Of a stretch of 64,000 nucleotides of DNA, positions 1-64,000 are shown one piece after another (the stretch's first letter is position 1; each line of letters starts with the position of its first letter). Position numbers and translations under genes: made by a program. The stretch spans positions 41,044,001 to 41,108,000 of the forward strand of contig OX597821.1 in the NCBI GenBank assembly GCA_951406725.2. Reading direction: 5' to 3'. Below the pieces are notes generated by a model that saw only the letters and a list, made by a program, of their open reading frames with translations, did no database searches and was not told the origin of the DNA. Origin of the DNA: Octopus vulgaris. Its lineage: Eukaryota.

Positions 1-920
1 AAAATGTTGCTGAATAATTCTGATTAAGTTGTAAGTAAACATTTTCTAGTTTTATGATCAATCCTATTTCTGGATAAGTTTGTTATTGTACAGAATTGGA
101 AATGTCTCACATCAAACCCCATAACAGACCCTAACACTCCACAACTCCCTCACTTGTTGATTTCTGTCCACTTATTGATCTGGGGCTGACCTTCTCTGCT
201 CCCTTAATTACAAAGTTTTTTTTATTGAATTAAGAAAGTTTGTGTCAGTTACTTGTAGTTCCCCACACCCCAGCAATCTTCGTAGTCAATGGGATTATGT
301 TGCTTGGAGCCCAATATGTAACACTGACCCTGTTGAGAACTTTGAAGCTATTTGTAGAACAACAGCAACATTGTGTCAGTAGATGAATGAAAGCCAAAAC
401 TTCAAACATATTGAAATTGGAAATACAACAATGTATAACATCTTTCCCAAATCTTCCAGCCTATATCAAAGCCATGCTGTCATACCCTTCTGTCTTGTTC
501 CTCAAACTATACAAGTCTCTGCTCCTTGCAGACAGCTGCAGTTGTTTCTTTTCCTCTCTCATTCTTTTCTTTGTTTTAGCCATAATGACGAAGGCCTTGT
601 TGGAGCCCTGGTTGATTCCATCAGTTACACCCTTTACATATCAATGGTGGTCAAATAAAGTTTGTTCATTCAGTCATTTGTTTTACATTTGTTTTTTCAT
701 GCCAGCATGAGTTAGGAGAATATATTATTGGAGCATTGTTTTACAGCCAGGGGCTATGCTTATTGTTAACCCTTGCCTGGTTTTTCAAGAAATGGCTCTC
801 TTTGTATGTCTTTGATGACATAAAGCAAACAAATGATTTATTGGCAGAAATGTCACCACTTGTATATTTGTAGAATGTGAATTTTTATTAAGCAAAGAGA
901 CAGGCATGTGCACACACACA

Positions 921-970
<50 letters not shown>

Positions 971-2486
971 TACACACACACACACACACAACACACATAA
1001 ATACTCTCTCACACATTCACACACACTCTCTCTCATACATACACACACAGATGCATACAAAGATATGAGCAGATGATGGGCTTCTTTCTGTTTCCACTAT
1101 CCACTTCCACTCAGCAAGTCAGCCTGAGATAATCCCAGTAGAAGACAGTTACCCAAAATGGTACACACATTGTAAGCACCAAAGCTCATCCATGCACCTA
1201 TATTTCAATTCTGATTTATTTTCAGCTTTGTCATTAACATCCTAAAGATTGCATGAACATCACAACTTCTGTTTTTCTCTGTATTTAAAAACCAGGGCAA
1301 ATAAAGACAGGATGCTGCCACGGTTAAAATTCTACATAATCTTAGTCCATGGTTTCACTTACATTTTCATATTTTTTATTTTATTTTTTGTCTTTATTTA
1401 TTTGCCACTGATTCTGTATAGTTCAGTTCCTGATATAGTGTGCTTGTCTTTTATTCACTCAGGTGGTTTAGTAAACATCAATCCACCATGTACCATAATC
1501 AATTCAATCAACTCTAAATTCTTCAATATAAATTTATGGCTTTGTGCCAATGTGAGAAATCATTATTTCCAAACTTCAATTTTAATCAACAATCTTAACA
1601 CATTTTAAAAGTTGTGTGTAAAATGTTAGGTTTGACTTGGAAATTCTTCCAGACAAGACAAAGATGCTGACAATTTATCTATCTTTATAATGGAATGGTC
1701 AGTTCTGATATTTCTCACAATACATTATCTACATTATATATTTTAGCTTTAAGTGAAAATATCATTCAGATTTTATATTCCTATGAAATAAATCATATAC
1801 ATATATATATATATATACATATCTACAACAACATAATAAATACAGGCATACGTATCAGATGAGATTATTAGATATACGATTACTACAACATAAATATTTA
1901 TGCATTGTGCCAGGTTAAATTATGTATCACATGGTTAGTTAAATGCATGACTATAAAGTAGATGATTTACAAATTCTATGAATTTTTCAGAATTTTTAAT
2001 ACTTTGGTGTTATTTCCATTTGAAAGTTGATTCACTAATTCTATGAATTTTTCGGAATTTTGAACACGTTGGTGTTGTTCTATTTGAGAAAAATGAACGT
2101 GAAGAAAATTTATGAATTATGTGAACACCCCTAAATGAAAGTGTTGTATATTCCGAGTGTGAGACCTTTAGTTTGTTTCTAAACATTAGGTAGACTGTGC
2201 CAATAATTTGATGTGTCAACACCACATAGATACATGTAGGGACCTGGAGAAATATTATTCGGGGGTGGATGCTGGTGATGATGATAATGATACTGGGTGT
2301 ATTGGCGGTGGTGGTAGTACTGGTGTGTGTTAATAGGGTGCTGTTGTAGTATTGGTGGTGGTAGTTGATATCTTAAGATTTGATACATGTCTACAGCAAA
2401 CGAGTGAAACATACCATTTTACAGGCTGTGAGAGTTTCATTGGTGTCAGTCATGCTTAGAGAGGTAATAATATTAACCATTGCATT

Positions 2487-2685
2487 AAAGGCGGCAAGCT
2501 GGCAGAAACGTTAGCATACCGGGTGAAATGCTTAGCAGTATTTCGTCTGTCTTTACATTCTGAGTTCAAATTCTGCCAAGGTCGACTATATCTTTCATCC
2601 TTTCGGGCTTGATAGATTAAGTACCAGTTGTGTACTGGGGTCAAACTAATTGACTTGCTCCCTCCTCAAAAATTTCGGGGAAAAG
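2487..2685 (+). mobile_element. tRNA-derived SINE with Nin/Deu-like central domain
   Basis: Pol III A-box-like TGGCAGAAACGTTAG and B-box GAGTTCAAATTC; central CTTTCATCCTTTCGGG...AAGTACCAGTT motif. Flanked by an 18-bp TSD, AATATTAACCATTGCATT (2469-2486) / AATATTAACTGTTGCATT (2686-2703). Many other copies in the window. Confidence 0.85.
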
Positions 2686-2912
2686 AATATTAACTGTTGC
2701 ATTGTATATAACACCGGCCTTGCTCCAGTTTTTGCTGTGTTTGTTGGAGTTGTAGTAAAAGTAAGGACCAGGCAGTGTAGCAGCAGGTTGCTGTATATCC
2801 AGCAGTTGTTTGTGATTCCCTACAAATCCTGGTGGATGACATCTTTGCACCACTCAGGCAACAACCCTCCAACCCATTGGTCTGCTTGGATAGTTGTTCC
2901 TGGCGAGGGTTT

Positions 2913-3530
2913 TATAATAATAATATTAATAATGAAATTATTGTATACAGTGCTCAGTTGCACCACAACTTGTCAAAAGTGCATATAAAGAATATGCATT
3001 TATGTACAAATGTCTGGAAAGTGAACAGTGTAAGAGTCAGATACATGCTTGCGTATGTATGGAGGGGATAAAATCAGGTGTAGTGTTGGTGAATCTCAGG
3101 AAGCATGGAAGTTTTGAAGGATGCAGTGCTCTGACAACTAACAACTGATGCTGGCAGTTTGTTCCATGCTTCAGCAACTCATAGCATGAAAAAATGTTTC
3201 CGAAAGTCATGGGAGCTGTGCTGTTTTCTGACTTTGTAAACATGTCCATGAGTGTTAGACAGGTGGAGTTTGAAAAGGTGCTCAGAGTTATTGTTTGTAA
3301 GATGGTTAATAATTTTATGAGTGTCTGCCAAGTCAGCTGCCAGACGTCGGAGTTTCAATGTATCCATGCCCAGGGAAGTAAGGCATTCAGAATATGGCAA
3401 ATGCCTGATGGAGGGTATTCTCTTGGTTGCACATCACTGAACAGCTTCCAGACGATTAATATCCTGGGCAAGATAGGGGTTCCAGACCGGTGATGCAAGT
3501 TCCAGGTGAGGTTGCACGATAGCACCATAG
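2913..3530 (-). mobile_element. CR1-clade LINE, 5'-truncated 3' end (ORF2 C-terminus, 3'UTR, (ATT)n tail)
   Basis: Minus-strand translation AIVQPHLELASPVWNPYLAQDINRLEAVQ*CATKRI...LRRLAADL...HFFML*VAEAWNKLPASVV is a typical CR1 RT C-terminus with in-frame stops. Confidence 0.85.
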
Positions 3531-3634
3531 CTATATATGAGGTCAGAGTTCAAATCATACTCAATCTCTTTTAGTCCCTTTTTAGGACACCCAGAGGAAA
3601 CGATGAATCCATTCATGCCAGTCCCCACACAGCA

Positions 3635-3672
<38 letters not shown>

Positions 3673-3696
3673 GATAGAGCATTGGTCAAAGGTATT

Positions 3697-4062
3697 AGGT
3701 GCAGGAGTGGCTGTGTGGTAAGTAGCTTGCTTCTCAACCACATGGCTCGAGGTTCAGTCCCACTGCATGGCAACTTGGGCCAAGCAAAGCCTTGTGAGTG
3801 GATTTGGTAGACAGAAACTGAAAGAAGCCCATCACATATGTGGGTACGTGTGTGTGTGTGTGTGCTTGTCCCCCCCCCACATCACTTGACAACCGATGTT
3901 GGTGTGTTTACATCCCTGTAACTTAGCGGTTCGGAAAAAAGAGACTGATAAAATAAGTACTAGGTTTACGAAGAATAAGTCCTGGGTTCGATTTACTCGG
4001 CCATAAGCAGTGCTCCAGCATGGTCACAGTCAAATAACTGAAACAAATAAAAGAATAAAAGA
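3697..4062 (+). mobile_element. tRNA-derived CORE-like SINE (head, (TG)n, tail)
   Basis: A-box TGGCTGTGTGGTAAG, B-box GGTTCAGTCCC, CORE-like TGGCAACTTGGGC, internal (TG)n and a tail ending in TAAAAGA repeats. Homologous to 41170-41600. Confidence 0.8.
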
Positions 4063-4807
4063 GTAGGAGTTGCCCTTGGAGCTGATTCCAAGACCTATGA
4101 ATGTTTAATCCCAAACCATTTCTTTTCCATTTCTCTGCTTACACAGCATTTATAAGGAGATTATAACTCCTAAAAATTATTCTGCCAGACAATGGCACTT
4201 GGCTCTCTGCTTCCAGGAACTATTTTTCCATATAATTACGGATTTCATTTTCTTATTAGCTTTTATATCCATTAAATCAATGATTTACAATTTACTTCGA
4301 GAGGCTTTCTACTTATTTCAGCCAGTGTGTTGTGTAACTATAGCAACAGCTGATGATAAATAGTGGAGAAGGAAGAATTTAGATATCACAAGTGTAAGCA
4401 GCAGAGTCCATAACACCTAGCTTATGAGATAAAATTTGTCTCATATAGCTGGATTCAATATAATTTAATTTATTTAATTGAAATTCGTATATTGAAATTC
4501 TATATTACATGATTTAATTCTATTTACTGAGATTATATGGTAAATTTCCAAACACAATATTAGGATGCCAAAATAGGGAAATATTATGAAGATGATTAAA
4601 AATATTGTAAAATACAAACACAATTTAAAACTAATTAAAGACTTTCAAAATATAACTAAAAACAGTAATGATTCTAAAGATATTAACCCACAACACATGA
4701 ATTCTTGTGGTTAAATTACCTAGTTTAGCATATACAATTATCAGCAATAAAATTTAACTTATTGACATTTTCTATTTTTCAAATGTAGTCACAAATATTT
4801 TACCATG

Positions 4808-4877
<70 letters not shown>

Positions 4878-5159
4878 TTCTGTAGTTCTATTAAGACAAA
4901 ATGAATTTCTTGTTAACATAAATTCAAATTTTTTTCTAAAATTAGTTCAGAAATTTTGATACTTAAGATTATTCATGGAATTCAGTTTTTACTTCTTTAG
5001 AACAATAATGGTAAATGGTTGATGATGATGATGATGATGATGATGAGGATGATGATGATGATGAATATAATGAGGATGGCGATGATGATGACAATGATGA
5101 TTGTGAAGATTATGAAATTAATAATGATAATGAGGATAACATTGATAATAATGGTGGTT

Positions 5160-5600
5160 ATAATAATAATAATAATATAATGATAATGAAATTATTGTAT
5201 ACAGAGCTCAGGTGCACCACAACTTGTCAGAAAGTGCATATAAAGTGTATGCAGTAATGTACAAATGTCTGGAAAGCAAACAATGTATGAGTCAGATACA
5301 TGCTTGTGTGTGTATGGAGGGGAGAAAATCAGGTGTAGTGTTGGCGAATCTCAGGAAGCATGGAAGTTTTGAAGGATGCAGTGCTCTGACAACTAACAAC
5401 TGATGCGGGCAGTTTGTTCCATGCTTCAGCAACTCTCAGCGTGAAAAAATGTTTCCTAAAGTCATGGGAGCTGTGCTGTTTTCTGACTTTGTAAATATGC
5501 CCACGGAAGTTAGACGGGTGGAGTTTGAAAAGGTGCTCAGAGTTATTGTTTATAAGATGGTTAATAATTTTATGGGTCAGCTACCAGACGTCGGAGTTTC
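5160..5600 (-). mobile_element. CR1-clade LINE 3' fragment, second copy
   Basis: Highly similar to about 2925-3358, with a short internal deletion. Embedded in (GAT)/(AAT) repeats. Confidence 0.85.
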
Positions 5601-5685
5601 AATAATAATGGCAATGATGATAATGAGGACAATGATGATAGTGACACTGATGATAATGATGATGATGATAGTGACAATAATGATA

Positions 5686-5729
<44 letters not shown>

Positions 5730-5779
5730 GGAGAGGTGGAGGACAGATTATTGTTATCTTTCTCTCTTTCTCCCATTAG

Positions 5780-5910
5780 CTTCAAAGGTCCTGGTTAGAT
5801 ACAGCTCACATTTTTCAAACGTTCTGGCCATGAGACAACACTCTTCTTCATAGGTTCTGACCATGATACAACATTCCTTTTTCAGAAGTTCTGACCATGA
5901 TACTCTTTTT
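5780..5910. repeat. Degenerate minisatellite, about 32-33 bp, about 4 units
   Basis: Recurring TTCA.AGGTTCTGACCATGATACAAC-like units. Confidence 0.7.
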
Positions 5911-6414
5911 CCTCTTAGAAAAACTTCAATACAGGATTTTGCTTAGAGAGAAAATTAATTGGAATGTATGTTTGTGTGTGTGTGCATGTGTGTGTGAGTG
6001 TTTGCGTACGTGCATGTGTGTGTTCAATGAATGGTTTTTCAATATGTTAGCCACAATGCAGAATTTTATATAAATGCTAATTTGATATGTCCTTAACGAT
6101 TTGCATGTGACATAGCTGTCTGCTTACTGTGTGGAATGAAACTGATAAACACCATATTTGTGTATCCTGACATGTGCATGGAGTCATCAGACTTAGAGGT
6201 TTCAGTTTCATCTGTAGAGGGACCACGGGGTATCTAGGAATACATTATTCAATGTGCACACCCTTTTCTCAAGATGGCAAATATGATTCGAGAGAAGTTT
6301 GGTCGCTTTTTCTAGCAAGTTATATAACCACATAGAAGCATAATGTATGAACCAACACCATATTATAAGAAAACTATAAATGTCTGAGATGAATTGATGT
6401 TATTGATAAAACTT

Positions 6415-6440
6415 GTGTGTGTGTGTACACACATATATAT

Positions 6441-6504
<64 letters not shown>

Positions 6505-6529
6505 GCATGTGTGTATACATATATATATA

Positions 6530-6620
<91 letters not shown>

Positions 6621-6962
6621 TGTACATATACATATAAATATATATATATATAATATATATATATGCATATATACATATATTTATGTATATATACATATAT
6701 ATATATATGTATATATATATATATGTATGTGTGTATACATATATATATATATATATTTATATATATATGTATGTATAAGTATGTGTGTAAATATATATAT
6801 ATATATACACACACATACATACATATATAAACATATATATGTGTATATGCATATATGTATATATATATATATATGTATGTATATATATATCTATATATAT
6901 AAATATATAAATATATATGTGTATATATATATCTATGTATATATGTATATATATATATATAT
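6415..6962. repeat. Compound (TA)n/(CATA)n microsatellite
   Basis: Directly visible; source of the YIYI-type ORFs. Confidence 0.97.
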
Positions 6963-7688
6963 GTTGGAATATTAACTTCATGAAAAATTATTCAATATTT
7001 TTGCAATTCTTGGTTTAATGCCACCCAATACAAAGAGTCATGCAAAAAAAGTTATTGAATGGCTTGGTTCCAGTCATCATCAGAGGTCTTCATATTCCTG
7101 GATGTACATAGCATCAGACACAATTTGACGAAGGAATTTTTACTTCTAAACTTTATTTATTAATTTTTTTATTTGCTTTGAGGGGGGAACCAAAAGTTAT
7201 AATAGTCTTCCTGAGAACAAAATGTTTATTAATTTTTGGTGCTTTTGTTGTTGTGACTTTACCATCTTGTGTTATGTTGTTGAAAAATGGTTATTTATAC
7301 AGAAGATGGATGCAGAGAATGGTTAGAAAAAGATGGATACAGAGAATGGTTACAAAAAAATTGATGCATTGACATAAAACTGAGAAATTGCCTTAAAATA
7401 TAAGTTTGAAAAATTGAAAAAAGAACTAATGTTATCTTTAGTTGTTTTATCCACATAGACTTTGATCTTTGGTGTGTGATGTCAAAAATAATAGTTCTTT
7501 CTATGAGCAGAATGAAGAGAATAGTTCTTTCTGGCAGTTAAAATTGTTATGTTGGCGTAATGTCTGAATGCTTTTTTATGTATTTAATCCTTTATTATTC
7601 TTTTTTATTTTCATATGGTGTCTGGTGATATTCTTAAGTTAGTTACTTATAAAGTCAATGATAAGAATCTTATATTCTCACCATTCCA

Positions 7689-8290
7689 TTAACCCTTTTG
7701 ATACTAGCAAACCTGAGAAAACCTTTGGTTTTATGTTCCTTCTTGAGTCATGCCAGGCTTGTAAGGGTAATTTCCCAGTTTCAGTGGCATAGAAATTCCC
7801 CACCTGGATGGGATGCCAGTCCATCGCAGGATTACTCATTTTTGCCAGCTGAGTGGACTGGAGCAACATGAAAATGAAGTGTTTTGCTCAAGAACACAAT
7901 GCATCGCCCGGTTCAGGAATCGAAACCACAACCTTACGATCATGAGTTCAACACCCTAACTACTAAGCCACATGCCTCCACATTTGGTTTTATGACACAA
8001 ACCTGTTTTAAAATGATCTGAATTAAAATTTTCCATCAAAATTGATAATAAAAAAATTATTTTATTAAATTCTTCCTTACTTTCAAAATTAATTGAATTA
8101 AGGCAGAGCAGCATATTTCACCAAAAATGTATCAACAAATAGTTTAAAATGATCGAATTTAAAACTTTCCATCAAAATTTCATGTTAATTAATGTTCCAA
8201 ACACCATCTTCATAGTGAAAGGGTTGTTTTATCAAATTCTTCATTATTTTCAAAATCAATTGAAACAGAGCAGTATGTATCGACATAAAT
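7689..8290. mobile_element. Degenerate piggyBac-type MITE interrupted by a SINE
   Basis: Starts TTAACCCTTTTGATAC like the copy at 37258. Internal segments resemble that family and are locally duplicated. No right terminus found. Confidence 0.5.
7736..7982 (-). mobile_element. tRNA-derived SINE with V-domain-like segment
   Basis: Minus strand: A-box TGGCTTAGTAGTTAGG, B-box GGTTTCGATTCC, then CCTGCGATGGACTGGCATCCCATCCAGG. Exact 12-bp TSD TTTGGTTTTATG at 7724-7735 and 7983-7994. Confidence 0.8.
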
Positions 8291-8419
8291 CTAGGACACC
8301 TAGATTTATTGTAACTCTGTGGGGCTTGGTTGTGTTTGGTCATGCATAGTGAGAGTCTGTGAGAATACTGTTACTTAGGAATGTGTCACCATTGAATGAA
8401 AACATGTTATTAGTATTTC

Positions 8420-8653
8420 TATTTCTTTACTACCCACAAGGGGCAAAACACAGAGGGGACAAACAAGGACAGACAAACAGATTAAGTCGATTACATTAAC
8501 CCCAGTGCATAACTGGTATTTAATTTATCGACCCCGAAAGGATGAAAGGCAAAGTCGACCTCGTCGGAATTTGAACTCAAAACGTAACAGCAAATGAAAT
8601 ATGGCTATGCATTTCACCCGGCGTGCTAACGTTTCTGCCAGCTCGCCACCTTT
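8420..8653 (-). mobile_element. Nin/Deu-like SINE, full length
   Basis: Complete head, core and tail. 20-bp TSD AAACAT(G/A)TTATTAGTATTTC at 8400-8419 and 8654-8673. Confidence 0.9.
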
Positions 8654-11600
8654 AAACATATTATTAGTATTTCCCATTGGGGTACTGTCCAAATTTGGCA
8701 TGTGCTGTCATGTTGCTTATGGATGACAACTATATTCAGAAAGTTAAGGGGTGGTGGCATTGTTTTTAATGTCAACCCTCTTCAACCTGGGCACATGTGT
8801 CTAACCTTACCCTTCCCGTGGGCTCCTGAGCAGAAAATAAATAGTTGCATATACAGCTCAAGAGTAATAATTGCAGGTAAACTAATGGACAGAATCACAA
8901 AAAAATTTGGGAGAATAACAATAATGGCCCCTATCTCTCAACTACTATTTTTGTTCACCCAAGTCACTACTTTCCTTATCACTTTCATCAGTTTGATTGA
9001 CAGGGATCATACTCCCTGTCAGCATAAGGGTAAATTCTTCATCCAAAGAATCAATAATTTCCTCAACTGCAAAGAGTTTAGGCTTTGCTCATTTACCAGA
9101 CGAGGTGTTGGGTTAATCACATACTTATTTCATCACAAATTCCATTTTGTATTTCAATTAAAAACAAAAGTAAACAACATCTGTGTGGGACATCATTAAC
9201 AATGAGTCATAATCCCACGTGACTACAAAGTTGCAACATGATTGGTTGTCTGTTTTTTTTTTTGTATTTCATCTTCTTTTCCTGTGTGCGTGTTGTTCAT
9301 TACTTCTTTAATGGGAATCCAGTAGAGATTATGTTTAGGCTATTCCTGCAACACCAGGAACAAGAGGCATGATAGGGCTCAGGATTAGAAATAACAGCAA
9401 ATAGATAATTACTGTATCAAAGATAGAGTGTGGGAAAGCATAATTAAACTTCGAGGTACACCAAGATGATAAAAAATATTGGTTGATGGAAAATGCATCA
9501 TTCTGATAAATTGGTATTAAAGGGAGCACCCAATCTATGAGACGAGAGAGAAACTGATTATATAGATTTGCAATAGAGCAATGAGATTCCCAGGTTCAAC
9601 GTGGGCAGAGGCCTTGCCTATGTTAACATGCAATTTTAGGTACAAAGGATAGAGAGTAGTGATAACTCTGAAAACGGACCTGTCTTATGCTATGTAAACA
9701 CTAACTTTCTAATGGCACACGTTAAGTGAATATATGGTTTATTTGACCAAGAATTATATGCTGTACTATATTCAAGGCCAACCATTGAATATATTCTAAA
9801 TAAATATCTGCAATGTACTTCTAGAATATCATAATCTTCCTCAAAGTCGGCCACACAGTCATTATTGTACCAATGACATTGTTGGCAACAATCTAGAAAT
9901 CTATTGGCCGGAAAATCATTTATCTCTGTGTCACTATGTCTCTTCTGTTAAATTATAATGGAAGTCCATATCTTCAATTGATCATATTCATGCAGCTACA
10001 CTTCTCTTTCTGCTATGATAATAACAATCAATTGTTATGACTTAAAGATAAAGCAGATTATGAGCTTGCTTTAAAATGTACATTCCATATAACATGACAC
10101 ATGTATTGAAATGTTCTCTTTCAGTGTTGGTCAATGCACTTATGTTTCTTAATCTATCAAACATCAACATAAACGATTACATGGTAAAATTCAAATTGAA
10201 ATCAATTGCATTTTAACCCATGCCGTCCATTGTACTTAAATTTTTATTTTTAAAAATTAGACCCTTGTTTATTAGATATTTGTTTCTATAATAATTAGTT
10301 CAATTCTATTAATTACTCTCTGAAGTAATTATTCCTTTATGCTCCCTGATTCAGTTAAAGTAACACTAACATTATTTCTTTATTCATTTTTTATTGGAGA
10401 CTTCCATGCATTTACCATTTCTTCAACATTCATAATGCAAAATAATCTTATTTCAGAAGAAACTTCATTATCAAAACTTGGTTCACCAAATCCCAGAGCT
10501 GATAAATAAGACATTTTTATTGTGTTTTTTTTTTTTTGCAAAAATAAATCATCCTTTAATGAAGCTGAAATAAAAATAACCCTTAGTCCTAATAAGAAAA
10601 TAAAATTAATTCAACTAACATTGACTCATTGTTCTGTTGTTCCTGTGGTTAATTTGGTAAATTAGATATAAATTCTCGTTGTTAAATTCCACAGATAGCA
10701 CTGTTGACAACAAGCATAAATTCCTTGATGCAATGTTTCTTGGAACAGAAATTATTCTGGGTTAATAAGCTTTGAAAACTATGTCAAGTCTCTAAGAATC
10801 TATCATAAGCTGGCTTTGAAATTATATGAATTTTCTGAAAGAAATGGAATTTATGTTTTATTTTAATATATCTGATGTTTTATTATTATATAAGAAAAAA
10901 AGCAATTAGAAAAAAATTAATATTGTCTGTTGAAAATCAGTGAGACTGAAAAAAATTCTCTAAAATTAAAAGTAAAATTTCTAATTTGATAAAATAATTT
11001 ATTGCTTGGTTTTGGACAGGATTTAATGTTTTCTATAGTCTATTTGTTAAGAGAAAGAAACTAAATAAATTATAATATTATCTTTTCTTGCAGAAACATA
11101 AAGTCAGTTTGTAGAAATTGAATAAGATGGTCTTGTCAATAATATTTTATTGAAGTAAACAATTATTTTATGAATTAGAAATTTTTATTTAATTTCCTTT
11201 TGAAAATTGTTTTAATTATAAAGAATCTGTATATAGAGAGACATTTTATTAAAATTTCATGATTAAAGTAGAAAGCCATAATTAAGATATATACCTTTTC
11301 ATAAATCATAAACATCCATTGAGGAAATACTTAATTTTGTCTTCTGTAGTCTTCAACGAATAAGAAATATTTTCACTGCTACCAATAGAATTTTAGGCTA
11401 AAGAAAGGAAAAAAAAAACTTCCCCAGAAAATCTGGAACCAATTTATTTTAAATAGGAGGATTGAGATGTATAGAATTGTTGAGGGACCCAATTAAAATT
11501 TTGCACTGATACCTAATCTCGGCCCATTGACTTTACAGCTCACTCAATCATTTTACTTCTCCTGTAAAGTATATAACAAAACAAAAAACACACAAAAACC

Positions 11601-11962
11601 CAACAGAATCCAAGGAAGGTAGAATTGATGTGCATTGACAAAGAGTTTTTTCAAGTGTGTATTTCATTCAAAAAACAGAAAGGTCTGGCATCTTGGACCA
11701 AGTCATTTGTCAGAGAGAGAAAAATTGTGCCATGGTGTTCTGAAAGTCTGGTAGAAATGACGAATTACATGATTTGCAAATGCACACAAGGAGAATAATT
11801 GGGGAGGTGAAGACAACGAAATTAGTTGGGGGAGGTGGTTGGGAGTAGAAGAAGAAAAAGACAAAAGTGGCAGAGATATTGATCAGGGTAAAGCGTTGAG
11901 CATTGGTTTGGCAGTTTGTGTGGAGCACAAGTCTAAAGATGCACAAACAATACACAAATACT

Positions 11963-11963
<1 letters not shown>

Positions 11964-12010
<47 letters not shown>

Positions 12011-12166
12011 CATATATATATATATACACTCACACACACATACATATATATATATGTATATACATGCATACATACATATATACATACATATATATATATA
12101 CATGCCTACATACATATATACATACATATATATACATATACATATATACATACATATATATACATG

Positions 12167-12200
<34 letters not shown>

Positions 12201-12251
12201 TATATACACATACATGCATACATACATATATACATACATATGTATATATAT

Positions 12252-12289
<38 letters not shown>

Positions 12290-12484
12290 TTAATAAGGGT
12301 GAGAGAATTAGATACTAATTTAATAGTATATTTATTCCACACCAAGTGGCCTAGTGCTACGAGAAACCTGGATTATTATAATATTTTATAACATATTATA
12401 ATATTTTACAAAATAAATATAAGAGAGTGGTCACTATATTGATCACTCTAGCACCAGTTAATCCAGAATGTTTCAACCACGAAA

Positions 12485-12523
<39 letters not shown>

Positions 12524-12546
12524 TACTTTCATGCATACATGCATTC

Positions 12547-12580
<34 letters not shown>

Positions 12581-12727
12581 TTATGTATACATGAATACAT
12601 ACATACATATATACATTCATGCATACATACATACATACATACATACATACATACATACATACATACATACGTACGTACATACATACATACATACATACAT
12701 ACATACATACATACATACATACATACA
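11964..12727. repeat. (TA)n/(CATA)n microsatellite cluster enclosing an unclassified repeat fragment (about 12290-12485)
   Basis: Simple repeats directly visible. Confidence 0.9.
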
Positions 12728-13516
12728 TTATGTTTAGTATTATTATTATGGCTGCCCCCTCGTTATTGAGTATAGCCATTGCATGAAGCTTCACTGTTAC
12801 TGGTGCTGTGATCAAATGTGACTTTTTAGCCCAGCTAAAGATCTACAATGTCTTGTACAAAATTGGTAACTAAAACCTTTACTGGTAATACATACATACA
12901 TACATACATACATACTTATATGAGCATTCACACTCATTTATGTATTTTCGTTCAGATGATGGCATTGGCAACCACGATTACTTCCAAATTTCCGAATCAT
13001 CTGAAGGGTTTATGGCTGGAGTAGGAACTGGAGGTGGGTACCAATAACCTGTAGAATTCCTAGATGTAAGAAGGAATTTGGAAGAAGATGACGAGAGGAA
13101 TGCTGCTACAATGGTTGACTTATAGATAGAGAAAGAAAGAGTTGAAGAACAATGGCAACAATATCCGAAACTGGTTGACCTGTCCAGAAGCCATAACTCT
13201 GGAGCAGTGGGGGGGGGGGGGGACTAGGAATGGTGAGGGTTAGGGGTTTGGTAAACAGTTATTGTGTTTCATTAGGAATTTTGAAATCATCAGAGTGCCA
13301 AATGAGATGGTTAAAGTATGAGAAGAAAGACAAGGAGTAAAGTAAAAAGGTTAGAATAAGAGGATTTTCGAATATAAAGAGTAAAAGAAAGGAAAACAAG
13401 AAGGAGAAAGAGAAAAAAACTATTGCATGTTGTTGGCTGGTTGATGTGTCAAAGGTCATTGCGAGAGAGCAGCAAAGTGTTAATAAAGCAGGTATGGTGA
13501 TATAATATAATATATT

Positions 13517-13533
13517 ACACACACTCACATACA

Positions 13534-13566
<33 letters not shown>

Positions 13567-13950
13567 GTATGCACACACATACACACAGACATACACACAT
13601 ACATACACATATACACATATACACATATACACACATACACACATACACATATACACACATACATACACACACATATACACACATACACACACATACATAC
13701 ACATACATACTCACACGCATACACACACATGCACATACAAGCATGCACATACACACACACATACACACATATACACATATATGCACATACATACAAACAT
13801 ATATACACACATACACATACACACACATACACACACATACACAAACACATACACACATATACATATACACACACATACACACACATACATGCATACATAC
13901 AGATACACACACATACACACATACACACATACATACACACACACATGCAT
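13517..13950. repeat. Degenerate (CA)n/(CATA)n tract
   Basis: Directly visible. Confidence 0.95.
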
Positions 13951-15145
13951 ACAGGTGTGGCAGTATGGCACAGGTGCATGCATAGCTATGCAGTAAAATG
14001 CTTGCTTCCCAACTATGTGATTCCAGGTTCAGTCCCACTGAATGATGCATGGTTTCTACTTTAGCTTTGGGACGACCAACCCTTTGTGAGTGAATTTAGT
14101 TGACAGAAAGTAAAAGAAACCTGACATGTGTGTGTGCGTGCATATGTGTGTGTGTGCATCTGTGTGTACATGTATGTGTGTGTGTGTGTATCTTTGCATC
14201 TGTGTTTCTTTCCCACTACCACTTGACAACCGATGTTGGTGTGTTTATGTCCCTGTAACTTAGTGGTTTAGCAAAAAGCAAGTGATAGAATATATACCAA
14301 GTTTTAAAATATAGGTACCCGCGTCGATTTATTCGACTAAAATTCTTCAAGGCAGTGCCCCAGCATGGCCACACTCTAATGACAGAAACAACTACAAGGA
14401 AGACATGGCTGTGTTGTAAGAAACTTGTCTCCCAACCACATTGTTCCGGGTTCAGTCCCACTGTGTGGCACCTTAGGCAAGTGTCATCTGCTATAACCTT
14501 GGGTCAAACAAAGCCTTGTGAGTGGATTTGGCAGATGGAAACTGAAAGAAGCCCATAGTATTTTATTTTATTATCTGTATCAGTCATGTGACTGCAGCCT
14601 ATTCTATTGGTCTCTATTGCCAAACCTCTAAGTTATGGGAACATAATTAAACCCAGCATTTGTTGTGAAGTGATGTTGTGGTGACAAACATCAACACACA
14701 AACATATACACGTATATATATTTATATATATGACAGGCTTCTTTCAGTTTCCATCTACCAAATCCACTTACAAGGCTTTGGTCAGCCCAAGGCTATAGTA
14801 GAAGACACTTGCCCAAGGCGCCACGCAGTGGGACTGAACCTGGAATCATGTGGTTGGTAAGCAAGCTACCTACTAAGCAGCCACTGTCCGTGTTTGTCCC
14901 CCCACCATTGCTTGACAACCGATGATGGTGTGTGTACGTCCCCATAACTTAGCAGTTCGGCAAAAGAGATCGATAGAATAAGTACTAGGCTTACACCAAT
15001 GTTGGTGTGCTTATGTCCCTGTGACTTAGTGGTTCAGCAAAAAGCGAGTGATAGAATAAATACCAGGCTTTAAAAAAATAGGTACACGGGTCGATTTATT
15101 CAACTAAAATTCATCAAGGCAGTGCCCCAGCATGGCCACAGTCAC
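13950..15145. mobile_element. Cluster of nested CORE-like SINEs (+ 13950-14390; + head 14400-14557; - copy 14580-14885; + tails 14886-15145)
   Basis: Each segment aligns by eye to the family seen at 3697-4062 and 41170-41600. Confidence 0.8.
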
Positions 15146-15559
15146 ACATGGAACTCTCTCATACACTACTCAGAGTTTCCTTGTAAATCATATGTGGAAG
15201 TGTATGTGTGTATGAGTGGGTGAGCGTAAAACTATGTGAGAGTATGAGCATGTATGGGAGCATGTATGTGTACAAGTAAACAAATACGTGTACTGTGCTC
15301 CATGTATTCATGTGTGCATGTGTATGTGTGGTAATGTGTGAGGCTGTGTAACATGTGTGTGTGTGAGGCTATTAGATATGAGTGTGTGTGTGTGTCTGGA
15401 AACGTGTATAGTAGCTAATATGTGCATGTACAGATAGCATGTGCTTTGTACAAATAGTATGTGCATGTGTATGTGTGTGAGTGTTTGTGCATCAAGTGTG
15501 CGTGTGTTTATGCATGTGTATGTATGAGAATAAGTGTGTGTGTAAATGGGGTCATTAGA

Positions 15560-15728
15560 TATCATCATCATCATCATCATCATCGTTTAACGTCCGTTTT
15601 CCGCGCTAGCACGGGTTGGACGGTTCGACTGGGGTCTGGGAAGCCAGGGGCTGCACCAGGCTCCAGTCTGATCTGGCAGAGTTTCTACAGCTGGATGCCC
15701 TTCCTAACGCCAACCACTCCATGAGTGT
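15560..15728 (-). mobile_element. RTE-associated 3'-end repeat with (GAT)n tail
   Basis: (CAT)n-CGTTTAACGTCCG...GGATGCCCTTCCTAACGCCAACC, the same sequence as the 3' end of the RTE at 46620-47515. Further copies near 25144, 25387, 39600, 43010, 53444, 54540, 59200, 60340, 60840 and 63600. Confidence 0.8.
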
Positions 15729-15770
15729 ATATATATATATATATAGACAGACAGACAAACAGACAGGCAA

Positions 15771-15927
<157 letters not shown>

Positions 15928-16747
15928 GTTATTATTGAGGGATTATCAATCTGGACAAAATACTTCTTAAGTGCTCTGCTAATACCAATACACCAGGCTA
16001 ACAAAAGGTTTTCTGGTTGGTCTAGAACTGCAAAGAATTCTGATACCTCTAGGTACTCTATCACTTGGTATACAGACTCTGAAGATGATTATATTTTAAG
16101 GCTCTTCAAAATTTTTATTCAGTCAACCAACCAATTGTGTAAATGAAACTATGAACGCACCTAAAATGCATATCAGAAACAGCTGTAAGTCTACAATGTA
16201 CAAATGTATGTATAAATCCAATTATTCATGCCTTGTGTGTTTGTGTGTGTGTGTGTGTGCGTGTGTGTTAATAAATTGAGAAACAGGTAGGAAATTGTGT
16301 AGAAGACATCAAAAAACTTAATGAATAAATACAATAAAGTAAATTGACTAAATGAATTAAGATGAAATGAAATAACATAAACAAAGAACTTTGCTACAAT
16401 TGATCTTTTAAATTGGTGGTTATGATAAAAATAATTAATATCTGCTCATGTTTATATATTCATATACAAGTATATTAATATATATATACACACAAACTTA
16501 TATATGTATATAAAATTATATATACCCACAAAACACACACTCACATATATATATATATCCACATATACACATAAGCTATGCAAACGGCATATACATGTAA
16601 GCATATAAGTGCATATACACATACATATACCTGGTTACAAAGCTGATATATATTGAAGCCTTCATTAATGTCACTGGCTCTGACTACACTACTTGCAGGG
16701 AGACTTTTCCATACTGCTTGCTCATCATCAATTTTGTTGCTATAATT

Positions 16748-17195
16748 ATCTCTTTATTGCCCGCATAGAGGGGACAAACAAGGATAGACAAAGGGATTAA
16801 GTTGATTACATCAACCCCAGTGCATAACTGTTACTTATTCAATCAACCCCGAAAGGATGAAAGGCAAAGTCGACCTCAGCAAAATTTGAACTTAGAACAT
16901 AAAAACAGATGAAATACCTATTTCTTTACTACCCACAAGGGGCTAAACACAGAAGGGACAAACAAGGACAGACAAACGGATTAAGTTAATTACATCGACC
17001 CCAGTGTGTAACTGGTACTTATTTAATCGACCCCGAAAGGATGAAAGGCAAAGTCCACCTCAGCGGAATTTGAACTCAGAACGTAATGGCAGATGAAATA
17101 CCGCTAAACGTTCTGTTCGACGTGCTAACAACACTGTCAACTCATCACTAGTCATTTTACCCGACATGCTAACGATTCTGCTGGCTCACCGCCCT
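16748..17195 (-). mobile_element. Nin/Deu-like SINE nested inside the head of another copy
   Basis: Outer copy 16748-16918 resumes at about 17150-17195; inner copy spans about 16919-17148. The outer flanks share TTTTGTTGCT(T)ATAAT. Confidence 0.8.
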
Positions 17196-17799
17196 ATTTT
17201 GTTGCTATAATACCAGAAGTATGATATAATGCAGTACTTGTATCCACAGCAATCATATGATTGTGATCCACCTCTTTCTAAGCCAATTAACTACTGAAAG
17301 TCTTCGCTGCAATCTAATGAAGCACTCATCAATCATAATTTGTTTTTACGATATTGTTTTCTATATTAACCACTTCACAGAGAATGTACAGCATACAGGT
17401 TATTGATAGGTTCTCACATATTAGTGGGATCTGAGGCAGCTGATGCTCATGTTGTAATTCTGTAGAATAAAATGAGTAGGATAAATATGGTCAGGAAATT
17501 GCTGCTCTGGAGAGGAATGACATAGCTTTACATGTAATCAAGAGCATTTGTATGTGCAGCAGAAGCACTATTTTGGATAGGTGCGCAGTGCTCTGAAAGG
17601 AATTATAATTAAACTTTGTCAATTAATCTCATAAAGGAATTATTTCTCTTCTCTAAAATTACCACGAGTGTATTAAGCCATAACAGCATTTGGTAGTGTA
17701 GGAGAAGCTTTCAGTTATTGTGGCATGGAAATCAAAATATTACATGGATTTATTCTTTAAATTCATTACTGAAATCAACATTGATAATAATCTAATATT

Positions 17800-18026
17800 T
17801 TAACCTTTTCGTTACTGTATTTATTTTGAGATGCTGTGTTTCTTTCAATTACTTTGAATATAACAAAGAATTTAATAAAATAGCTTAGTTACCATTAAGC
17901 TAGTGTTAGGAACATAAACTGTGACTAATTTTTGGTGGAAGATATTAATTCAAAACTTATGAAAACAAGATACTTGTCCTCAGAGTCAGAGCTGGTTTCA
18001 GCCAGGTTGGTAATGAAAGGGTTAAA
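17800..18026. mobile_element. piggyBac-type MITE
   Basis: TTAA|CCTTTTCGTTAC ... GTAATGAAAGGG|TTAA termini. Reverse-complement homolog of 37258-37492. Confidence 0.8.
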
Positions 18027-18295
18027 TATTTGGTTTAAATATTAGCACAGGAAAATTTTCTTTCATATGTATTTGCATATTACAAAAAAAAACAAACAAA
18101 ATCATATTTTTACAAATAAATATTATTTCTTATGGCAAATCATTCAGAAGTAGAATCCATTGTGATCCTGATACTGTTTTGATCAGTTGTGTAAGAGGGC
18201 CACAGAGGCAGTTGCCCTCAGGACAAAATTCTTAAAGATGCAAATTTTCAAAGAAAAGCAAGAAATAAAACAGTAATGAGAATCTAGATCAGAGT

Positions 18296-18555
<260 letters not shown>

Positions 18556-18593
18556 GTCTTCTGCAAAGGCATTTAACTGTTAAAAAAAATGTC

Positions 18594-18900
18594 TTGCAGA
18601 AGAAAGCCATCAAGGAAATAGGCACTGCAGCTGAAATTAGCTCCAGAATGGCTATCGTTGATAACAGACTGAAAGTAGAACCTTTCTTTGGTGGAAGACA
18701 AGCTCAGTCCTCACTGCCCCCACTCAGATGAGGCTTACAGGCTAAGAGGCAAAATGCTTGTGACTCTGAGATACCTGCTGACAGTATGGAAGGATTTCCA
18801 GCTTTGTAATGGATTTAAAAGAGTTTGCAAAACCTCTGAATTGCTCCTGCAGTGCCTGCATAGAGCAACGCATCTCTGATATATATTTTTGCCAATAAAT
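18594..18900 (+). mobile_element. Possible 3' end of an RLE-type (Hero/NeSL-like) non-LTR retrotransposon
   Basis: LQKKAIKEIGTAAEISSR/WL (with a frameshift) resembles the recalled AI..I..AAE.AS.WLW C-terminus of Hero-like ORFs. AATAAA near 18895. Confidence 0.4.
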
Positions 18901-18967
18901 GAAAACAGCCTCCCTGCAATCCTTACTTTTCTTCAGGCTCTGGCAATGTAGGATATGCTGCTAGCCA

Positions 18968-19126
18968 GTGGTCATGGCTGTGTTGTTAAGAAGCTTGCTT
19001 TGCAATCATATGGTTTTCAGTTCAATCTCATCGCTCAGCTCCTAAGGTAAGAGTCTTCTACTATAGCCCCAGGCCAACCAATACTTTGTGAGTGAATTTG
19101 GTTGACAGAAAGCATGTGGAAGATTG

Positions 19127-19211
<85 letters not shown>

Positions 19212-19415
19212 TTTGTAGCAGTATTTGTCCTCACATCACTTGACAACCAATGTTGGTTTGTTTGCATCCCTGTAATTAAGTTTACTTGGCAAAAGAGATT
19301 GATAAATTGAGTAAGTCTTAAAAATAAGCCCAGGGATTTATTTGTTTGACCAAAATTCTTCAAGGGGTTGCTGCAGCTTGGTCTCAGTCCAAATACTGAA
19401 GCAATAAAAAATAAA
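18968..19415 (+). mobile_element. CORE-like SINE, diverged, with expanded (TG)n
   Basis: Homologous to 3697-4062. Confidence 0.75.
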
Positions 19416-21224
19416 AAATTTAAACTGTCATTTAGTCCAAGATCGGCCTTCATCAAGTAAACCTATTATAAAAGGCTCTCCAACCATGACCACCCTGTGG
19501 TTTTCTAGTGTACAGACAAGCCAAGACTATATTATCCAATGTACTTTTATCTAAGCTGGTGCAATGCAATTTGAGAGAAATTTAGCTGCTATTTCTAGTA
19601 TGCCAAACAACCATATAGAGCCTTTTTCTCATTAGCTCATGTCATCTGCAGTAGAATCTGTTGCTATTTTTGGTTTTAAGGATGTAGAATTGCCGTTACT
19701 GAAAGGAAAAATTCTGGAACTAAGAACTGAACACTGCCAACTCTGCTACAAGACATAGATTCGTTTGTTCAGATTTGTGTCAGCTTTTCCATGCTTGCAG
19801 GGATTAGAAGAACCTATAGTTCTATATTTTAGGGATGAGGAATTATGTACATTATTTACATTTGACGGATATTTGTCCTCATCTTGTTTGTTGTTAACAC
19901 ATTTTGGCTAATATACCCTCCAGCAAACTGCCATAACTGCACCCAGATCAGTGGTTCTTCACCTTGTTTTACTTATGGAGTCCTGCCTGGTTCCTGCCTT
20001 GCTCTAGTAGGCTTCCAAAGCCATTCAATGTTCATAAAAATTTTATTATATTTTTGATGTTGAATATTATTAGGATTTACTTTAAAAAATCCAAATATTT
20101 TATGCATTTCAAAAATATAATCAATTTATTGTAGATAAATTTTAACAACAAGATCTTTTATGATCTTATGGGCCTTGGTTCGGAACCATTGACCTAGATG
20201 TAACTAAGAATCGTGCATATGAATTATTGGGTTATTGGGTATTATAGTCATGAAAACATCAAGCTGCCGTTGACTGGATTTGAACCTGTAACAGAAGAGG
20301 ATGAAGCTAAATGCAACAGAACATAGCAATCTGTGTACTCTAGTGCTCCAACTTCAGTACATCAAGCAGCCAGTGATTTTTTTAATATAATGAAAACAGA
20401 GATGGAAAGAGAGAGAAAAACAGAGAGAAAGAATGAGACAGAGAGAGAGAGAGTAGAGAGAGAAGAAGAGCAAGAGAGAAAATTAAAAACGGTAAAATTG
20501 AAAGCAACTGATGTTGTTGGCATCAAGTATGCCATTGTCTTTTATAGTTTACATAATGGTAGTTGGTTTTTTTTCATACTATTTCTTTATTTAGTTTGCA
20601 TCATAAATTATAATGGAATTATTATGGGCGCATTAAAGAGCAATTTCATTTTATAATTTGTTTTCAAACATTTGCATACATAGACATACACTTACGTATA
20701 TATCATACACATGTATACTTACATGTACACGCAAACTCTCTCTCTCTCTCTCTCTCCCTCTCTCTCACACTCACACACACACATGCACACACACACACAC
20801 ACACAATTATCAAGTACTCACAAAGATACATTCACATCTTCCTGAATACTCATTCTTATGTGGACATTCGGAAGTATGTCTGTATGTGTGTGTGCATGTG
20901 TGTTTGTGAGTGTGTGTGTGTGTGTGTGAGTGTGTATGAGCGTGTGTATGTATGTGCGTGCGCATGTGTGTGTGTATGTGTGTGTCTGAGTGTGTGTATG
21001 TGTGAGTGTGTGTGAGTCTGTGTGTGTTCATCTATGAGTGTATGTCTGCATGTGTATGAGTGTGTGTATATGTATGCATGTGTGTATGTGTGTGTGCATA
21101 AGTGTGCATACATAGGAAGGTAGTTAGGTAGGTAGGAAGGTAGCTCAGTACGTACCTAGCTACGTATGTTTGTATTTATAACAACATATGTGTAGGTATA
21201 TGTGTGGGTATATATATACATACA

Positions 21225-21260
<36 letters not shown>

Positions 21261-21604
21261 CATATATACATATGTATATGTAAATGTATATGCGTACACA
21301 CATATATATGTGTGTATATATCTATACACATGTGTGACAAAAAGCAATAAGCAACAAAATTTATATATGTGTGTGTACATGTGTGTATAGTATATATATA
21401 TATATATATATTTATATAGGCATTTATATGCATAGACATGTGTGTGTGTGTGTGCATATGATTTCGTTAAGTTAATGTTAACATTTTAATGTACAAAACA
21501 TCAAAAAGTTAACTAGAAATAATTATGTGATGAAAGAAATGAAAAACCAATATCAGTCATTGCTGTAAACTATTTTAATCATTGCAGCAAATAAGGGGGA
21601 CAAA

Positions 21605-21644
21605 TCTAGACATGTTTTGCACTAATTATGACCTCATCAGTAAA
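21605..21644 (-). ncRNA. Degenerate type I hammerhead ribozyme motif
   Basis: Minus strand: UUUA-CUGAUGA-GGUCAUAAUUAGUGCA-AAA-CAU-GUC-UAGA. Stem I pairs and stem III is palindromic ACAUGU; G12 and stem II are damaged. Confidence 0.55.
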
Positions 21645-21994
21645 GGGCATACTTCACCATACATGTTAGTGGGAGGAAAAGAAAATCATTTCGTAAATGT
21701 ACAAGCATATACCATGGGTAGCACACAAAATAGAATTGTTTCCAAAAATAAATCAGGCTCAGATTCTAAACTCTGTAAAGAATATAACTTCATTAAATTT
21801 GTGTTAGTTTTTTTATTTTTTATTTTTCTATAATGGTTTGAATGGAGAAGGGAAAACATAGCACCTGACCTTTTAAAGACTCTGTGACTGTTGAAAGAAA
21901 ATTAGCACTTATTCTTAAACAAGAGATTTGACCCACATCTTCGCAAGCAATCGCCAGCTACTATTGTTCTGATTATATCAATATGGGACACAAC

Positions 21995-22034
21995 TCTATA
22001 CATGTCTTGGTTTTATAATGACCTCATCAGCAAA
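21995..22034 (-). ncRNA. Degenerate type I hammerhead ribozyme motif (tandem partner, 390 bp away)
   Basis: Minus strand: UUUG-CUGAUGA-GGUCAUUAUAAAACC-AAGA-CAU-GUA-UAGA. Stem II GGU/ACC; the GAAA is mutated. Confidence 0.55.
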
Positions 22035-22295
22035 CCACAGGGTTCATCATACTTGGATGTCAAATTCAGAAGTACTTATAAATATATTGCCTGCCCTTAA
22101 TATATACATAGATACTGCTTAGGCTGACTTGCCTTTCATCCTTTTGGAGTCAATAAATTAAGTACCAGTTGCATACTGGGGTCTATCTAATCGACTGGCC
22201 CCCTTCCCCCAAATTTCGGTCCTTGTGCCTAGAGTAGAAAAGAACATATACATAGATGTATACATACATAAACGCATTCACACACTGATATATAT

Positions 22296-22300
22296 AGTAA

Positions 22301-22334
<34 letters not shown>

Positions 22335-22401
22335 GGTGTTTGTGGAATGGTGGTGGCGGCAGCGGTGGTAGTGGTGGTAGTGGCAGCAGCGGCGGCACAG
22401 T

Positions 22402-22439
<38 letters not shown>

Positions 22440-22606
22440 CAGTAGTAGTAGTAGTAGTAGTGGTAGTGATGGTGGTGGTGGTGGTGGTAGTGGTGGTGGT
22501 GGTGGTGTTTGTGGAATGGTGGTGGCGGCAGCGGTGGTAGTGGCGGTAGTGGCAGCAGCGGCGGCACAGTAGCAGCAGCAGTAGTAGTAGTAGTAGTAGT
22601 AGTAGC

Positions 22607-22669
<63 letters not shown>

Positions 22670-22761
22670 GGTGGTGGTGGTGGTGGTAGTGGTGGTGGTG
22701 GTGGTGGTGATGGTGGTGGTGTTTGTGGAATGGTGGCGGTGGTAGCGGCAGCAGTAGCAGT

Positions 22762-22799
<38 letters not shown>

Positions 22800-22824
22800 T
22801 AGTAGTAGTAGTCGTAGTAGTAGC

Positions 22825-22870
<46 letters not shown>

Positions 22871-22905
22871 TTTGCAGCAGTTGCAGCAGTAGCAGTAGTA
22901 GTAAT
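22296..22905. repeat. Compound (GTA)/(GTG)/(GCA) trinucleotide array with a triplicated higher-order unit
   Basis: Anchor GTTTGTGGAATGGTGG recurs at about 22338, 22507 and 22721. Confidence 0.9.
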
Positions 22906-22994
22906 AATCCTTGGATGGAATTTATAGTGTAGTGATGCATTAAAATATTCATAAATTCATTCCAAAGATTATTATCATTATTATTTTAAATATT

Positions 22995-23051
<57 letters not shown>

Positions 23052-23536
23052 GTTATATTTATTCTACATTATATTAGCACAGCTCAATGCAACCCTAAAA
23101 AAATCTGGTATTTCTAGCTAGCATCTTGATGTTGTAGACAGCATAAGAGAATAGAAGCTGTTATATGCATATTCAAAACGTTTCCTGTAAACAAACTTAA
23201 AGGATATACAGGGTGTTCCGAAATTAAAGCAACCAAAGTTTTGGGCTTTAATAACTATCAATAAATGTGATAAGTTATGAAAATTATCCATCATTATAAA
23301 AGCTTAGTGTGTCTTTTATTTTTTTTGTTTCAGAGTAAAAATATTCAGATTTATAAATTAGATAATGGTTATCAAGTGAAATACAATCATAAGCCTCCAA
23401 AATAGAGGCATTATGCAATACAGCTAGATATAACTGCTGACATGTGCTGTTTAGCACATAACTGCTGACATGTGCTGTTTAGCAGATGGAAAGATTGAGT
23501 CTAAAGATATGACATAAAAAGAGAAATAGTATGTTT

Positions 23537-23926
23537 GGATGGAAGCACTCCATCGGTTACGACGATGAGGGTTCTGGTTGATTTGAATCAACGGAACAGC
23601 CTGCTCGTGAAATTAACGTGTAAGTGGCTGAGCACTCCACAGACACGTGTACCCTTAACGTAGTTCTCGGGGATATTCAGCGTGACACAGAGAGTGACAA
23701 GGCCGGCCCTTTGAAATACAGGTACAACAGAAACAGGAAGTAAGAGTGAGAGAAAGTTGTGGTGAAAGAGTACAGCAGGGATCACCACCATCCCCTGCCA
23801 GAGCCTCATGGAGCTTTAGGTGTTTTCGCTCAATAAATACTCACAACACCCGGTCTGGGAATCGAAACCGCGATCCTATGACCACGAGTCCGCTGCCCTA
23901 ACCACTGAGCCATTGCGCCTCCACTG
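23537..23926 (-). mobile_element. tRNA-derived SINE, about 390 bp family
   Basis: Minus-strand head GGAGGCGCAATGGCTCAGTGGTTAGG...GGTTTCGATTCCC. Exact TSD AATAGTATGTTT at 23525-23536 and 23927-23938. Second copy at 56856-57234. Confidence 0.9.
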
Positions 23927-24059
23927 AATAGTATGTTTACCTGATGTTTCGCTGGGAGGACAGCAACAAGGACATATAACTCTTAAAAAGAGTCTTCTCC
24001 AATATATTGTCTTCCAACTCATACTAGCACGGAAAGATAGATGTTAAAATGATACTGCT

Positions 24060-24298
24060 GTTGCTGCTGTTGTTGTTGTTGTTAAGCAACTAGACAGGTA
24101 AAGGTGATTAGGTGATGGTCAAGGGCTTAGGGGCGGGAGACCCCTGACCTTGGGAAAAAAAAAACTTTGGTTGCCTTGTAGTTGAGGGCTCTTTGTTGAT
24201 GCCTGACACCACTGGGAAGTGGTCCTCAAAGTCGCTGGAAATGGAGATCTCCAGGTCCAAATTCTTGGATGGCTGCTGCTGCTGCTGCTGCTGCTGTT
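24060..24298 (-). mobile_element. Unclassified retroposon 3' end with (CAA)n tail
   Basis: Homolog at 42540-42820; both copies are bounded by (CAG)/(CAA) repeats. Confidence 0.6.
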
Positions 24299-24638
24299 GA
24301 AGATGATGATGTATTCCATAACAATGGTATTCTCTACATCTCCCTCAGGTTTCTTTTTCACAGACGACATTGAATATTGTTTTAGTAAGAACTTCCAACC
24401 ATTTCTGGTGGGAGGGGGCACTGCCATCACTGCTGACCATATGTGTGATACCTTCCCCAAGAATCTATTTGGTTGTATCTTGAGGATTAAAACTCTAATG
24501 TCTTTTTTTTGTTCATTAGATAGTTGCACTGTCTGCTGTTCTTGAACTGCAAAAACTTAACTTTTGTAATATGGCATATTGGAATGGTGAGGAATCTAAG
24601 TGATGCTGCATCATTCTTATGTTTACTGGAGACATATA

Positions 24639-24734
<96 letters not shown>

Positions 24735-24881
24735 AGTTGTATACTGTCAACTTAACATGACAGTCCCATAAAGGGAATCACACCACCGCTATTTAGCCCT
24801 AGGAAGCATCAACGCTTCCTGTCAGCCTTGACACATTTCCTGTGTCCTTATGTTTACAAAGGGGAGACAAGCACCCCCATC

Positions 24882-24957
24882 CAGCTAAGCCTGCACCAAG
24901 AGACATGTTTCTGAGTCTTGCTCGTCATCAGTCTGGTGTAGCATGGCCTGCTAGCTG
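24882..24957 (-). ncRNA. Type I hammerhead ribozyme, best-preserved copy
   Basis: Minus strand: CUACACCAGA-CUGAUGA-C-GAG-CAAGA-CUC-A-GAA-ACAUGU-C-UCUUGGUGCAG. Long stem I extended by CAGCUA/UAGCUG; predicted cleavage after GUC between 24902 and 24901. Confidence 0.75.
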
Positions 24958-27123
24958 AAGATACCTGTCTAGACTTTGTAAACACATACATCTATATATA
25001 TATATAATTTCAGTGAAGCAAATTCACTGATCACCAAAAATAGAAATATTAAATTTCTAAATATTTATAAGCAGTAGTGGAATGATAGAACAGTTGCATA
25101 CTGTCAACTTAACATGGCAGTTCCATAAAGGGAATCAGGAAATATCATCATCATCATCATCGTTTAACGTCCGTTCTCCATGCTAGCATGGGTTGGACGG
25201 TTCGACCGGGGATCTGGGAAGCCAGAAGGCTGCACCAGGCTCCAGTCTTATCTGGCAATGTTTCTATATATATATAAACTGCTCTCTCAAACTTGTATTC
25301 CTTTCTTTCTTTTGTGTGTGTGTCTGTCTGTCTATCTATCTGTCTGTCTGTCTATTTATCTATCTATTTATCTATCATCCTTATCAACATCATCATCATC
25401 ATTTAAGTTTCCTTTTCCATGCTTGCATTAGCTAAATTGTTCAACCGGAGCTAGCAAGTCAAAGACTGCACCCAACTCTTCTATCTGTTTTGGTCTGGTT
25501 TCTACAGCTGGATGCCCTTCCTAATGCCAACCACTTAACAGAGTGTACTGGGTGTTTTATATATGGCACCAGTACCAGAGCTTTTCACGTGGCATCAGCA
25601 AGGGTGTATGCTGCTTACTCAACTACAGGACAGGTGAGTGCATGTGTTTAAGAAGTCTACTTTTCACCTGATTGGTTTGCAACTCAATTCCACAGAGTGA
25701 AACCTTGAACAAGTTTCTTCCACAATAACCACAAATCAAATGAAACCTTTGGACTGAAATTTAGTAAATGAAAAGTGTACGGAATCCCATCAAGGGATTA
25801 TCCATTTACTTGAGAGGCTGATGTAATCAATCATCCAATTTAATACTATATTGCTCCTGGCTGTCTTTAATAGACTCCACTCTTTTGCAACCATTTGAAC
25901 CAACCAGGTCTTCTGCCTTAGAGACCCTAAAAAAGGGGGTCATGACACTTCCCATCTTCCTTTGAGAAAGCTAGGATAAAATCATAATACATTGTTTCCT
26001 CATTATTCTTAAAGGGAATTCTGACTTTTTACAATGTTTCTTCTCAATTTTCTTCCATAGATTCTCTGTTGGTTGTCTTTTGCTTCTTATACTGGCTTCT
26101 GAAGGATCAAGAAGCTGTTCGATCCAACAACGGATGACATTCTTTACTCTTTCGAAATTTTTATCTTTCTTTGCCACAGTCCTCTCAAACTATTCAACAT
26201 GGATCTCATCTGGCTGATAGTATCACATCATGGTGAACAAGTTTTATTCATTGAGATTTGGTATTTATTCTTTGGTAAGAATATGTAGACATTGGATGAA
26301 AGATGAAGGAAGATATCATTGGTTTCTTTTGGCCAAATCTGTGTACAAGCCAGCCTAGTGAATAATAAAGTAGATCTGTGCACAGCAAGGAAATCTCTCA
26401 TTATTATATTTCAAATGTTATACAAATCAAAGTTGAGAATTATTTAAGTCAACTAAATGACTTTTAGAAATGAATAAATATTATACTATATCATTTAGTT
26501 AATGAAAATACTCCTACAGTTTAAATTGTTGCAAAATATTCAATGTTATTGTGTATGAAAGGAATATATTGATAGCATTAAAGCAATGAAACCTTTACAG
26601 GTGAAACAGTATGGTGGGTGGAATGAGTGAAAACCAATATTCATGTGTAATAAATAAAACTATTCCAATAAGTCTTGTGACCCTGGCTGCAAATCTATTC
26701 ATTGCTGTGAGAATTCGATGGAAGTTTTGGATATATTCTATCATGTCAATGACCTTATCCATTTTTCTATTGTGGCATGAATGGAAAGGTCTGAAATATA
26801 GAAGATTTTCCATGTATCTTGATCCCAAATCATCCCATCAGTGAGCTTTAACCTATCATGATCCAGTATAACAACAACATCAATTGTAAGGTTTGGCCTA
26901 CCTTGACACCATCTGGGGAAAACACTTGAAGGAAGGGGTAAAGGAATTTGAAGATTTTTCTATTTTGACTTGGGAAGCAAAGAATGATTATTTTTCAAAT
27001 TCAAAGCAATTCCCTTTTGAAATCAATCATTATGGTTTGAATATTTTATTTATTATTAACGTACTTTATATTGTTGCAGTTTATCCATTTGGATTCAATT
27101 ATGAGTGATGAGGATGATGATGG

Positions 27124-27157
<34 letters not shown>

Positions 27158-28963
27158 GGTGGTGGTGGTGGTGGTGGTGGTGGTGGTAGCAAAGGTAGTG
27201 GTGGAGGGGAATGTTGTGTGTGTGTGTACGTGGGGGTGGGTTTGAATTTACTTACAGCATTAATGCCCTTGATATATTACCATTCGTGTGTTGTAGAATT
27301 CTTGTATTCTTACTGCTAGAAATTTGATACTACATGTCAGTAAATCAGAGATGCTGAAGTATGAAGAAGTAAGTTTAATAACAACAGATGGGATACATAA
27401 TTTTATGAAATGATTGTAGTGAGGACAGCGTAGTGTTATTATGCAACATTACCGGAAGCTATAATATGAACAAAATTTAACTACCACACGAAGAGGATAT
27501 CAACATAAAGTTAGTGGTGGCGATGATGATGATGGCGATAGTAATACTGTTGATACTTGCAAGTACATTATTATAAAGAAGCCTAAAATTATGCTACTGT
27601 CTCCTAAACAATAGCATGCAGTGAAATACAGTTGCACATTTTGATATTTCGCTTAGCCAATGATTTAGTATTGATACAATAGATGCATTAGCAGTGCAGG
27701 AGATAAGCTGTAAAGCTGCAACAGAAACAGGTGGAGTACAAGAGGAGAATAACTATAATATTAATACCATAACAAATATAATAGTAGTAGAAGTAGAACA
27801 AGTAAAAGAGGAATCATACTATTAATTTCCTGTTTCTTCTCTTTTGGATGTAATTGTTTCTCTTCATACTATAATGCATTCTTGCAACTAGTTTAGTCTG
27901 GTTGAAAAATCAGAATGGAAGTATACAATAACAAAATGTTTAATTTTGTTGAATAATCCTCGCAGTTACAGAAATATATTGTCTGAAGAATAGAGAAATG
28001 TAAAATATTCATTCTAGTCTATTTACCATTATTCAAGTTGACTGCATTCACTACCGACCTCACTGCTAGACCGAACATGCTGACATCGTTATTATGGTAT
28101 AAATTCAAATTCGAAAGAAAACTCTGAACATAAAAAAAGCCAAAGTTTTGATGCTGGTTTAAGACTAAAGACCACTGTGATTTTCAAATTATAAATCTTC
28201 ATTTTATAACTTTTTAGTATTATAATGGTTAAAGTTTTCTAAAATTACAAATAAAGAAATAACTAAATGTGATTGGCTATATCCATATTTGGTAGGCTAT
28301 TTATACTCGCGATGGTTGGAGGCAAGCATATAAATATACATACATACATACATGCAGACATACATACATACATACATACATACATACATACATACAAATA
28401 GGTAGATAGATAAATAGATAAATAGATTGGTAGATAGATAGATAGGTAGATAGATAGATAGATAGATAAATAGATAGAGAGATAGATAGATATGCATACA
28501 TATAATGCTTATGTATATATATATACATAATACAGACACACATACATACATATATACATAAATATGTGTGTGTGTGTGTATGTGCTTTTATACACACAAA
28601 TGAACATGCACACACGCTCACATGCATATATATATATGTATGGGTATGCATGTGCACATACTTCCACACTTCTCAACCACACTGTGTGTGATTGAGAAGT
28701 TTGCTTCCCAATGGCATGGTTTCAGGTTCAATACCTTTGTATGTCACCTTGGGCATGGGTTTTTTTCTCTAGCTCCTATAGCCTTGGGCTAGCGAAGCCC
28801 TTTTCAGTGGACTTTATAGACAGAAACCAAAAGGAAGCCCTGTACATATCCATAACAACAACAACAAGTAAAGAAACTGACCAGCTTAAACACACCACTG
28901 GCTTACATTCTTTTGTGGACCCCGAGGAAATTCCTTTCAACAAATAGTTGATGGACCCAATTA

Positions 28964-29326
28964 CAGTGATACCTTGCAGTACAAGTTTAATTCATTCCAT
29001 GACCAAGCTCGTTTTATGATTTACTTGTTTCACAAATCAATTTTCCCCATTGAAATTTACTAAAATATAATTAATCTGTTCCAGCCCTGAAAAGCCACTC
29101 AAAAATAATTTTTTATGGGGTTTAAAATAGAAAAGGTGTAGTTACAAGTAAAATGACAATTATAAAACAAGAGAATGCAAAAGAAATATGTAAACTGGTT
29201 TCATTAACTGAATTACCTTAAAGAGGAGATGATTTGTGTGCTTGTACTGCGGATTTCTGCTTGTACTTCAAGACAAAAATTCGCACAAGTCTTGGCTCGT
29301 ACAATGGGGCACTTGCACTGCAAGGT
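28964..29326. mobile_element. Tigger/pogo-like non-autonomous DNA transposon
   Basis: TA|CAGTGATACCTTGCAGTACAAG left end and truncated inverse CTTGCACTGCAAGGT at 29312-29326. The interior resembles recalled MER44/Tigger7-type elements. Confidence 0.6.
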
Positions 29327-29417
29327 TAATAAGTTTTCAAATAATACAGGACTACACATTGAACCTTTGACCATTACAGTTTCAAAGCAAAGGATTAAAT
29401 CCAATAAAACCAAATAT

Positions 29418-29644
29418 ATATTTCTTTACTACCCACAAGGGGCTAAACACAGAGGGGACAAACAAGGACAAACAAACAGATTAAGTCGATTATATTGACC
29501 CCAGTGTGTAACTGGTACTTAATTTATCAACCCCAAAAGGATGAAAGGCAAAGTCAACCTCGGTGGAATTTGAACTCAGAACGTAATGACAGACAAAATA
29601 CGGCTACGCATTTCGCCCGGCGTGCTAATGTTTTTGCCAGCTCA
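29418..29644 (-). mobile_element. Nin/Deu-like SINE
   Basis: Aligns to 8420-8653. Confidence 0.85.
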
Positions 29645-29903
29645 TAACAAGCTACAGACATACCCTGTACCTACTTACCTACCAAAAGGGGCACACCTAA
29701 ATATACATACCTGCTTACAAAGTTCTACATGCATGAATGTGTTCTAAACAATAGCGCAAGCCTAAATTTAATCAATAAAATTTTCTCTAAAGCCCCTCTT
29801 CATCACAACCCACCCTGCAATCTAATTACCATTCCATCCAATCCCACAGACCCAAAGAATACTTAAACTCAGCAGCGGCTATATAAAACCAAGGTTAACT
29901 TCA

Positions 29904-29944
29904 ATGCATCTGATGATGGCTTAAATGGCCGAAACGTTGGAGTC
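29904..29944 (+). ncRNA. Minimal hammerhead motif
   Basis: CUGAUGA-U-GGCU-UAAAU-GGCC-GAAAC-GUU. Intact core, 4-bp stem II, palindromic AACGUU; stem I pairs poorly. Confidence 0.55.
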
Positions 29945-30119
29945 CCTGTCAATGATATTCTTGTTTATATTCTTATTCAAACAAGATGAGGACACATATT
30001 CATCCAATGTAAATAACATAAATAATGTAAAGAATTCCTCATCTCAAAAATATAGAATAGAATAATATTCTTGTTTAAGGGTGTGTGTGTATGCGTGCAT
30101 GTGTGTGTAAACAAAAAAC

Positions 30120-30617
30120 AAATGAAGTAAGAGAAATAGCTCAGAGTGGTCACTGGTATGTGCCCAACATAGACAAATACAGGTATATCAAATACAATAC
30201 AGTATAAATTCTTGATTTATTAAAATAATCTCATCCAGATGATACATCATAATTACCAAACAGCAATTATTAGGAGTTCCATATGAGAAGGAGCGATAAT
30301 CTCAAGAATTCTCCAATGTTGACATGTGACTAAAGAAAAAGAGAGGCATATGTCTAGAGATAAGAGGACAGTCATAGATGCATGTTTCTGCCTCAGTAGG
30401 TGTCATCAGCCCAACAATTGTCTTGTTTCACTTAACTCCAGCAGCCTAGGAACATAGTCATATGCAAAAACGAATAGAATACATTTATGTCCTAAAAATG
30501 TGAACATTTTTATAAATCAAGAATTTATATTGTTTGGTATTTAATATACCTGTATTTTTCTACGTTGTTCAAATACATTCCACTGGCCACTCTGACTTAT
30601 TTCTCTTATCTCATTTT
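30120..30617. mobile_element. Penelope-like pLTR relic: inverted arms of about 105 bp enclosing a degenerate hammerhead (30372-30416, minus)
   Basis: 30120-30227 is an imperfect reverse complement of 30507-30617. The interior minus strand reads GGG-CUGAUGA-C-ACCU-ACUG-AGGC-A-GAAA-CAUGCA. Confidence 0.6.
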
Positions 30618-31322
30618 CATTCAATTAAGCAAATTACCTGGGGTATTGCTATTAAGTTAGACATGGCCTGGACCAATCTTTGGTCAAAACATATCTAAGT
30701 TATCTAAGTTATACCTAACCATTTTACACAGTGTACTGGAAGCACTTTATCATGGCACCCACCCAAGAATGTAGCATTGTTCCCTGCCTGATGAAAGGGT
30801 CTTCTTTTTTCTATGATGTCTCCATCCATTCAAAGAAAATGTGACCAAGAACAGAAGAAAGTGATGACCAAGTGTACGTGAGGAGAGAGTGTATGAGTGT
30901 GAGGGGGTAGAAAGAGGTGACAAAATGATAGAAGGAGTAGCAGATGAGAGACAGTGACAGCTATAATTGTTATTGGTAAGGAGATTGAATAGAAAACTAC
31001 ATAAGTTTCATGATAAGATAGTAATTGAGATGGGTAATTGTGAGGAAGAGCAAGCAATAGAAGAGAGCAATAGGAAATGAGAGTGGGAGATGTTGGTGAA
31101 GAGTCACATTGGAAGAGAAAGGGTGGAAGATAGGAATACTGTGCATTAACAAACCTTTCTGCTCTTCTTCAGTTATTGCACCTTCCTTATACAAACCATC
31201 CTATCACCTTTTCAACTCTGCTTCTCACTAATTTCTTCCTTCCTCCTTATTTCCTGACATACAACTCCAGCCTCCTCTCTTTACCATTCCCTTCTCAACT
31301 TTCCAACTAGAAACATCTCCCA

Positions 31323-31396
<74 letters not shown>

Positions 31397-31737
31397 CGCT
31401 TTCTCTTTTAAGTTGTTTCCTTAGTTAGAGGGGCTACTTGAGGGCCTTAAACTTGTAAGTCAAAACAATCATCACTTGTACTGGTGCTATGAAAAAAGTA
31501 CTTACTACACTCTATAGTGTTTGGAATTATGGCTCTGACCATAGAAGCCATGACAAATCTGACATTGGTGTCCAATGCAGATGTCTGACTCATCCAGATC
31601 TTGTCGTTAATCACAGCCTTATTTCAGTATCTGAGGACAACAACATAGTTAGTCCTAGTTTTATTTATGTTAAACATTTCTGAACATATTTCGTTGTATC
31701 AGACAGCAATCAGTTTGTCTATGGACAACAATTTCCA

Positions 31738-31781
31738 TTTCTTTGCTGATGAAGTTAAGCAATGAAATAGTTCAATAGAAA
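31738..31781 (+). ncRNA. Minimal hammerhead motif
   Basis: UUUCUUUG-CUGAUGA-A-GUU-AAGC-AAU-GAAA-UA-GUU-CAA-U-AGAAA. Stem I of 8 bp with one bulge; weak stems II and III. Confidence 0.45.
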
Positions 31782-31783
31782 GT

Positions 31784-33325
31784 ATCATCATCATCATGTT
31801 CACACATATGACTGTTCACACACATGCTTCATACAGTCTATCTTTGACTCTGAGTGAGAGGCCTTTTGTTACCAGCAGAGGTAGGAGCTCTCTGAACTTT
31901 GGCCAGGCTATTCTTATTCTAGCAGCTACACTCTGAGAGCATCCACACCCACTACTGACTTGGTCACCTAGATAATGGAAGCAATCAACTACTTGTAGTT
32001 TTTCCCCTGGCATGTGATGGAAGCTGTTTTCTTCATATTTTCAGTGTTTATTGCTCCTGAGCATTTACCACACACAAAAACTATCTTCCCAGTTAGCCTT
32101 TCTTTGATATTGCTGCACCTCATATGTATCCATAGCTTACACCAGGTACATCATATGGAGTTTCTACCTACACCTTTTCTACAGATCTAGCAGGGCCATC
32201 TACCTGAAGGGATTTGTGATTTTTCTGCCTACTAAGACTTCGGTTTTGGCTAAATTGACTCTAAGGCCCTTAGCTATTTCCCCTCTGGCTAAGTAAACCT
32301 ATCTCCTAGCTTCCCTTCTGGATATCTGATACAGTTTCCTGCTACCACCATTCTTTCAGTCCTTCCATGCCTGTTTCATTTCCCTAATAGCCCTGTCGAC
32401 TACATTGTTCCTCCACTACATTAACTTAGGTTGAGAGGGGACATTGCACCATCCACAGATCTGGTCAGTAGTCCTCAACAGGTTGTCCTGTAGGAATCTT
32501 CAGTTGCCTTCCACACTTTGTGATGCTATATCCTCCTCTTTTTTGTCAAAAGCTTTGAGTAATACATCTCTAAATCTCTGTCCATTCACAGGATCCTTGA
32601 GCTTCCAGATCCCTCTTTTCCATGCTGTTTGTCTTCTGGGCATCCATTTAGCCCTGGTCTTGAAGTCGCTAACTACTAAACTATGTTGTGAGGTGTATTC
32701 TTCACCTGGGAAGATTTTGGCATTTATAAGTAGCCATCTTTCCCATTTCCTGGCAAGAATGTAGTCAATTTGACTAGTGTGTCCACCAGACTGGTAGGTG
32801 AACAGGTGACTGGCAGGTTTCCTGAAGTTAGTATTAAAAACCGTAATATCATTTGCATCACAGAACTCCAGCAGCCTGGTTCCCTCCTCATTGCAGGAAC
32901 CAAATCCATAGCCACCATGTACACCATGGAATCTCCCTACATGTTGTCCAACATGATCACTGAAGTTGCCAGCCACAAAGTGAAGGTCCTTGTCATTTGT
33001 TGACGAGGTAATGTGCAAGATGGTGTCATAAAATCGGTCTTTTTGTGCATCCGGTAGCCCTGGTTGAGGGGCATAAGCCAAGATAATGGTTGCTAATCCA
33101 TGTTGCAGAACTAATCTAAGCCTAAGTATTTTATCCCAGACTCTAACCATCTCGATTACCTTATCAACCCATTTCTCTGCAAGAAATATACTCATGCCGC
33201 CAACCCCGTCAGTGTTCCCTGCCCAGAAAATCTTATTACCTATGTTCTTTGCCTGTGAGGAACCCAGCAGAACTTCCCTTCCACCTTACTTCTTGGATGC
33301 AACACAAATCTACACGTCTCTGCTC
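31784..33325 (-). pseudogene. RTE-clade LINE ORF2 relic: APE endonuclease, linker, RT C-terminal region with PHD finger; RT core deleted
   Basis: APE motifs DLCCIQEVRW, AYAPQPG, GFGSCNEEG..LLEFC, SQIDYIL, SQHSLVV; then KGLRVNLAKT, a C4HC3 finger and VVDCFHYLG...RIRIAW. Stops and frameshifts present; (GAT)n tail at 31784-31797. Confidence 0.92.
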
Positions 33326-33364
33326 ACCTCTAAATAATCACTGTAGCAAAGTTTTTCCATCAGT

Positions 33365-33575
33365 AAGGGAGTGAGCTGGCAGAATCGTTAGCATGCTGAG
33401 TGAAATGCTCAGCAGCATTTTATCCATCTTTGTATTCTGGTTTCAAATTCTTCTTCAACATTGCATTTCATCCTTTTGCAGTCAATAAAACAAGTACCAG
33501 TTGAACACTGGGGTTAAAACTTTCATTGACTTAACCCCATCCCCCAAAATTGTTGGCCTTGCACTGAAATTTAAA
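33365..33575 (+). mobile_element. Nin/Deu-like SINE, diverged
   Basis: Aligns to 2487-2685. Confidence 0.75.
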
Positions 33576-36115
33576 AACCGATCTTTTCCCCTCAGTACTT
33601 TTTAAAGGTAGCAAACCAACTAGTTTTTGTGATGTTGTAAATCAAAAAAACATTTGTTATTTTGTAGTACCAAATACATTTTTATGGGTACCCCAAAACA
33701 TTCATTTTTACTAGCACTAAGTCATATTCTGAAGTGACTAGATATACTAGAGTTACAAAATTTGTAGGTAAGTCTGTCAGGAGATGATCAATCATGCTAT
33801 CTACTCGTGTTGCTTCTTTTATGATCCACTATAAACAGCTTCAAAGGTGCCTGATAAAAAATATCAATTATTTATAAAAGGTAATACAACTTCCGACCAA
33901 ACATCTAACTATAATGCAGCAGCTCTTCCGAGTGAACTCAACTATATCTGAGCTGATGATGTCTGATACAAACGCGGTGAATTGAAAACATTAAACTGGT
34001 TCACTTAGTGCTTTTGTTTAATCTCAGTGAAATTTGTGATTTCTGAAAAAGGTTATTCTTAGTAGGTTTAAATGATTTCTGGCAACACAAAGGTTTACTC
34101 CTCAGTTATAAGGAATAATGGTCACCTGACAGTTTGGTATGTGTCATTCACTAACACACTTTGACCTTTAGCAGATGGATATGCTGTGTCCACTCTCTGA
34201 CTTTTCTACCACTACTACAACAGCTTCTGCTCATCAAAGCTATCATGTTGTATTGTATCTCTATTCAGGCTCATCTTATCCATTCATATACCCTTCTTCT
34301 CTCACTGCATATATTGTAACCATTCCTCTCAGGTCTTGCACCAATCCCATTTTTTACCGGCCCTTCCTTCCCAGATCATCAATCTTCTGGAATTTCTTCT
34401 CTGCCTATATTTTTTTGGCAATCATCATTTTGCAGTTATGCACATGAATCTTAATCTGTAAAGTTGATGGACATAGATCTTGCCCCACATGAGACTATTA
34501 AATAAAAAATATATACCATAAATCTTGGTTTCTGAAAGTGTATTTCTTTGCACTTTTTCTAGCTGTAAAATCTAGCTGTAAAATCTGCAAATTCCAACTG
34601 TTCCAAATTGAAGATGTTTTCTAATATTTATCTATTCTTGGATCAGTCATTTGTTTTAGTAGTATATTTTTATTCTTAAATTTGTTGTTTGTTTGTTTGT
34701 TTGAATATGCAACCACTCTTGATAATTGACACCATTTTGTATTGATCCAATTTGAAAAGGTTACCTGTCTAGGTAGCATATTCCATCACTTCTTCGATAC
34801 TTTGAATAAATGGCCTCTCGTTGATGACTCACAGAATTCAAAGAATTCCTCTTTGAAGTTCCCTTTTCCTGTCATTTCCCCATAGACATACGTATCTCAC
34901 CTCTTTGTCTGTGAAGCATTGAAGGTAAATAAGTCAAGCACATTGAGTGGAGCTGCAAATGAGCAATCATTTAAGGTCACAATCAACTCAGCATCTTTCC
35001 TTTGTATATCTTCCAAAAGAATCTGTTCCACGTCGAAACGTTATCCCCAAATGGAATTGCCATGTTTCAATTGTAATCTTGATAGTCTTGATGTATTCAC
35101 ACACATACACCCACACAATACATTATTGTCTGTGTATGTGTGTGTGTATGTGTGTGTGCGTGTGTATCTGTGTGTGTGTGTGTGCGTGTGTGTGTGTGTG
35201 TGCATGTGTGTGTGTGTGTGTGTGTGCATGTGTGTGTGTATGTGTGTGCATATATAATGTGACAGAAAATATTATGTCAAATAAAGTAGAACATTTTATT
35301 TCTGTCTGGTGAAAATTGACAGTGTATTTTTTTATTCCCTCTGTGTGTAGGTCAAATATTTCAGAAGAACCAAGTTACTGTTTTACTGGCCATGTTAAGG
35401 TACCATAATTAAGATAAGACATCTATGAATTTTTCATTAGCCTTGGCAGTTTAAGTCAAGTAAACTTGCCTCAATGAAAAATTAAAACCCAGCTACGTTT
35501 CCAGTGCAGGCTGAATTTATCTCTTGCGGTATGCCATTTGCTGCTGTAGAAGCCAGTCTTAACAACATGGAGGAATAATAACAAACAACAAATCATTATT
35601 ATTATTAATTACTAAAAAGTCAGAAAGAAATCAATAATTACATTTCATCTAGAGAAATCAATAATCAAGTATTATTTAGAAGCAACATGTTAAGTGTGAA
35701 AAATAATGTGATAAGTAATTATTGTTCAATTATTAAGAAAACTGATAGTGATGAAAATGATAACATTCACCTACATTCGCTAAAATATTTTATTTTCTTT
35801 TTGCATTATGCTGAAAGGCATTTCATATTTTTGAAGAAAGATAAATGAGAAGTTGTAGCTTTGATGAATTATTCATGGAATTCAAGAGAATTTCTGGCAT
35901 CGATGCAGTGACTTTTGCCACGCTAATTTTTGGTTTGAGGCAAAAGGTTCGAAGGCTGGGTTACATTGCAAGCAATTATGTCCTGGTTTTAAGTTTATAG
36001 TAGACAGAACTTCACAATCTTCAGTTTTACATGGTTACACCTGCATCAAGTTATGAGTCATTCTACCCTATGGATCCTGTTTGCAGTTAAGCAGACTGGG
36101 CAGGAAGAGATTTAA

Positions 36116-36547
36116 TGTGTAGCAAGGCACAAGAAGCCAGCACCATTTTGAACGAGATCTTGCCAGTAGCCTTACCAAGTCTGAGACAAGAACGAGATCT
36201 TGCCTGTAACCATTGCCATGTGTAAGACAACAACAAGGCTCTCAACGGCAACCAGTATTTAAGCAGGAGAATAAGACATTCTCTCTCTCATTCCTTCTTG
36301 CACTTATGCTGAGAAACACTGTGAAGTCAGCAGCTCACAGCAGACTCTTGTACCACTCTGACTCCACATGCTTATCTCCAGAGGTAATGACCCTCATGTG
36401 TATGGAGTTAAGACAAACCACGCACTGCCATAAAGATGGTCTCTAAGTGTGAACCACATGAATGAGAACTCTGTAAAATAAATGTCTATTGAATTGTACT
36501 CCTTTTGTGAACTTCTTCTTCAAGTTCCAGATCCTTGAAACTACACA
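36116..36547 (+). mobile_element. Possible solo LTR
   Basis: TGTGTAG...CTACACA inverted termini, TATTTAA near 36257, AATAAA near 36477 and an internal direct repeat GAACGAGATCTTGCC. No clear TSD. Confidence 0.4.
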
Positions 36548-37257
36548 AATAATTATAATGGGAGAAGGAGATACTCCACAGGTATCACAAACCTTCCATT
36601 CCATTATTATAAGTGTATTAGCTACGTACATGAAGTTGCAGAAGTAACTTGACAGAAACTATGAAACCCTGAACTAGATTTTCCGGTTGAATTTTGTTTC
36701 ACAGAAACTTATGGCTTTCAGAAGTAAAGGGACTCACTTGAGTGGGAAATAAAAAGTGTATGATGGACTCAACCCTGCAGGGGGTGTACAGGTTGATTTC
36801 ATTTCTTTTGACTATATTTTAAAGGAAGGAAAAAAAAAACAGGAAGTTGTAGAATTCATTTCCTTATAAGAACATTAGTTGTATTAAGAATCAAAACTGT
36901 TCCTGTGATTGAACTTATTCCTTGCCCTGTGTGTTTGACTATTAAATATTGGTTTCTTTAGATTATGGTGAGGGAAAGAGATACATGCCAAGTTGTGATA
37001 TTCCTATCTTTGATAAAGGCAATAGAGTAAGTTCTGCAATGAACCAAATTCTTTGACCTTATCAGTTATCTCAGTTATTTTACCAAGAAACATGACAACT
37101 TCCATTTTAACATATTTCAGTCTTTTATGAAACATCTTTATTTTAAAATGTGTTGTCCCCTCATCAACTATTACACAAACACCTTTTCAATAATGTACAA
37201 TAATGATATATGATGGTGTGTGGTAGATCAATCTAATTCTTTGTATTTCATCAGCCC

Positions 37258-37492
37258 TTAACCCTTTTGTTACCAACCCGGCTGAGACCGGCTCTGGCTC
37301 TATAGTACAAATGTCTTGTTTTCATAAATTTTGAATTAAAATCTTCCACCAAACCTTAGTCACAATTTATGTTCCTAACACTAGCTGAATGATAGATAAG
37401 TTATTTTACTAAATTCTTTGTCTTTGTTATATTTAAAATAATTGAAAGAAACACGGAGCATCTCAAAATAAATACAGTTACGAAAGGGTTAA
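37258..37492. mobile_element. piggyBac-type MITE
   Basis: TTAA|CCCTTTTGTTAC ... GTTACGAAAGGG|TTAA termini. Confidence 0.85.
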
Positions 37493-37990
37493 AATATGAA
37501 AAACAGAATCAGCTTCAACAGAATTTGAAATGATGCCGATTAGTTAAAGAACCAAAATAAATACATTAAAACATGGCTGTGGTTGAAGAATATTGGGTCT
37601 TGTCTCCTTGCTCTGCACAGAGCTTTGTGCTTTCTTTTTACAGCTTTTGAGAGTTTAAAACTTCACTTTTAAATCATTTTCTAAGTTGGCAACACATATA
37701 TTTTAAGTTAAAATATTACAAGCCCTATTTCATTTAACTCATAATGTTGATGAAATTCATTTTAACAACAAAATTACTACTCATTTGTGTATTCCTGTTT
37801 ATTCTTAAGATGGCAGGGTGTGATTTGAAGGAATTTTCTATTTAGAGCAGGTTAGGTAATTAGGTACATGCTTCCTCATTGGTTCATGGCCATAATGAGA
37901 ACATGAACACCGGAATGTACAGGGACAGAATTGAATTTCTGTGACATATTTGCTTCCTCCCTCTTTCACTTTTGTACCTCTTTATATCTA

Positions 37991-38072
<82 letters not shown>

Positions 38073-40037
38073 ATGTCGTTTATTTCAACAACCCTTGCAA
38101 CTTTTACAGTATAATGAGTCAATTACTATCAAAAACCTCTTTTCCAAACTGCTTCAAGTTTTTATCTCCCTTCAGGCTTTGCATTCTGTTCATCGTTAAA
38201 AGTCATTTAACTCTACTTGCCTAGGTTCCACACTTAATTAAGAATTTGTTATTAATGAATAAATTAATTAAAGTTAACAGTTAAATGACATTCATTAAAT
38301 GCCACTTGTATTAACATTGATAATATTAACAATCATTGATTACATCTAATAGTTGAGAAAAAAAAAAAGAAAACAAACAGAGAAATACCAAAAAAAAAAA
38401 GCTAACAGATAAAACGAATGTAATTTAACATTTACTAAAATGTCACAATGTTTATTAAAGATTCATTGTCAAAACTTATTTAGTAATTCAGATAATAGAA
38501 CTAACATCAGAGCCACTATAAGTGTACATATAATCATACTGAAATATATGTATACAATTGTCTGTCTGTTGGCTACTATCCATCTGTATTGCCAAGCAAA
38601 TTGTCCAAATTTATATTTTGGCACAATATTGCCAAATTCAGAGATTTCAAGTTAATTTTATCTGAAATAAGTGGGGATTAATTGGTATATATTGTCAGTT
38701 TGCCTGGGGAACAAACAATTCAAACTAAAAGGTAATTAAAATTTTGTTTCTGAAAGATTTTTTTTTAATGATTTTTTTCCTTTATTTTTAGTTGTTTGTT
38801 AGTTTGTGTTTGATAATTTTATTGCTATCCTTTACTTTTATTTCCCATTAATGTGTTTTAAAACATTGCTGTAAATTTACAAATTTTCCTTTTCCAAATA
38901 TAAACTTTGCTATGAAATCTATCTAATTTGTCTGGTCTGTCTGTCAGTCTGTCTGCCAAACTGTATATCCATTTGTCTCTATCTTTCTCTCTCTCTCTCT
39001 CTCTCTCTTAGTATATCACTTTTTCTCTGTCTTTCTGTCACCCTTTATCTATGTCTTTCTATCTTACCCCCCACCTCACACCCCCCTCTCCCCCCTCTCT
39101 TCCTCTCTATCTCTCATTAGCTTTCACACTCTGACTGTATCTTATCAGAAAGACTTCGTAATGCTGATTATTAATTCATTATTATGAATTTGAACTTACT
39201 TCGAGTATTTTGTCCTGCCTCTAACCAGGAAGAATAAATACAGGCAATTCCTTTCATAAAGATACCATTCCAAAGACTGCCACTTGATTCAGGTCGACAT
39301 TCTATCTGCAATGTTTTTGGGGGGTTTTTTTGTATCTTATTGCTATTGAAGAGAATCTAAACAAGACTTTTGTCATCTTCTTTAGATAATCTTTTATCTT
39401 TTAATTGTTTTAGTTACTGGACAGCAGCCATACACAACCTTGAAGAGTTTAGCCAGAGAAACCGATCTTTGGAACCAATTCTTTTAAGAGTCTGCTACTT
39501 GTATTTATTCAGTCTGTCTCTTTTGCTATAAACAAAATGACAGTCGTTGTCCAGCAGTGTTGGAAGACAAAGACACACACACACACACACACACATACAA
39601 ATCATCATCAACATCATCCTCATAATCATCATCATCATCATCATCATCGACATCGTCATATCATTTAATGTCTGTTTTATGCACAAGCATGAGGTGGATG
39701 GTTTTATTATAGGAGCTGCCAAGTCTGGGATCCACATCAGACTCCATTGTCTGCATGGCTGGATGCCCTTCCTAACTACAACCACTTTACAGAGAGTATT
39801 TGGGTGCCTTCTATGTGGCACCAGCATCTTCAGGGTCACCAAGTAAACTTGCATGACAAAAACCTCTCAACTGGGAAGGTGGGGGTAGCATTGAATTGAG
39901 GTGATCTTGTGTCACTTAATGCGAGATTACAGGTATAGAAGGACAAGGACAGGTGTCTTGCCGTAGAGTGGATACATGGATACCCATATATATATATATC
40001 CATATATATATATCCATATATATATATATATATTATA

Positions 40038-40430
40038 TGTAGAAAAATTCAAACTGAGACAAGAACGTAAAACATTTAGAAGACGATACAAAAAGCACAG
40101 ACGGGACATTCGAAGCCTTCAATCTTCAGTCAAGAACCGGATCATCCTCGCTCCGATCCGGCCAGCTCCAAGGAAAAACTAAGCTACGAGCATTAGTTTT
40201 CTTGGAAAAAGGATCGAATGTATATGAAACAAGGACAGAGAAACGGACGATACCACACGAATATAAATACAAAAAACAATAATAGTAATAACAGGACAAA
40301 AACAGTGGATGTCTTATGACTATAGACAGTACAACTTAGTTTAGCTGGCGTATTTGGAAAAAATGCCTTTTTCGGCAAACGAAGAAAACGATGTTCTCGT
40401 GGCACTGGTCAGAAGCCGAAAGGCTGGTTG
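40038..40430. mobile_element. CpG-rich unclassified repeat inserted in (TA)n
   Basis: Abrupt rise in CpG density between TA-rich flanks; no ORF homology recognised. Confidence 0.45.
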
Positions 40431-40604
40431 ATATATATATATCCATATATCTATCTATATACATGTTAAGGGTCGCCTCTTTTGTGTTTCAATGTGCACT
40501 AATTTTATATCTATATCTATATTTATATCTATCTATCTATCTATCTATACATACATACATACATAAATATATATATAATATAAACATAGATAGTACCAGT
40601 ATAT

Positions 40605-40665
40605 GGGATTACGGTGTATTTCACATCCATAAAGAACTTAGCCTTACAGTGTATCATCAGACCCC
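40605..40665 (-). ncRNA. Type I hammerhead ribozyme with long stem II
   Basis: Minus strand: GGGGU-CUGAUGA-U-ACA-CUGUAAGG-CUAAGUU-CUUUAUGG-A-UGU-GAAA-UACACC-GUA-AUCCC. 5-bp stem I, about 11-bp stem II, weakened stem III. Confidence 0.7.
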
Positions 40666-41169
40666 AAAACCTGTTGGCCTATGGCCTCTCTAGCAAGTGG
40701 TGTCTCGAGAAAATGGAGAAGGAAAAGACTTCATTATTCTATGTAAACGAGAGGCAATTGTCTCCCTTTGGCTGTTATTTGTAATCGATTCTGTTATTGT
40801 GTTGTTCCCAGGATGTCAGCAGCAATTTTCTGAAGTGCAAACAATGGATGGGCTTCTTCTTAGTTTCCATCCACCACATCCACTCACAGCCTGGAGTTAT
40901 AATAGAAGACATTTGTTCAAGGTGCCATGTGATGGGACTGAACTACAAACCACATGCTTGAACAGGAAGCTTCTTAACCCCCACAGCCACACTGGCATCA
41001 ATAAACTACAGGTGTGTATATGGAAAATAACTGAGTGAATTTACAGTGAAAGAACTGAGTGAAAGAACAGAAAATATGAGGCAATGCAATCGTTTATAAA
41101 TATTTAAATTTATGTCTATCAGATAAAGAAATTAGCGAAGTAGAATGGCTTTATGTTTTGGTTTTCTTT

Positions 41170-41600
41170 TTTACTCTTTTACTCTTTTACTTGCTTCAGT
41201 CATTTGACTGTGGCCATACTGTAGCACCACCTTTAGTCGAGCAAATCGACCCCAGGACTTATTCTTTGTAAGCCTAGTACTTATTCTATCAGTCTCTTTT
41301 GCCAAACCGCTAAGTTACAGGGACGTAAACATACCAGCATCAGTTGTCAAGCGATGTTGGGGGTGGGGACAAACACAGACACACAAACATATATACACAC
41401 ACACACATACATACATACATATATATGTATACATATATACGACAGGCTCCTTTCAGTTTCCGTCTACCAAATCCACTAATAAGGCTTTGGTCGGCCCGAG
41501 GCCATAGCAGAAGACACTTGCCCAAGGTACCACACAGTGGGACTGAACCCAGAACCATGTGGTTGGTAAGCAAGCTACTTACCATCCAGCCACTCCTACT
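41170..41600 (-). mobile_element. CORE-like SINE, full length
   Basis: tRNA head with A/B boxes, ACCTTGGGCAAGTGTCTTCT core, (TG/TA)n and a (TAAAAGAG)n tail. Confidence 0.88.
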
Positions 41601-42539
41601 CCTTTCTTTTAGGTTTTTTTTTTTTTGTAATGACAGTAAAGAATGTTTTCTCTTTAACTCAATATGTGATGTTGTGAGAACCAAAACCTTCGCTTGCCAA
41701 ATTTTCTGCCCAGAGGCTCACAATGTTCTTTAATTGATATATAAATGTCTACCTGCAATTGCTTTTCATGCCATTTCAAACCTCCTTCATTTAAGAATTT
41801 ACCAACAATTATAAGTCTTCAGATTAGTAAAAGATAAAGTCAGAAGGCTTTTTTTCGGTTTTTTTTTTTTTTGTCTTTCCCTGCCTCAAGATGTCAGCCT
41901 TCCAATAGACAAGCTCAATTGATACATTCAAATGTCACAGCAAGCATGCATTATTCCGTGACACTTTGAGAATTACCATCTTTTGATTGACATAGAACTC
42001 TTTTCTAGTGTCTTCTCTGTGCTACTGCTGCAACCTTTATGCCAACAACAGCTATGGGGCTCTATCAGTGTGACTATTCATTCCTGCCATTTATTCAATG
42101 ATAGCATTATAGTAGAGAGTGTACAGAGATGCTGCATCAGACTTGCCGCCTCTCATATAATATTTGTTTATTGGCTGAAGTCTGATCAACTACTGACAAT
42201 TTGAATAGTGTTAAAAGCTATTGCTCTTTATTATCATCATCATCATCAGCATCAGCATCAGCATCTTCCTCCTCATCATCATTATATATTTGTTTTAATA
42301 TCATGATACATTTTGTTTACTTGGTATTTTATGTTTTACTTTTATTTATATCTCAAGAATGTTTTTTTTTGTTTGTTTAATATTCAACGAAAGATTGGAA
42401 TATTTTGTAAATTTACATATTGTTAGAGAAATTGGATGTGCTTCCAACCATGACCTGTAGTTTAATGAAGGAAAGGTAAAAATAAAAACCTGTTGTCTAC
42501 CAACCAGGCAGACACAAGCAGATATGATTGTGTTGACAT

Positions 42540-42820
42540 TGCTGCTATTGCTGCTGCTGTGGCTGTTGCTGCTGCTGCCACTGCTGTTGTTGCTGTTGTT
42601 AAGCAACAAGATGGGTATGGTTGATTAGATGATGGTCTAGGGCTTAGGGGCGGGAGACCCCAAACCTTGGAAAAAACAAAAAACTTTGGTCGTCTTGTTG
42701 TAGTCAAGGGCTCTTCATTGACGCCCGACACCACTGGGAGGTGGCCCTCGAAGTCGCTAGAAATGCAGATCTCCAGATCCAAATTCTTGAACAGCTGCTG
42801 CGGCTGCCGCTGTTGTTGTG
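42540..42820 (-). mobile_element. Second copy of the (CAA)n-tailed retroposon
   Basis: Homologous to 24060-24298. Confidence 0.6.
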
Positions 42821-43699
42821 TCATTTAACCCCAGGTCAAGTCTGTTGACCAATTGACCTGTGACCAAAAGTATTCCCACCATGACAATCTTGTCATTTAA
42901 ACCAGTGCCCCACAACCGGTATGTCGCAACATATTTGTGTGTCATGATATGATGCTAGGTGTGCCACAGTGTAACCTGAATATAAATTTTTTCCTCTATA
43001 CTTATAAAAAACACCCACTACACTCTCGGAGTGGTTGGTGCTAGGAAGGGCATCCAGCTGTAGAAACTCTGCCAGATCAAGATTGGAGTCTGGTGCAACT
43101 ATCTGGTGCAGCCATCTGGTTCGCCAGCCCTCAGTCAAAATCGTCCAACCCATGCTAGCATAGAAAGTGGAGATTAAACGATGATGATGATGATGCTGAT
43201 ACTTTTAGTTATATTTCTAATTCGAGTGTGCCACCAATTTTGAAAAAAAAAATAAGTGTGCGACAAATGAAAAAAGGTGACAGAGCACTGATTTAGACCT
43301 GACTGTCCTCATTTTAGACAGCAGAATCTAATTTGAGGAAGATTTGGCTGCAATATCAAGCGGGTCAAATAACATCACAATGGCCTCTTTCAGTTTAATA
43401 ATATCAACATTGATACAGTTGGCTGAAATAACAGAATACGTAAAGCAATATGCAGATTTAGTTCTTTTTAGTTTTGGTATTTTCGCTGCAGGTTAACTTA
43501 TTTCTTCCTTTTTTTTCCTTCTACCAGCTGATGGCTATTTTTTTCTGATTATTAAAGCTGCATCCCTATCATTTACATTTTGATCTGTACATGATAAGAA
43601 CCAGACAAAATACTGGTCAATAGAATCAACTAAAGCCAGAACGAAATAGATTAAAGAATATAAAATGATACGGTATATTGTATTATCTGATATATCGGA

Positions 43700-44320
43700 T
43701 GATTGTGGTGGTGGTAGTGGTATGGTGGTGGTGGTGTGATGGTGGTGGTGGTGGTGATGGTGGTGGTGGTGGTGGTGGTGGTGGTTGTTGTGGTGGTGAT
43801 GGTTGTTGTGGTGATGATTGTTGTGGTGGTGATGGTGGTGGTGGTGGTGGTGGTGGTGGTGGTTGCTGTGGTGGTGATGGTGGTGGTGGTAGTGGTGGTG
43901 ATGGTGGTTGTTGTGGTGGTGATGGTTATTGTGGTGGTGATGGTGGTGGTGGTGGTGGTGGTGGTGGTGGTGGTGGTTGTGGTGGTGGTGGTGATGGTGG
44001 TGGTTGTTGTGGTGGTGATGGTTTTTGTGGTGGTGATGGTGGTGGTGGTGATTGTTGTGGTGGTGATGGCGGTGGTGGTTGTGGTGGTGGTGATTGTTGT
44101 GGTGGTGATGTTGGTGGTTGTTGTGGTGGTGATGGTTGTTGTGGTGGTGATGGTGAAGGTGGTGGTGGTAGTGGTGATGGTGGTAGTTGTGGTGGTAGTG
44201 GTGGTAGTGATGGTGGTGGTGGTAGTGGTGGTGGTGGTGGTGGTGCTGGCATCAACATTGGTAATGATAACAATGATGATGATGATGTTGATGTTGATGA
44301 TGATTGTGGTGGTGGTGGTG

Positions 44321-44352
<32 letters not shown>

Positions 44353-44372
44353 GTTGGTGGTGATGATGATGA
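43700..44372. repeat. Degenerate (GGT)n/(GAT)n array
   Basis: Directly visible; open in several frames only because of low complexity. Confidence 0.95.
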
Positions 44373-44699
44373 AGATATAGATAATGCACACATAGACACA
44401 TGCACACACACACACACACACATACATGCACCCATTATATAATAAGCTGAGATTATTTCTTCCTCGTAACTGGTGGTTCCAAGTCTGTGATCGTCATGCA
44501 ATGAAGAAAATATACTGACAAGATATTTTTGAATCTATGTACTTAGAATTTACAGAAAGAATATAATGGTTGAGAGGATTGTGGAATCGCACGAAGGACA
44601 CTGTCTGTGGTTATGAAAATATGCAAAATTTTACAATGTAGTAATGTGGGGACAAAATTAACAGACAATATTTGTATAAATTCATACGCTTGTAATAAC

Positions 44700-44792
<93 letters not shown>

Positions 44793-44810
44793 TAAAATAA
44801 TAATTATAAA

Positions 44811-45348
44811 TGCCCTGATGCAGTACCAGGCAGTGGTTCTCATGGCTTCTGATCTTAACTGATTGGAAGTGTTATCATGTACATTGTTTTGTCTTGGTAT
44901 AAAAGATGGGCTACAGCAAATATTCTGCTCAATACCACAGATTTACTTGTCAGTTGTTTGACTTTAACCAGTTGAGCATGTCCCTTAATGGTTGACGATA
45001 TGTGCATCTCTGATCACGAGCAGAAGTAGTGGGGGAGCATCATAGCCATGTGTTGAGAGGGATTCTTTGGGGTTTGAATGATTCACCTCTGGAAACATGG
45101 GTGTTTCGTTCAACATCCTTAAGCGACCCTTATTCAGGGACCTTTTGAGCGGGATGGGCTACTCAACCTGAAGAAAATTCTAACGGGGCCCCACCTGCAA
45201 GGTCATGTGCTGTTTATCTTGATATGAGATCAGCATGTGGCGCACATATGGTTGTGATGCATGTGCCTGGTGTAGTCATGATGGGTATACTGGGCTTCGT
45301 ATATTTTACCCCAGTGTCACTTTGATGGCATGAACTGCTCTCTCACTC
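44811..45348 (+). mobile_element. Non-coding element of about 540 bp inserted in (AAT)n
   Basis: Complex sequence sharply bounded by (AAT)n on both sides (44694-44810 and 45349-45377). Confidence 0.65.
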
Positions 45349-46269
45349 AATAATAATAATAATAATAACAATAATAATTCTGCTCAATACCACAGATTTG
45401 TTTTTCATGATAATAATAATGGTTACTAATCTAGTCACAAAGCATCAACACCAGGATTTGACTGGTATTTACTTTATTGACCCCACCACCACCACCATAG
45501 AAGGATGATAAAATTCCAAAGAAATAATCCAAAACATTTTCTATTTGAAGGAAAAGGCAAAATACAAAAATGTTATATAAGAGAAATGTTAGAAAACAAG
45601 CAGGAAATAATGACTTTGAAATATTTTGATAGGGTAAAAATAAAAAGGCCTAAAAAAAAAGAATAAAAAAATAACATCAAAGTGCATTTCCTAAAAAAAA
45701 TTGAAGAAGAAAAGAGGAAAGGCTCAATAGAAGGGGAATAACCAGGATGAGAAGCAACAATGGCTCAGGGATATAAACAGACATAGAAAGTCTGATCCAA
45801 GTGCAATTGTAAAATATAAATGTGTGTGTGTATGTGTGTATTTGAATGGATTTTCTTTCCAGAAAAATGTGAAAGAAATAAGCACTTTTAACAGAGCAGG
45901 ATATGATGACAAAATTGATATGTAGATACCAGACATCCACCAACTTAGCCAATGAAAAGAAATTAAGATGAGTGTGAAAAATGTTTTTAAAGATACATGA
46001 AATGAAACCAAATGATGAAACAAATAGGGAAACAATCAAATGAAAAGAGACTGAATTAGCAAAAAACAATAAACATTGCTTTAATGAAAGACACTCTGAA
46101 ACCAATTAATAGCTATAAACAAACGAATGTGCCAGCTCCCCTGTATAGAATATGAAATGTTTTGGAAGAACAAAGGAAAACAAATGTGGCCTCTGATCAC
46201 AGTCATGTGAAACAAAGTTGCAATGGAAAAATCTTCAGTTTAAATAAATAACATAAATGATACAATCTA

Positions 46270-46480
46270 CATCACTATTTTGTCTGCCATTATGTTCTGA
46301 GTTCAAATTCCACTGAGGTCGTCTTTGCCTTTCATCCTTTCAGGGTCGATTAAAATAAGTACCAGTTATGCACTGTGGTTGATGTAATTGATTTAATTCC
46401 TTTGTCTGTCCTTGTTTGTCCCTGCTATGTTTAGCCCACCCCACCCCAACCCCACCCCACTGTGGGCAATAAGGAAATGA
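46270..46480 (+). mobile_element. Nin/Deu-like SINE, 5'-truncated
   Basis: B-box, core and tail are present. Confidence 0.8.
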
Positions 46481-46619
46481 ATATAATCTGCGTCATGTGA
46501 TGAAAGGATGAATAACTTTTTATCCTATTATCAAAGTAACATGTGAATGTTCATGTGTGTGCATGTGTGTGTGTGAATATTTGTGTATGAGTATCTACAT
46601 GTATGCGTATGTGTATGTA

Positions 46620-47515
46620 TCATCATCATCATCATCATAATCATCATCGTCCAACATCTGTTTTCCATGCTGGCATGGGTTGGACCGTTTGAAGTCTGAC
46701 AAGCCAGGAGGCCGCACTGATTCGGCAATGTTTCTACAGTTGGATGCCCTTCCTAACGCCAACCACTCCGAGAGTTTAGTGGGTGCTTTTTACGTGTCAC
46801 CAGCATGGGAGCCAGTCAGGTGGGCCTGGCATGGATCACATTTGGATGATGCCTTTTACGTGCCACTGGCACAAGAACCAGTTGGGGGATAGTACTAGCA
46901 TCAGCCACGATTGGTTGGTGCTTTCTACATGTCACTGGCATGGGAGCCAGTCAGGCAGACCTGGCATCGACCACGTTTGGATGGTGCTTTTTATGTGCCA
47001 CTGGCACAGGAGCCAGTCAGGATATTGGTTTTTCTTGACTCAACAGGTCTTCTCAAGTATAACATATCACCCGACGCATCAAGGGTAGCCTTAACAGGGT
47101 CGGACAGGCATGGCTGTGATCTCACTTTAGTTGCCAGGTCTTCTCAATCACACCATATATTCAAGGTCCTGGTCTCCTGTCATTGCCTCTGTGAGGCCCA
47201 ATGTTTGAAGATCATGCTCCACTACCTCATCCCATGTCTTCTAAGCTCTACTTCTTCCACAGGATCCTTCTACAGTAAGGGAGTGGCATTTCCTCACACA
47301 GCTGTCTTCATTCATATGTAACACATGGCCATACCAGTGCAGTTGTCTCTCTTGCACACCACATTTGATGCTTCTTATGCCCAACTTTTCTGTCATGTAT
47401 GCACACTGACATTACACACCCAGCAGATCATACTAACTTCATTTCTTTCAAGCCTATGCATGTCCTCAGCATTCATGGCCCATGTTTCACTGCCGTGTAG
47501 CATGGCGGTTCACAC
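46620..47515 (-). mobile_element. RTE-clade LINE 3' part (ORF2 C-terminus, 3'UTR minisatellite, (GAT)n tail)
   Basis: Minus-strand translation V*TAMLHGSETWA...RLERNE...LHWYGHV...GSCGRSRA*KTWDEVV. The 3'UTR holds about four units of about 60 bp. Confidence 0.9.
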
Positions 47516-47626
47516 ATATATATATTTAAATTATATACATAGGTAGATACAAGCGAGCAGACAAACGAAAGAAAGGCACTCAACACCTTTATTGGGAGTT
47601 ACATGTAAACATCAAAACAATTTGAT

Positions 47627-47685
47627 TCAGACTCTGTGGTACTCTGAGTTTCAAGCATGTGTAGTCTTCAGCCATTAGGGTCTGA
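47627..47685 (-). ncRNA. Type I hammerhead motif with damaged stem II
   Basis: Minus strand: UCAGAC-CCUAA-UGG-CUGAAGA-CUACACAUGCUU-GAA-ACUCAGAGU-A-CCA-CAGA-GUCUGA. Bipartite stem I and intact core. Confidence 0.65.
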
Positions 47686-47777
47686 TCTCAGAGTGCCAAG
47701 GAGTATGGATCAAACTGTGTTGATCAAAATAGATATAGATATAGAAATAGGCATATATATATATATATATATATATA

Positions 47778-48178
47778 CAGGGTGCAGTGAATAAACTGTT
47801 AATTGAATTATGCAAAAAGGAAAATAACACTGACATCTCATTTTAACAGATATATTTACCAAAATTATATTAAAATATCTTGAAATACTAAAGAGTAAAT
47901 TCATTCAATGTTTGATTTTTATCACCCTCAGTACATGTCTTCAGATTGACACCCAAACACTCTGAAATGTTCATATTGAAGTTTCCACTGCGAATGCCAA
48001 GCAGTACACATTTCCAAATTTCTGGCAGAGTGAATTGTGTCATGATGCTGTTTTTCTCACAGACAGTGCCCAACTGTCCCTACTATACTGTGTAGTCAAC
48101 AAAAGCAAGAAAAAAAACAATGTGCATGCATGAAATTAAAAATATAAAATGGCAACGATTTACTAATCGCACTCTCTG
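47778..48178 (-). mobile_element. Internally deleted Tc1/mariner-superfamily element
   Basis: TA|CAGGGTGC left end with an imperfect inverse at the right end. Minus-strand remnant MTQFTLPEIWKCVLLGIRSGNFNMNISECLGVNLKT is HTH-like. Confidence 0.6.
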
Positions 48179-48548
48179 TGTGTGGAGGTGGGCGTGTTTG
48201 GGTGGGTGGATGTGTGTGTATGTATTTAAATATATATATAAACATTCACATGTTACAGTTTGACAATGAGAGAGGAAAGGATTATCTATCACATTTCATC
48301 AGACGATGTGGAATATATTATTTAAGTTGTTTATTCAAACTGAATATCTTTTTTTGCCACTTAGTTTCACATCCCTGAGACCACACTTAGTTGGGAGTCA
48401 CATGTATTGAATAACAGTTTCACTCGGCTCCACATTTCTTATAATTTCATGCCCGAAGCACCTTTGTAACATCTACCAAAGTGGATATGTCCTGAGCATT
48501 AACAAAACCTCTAATATTATGGAGTTGAATCATACCATTATTATAACG

Positions 48549-48588
<40 letters not shown>

Positions 48589-49389
48589 GTGTGTTTATTT
48601 AAGCCATTGCAGTGGCCTGTTACATAGTATGTGTTACCAAGCCATACATATTCACAAGTGACAAGTGATTGTCCTACCTTTCTTTTAAAATGTCAAGTAA
48701 ACATATCAATACTAAATTCTGACAGATTAAGGGGAAATTTTTTAAAGAATTTATACTAAAAGCCTACATTCTTTTTGGATTAGATCATTGTATAATTCTA
48801 AAGGCAAATTCTGCAAGGAAATTTATTTTGAATAATGTAATATCTTATAGTAGAAGAAATACAGAAACTTTTAGGAAAGAATTTTATTGTAAATAAACTT
48901 ATCATCTATGCAGAAAATAATACTGTTGCAAACAAATTTTATTAAATAGAGACTTGGTCTGAAGAAAGTCAATACTGACAGACAGCTCAGATCTATCTAT
49001 TCAAGGATTTGTATTTAGTGCAATCGCTTCCAGAGATTGTTTGTGTGAAGGAGATAATTGTATAACATGCCAAAGCAGTAAAACACTGAGTTAGAGAGTG
49101 AAGAAATCTATTTACTGAAACTTAAATTTAAATTTTTGAAGACCTCCGTTTAAATATTTTGGAATTGTAATCATTTAGTTTCTATTTATTTATGTATTTA
49201 GGTATTTCGTAGGACTGGAGGAATAGAGCTATATCCATAACCTTCTCAAATAGTTCAAGACCTATAAATTAATACTATTGACGTTTATTTTGAACAGCGA
49301 TCTGTCTATTGTTGCAGGTCAAAGACATTCACAGAGGCAGTATTTCAAAAGGCTACCATTCCCTTGTGGAAGAGGAAAGGCTGGTTATA

Positions 49390-50644
49390 TTAGGTTTTTC
49401 CAAAAATAACGGCCACTCTAAGTGTTGTGTTTTGAAACGCAATTTTATCATAGTATTTTAATTATATTTTAGGTGAATTTTGACATATTCAATAATTGAT
49501 GTATGTTCTTAAATAATTTTCTGCTTATTTCAGACAGAAAACATTCTTGAAGCATAGGCGCCATAAATTATGAACATGACAAAAAAGGACTATCGCTTAC
49601 TTTTCTTGCATGAGTTCAAGCTTGGGCACAGTTCCTCCTAAACTGCTACCAATACCAATAGAGCATGGGGAGAGGGGTCTACAAGTGATCGCACAGTACA
49701 AAGGTGGTTTCAGAAATTTCATAGTGGTGATGAGAGCCTTGAAGATGAAGAAGGTAGAGGACGGTCATGCAGTCTTGACAATGAACAATTGAAAGCAACT
49801 GTTGAACAAAACCCACGTCAAAGTGTCAGAGAAATGTCTCAGGCATTTGGTATCGGTATTGCAACAGTCTTACGCAATCTGCAGAAGATTGGTAAGATGA
49901 AAAAGCTTGAAAAATGGGTACTGCATGAGCTCAATGAAAATTAAAAAGTTTGGCGTTTTGAAGTGTGCTTGATGCTCTTTCTGCAAAACACCAATGATCC
50001 CTTTCTTGACTGAATAGTCACTTGTGACAAAAAGTGATCCTTTGGCTTGATCGTGATGAATCCCGCCAAACATTTCTCAAAACCAAAGTTGCATCAGCAA
50101 AGGATTATGATGACTGTCTGGTGGTCTGCAATTGATGTTGTCCATTACAGCTTTCTGGAAGCCAATCAGAGCATTACAGCAGAGGTTTACTGCAATCAAC
50201 TCACTGAAATGTATGCTTACTTGGAAAAAATGAGACCTGCATTGGTGAATCGGTGTGGCCCATGTCTGCTCCATGATAGTGCAAAGCCACATGTTGCAAG
50301 AATGATGCTGCAGAAACTCTCAGACTTGGGATACGAGACTTTACCCCATCCTCCATATTCTCCTGATCTTTCACCCACAGACTACCATTTTTTTAAGCAT
50401 TTAAACAAGTTTTTAAGTGATAAAACTTTCAACTCCAAACCAGAGGTGGAATCAGCTTTCAAAGCATTCTTAGCATCAAAGCCAATAAGTTTTTATCAAA
50501 GAAGCATAAATAATCTCGTTGATTAATGGCAGAGATGCATAGATGTTCATGACTCATACTTTGACTAATCAAAACATTTCTATTGTTAATTTTTCCAGAA
50601 TAAAATTGTTTCTGAAATCAGCCATTATTTTCAGAACACCCTAA
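49390..50644 (+). mobile_element. Full-length mariner (DD34D) transposon, cecropia/Hsmar1-like
   Basis: TA TSDs at 49388-49389 and 50645-50646; imperfect TIRs TTAGGTTTTTCCAAAAATAACGGC / GCCATTATTTTCAGAACACCCTAA; length 1255 bp. Confidence 0.93.
49570..50568 (+). pseudogene. Mariner transposase pseudogene
   Basis: MNMTKKDYRLLFLHEFKLG..., WVLHEL (WVPHEL), IVTCD, LLHDSAKPH, HPPYSPDLSPTDYHFF. At least five premature stops and a deletion/frameshift near 50040. Confidence 0.93.
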
Positions 50645-53212
50645 TAGTTGTTATAGTTTATTCTGATCAATCATGGCCCGTTTTCTAGCAGAGATGATAA
50701 GCTTCCAGTGAACCGAGTTTAGGAGAAAGGTTCAATTTCCAGTCATATCTATTTTGCTCATTCTGTAAATAGTTCTAATTTTCAGTACAAATGTCAATTC
50801 TTGATGGATAGATATGATCATAAAAGGTGAAAAAGTTCATTTCATTCATCATTTTAGTGCAAAGGATAAATGTATAGTTATCATTATATACTGTGTAATT
50901 AATCTTCATTCAAAACCTATAAAAATCCCTTTACCAATTAGGTTCCGTCAATAATGCTTGTGTAGTTGTTTTATTTATGGCAATTTTACCTCAACCTTAA
51001 TTTATCAAAATTGTGTAGTGTCAACTAATAGTGTTATACATTTCGAATATGTCAAAGCTCAGCTTTCAGAAAGATATTAGATGACATTATTTGATAAAAT
51101 TTGACAGTATTCTGCTTCTATTATCAAGTCAAGTCTTGTTTATATAGCTCTGCAGTAAATAAGAAAGAACAATTTATAGCATGTTAGTGAAATAGACTTC
51201 AACTGCAACCAATATCTACGTTAATAGTTATTCTTTTGCTTCAAACTGTCTAACAAAATTCGAAATTATTCCATTTTATGTGAAATTTTATAATGCCAAC
51301 TTAATAAAACTGCTAATTAAGACAACATCATTGCAGCTTGGTTTGGGTGTCAGTTGAAGCCAATTCTAGACTCCACAACACAATTACCAGTTTCCTTTCT
51401 GTGAAATATATTCATTAAAGTTAAGAATAGATATAAATACAGCAATATTTCCAAGAAACGAAAGAGAAGAACATAACTGTTCTCAGCACTTCTGTGCACT
51501 TTATTTATTGCAACCAGAAATGGACTTAGAAAAGAGAAACCTGTAAAATGTGTTCTTCAATGAATGGTGTTGTATTTTGGAAGCTGAACACTTTCCAAAT
51601 GATATTTTTGTTGCTGTTGTTTTATTATGTGCCTGTTTGCTATTTTTGTGTTATTCTCCCTACCTGATTCGATCAATATGTTTATAACTTGGGGGTTAAT
51701 AGACTTTAAAAGGTTTCTACTCTAAGACTCATCTATTTTCCACTCACCTTTCTCATTCCTTCTCTAACATAATTTTTTCATTATATACTTTTTTACCTTT
51801 CAGACTGTAAATATAATATTTTACTTTATTATTTTTGTTGGTTAAAAATAAATAATCTAAGATTATCTCCTTTCCTTTGTGAAAATCCCTTGTTGCCCTT
51901 TATTGCACCAAACAGCACAAACTCGTTGAATGTGAACCCTTACAGGGAATCAAGTTAGGTTTTTAAACAATAAAGAAATATTCCTCTTATCTTTCCTTAT
52001 CTTCTTTTTTATCTGATTTGTTTTAGCTTTTAGCTTTTTTGTTTAAACTCAGCATTTTGACATCTGAAACCTTTGTTAGAGCTTCAAATTCTTAGGTCTG
52101 CAAGATGTATTCTGAGACTGATTTCACTTCTAATTCCTTGGTGTAGACACTTTCCCAAATAATTCTTCATTGTTGGTTTGTTCTAGAGGAAGGGTCTGTG
52201 CTAATGTCTTCACAGACTCTCCAAGACCAACATGGCAAACACTTGTCTTTGAACAATTGCAAGTGAATAGAGATAGGAAAAACATAAGCAGAGACAAATT
52301 TCCAGTCAACTACATTCTGGAGGACTGGACAAAGTGATCAGTGTAGAATTCGGTTGCATACACAATAAGGAGGATAAGAGGAGGAGAGATAAGTGAGTCG
52401 TAAAGGCTTGTATGGAGGTGGCATTAAACTAGGCGAACTGGCCATTGTTTTAGTTGTATAAAAGGCAATAATATTTTTCTACTATGAGCAAACAGGAGGA
52501 TAATGATGATGAAGTTGATTAAATGAAGAAGTGATCTAATTGATTAAGCTGGTTACAATAAATGCAGATGATAATTTACAAAATCAATACTGAGTAACAG
52601 CTATAAGCACTTAGTAGAGCAAGCTGCAGCTATTTAATCTCAAGAAATGACAATACAATTCCTGCCAAAACACAGTGTGTAACTATGGCACAGAGCACAG
52701 ACTGTAAAGTATCACAACACTTAAGAGTATTACAAATACATTTTTCTGAAACCCTTGATTATTTTCCATCTTTTATTTGAAAAGGGGAAATCTTTCCCAA
52801 AATATTATAAGATTATTTTTAAAAAAATAAATAAGGAAATACAATATCTTTTCTCTGGTTTATTATCATTGACATCACCTTACATATTTTGCTTAACACC
52901 TCACCTACGTTGCTCAAACGTGTGTGTATGTGTGAATATATCTATATTGTGTTTGTATGTCTATATAGCATTTCCCAGTCATTTTCTCTTCATATTTTTC
53001 ACATATTTTCATATTCTTTTATTTTGATCCTCTTTCTGACCATCCCCACTGACATGTTACCTCTTCCTTCTTCCCACTATCTCTTTCTCTCTCTCACTAA
53101 AACTATTTTATATTTCCTTTTACTATAATTGATGTTTCTTTCCTCTGCAAGGAAAGATCCTACAAAAAATATCACAGATGTCTCTGCTTCGTGACATAAG
53201 ATTTGTCCCAAG

Positions 53213-53303
<91 letters not shown>

Positions 53304-53443
53304 CATTTATGTTACTATTTATGTTACAAGCTAGCAGAATCATTAAAGTGTCTGAAAAACATATTTCACAGTACTTTTACCAGTTCTTTATTTTCAGAGT
53401 TCAAATCCAGCCAAAGAAGCTTTGCCATTTATTCCTCATGGGA

Positions 53444-53850
53444 TCATCATCATCATCATCATCATAAACATCATCGTTTAACGTATGCTTTCCATGCTGG
53501 CATGGGTTGGACGGCTTGACTGAGGACTGGTGAGCTAGATGGCTGCACCAGGCCCCAATCTGATCTGGCAGAATTTCTACAGCTTGATGCCCTTCCTAAT
53601 GCCAACCACTCCGAGAGTGTAGTGGTTGCTTTTACATGCCACCAGCATGAGGGCCAGTCAGGTGGTATTGGCAATGGCCACACTCAAATGCTATTTTTTA
53701 TGTGCCACCTGCACAGGAGCCAGTCCAGTGGCACTGGCAATGACCTCACTCGAATGTTGTTTTTCACGTGCCACTGGCACAAGTGCCAGTAAGGTGACAC
53801 TGGTAATCATCATGCTTGAATGGTGCTTTTTATGTACCACCGGCATGGGA
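53444..53850 (-). mobile_element. RTE 3'UTR fragment inserted into a degenerate Nin-like SINE
   Basis: The SINE (about 53325-53443) resumes at about 53851-53940; CATGGGAT is present at both junctions. Confidence 0.7.
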
Positions 53851-55053
53851 TAAAATAAATACTAGTCAAGTACTAGGGTCAATAGTATTGACTACTGCCC
53901 CTCCCTTTAAAATTACTGATCTTGTGTCGAAATAAGATATAACTATTAAGAGACAGCTGAGCTGGTACAGTCGTTTGAGAGGTGGAAAAATGTTTGGCAT
54001 TTTTACTGTCTCTTTGTGTTCTTAGTTCAAATCCAGCAAAATTCATCTCTGCTTTTTATCTTTCTGAGAGAGATAAAATAAAGCACAATCAAGTACTGGG
54101 ATGATGGTGTTGACTAGATCCCTCCCCTCAAACCTTACTAGGCTTGTACCTAAACTATACACCATACAGTTTCTGCCAATTCTAATTTTTAACTACTAGA
54201 GCTTCTTTCTCTTCCTTTACTCAACCATCCCATTTATATTCTGATCCCCGTCTCTTGTGAGTATGCCTGGTATTTTGCCACCATTTCTCTCCTGCTGTCT
54301 CCCACTCTCTCTCTTCTTCTCCTGCACTTCCCTCAGGTTGGGTAACCATGTATTTCTTTTGCGGTAGCCCACCTGTTTCTGTCTTCATTCCTGATCTCTC
54401 TCTCTCTTTCTCTCTGGCTGGGTAACCTTGTACTTCCTCTACAGATAGACACCTGTTTCTGTCTCTTTGTCTCACTATAACCTTTCATCATCAAACACAA
54501 GATCACCTCCTTGTGTCGGATTTCTTTTCTTTTTGTCTTGCAAGTACTTGGTGACCCCATAAGTGCAGGTGCCACTTCAAAGCACTCAGTCCACACTGTA
54601 AAGTGGTTCGTGTTCAGAAGAGCATCCAGCTGTAAAAACTTTGGCAAAACTGATCTCACCTGCGCTTGTGCCATATAAAAATCATTAAGTCCACTCTGCT
54701 GAGTGGTTGGTGTTAGGAAGGGTATCTAGCTGTAAAAATCCTGCTAAAACAGTCACAGAAGTCTGGCACAGGATTCTAACTGGCTGGCTCTTGTGAAACT
54801 AACCCACCCATGCATGGAAGGTGGACATTAAAAAGATGATGATGATGATGAGAGCTTCCTGTCACCTCAATACCTCATTATATTGTCATTCTTTAATGAC
54901 AACATTATAATTCCACTGTAACTGTTATGCTGCATCTATCATAATGCAGCTATTGTTATGTTATTTCAGTGTGCAGCAAACATAATTTATATCTATTCCT
55001 GATTAAAAAGTCATCACAGAGCAAGCAATTTGATGCCCTCTGTCATGAAAGAC

Positions 55054-55255
55054 TAGACCACTTAATCCGTTTAATACCAGGCTACTTAATATATTTAATA
55101 CAAAACTTAATCTATGTAAAACTAGACTAGTTAATCTATTTAGTAGCAGACCACTTAATTTATCTAATACTAGTTAATCTGTTTCTACTTGGTCTATTTA
55201 ATACCAGATTAATTTATTTGTTTAAAAATCTCTTTAATACCACACCTTAATCTAT
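55054..55255. repeat. Degenerate minisatellite, about 22-24 bp
   Basis: Units like AGACCACTTAATCTATTTAATACC, about 8 copies. Confidence 0.7.
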
Positions 55256-55514
55256 GAAATGACACTGAACAAAGAATTGATCCAGAGATTTATGTAAAGA
55301 AACATTATTCAACAATCTTCATATACATACATATTTGTATATGCGTGCATATATATGTATATGCATATATATATATATATATATATATATCTTTGTATGT
55401 ATGTATGCATGCATGCATGCACGTATGTATGTATGTATGTATGTATGTATGTATGTATGTATGTATGTATGTATGTATATATATATATATATAGAGAGAG
55501 AGAGGGAGAGATAA

Positions 55515-55553
<39 letters not shown>

Positions 55554-56855
55554 TACACATACACATATGATGGGGCTGTTTTAGCTGCTGTATACCAAAT
55601 CCACTCACAAGGTTTTGTCCTCCTAGGACTACAGTAGAAGATGGTGCAGAGAGGAACTGAATCCCACACTTCAAAGCCATGCCTGCAAGTATAGCACTAA
55701 ATGCCAACATTTTCTCTCTTTATTTAAAATGGAAGGTGTATGATGTGAGAGGATTTCAGCTGCTATTTCTAGCTGTTCAAGTGACCATGCCTGAATATTA
55801 GAGCATAGCAAGGAGATGGTTTAAAATGGATGTAGTTGATGGGAAATAATATTTGAAATTGAATAGCTTTAGACTAACTGAAACTAGCAAAATTGACGAT
55901 GCACCTGATATACCCAATGGCACTTGTAACAATTTGTATTCCACCGAAACATTACATTGAGTGCCACAAGATGTACTCCATATTTCTGATACATCTTCAC
56001 ACTTCAGTAAAAAGAGAGACATTAAAATATAAAATGAAAAGCTGAAGAATAAATAATCAATGTTGCAGACTAGGTTAGCCACAATAAACACAATATAACA
56101 TTAAAAATAAACAAAAACAACAAAAGCCAAATATTGGTTATTTTCATGAAATACTGGTACTGTTGATACCACTGCTCACTCATTTACTATAATCAAAATG
56201 AATAGAATAGATAGGATAACACGTCGTCTTTACAAGGTATACAAATTGACATAAAAATTAAGTGGAATCAATAAGGTAATCTAGTCAACCGAAAATATCA
56301 AAAAAAAAAAGAAAAAGAAAGAAAGAAAGAGAGAAAAGAAAAGAAACACCAACAACAACAATGAAAATACAAACTATCTTTGTTATGAAAATATATAAAA
56401 AGCTCCTTTGTTTAAAAGCATTGATAGTTCTAATACTTCGTTATAAAGCTACATCTAAATTATGGAAGAGATCAACTAATGGGAGACTGTAAGTAAATCT
56501 TTTGTCACACACAAAAAAAAAAAAAAAATTTGCAGAAAATAGAAAATGTCAGTAGCAGAGATGGTTTATATTAAGAAAGAAGAGAAAACCTTAAATATAA
56601 AAAAAAAGGTTAAGAAGTCTTACATTCTGAATTGTTCTTTAGAAATTCTTGCTAAAATTCATGAGTAATAAACGACTAAAACTGATTAACCCTATCAGAC
56701 ATGGGTACAAGAGGTAAGAAATGTCTGTGCTCAGTGCCAATCCAAGAACACATTGAAAAAATAAAAGCACATACAAAAACAACTAAACAGAAACACCTAA
56801 AAATGAAGGCTATTATTTGGAACTGGCAATCGATCTAATACCAATATTTCATCAT

Positions 56856-57234
56856 GAGATGCAATGGCACAGTGGTTAGGGTAGCGAACTTGCAGTTGTA
56901 CAATTGTGGTTTCAATTCCCAGACAGGGCGTTGGGAGTGTTTATTGAGCAAAAACACCTAAAGCTCCACGAAGCTCCAGCAGGGGACAGTGGCGGACCCT
57001 GCTGTACTCTTTCATTCAACTTTCTCTCATTCTTTCTTCCTGTTTCTGTTGTACTTGTATTTCAAAGGGCCGGCCTTGTCACACTCTGTGTCATGCTGAA
57101 TCTCCCCAAGAGCTACGTTAAGGGTACACGTGTCTGTGGAGTGCTCAGCCACTTGCACATTAATTTCATGAGCAGGCTGTTCCATTGACCAGATCAACTG
57201 GAACCCTCGTCATCGTAACCGACGGAGCACCATG
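56856..57234 (+). mobile_element. tRNA-derived SINE, second copy of the 23537 family
   Basis: Co-linear homology with 23537-23926; imperfect TSD AATA(TT/CT)(T/C)CATCA. Confidence 0.88.
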
Positions 57235-57426
57235 AATACTCCATCACCACTGCCACCGGCTGATCGAGAACCCACATCTCTATGTTTGGGACATATCATT
57301 ATCACTTTCCAGTCGAAATAATTCATCTTCAACTGACATCTGGATACATTTAATTAAAGTCCTTTTGATCTTTCTCAGAATCTTCTAAAATTTACAGACG
57401 TCATAAGTTGTAAACAATCAATACCT

Positions 57427-57657
57427 ATTTCTTTACTGCCCACAAGGGGCTACACACAGAGAGGCCAAACAAGGACAGACACACAGATTGAGTCGATTAT
57501 ATCGACCCCAGTGCACAACTGGTACTTATTTAATCGACCCCAAAAGGATGAAAGGCGAAGTCGACCTCGGCGGAATCTGAACTCAGAACGTAGCGGCAGA
57601 CGAAATACCGCTAAGCATTTCGCCTGGCATGCTAATGTTTCTGCCAGCTTGACGCCT
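57427..57657 (-). mobile_element. Nin/Deu-like SINE, full length
   Basis: 23-bp TSD TAAGTTGTAA(A/G)CAATCAATACCT at 57404-57426 and 57658-57680. Confidence 0.92.
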
Positions 57658-58139
57658 TAAGTTGTAAGCAATCAATACCTTTGCTCTTTTCCACTGTGAA
57701 GTGTTTGGCTATGATGATGTGGTGAGCTTAATCCTTGACAGCTTCGAAAACGAGCACTCAAAACAATATTTGAAATAATGTTGTGTTGAGGAGACATTTG
57801 TAAATGACCTAATTTTGCAATGATGACCTACTTTCTGATTAGTACAGTTGTTTTTAGTTTGACTGGATTTTAACATAATGTTTGCCAATTCTTGCTATAT
57901 TGAGAATTCAAGTGAGAATCAAGTGTGAAATTCCTAGTAAATTGGGAATTCAGCCAAGTAGGTGAAACAAATTGTAGACCATTCCAAGACAAGAGTTACC
58001 AGATATATAAAGAACGTCTCCATGCATCTATTATATAACAATATATTTTGTAAAGTAGTTCAAAAACACACTAGAATTATATTTCGTTTTTGGATTTGGT
58101 TTGCAAGATTCTTAATATGAGTTCATTTGTTGAAGCATA

Positions 58140-58332
58140 TTCTGTTGTGTCTGGAGAGAGTATTTTCTTTTTGTGCCTTATAATATAACACACTCACCGT
58201 TAAAATTTCCACTGTTTTCTTATTTTTTCTTATTTTTCTTATAAAAATAAGAAGAAAAATGGAAATTTTACCAGTGAGTGTGTTATATTATAAGGCACAA
58301 AAAGAAAATGACTCTCCCCAGACACAACAGAA
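58140..58332. repeat. Near-perfect inverted repeat (arms of about 72 bp)
   Basis: 58140-58211 is the reverse complement of 58260-58332 with a few mismatches. Confidence 0.9.
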
Positions 58333-58357
58333 CAATAGAATCATTAAAATATAAAAA

Positions 58358-58731
58358 AACAAGAGCATTCAGAGAGAGAAAACCTCTGCCAAGGCAACAC
58401 CAACATCCTCTCAACGATTAGCCAGAGATGATTTTTGAAATGGGAATATCTAAAATATACTCAACTGCTCTCACAAACAAGAATAATAAAAATGAACCTG
58501 ACCACTCTCAAAACTTAAGTAAAAAAACAGGAAAAATAATCCAGAATCTTTGTCTGGTACCAGATTGATCCCAAAATCTAATCAGGTCATACCAGTTACA
58601 AGGCCAAACATCACTGAAAGTTTCATCCGTATCCAACCAGCAGTTCTTGAGATATCTTGTCCACAGTCAAACAAGCAAACAAACACAACTAAATACATTA
58701 CCTCAGCTTTCGCTAAGGTGGAGGTAATTAA
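58358..58731 (+). mobile_element. Helentron-associated (HINE/DINE-like) non-autonomous element
   Basis: 5' subterminal ACCTCTGCC, internal (AAAC)n, and a 3' hairpin ATTACCTC...GAGGTAAT whose GGTGGAGGT arm is complementary to the 5' motif. Confidence 0.6.
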
Positions 58732-58732
58732 C

Positions 58733-59320
58733 AGTTGTGGGTGTGTGATTGACAAACTTGCTTCTCAACCATTTAGCCTTGAGTTCAGTCCCATTGCTCA
58801 GCATCTCAGCCAAAGGCCTTCTACTTTGGCCACAGGCTGACCAAAGCCTTGTGAGTACATTTGGTAGACAGAAACTGAAAGACATCAGTTGTGTGTGTGT
58901 GTGTGTGTGTAGTGTGTGTAGTGTGTGTGAGTGTAGTATGCATATGTAGTGTGTGTGTGTGTAGTGCATATATGTAGTGTATGTGAGTGTGTAGTGTGTG
59001 TGTGTATAGTGTGTGTGTGTGTATAGTGTGTGTGTGTATGTAGCATGTGTATGTGTGGTGTGTGTATGTGTGCTTGTGTGTGTGTGTGTGTCCTTGTCTT
59101 GACATCATGTGGTGATGGTAGTGACCATCACTGACATATGAGCGATTTTTTCATTTCCAGTCTTCCATAGAAAATTTGTTTGACCATAGCAAATATCATC
59201 TTGCTTGAGGGTTAGTGACAGGAAGAGCATCCAGCCATAAAAAAAGCTGCCTCAGGAAATTCTGTGTGAGCCATGCAGGCATGGAAAAGTGGATGATAAA
59301 TAATGATGATGATGATGATG
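58733..59320 (+). mobile_element. CORE-like SINE head joined to the RTE-type (GAT)n-tailed 3' end
   Basis: tRNA/CORE head, (TG)n, then GACAGGAAGAGCATCCAGCC...GCATGGAAAAGTGGA...(GAT)n. Confidence 0.65.
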
Positions 59321-59595
59321 GTGGTGATGAGGATGAGGATGATATATGAGTTAAGCCAAATGTTATAAATTTTCATTGAGGAACAAAGCCTGTAATTTTA
59401 TTGTGAGGAGAGAAGCTGATTAAATTGACAGGAAAACTTAACTGTTATTTCACTTAATCATGAGTGGCTAAGTTGACCTCGGCAAAATTTGGAATCAAAG
59501 TAGGAAAAACTGGAAGAAATACCAATTCGGTATTTTGGCTGACATACATAGCTTTACCATTTCACTGACCAGACCAAATTTAACAGATATTATAA

Positions 59596-59986
59596 TCTCT
59601 ATATATAAAGCTGAAGTTGTCTGTGTATGGCAGGTTTGGTAGCCTTCAACTAACACTATCTCCTCCTAGACCCTGAGATGCAAGTTGACCAAAATTGAGA
59701 GTATCATAGAAGAAGGCTTGTTCTTCCTTCCGTAGAAGAAAAAATTCAAATTGGACCATGTTAACACCAAAAATTATTTACATCAAAAAGGTGCTTTTTT
59801 TCTATGAAAATCCCTATTTTTTTATAATTTTTTGACTGCTGTGTCACCATCTTTCGGTGTATTTCAACCATAAAAATGTTCACTTAAAGAGTATAACAAG
59901 CTACATAATGCAAAATTTTTACTTTGCGAAAATTCCAATTCTAAAGGGTCGAAACAAACCCGAGCAACGCCGGGTGATACTGCTAG
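59596..59986 (+). mobile_element. Non-autonomous Helitron
   Basis: A|TC 5' end, subterminal hairpin ACCCGAGCAACGCCGGGT (59958-59975), CTAG|T 3' end and no TSD. Confidence 0.85.
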
Positions 59987-60503
59987 TAATAGATAAAAGG
60001 CTTAATGAAAACATTATTTTTCAGTTTTAGAACTGTGTCCATATTGCAAATATAAAACGGTCAAAAGATCCAGAATATTAGATCAATAAGTTTATCAGAT
60101 CAAATCACAAGTAAATAATTATAGATTAAAGGATATCATTTTTATTATTAATTTACTCATGGTTTTGTGTATAGTCAGACATTGCTATTTTCTGAATTTT
60201 ATGGATTGTATGTCATATTTGTTCAGCATCGAGTTATCAGCACTCATTTCTCACTCCTACCCCATAGAAAACTAGTGATTGGCTCACTGGAAACATGTTA
60301 AAGAACAAAGCTATTGCTTACAAATTATGATCTGCCATGTAAAGGGTGCCCAGTAAACTCTGTGAAGTGGTCAGTGCTTTGAAGGGCATCCAGTCATAGA
60401 AACCAGGCCAAAGGAGACATTGCAGCTTGGTGCAATCTTCTGGCTCACCGGCTCTTGTTAGACTGTTCAACCCATGACAGCATGGAAATGGACGTTAAAC
60501 AAG

Positions 60504-60713
60504 GATGATGAGAATGGTGGTGATGGTGATGATGATGATGATGATGACGATGACGACGATGACGACGATGATGACGATGATGACGATGATGACGATGATG
60601 ATGACGATGATGATGACGACGACGATGATGACAATGATGATGATGATGACAATGATGACGATGATGATGATGACGACAATGACGACGATGAAGACAATGA
60701 TGACGATGATGAC

Positions 60714-60784
<71 letters not shown>
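60504..60784. repeat. (GAT/GAC)n array, the expanded tail of an RTE-type 3' end
   Basis: Directly follows GCATGGAAATGGACGTTAAAC. Confidence 0.9.
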
Positions 60785-60785
<1 letters not shown>

Positions 60786-61171
60786 TAACAAAGAAAGCAG
60801 AGAGATCATTGCCACTCCAGTGCAAGTGTTATGATAAAATGCACCCAGGGCTGTCTGTGAAGTGTTTGTTGTTTTGGAAGGGTCATCCAGCTGTAGAAAC
60901 CATACCAAAATTGGAATGTCTTGAGTGGGACATTGTCTGTCAACTCCACGAGGATTGTAGCTCAGAAATATTGCAGATCATATCTATCCACCCAACCCAT
61001 GCTAGCATGGAAGGAAGACGTAAAAATGATGATGATGAAATATACAGAATAACCATCACGATAATGGTTTCTTTTCTTCAGTTTTTTTAATTAAATATAC
61101 TAATAAATACAATATGTATAATTTAATTTTTATTCAAGACCCAATTATTCTGCATTGTGCCAAAACAAAAC

Positions 61172-61209
<38 letters not shown>

Positions 61210-61213
61210 CTAA

Positions 61214-61247
<34 letters not shown>

Positions 61248-61261
61248 GTATATATATATAT

Positions 61262-61296
<35 letters not shown>

Positions 61297-61375
61297 CACA
61301 CACACATATATATATATATACACACATATATATACATATATTTGTATGCATGTATGTATGTGTGTGTGTGTGTGA

Positions 61376-61408
<33 letters not shown>

Positions 61409-61422
61409 TCTGCACACCTGCA

Positions 61423-61462
<40 letters not shown>

Positions 61463-62139
61463 TGTTTCTCTGTCTGACTTTTTGTCCTTCCCTACTTCTT
61501 TCTCTCCCTCTTTATCAAATAGAGGAAAATAAAAAATAAAAATACTGAATTCTAATTTAAACTCAGTACACTTGGGCACACAGCCCAACTGTCTGCTGTC
61601 TTTATCATCTTCACTTCTTTTTTTCTCTTAATAATACTCTTACCTCATAACCCTCTGATACTCATCATATTTACATTTCTGTTAAGCTAAAAATTTATAG
61701 AATCAGTGAAGAAATAAAGGAATTTTTTTTCTTCTAACTACTTAATATCAGGTATGCAAATTTTGAGTTTATGATCCTTATCTATATGGACATCACTTAA
61801 GGATGCACCAAATATATCCTTAAGAAACTTCATGTCTGTCCACAATTTACATTAAAATGGGTGAATTAACATTCATAAATTGGAGACTCTTTTCTGTTAT
61901 ATATAATGTCTTAAGGGACTTTGACTTTCTATTGGAAAAATAAAAAGAATTATTCCAGTTTGCAGGCAAAAAGGAAATGTTTTGGTGTGTCTGGAGAGAA
62001 GCGATATCATATATATAGAGACACTTTTCAAAATGATAGCTATCTTTCTTTCTATATATAGAAGGTCGCAGAACATAGACTTTTAAGTTTGATTTCTGTT
62101 GAGTTATCTTCACATTACTTTTTTGTGTAATATTTCGCT

Positions 62140-62830
62140 CATGGATATATTATGACTGATTCTTTCATTTGGAATTCAGTATTTTGGTATGAATAAAAAA
62201 AGCTTTGACAGATTTATAAGGAAAAAAATATTCAAAAGAACAATATGTGCATTTGAAACAGCCTTGGATTAAAATACTAGTATGCATAACATTAATAATG
62301 TATATACAAATGTGGAGTAATACTAGCTGTGATATTGTGTCTCAGTGAAACTTCTTAAAGAGACCTGTGCCTTAAAAACATAGGGATTTGCTTACAACTC
62401 TGGTAGATCACCAGATATACTGCTTCAATTTGATTTGGTTTTCTCATTGGGAAACACACTGAATATTCTGAGCTATGCCAAAAAAGGCTTGTTTTGATAA
62501 AGAATTTTCTGAATTCTAAGAGAGGCTAGAATGAAATATAAACAAGCAATTGAAAAGGCCTTAAATTTTAATACCAGACTGCATTACACTAGACTTATGT
62601 GCTAAAAACAAAAGGTTTTGCTCATAACACCTAAGGATCACCAGACACTGGTGTTTCAAACTGATTTGGTTTCCTCAGTGGCAAATACCTGAGACATTTT
62701 GAGTTAAGACAAAATAATGCATGTTCTGATAAAGATATTGGTAAACAAACGTTTATTGATTTGTGTGAAGGCTTGCCAGGCTAGAATTAAATTGATATAA
62801 GCACTTGAAACAGCCTTAACTTGATAGAGT
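62140..62830 (-). repeat. Degenerate tandem repeat (units of about 230-300 bp) carrying hammerhead motifs
   Basis: GATCACCAGA at 62406 and 62636; TTGAAA(C/A)(A/G)GCCTT at about 62253, 62550 and 62805. Confidence 0.7.
62640..62682 (-). ncRNA. Type I hammerhead ribozyme motif
   Basis: Minus strand: GCCA-CUGAGGA-AAC-CAAAUCA-GUU-U-GAA-ACAC-CA-GUGU-C-UGGU. All three stems pair. Confidence 0.7.
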
Positions 62831-63433
62831 AGTGTGTATATGTGTATACAAATATGTTTGGGAAACAAACTTCTTAACCACACAGCCATGCCTGTACTTA
62901 TACATGGTTGTTGTGTTAATGTATCTTGTGTTGCTGGTTTCTCTCTTGAATACTCGTTTTTCTTGAACAACTCTGGTCGTCTCAACTGCAGCAAATTAAT
63001 GGGACAATGGCAATTGATTGAGTCATTTATTCAGTAATTCTATCTGCAGTTCTTATATCTTTGTCTTGGAGACTTTCATAGTCCCCTCATTGCATAGACA
63101 GTGGGCGAGCAAGCCAAAGGAAATTTGATAGCTACTATGTGCATGTTGTGCAGATGTATGGAAATTTACTTTGCTAATGTGTATTATGTGCCAATGTTTT
63201 TATATAGATCTTTGCGTAGCCATTGTAGTAGGTCAGCTCTGCTTGAGTAGATCAATAACACAGACACTGATAAATAAATATTTAAAAGATCTCTTATTAG
63301 TTTTGGTAGAACTTCAGTGTTTTATCAACAATTTAAAGCTGATATCATCCCATTTTTATTGTTGCCAATAAAATATGCGAGTCTTCTGTTTATGATAAGA
63401 AAGAATTATCTAAACCAGTCAGTAACTAGCAGA

Positions 63434-63494
<61 letters not shown>

Positions 63495-64000
63495 GTATCT
63501 ATATATTTATATCTCGTAATTTTTTTTCTCTCTCTCTCTCTGTATATATACATAAAAATAATATATATATATATATAATCATCATCATTACCATTATCAT
63601 CATCCCCATCATCATCATCATCATCGTCATCATCATCATCATCAAAATTTAAACATCTGTTTTCCATGCTGGCAAAGGTTGGATGGCTTCACATGAACTG
63701 GCAAGTCCAGAGGCTGCACCAACCTCCATGTCTGTTTTTGGCTTGGTTTATACAGCTAGATGCTCTTCCTAATGACAACCACATTACAGAGTGCACAGGG
63801 TACTTTTTATGTTGTAATTTGGTTTTAGAATTTCGATTCTGTTGTAGCAATACACCACATATCTCGGTCCTATCCCCTTTCCATGCATGCATGAGTCAGA
63901 CAGCATTCATTGAACGCAGATTTTTCTAGAACTGGGTGCCTTTCCTGTTGCCAACCCACACTTGTTCTGAAGCAAGCTAACATTTCCCTATGACCACACA

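What the first reader, a model, noticed from the sequence alone, without database searches (positions are those of the whole stretch)
24731..25140. Near-intact hammerhead with a C-A pair closing stem II, inside a direct-repeat unit of about 357 bp
Seen: all core nucleotides, a GUC site, palindromic stem III ACAUGU, and a stem I of about 9 bp plus a distal 6-bp helix. A segment of about 50 bp (CAGTTG.ATACTGTCAACTTAACATG...GGGAATCA) repeats at 24734 and 25091. Base pair 10.1-11.1 is C-A rather than the usual G-C, and the same CUGAUGAC...AGAAACAUG signature recurs independently at 30372-30416. Inference: a family-specific core variant rather than decay, which may cleave as a dimer through the palindromic stem III.
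Basis: partly seen in the sequence, partly recalled or inferred. Interest (0 to 1): 0.8.

Follow-up and report, generated by a model that had tools for sequence, protein, structure and literature searches.

The report
Hammerhead retrozyme with conserved C-A mismatch
This is one slightly damaged copy of a common 355-base repeat whose hammerhead RNA motif has a C-A mismatch where nearly all hammerheads have a G-C pair; the mismatch is the inherited norm in three repeat families of this genome, so intact copies likely still cut their own RNA, probably as pairs, which is untested.

Summary
Confirmed. The minus strand at 24957-24882 holds a type I hammerhead with all core bases, a GUC site (cut 24902/24901) and C10.1·A11.1. 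It lies in a 357-nt unit plus a 47-nt repeat of the unit's end: one copy of a dispersed, partly tandem, non-coding family matching non-LTR retrozymes. C·A is not decay: 26 of 31 copies chosen by whole-unit similarity have it (5 U-A); among 793 exact-core copies one has G-C. A sister clade has U·U, A-U or G·U. Two further families (one holding the 30385 copy; one about 60% identical) keep C·A while stems I, II and the stem III palindrome change compensatorily; U1.7 and the last loop-2 A stay. This argues for a selected, working variant that cleaves best as a dimer. Corrections: this locus has only one hammerhead, its stem I carries three off-family substitutions, and the 30385 copy is decayed. 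Precedent is close: a U·U at this pair is published for axolotl retrozymes and microbial hammerheads. C·A was not found in eight literature searches. Cleavage and circular RNA are not shown. New variant of a known kind.

The parts
24729..25137 (-). Retrozyme-like insertion, family A: 47-nt 3' piece of one unit followed by one whole 357-nt unit (1.13 units), GC 39.8%
25091..25137 (-). Upstream partial unit (5'-truncated), 44 of 47 identical to the unit's 3' end
24734..24780 (-). 3' end of the whole unit; one of two recurring insertion ends of the family lies just beyond it
24882..24957 (-). Type I hammerhead with extended stem I
24925..24931 (-). Core C3-A9 (CUGAUGA)
   Evidence: conserved in 29-31 of 31 copies per position
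24912..24924 (-). Stem II: C10.1 (24924) opposite A11.1 (24912), three Watson-Crick pairs, loop 24920-24916 ending in A
24903..24908 (-). Palindromic stem III segment ACAUGU, predicted 6-bp intermolecular helix
24901..24902 (-). Predicted cleavage site after GUC (C17 = 24902)
   Evidence: sequence; cleavage not shown
24895..24895 (-). U1.7, predicted tertiary partner of the last loop-2 A; in this copy probably drawn into the shifted stem I
24849..24986 (-). Long imperfect hairpin arm with the hammerhead at its tip in the predicted circular fold
24634..24733 (.). (AT)n and (AG)n microsatellite abutting the element's 3' end; likely insertion site or tail
30370..30416 (-). Decayed C·A hammerhead of a second, older family B (unit about 390 nt, copies about 72% alike)

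Best explanation
The stretch is one copy of a dispersed, partly tandem, non-coding 350-357-nt repeat family carrying a type I hammerhead whose 10.1-11.1 pair is an inherited C·A mismatch, and it likely works as a non-LTR retrozyme whose intact copies are predicted to self-cleave best as dimers. Inferred cycle: read-through transcripts of tandem copies bring two hammerheads together through the palindromic stem III; each cuts after GUC; the unit-length RNA is ligated to a highly self-paired circle; a Penelope-type reverse transcriptase/endonuclease copies it from two preferred start points about 170 and 220 nt downstream of the cut site, giving inserts with fixed 3' ends, variable 5' ends and frequent inversions. 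C·A takes the first step of a four-step helix II, the G-C of the next step and the U1.7/loop-2 A contact compensate, and the weakened core would favour dimer cleavage over re-cutting of the circle. The window copy is an old insert with one hammerhead and a damaged stem I, probably impaired. Shown: anatomy, copy statistics, covariation. Inferred: cleavage, dimer, circle, helper enzyme.
For: C·A in 26 of 31 copies picked by whole-unit similarity, U-A in 5, A11.1 in 31 of 31. Exact-core family A copies: C..A 332, non-C first base 440, C..not-A 21, G..C 1; reversed controls 0. Family C (about 59-60% identical to unit A over 252-340 nt in 2 of 20 loci): 519 copies, first 100 listed, by hand 75 C·A, 17 U-A, 0 G-C. 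Family B: A11.1 in 20 of 22, with pair 10.3-11.3 C-G 9 versus G-C 6. Stem II covaries on 21 distinct hand-picked rows: score 0.410, 0 of 500 shuffles, best slid control 0.195. U1.7 in 39/44, 17/19, 10/11 and 22/23; last loop-2 base A in 42/44, 19/19, 10/11, 22/23. Loop 3 is AU or UA in 43 of 44, AUAU, CCGG, UGCA, UCGA in other lineages, self-complementary in 21 of 23 family C rows; duplex -4.6 kcal/mol versus +6.0 as a hairpin. Units fold as circles at z -4.9 to -8.5 in 5 of 5. Tandem arrays with period 350-357. Intact RT plus GIY-YIG Penelope-type elements are in the genome. Contigs of runs labelled as three organisms cover the core with no other letter listed at A11.1. Precedent: axolotl U·U retrozyme cleaves 22% as monomer and much better as dimer (PMC7229834).
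Against: No cleavage, circle or RNA end is shown. Only 3 of 27 loci hold two or more same-strand cores, so most copies could dimerise only in trans. Copies are old: mean 89.8% identity, highest pair 96.3% of 34 units; no young source copy was found. No helper is identified: unit A has no similarity beyond AT-rich stretches to the intact elements fetched. The opposite strand also folds well (z -2.8 to -7.0). Position 10.1 varies (C, U, A, G), as a bulged base would. Pattern counts demand an intact core and only the first 100 places are listed; covariation rows were hand-picked and related. A Penelope element transposed in vitro without hammerhead cleavage (PMC11167929). Coral retrozyme monomers cleave well alone, so the dimer may not be needed.
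Confidence: 0.72

Rival explanations
1. Shifted numbering: the C is the extra unpaired base that Penelope hammerheads carry between A9 and 10.1, the invariant G-C is the true 10.1-11.1 pair, and the A is a second insertion before G12. Same element, different active-site geometry.
For: The next pair is G-C in 38/44, 19/19 and most B and C rows; the first base varies; Penelope-type hammerheads with the extra base exist in this genome and window (PMC4209133).
Against: Counting C·A gives the canonical 6-bp helix I and 4-step helix II (PMC4209133) with U1.7 and the loop-2 A in place; the 3' base is nearly fixed within clades (A in 31/31; U in a 100/100 clade), unlike a free bulge.
Confidence: 0.13
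2. Vestigial ribozyme: C·A inactivated the motif in a founder and the repeat spreads without cleavage, carried by a Penelope enzyme.
For: G10.1-C11.1 is among the most conserved pairs (PMC3088659); hammerhead cleavage was dispensable in one in vitro Penelope system; no activity data here.
Against: Core, GUC site, tertiary bases and palindromes are kept across families about 40% diverged while all three stems changed compensatorily.
Confidence: 0.08
3. The units are solo pseudo-LTRs of an autonomous Penelope element not yet found, not a free retrozyme.
For: Fixed 3' ends, tails and inverted partial copies as in Penelope elements (PMC8557442); retrozymes are proposed to derive from pLTRs (10.64898/2026.07.22.740005).
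Against: Tandem units abut with no ORF between; of the open frames of 170 codons or more in loci L001-L115 only L088 was Penelope-like and it is a separate broken fragment beyond a microsatellite. Flanks were mostly 0.6-1.5 kb.
Confidence: 0.07

Closest known systems
Axolotl retrozyme Rtz_353 with HHR_Amex2 (Cervera and de la Pena 2020, PMC7229834)
   Same: About 350-bp tandem unit, type I hammerhead, mismatch at the base of helix II as family norm, better cleavage as dimer, coexisting Penelope elements
   Different: U·U there; here C·A is dominant with U·U, A-U, G·U in a sister clade; loop-loop bases appear kept here; mostly dispersed copies; expression not shown here
Mussel (Mytilus galloprovincialis) non-LTR retrozyme, 350-390 bp (PMC7229834)
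   Same: Unit size, low GC, self-paired circle prediction
   Different: Said to lack most loop 1-loop 2 conserved bases; its 10.1-11.1 pair is in a figure and a supplement I could not see
Natural U10.1-U11.1 hammerheads (Perreault et al. 2011, PMC3088659)
   Same: Non-canonical pair at the start of stem II in natural hammerheads
   Different: U·U is named the best-tolerated mispair; C·A is not mentioned in the passages read
Minimal Penelope hammerheads (Cervera and de la Pena 2014, PMC4209133)
   Same: Palindromic stem III, dimer cleavage, an odd base after A9
   Different: They keep G10.1-C11.1 next to G12, have long helix II and short helix I, and flank an RT-endonuclease ORF

Membership tests
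Type I hammerhead ribozyme | Core CUGANGA and GAAA with NUH site | tested here: met
Type I hammerhead ribozyme | Helices I and II with covariation, open helix I | tested here: met
   this copy's helix I is damaged
Type I hammerhead ribozyme | Helix III (short and palindromic in animals) | tested here: met
   stable only as a predicted duplex
Type I hammerhead ribozyme | G10.1-C11.1 (consensus feature; natural U·U exceptions are accepted members) | tested here: not met
   1 of 793; hence filed as a variant
Type I hammerhead ribozyme | Loop 1-loop 2 contact bases (U1.7, last loop-2 A) | tested here: met
   sequence level only
Type I hammerhead ribozyme | Rfam gathering score | tested here: not met
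   best RF00008 12.1 bits versus 48.5; no type I model at E up to 10
Type I hammerhead ribozyme | Site-specific self-cleavage | not testable with these tools
   needs bench assay
Non-LTR retrozyme | Type I hammerhead in a 170-400-nt unit, GC under 45%, non-coding | tested here: met
   350-357 nt, 39.8% GC, no listed ORF over the unit
Non-LTR retrozyme | Tandem copies | tested here: met
   3 of 27 loci with two or more cores; dimers and trimers
Non-LTR retrozyme | Highly self-paired unit | tested here: met
Non-LTR retrozyme | Accumulates as circular RNA | tested here: inconclusive
   no run on record as RNA; contigs only
Non-LTR retrozyme | Mobilised by a Penelope-type enzyme | tested here: inconclusive
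   intact elements present, insertion anatomy fits, no shared sequence
Minimal Penelope (pLTR) hammerhead | Long helix II, short helix I, G10.1-C11.1 next to G12 | tested here: not met
Minimal Penelope (pLTR) hammerhead | Flanks an RT plus GIY-YIG ORF | tested here: not met
   within the flanks fetched

The most novel reading that the evidence does not exclude
C10.1·A11.1 is a selected tuning device kept across three retrozyme families, with G-C actively avoided: a protonation-sensitive wobble that lacks the G10.1 metal ligand (ligand role recalled), makes cleavage depend on dimer formation or pH, and so protects the finished circle. It would be a lineage-wide alternative hammerhead core that standard models miss.
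Probability: 0.2. Interest if true: 0.65.

Novelty: new variant of a known kind. Interest (0 to 1): 0.42.

Why it matters
It offers a natural series at the hammerhead's second most conserved pair (C·A, U·U, A-U, G·U, U-A, and canonical G-C families in the same genome) that can be assayed in a day and tells how far tertiary contacts and dimerisation rescue the core. Rfam does not detect it and descriptors demanding G-C would not, so hammerhead counts in such genomes are too low: 927 exact C..A matches versus 168 for a canonical pattern of different gap width. The element type and a mismatch at this pair are already known.

Tried and rejected
Rfam: no hammerhead among 144 window matches at E up to 1; only 12.1 bits on the local stretch. 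The repeat finder was swamped by microsatellites. Expression: no RNA holder listed; 21 of 24 runs are only guessed to be RNA. Contigs of four such runs cover the ribozyme, three contigs bridge the unit junction, and summed depth is far higher 3' of the cut site, but contigs cannot show strand, ends or level, tandem DNA gives the same junction, and no silent control was laid, so none of this is counted. One further guessed-RNA run gave a single contig. Helper search: a Pfam accession was not in the library; the L088 protein found a young intact Penelope-type family with a different minimal hammerhead and no similarity to the unit. Outside the genome: of 128 metagenome and viral pattern matches examined (120 of about 160 estimated, plus 8), 1 had stems I and II, with a non-palindromic loop 3. 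Tree (84 rows, bootstrap unsettled, long-branch root): U11.1 copies form a 100/100 clade containing the single G-C copy; ancestry of C·A is likely but not shown by a rooted test. CpG decay as the origin of C·A rejected (decay turns C·A into U-A, symmetric in family B: 10 U at 10.1, 9 A at 10.2 of 22). Lunse et al. 2017 not held; supplement of PMC7229834 unreadable; no 10.1-11.1 data seen in PMC9901934 passages.

Full report
Observation. The minus strand reads stem I, CUGAUGA, C, GAG, loop CAAGA, CUC, A, GAAA, C, AU, GUC, stem I. C10.1 is 24924, A11.1 24912, C17 24902. The direct repeat is 47 nt, 44 identical, 357 apart. The second signature at 30409-30385 is present. Rfam gives no hammerhead in the window and 12.1 bits against a cut-off of 48.5 locally.

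The element. The window lies in a 2.80-Gb assembly of 227 contigs, microsatellite-rich; an octopus-like animal is my recalled guess, not a result. The 410-nt query has 2725 candidates, 40 scored, 71 matches. Units are 350-357 nt, 39.8% GC, non-coding, and occur as single copies, 1.x-mers, dimers and trimers, often with an inverted partial copy. On the ribozyme strand, inserts end at two recurring points, just after the unit end used here or about 50-55 nt further, sometimes at (CT)n or (AT)n, while 5' ends vary. The window copy is 47 nt of one unit plus a whole unit, so it has one hammerhead. Five units fold as circles at z -4.9 to -8.5 against 25 shuffles each, with the hammerhead at the tip of a long arm; the opposite strand scores -2.8 to -7.0. 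Copies are old: 34 units average 89.8% identity, at most 96.3%. Three of 27 loci have two or more same-strand cores.

Is C·A decay? No. Among 31 hammerheads from loci chosen by whole-unit similarity (3 duplicate loci of 30 dropped) 26 are C·A and 5 U-A, with A11.1 in all. Genome-wide exact patterns with stem GAG/CUC: C..A 332, non-C first base 440, C with another partner 21, G..C 1, reversed controls 0. The first 100 of the 440, counted by hand: U·U 48, U-A 24, A-U 18, G·U 6, G·A 2, A·A 1, U·C 1. Those with U11.1 are a sister subfamily, 74% identical to the C·A units, forming a 100/100 clade that contains the single G-C copy (bootstrap not settled, root uncertain).

Other families. The 30385 copy belongs to family B (1733 candidates, copies about 72% alike, unit about 390 nt, no similarity to unit A outside the ribozyme). 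Of 22 aligned rows 9 are C·A, 9 U-A, 20 have A11.1; C-to-U at 10.1 (10) and G-to-A at 10.2 (9) are symmetric, as CpG decay from C-G predicts, and pair 10.3-11.3 swaps C-G for G-C. The window's B copy is itself broken at two pairs. A free-stem pattern finds 927 C..A cores, control 0, revealing family C: period 354-357, about 59-60% identical to unit A in 2 of 20 loci, stems I and II formed in 22 of 23 rows. With both bases free it has 519 matches; first 100 by hand: 75 C·A, 17 U-A, 3 C·U, 2 C-G, 2 G·A, 1 A·A, no G-C. Canonical G-C hammerheads also exist in the genome, 168 matches, control 2. Contigs of three large runs labelled as organisms A, C and D (two studies; one may be the source sample) cover the core with no other letter listed at A11.1 and a minority U at 10.1, and loose ends show the U11.1 form in organism C, so the variant likely predates these species.

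Structure. Stem II covaries (score 0.410, 0 of 500 shuffles, slid controls at most 0.195; 21 distinct, related, hand-picked rows); 15 of 21 rows have no standard pair at 10.1-11.1. Counting that step gives the canonical 6-bp helix I and 4-step helix II (PMC4209133). U1.7 and the last loop-2 A, a known rate-enhancing contact (PMC11875169 passages), are kept in all families (39/44, 17/19, 10/11, 22/23 and 42/44, 19/19, 10/11, 22/23; rows needed an intact core). Loop 3 switches between AU and UA with 1 intermediate in 44 and is AUAU, CCGG, UGCA or UCGA elsewhere: repeated retention of self-complementarity, the signature of dimer cleavage. The duplex is -4.6 kcal/mol, the hairpin +6.0. The window copy differs from the majority at three stem I positions (24937, 24898, 24896) and pairs fully only by shifting register, which would bind U1.7.

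Mechanism. By analogy with retrozymes (PMC7229834; sections 14 and 15 read whole, other passages): multimeric transcript, dimer cleavage, ligation to a circle, copying by a Penelope enzyme from internal start points (PMC11167929 passages; PMC8557442 passages on tails and inversions). A young intact RT plus GIY-YIG family exists here (4835 candidates, open frames up to about 1000 codons, 6.2-kb tandem 99.8% identical) but shares no sequence with the unit, so the helper is unidentified. Expression could not be established.

Comparison and novelty. The axolotl HHR_Amex2 has U·U at the base of helix II in about 60,000 copies of a 350-bp repeat, cleaves 22% in an hour as monomer and much more as dimer. 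U10.1-U11.1 was reported in 2011 and called the best-tolerated mispair (PMC3088659 passages). Compensatory changes at this pair occur in cave crickets (PMC2837043 passages). Also seen: PMC4209133 parts 1-2 of 4, 10.64898/2026.07.22.740005 part 1 of 5, passages of PMC6765202, PMC9901934 and PMC11300833. Eight searches gave no natural C10.1·A11.1 and no description of these families; figures, the PMC7229834 supplement and Lunse et al. 2017 could not be seen and may hold such a case. Of 128 metagenome and viral matches 1 had both stems. Earlier scan notes report mismatches at this pair in phage hammerheads (unchecked).

Verdict. Real feature, first reading supported, new variant of a known kind; interest 0.42.

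Noticed in passing
window 29910-29937 (+): Penelope-type minimal hammerhead core with an extra U after A9 and G-C next to G12; no GUH site follows directly, so probably decayed. Similar motifs occur in L032, L040, L063.
   Followed up: partly
L147-L149 (G000:C10:97806000-97815900 and others): Very young Penelope-type family with intact RT plus GIY-YIG frames in 6.2-kb tandems (99.8% identical) and a minimal hammerhead in the repeat (seen in L149).
   Followed up: partly
L175, L176: Separate repeat family with a canonical G10.1-C11.1 hammerhead, tandem spacing about 300 nt; natural control for assays.
   Followed up: partly
L174 (G000:C24:8296606): The only family A copy with G-C at 10.1-11.1, nested in the U11.1 clade.
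   Followed up: partly
window 50038-50523 (+): Mariner-type transposase fragment (Pfam Transposase_1, E 2e-17).
   Followed up: no
window 32503-33285 (-): LINE-type endonuclease fragment (Exo_endo_phos_2, E 0.0012, below cut-off).
   Followed up: no
window 25144-25260: (ATC)n followed by a SINE-like repeat directly beside the element's 5' end; SINE likeness is recalled, not tested.
   Followed up: no
window 30120-30234 and 30498-30616: Inverted partial copies around the family B hammerhead, the same 5'-inversion anatomy as in family A.
   Followed up: partly
L235 (Ga0179593_1282476): Lone metagenome match with C..A, 3-bp stem II and 5-bp stem I; may be chance.
   Followed up: no
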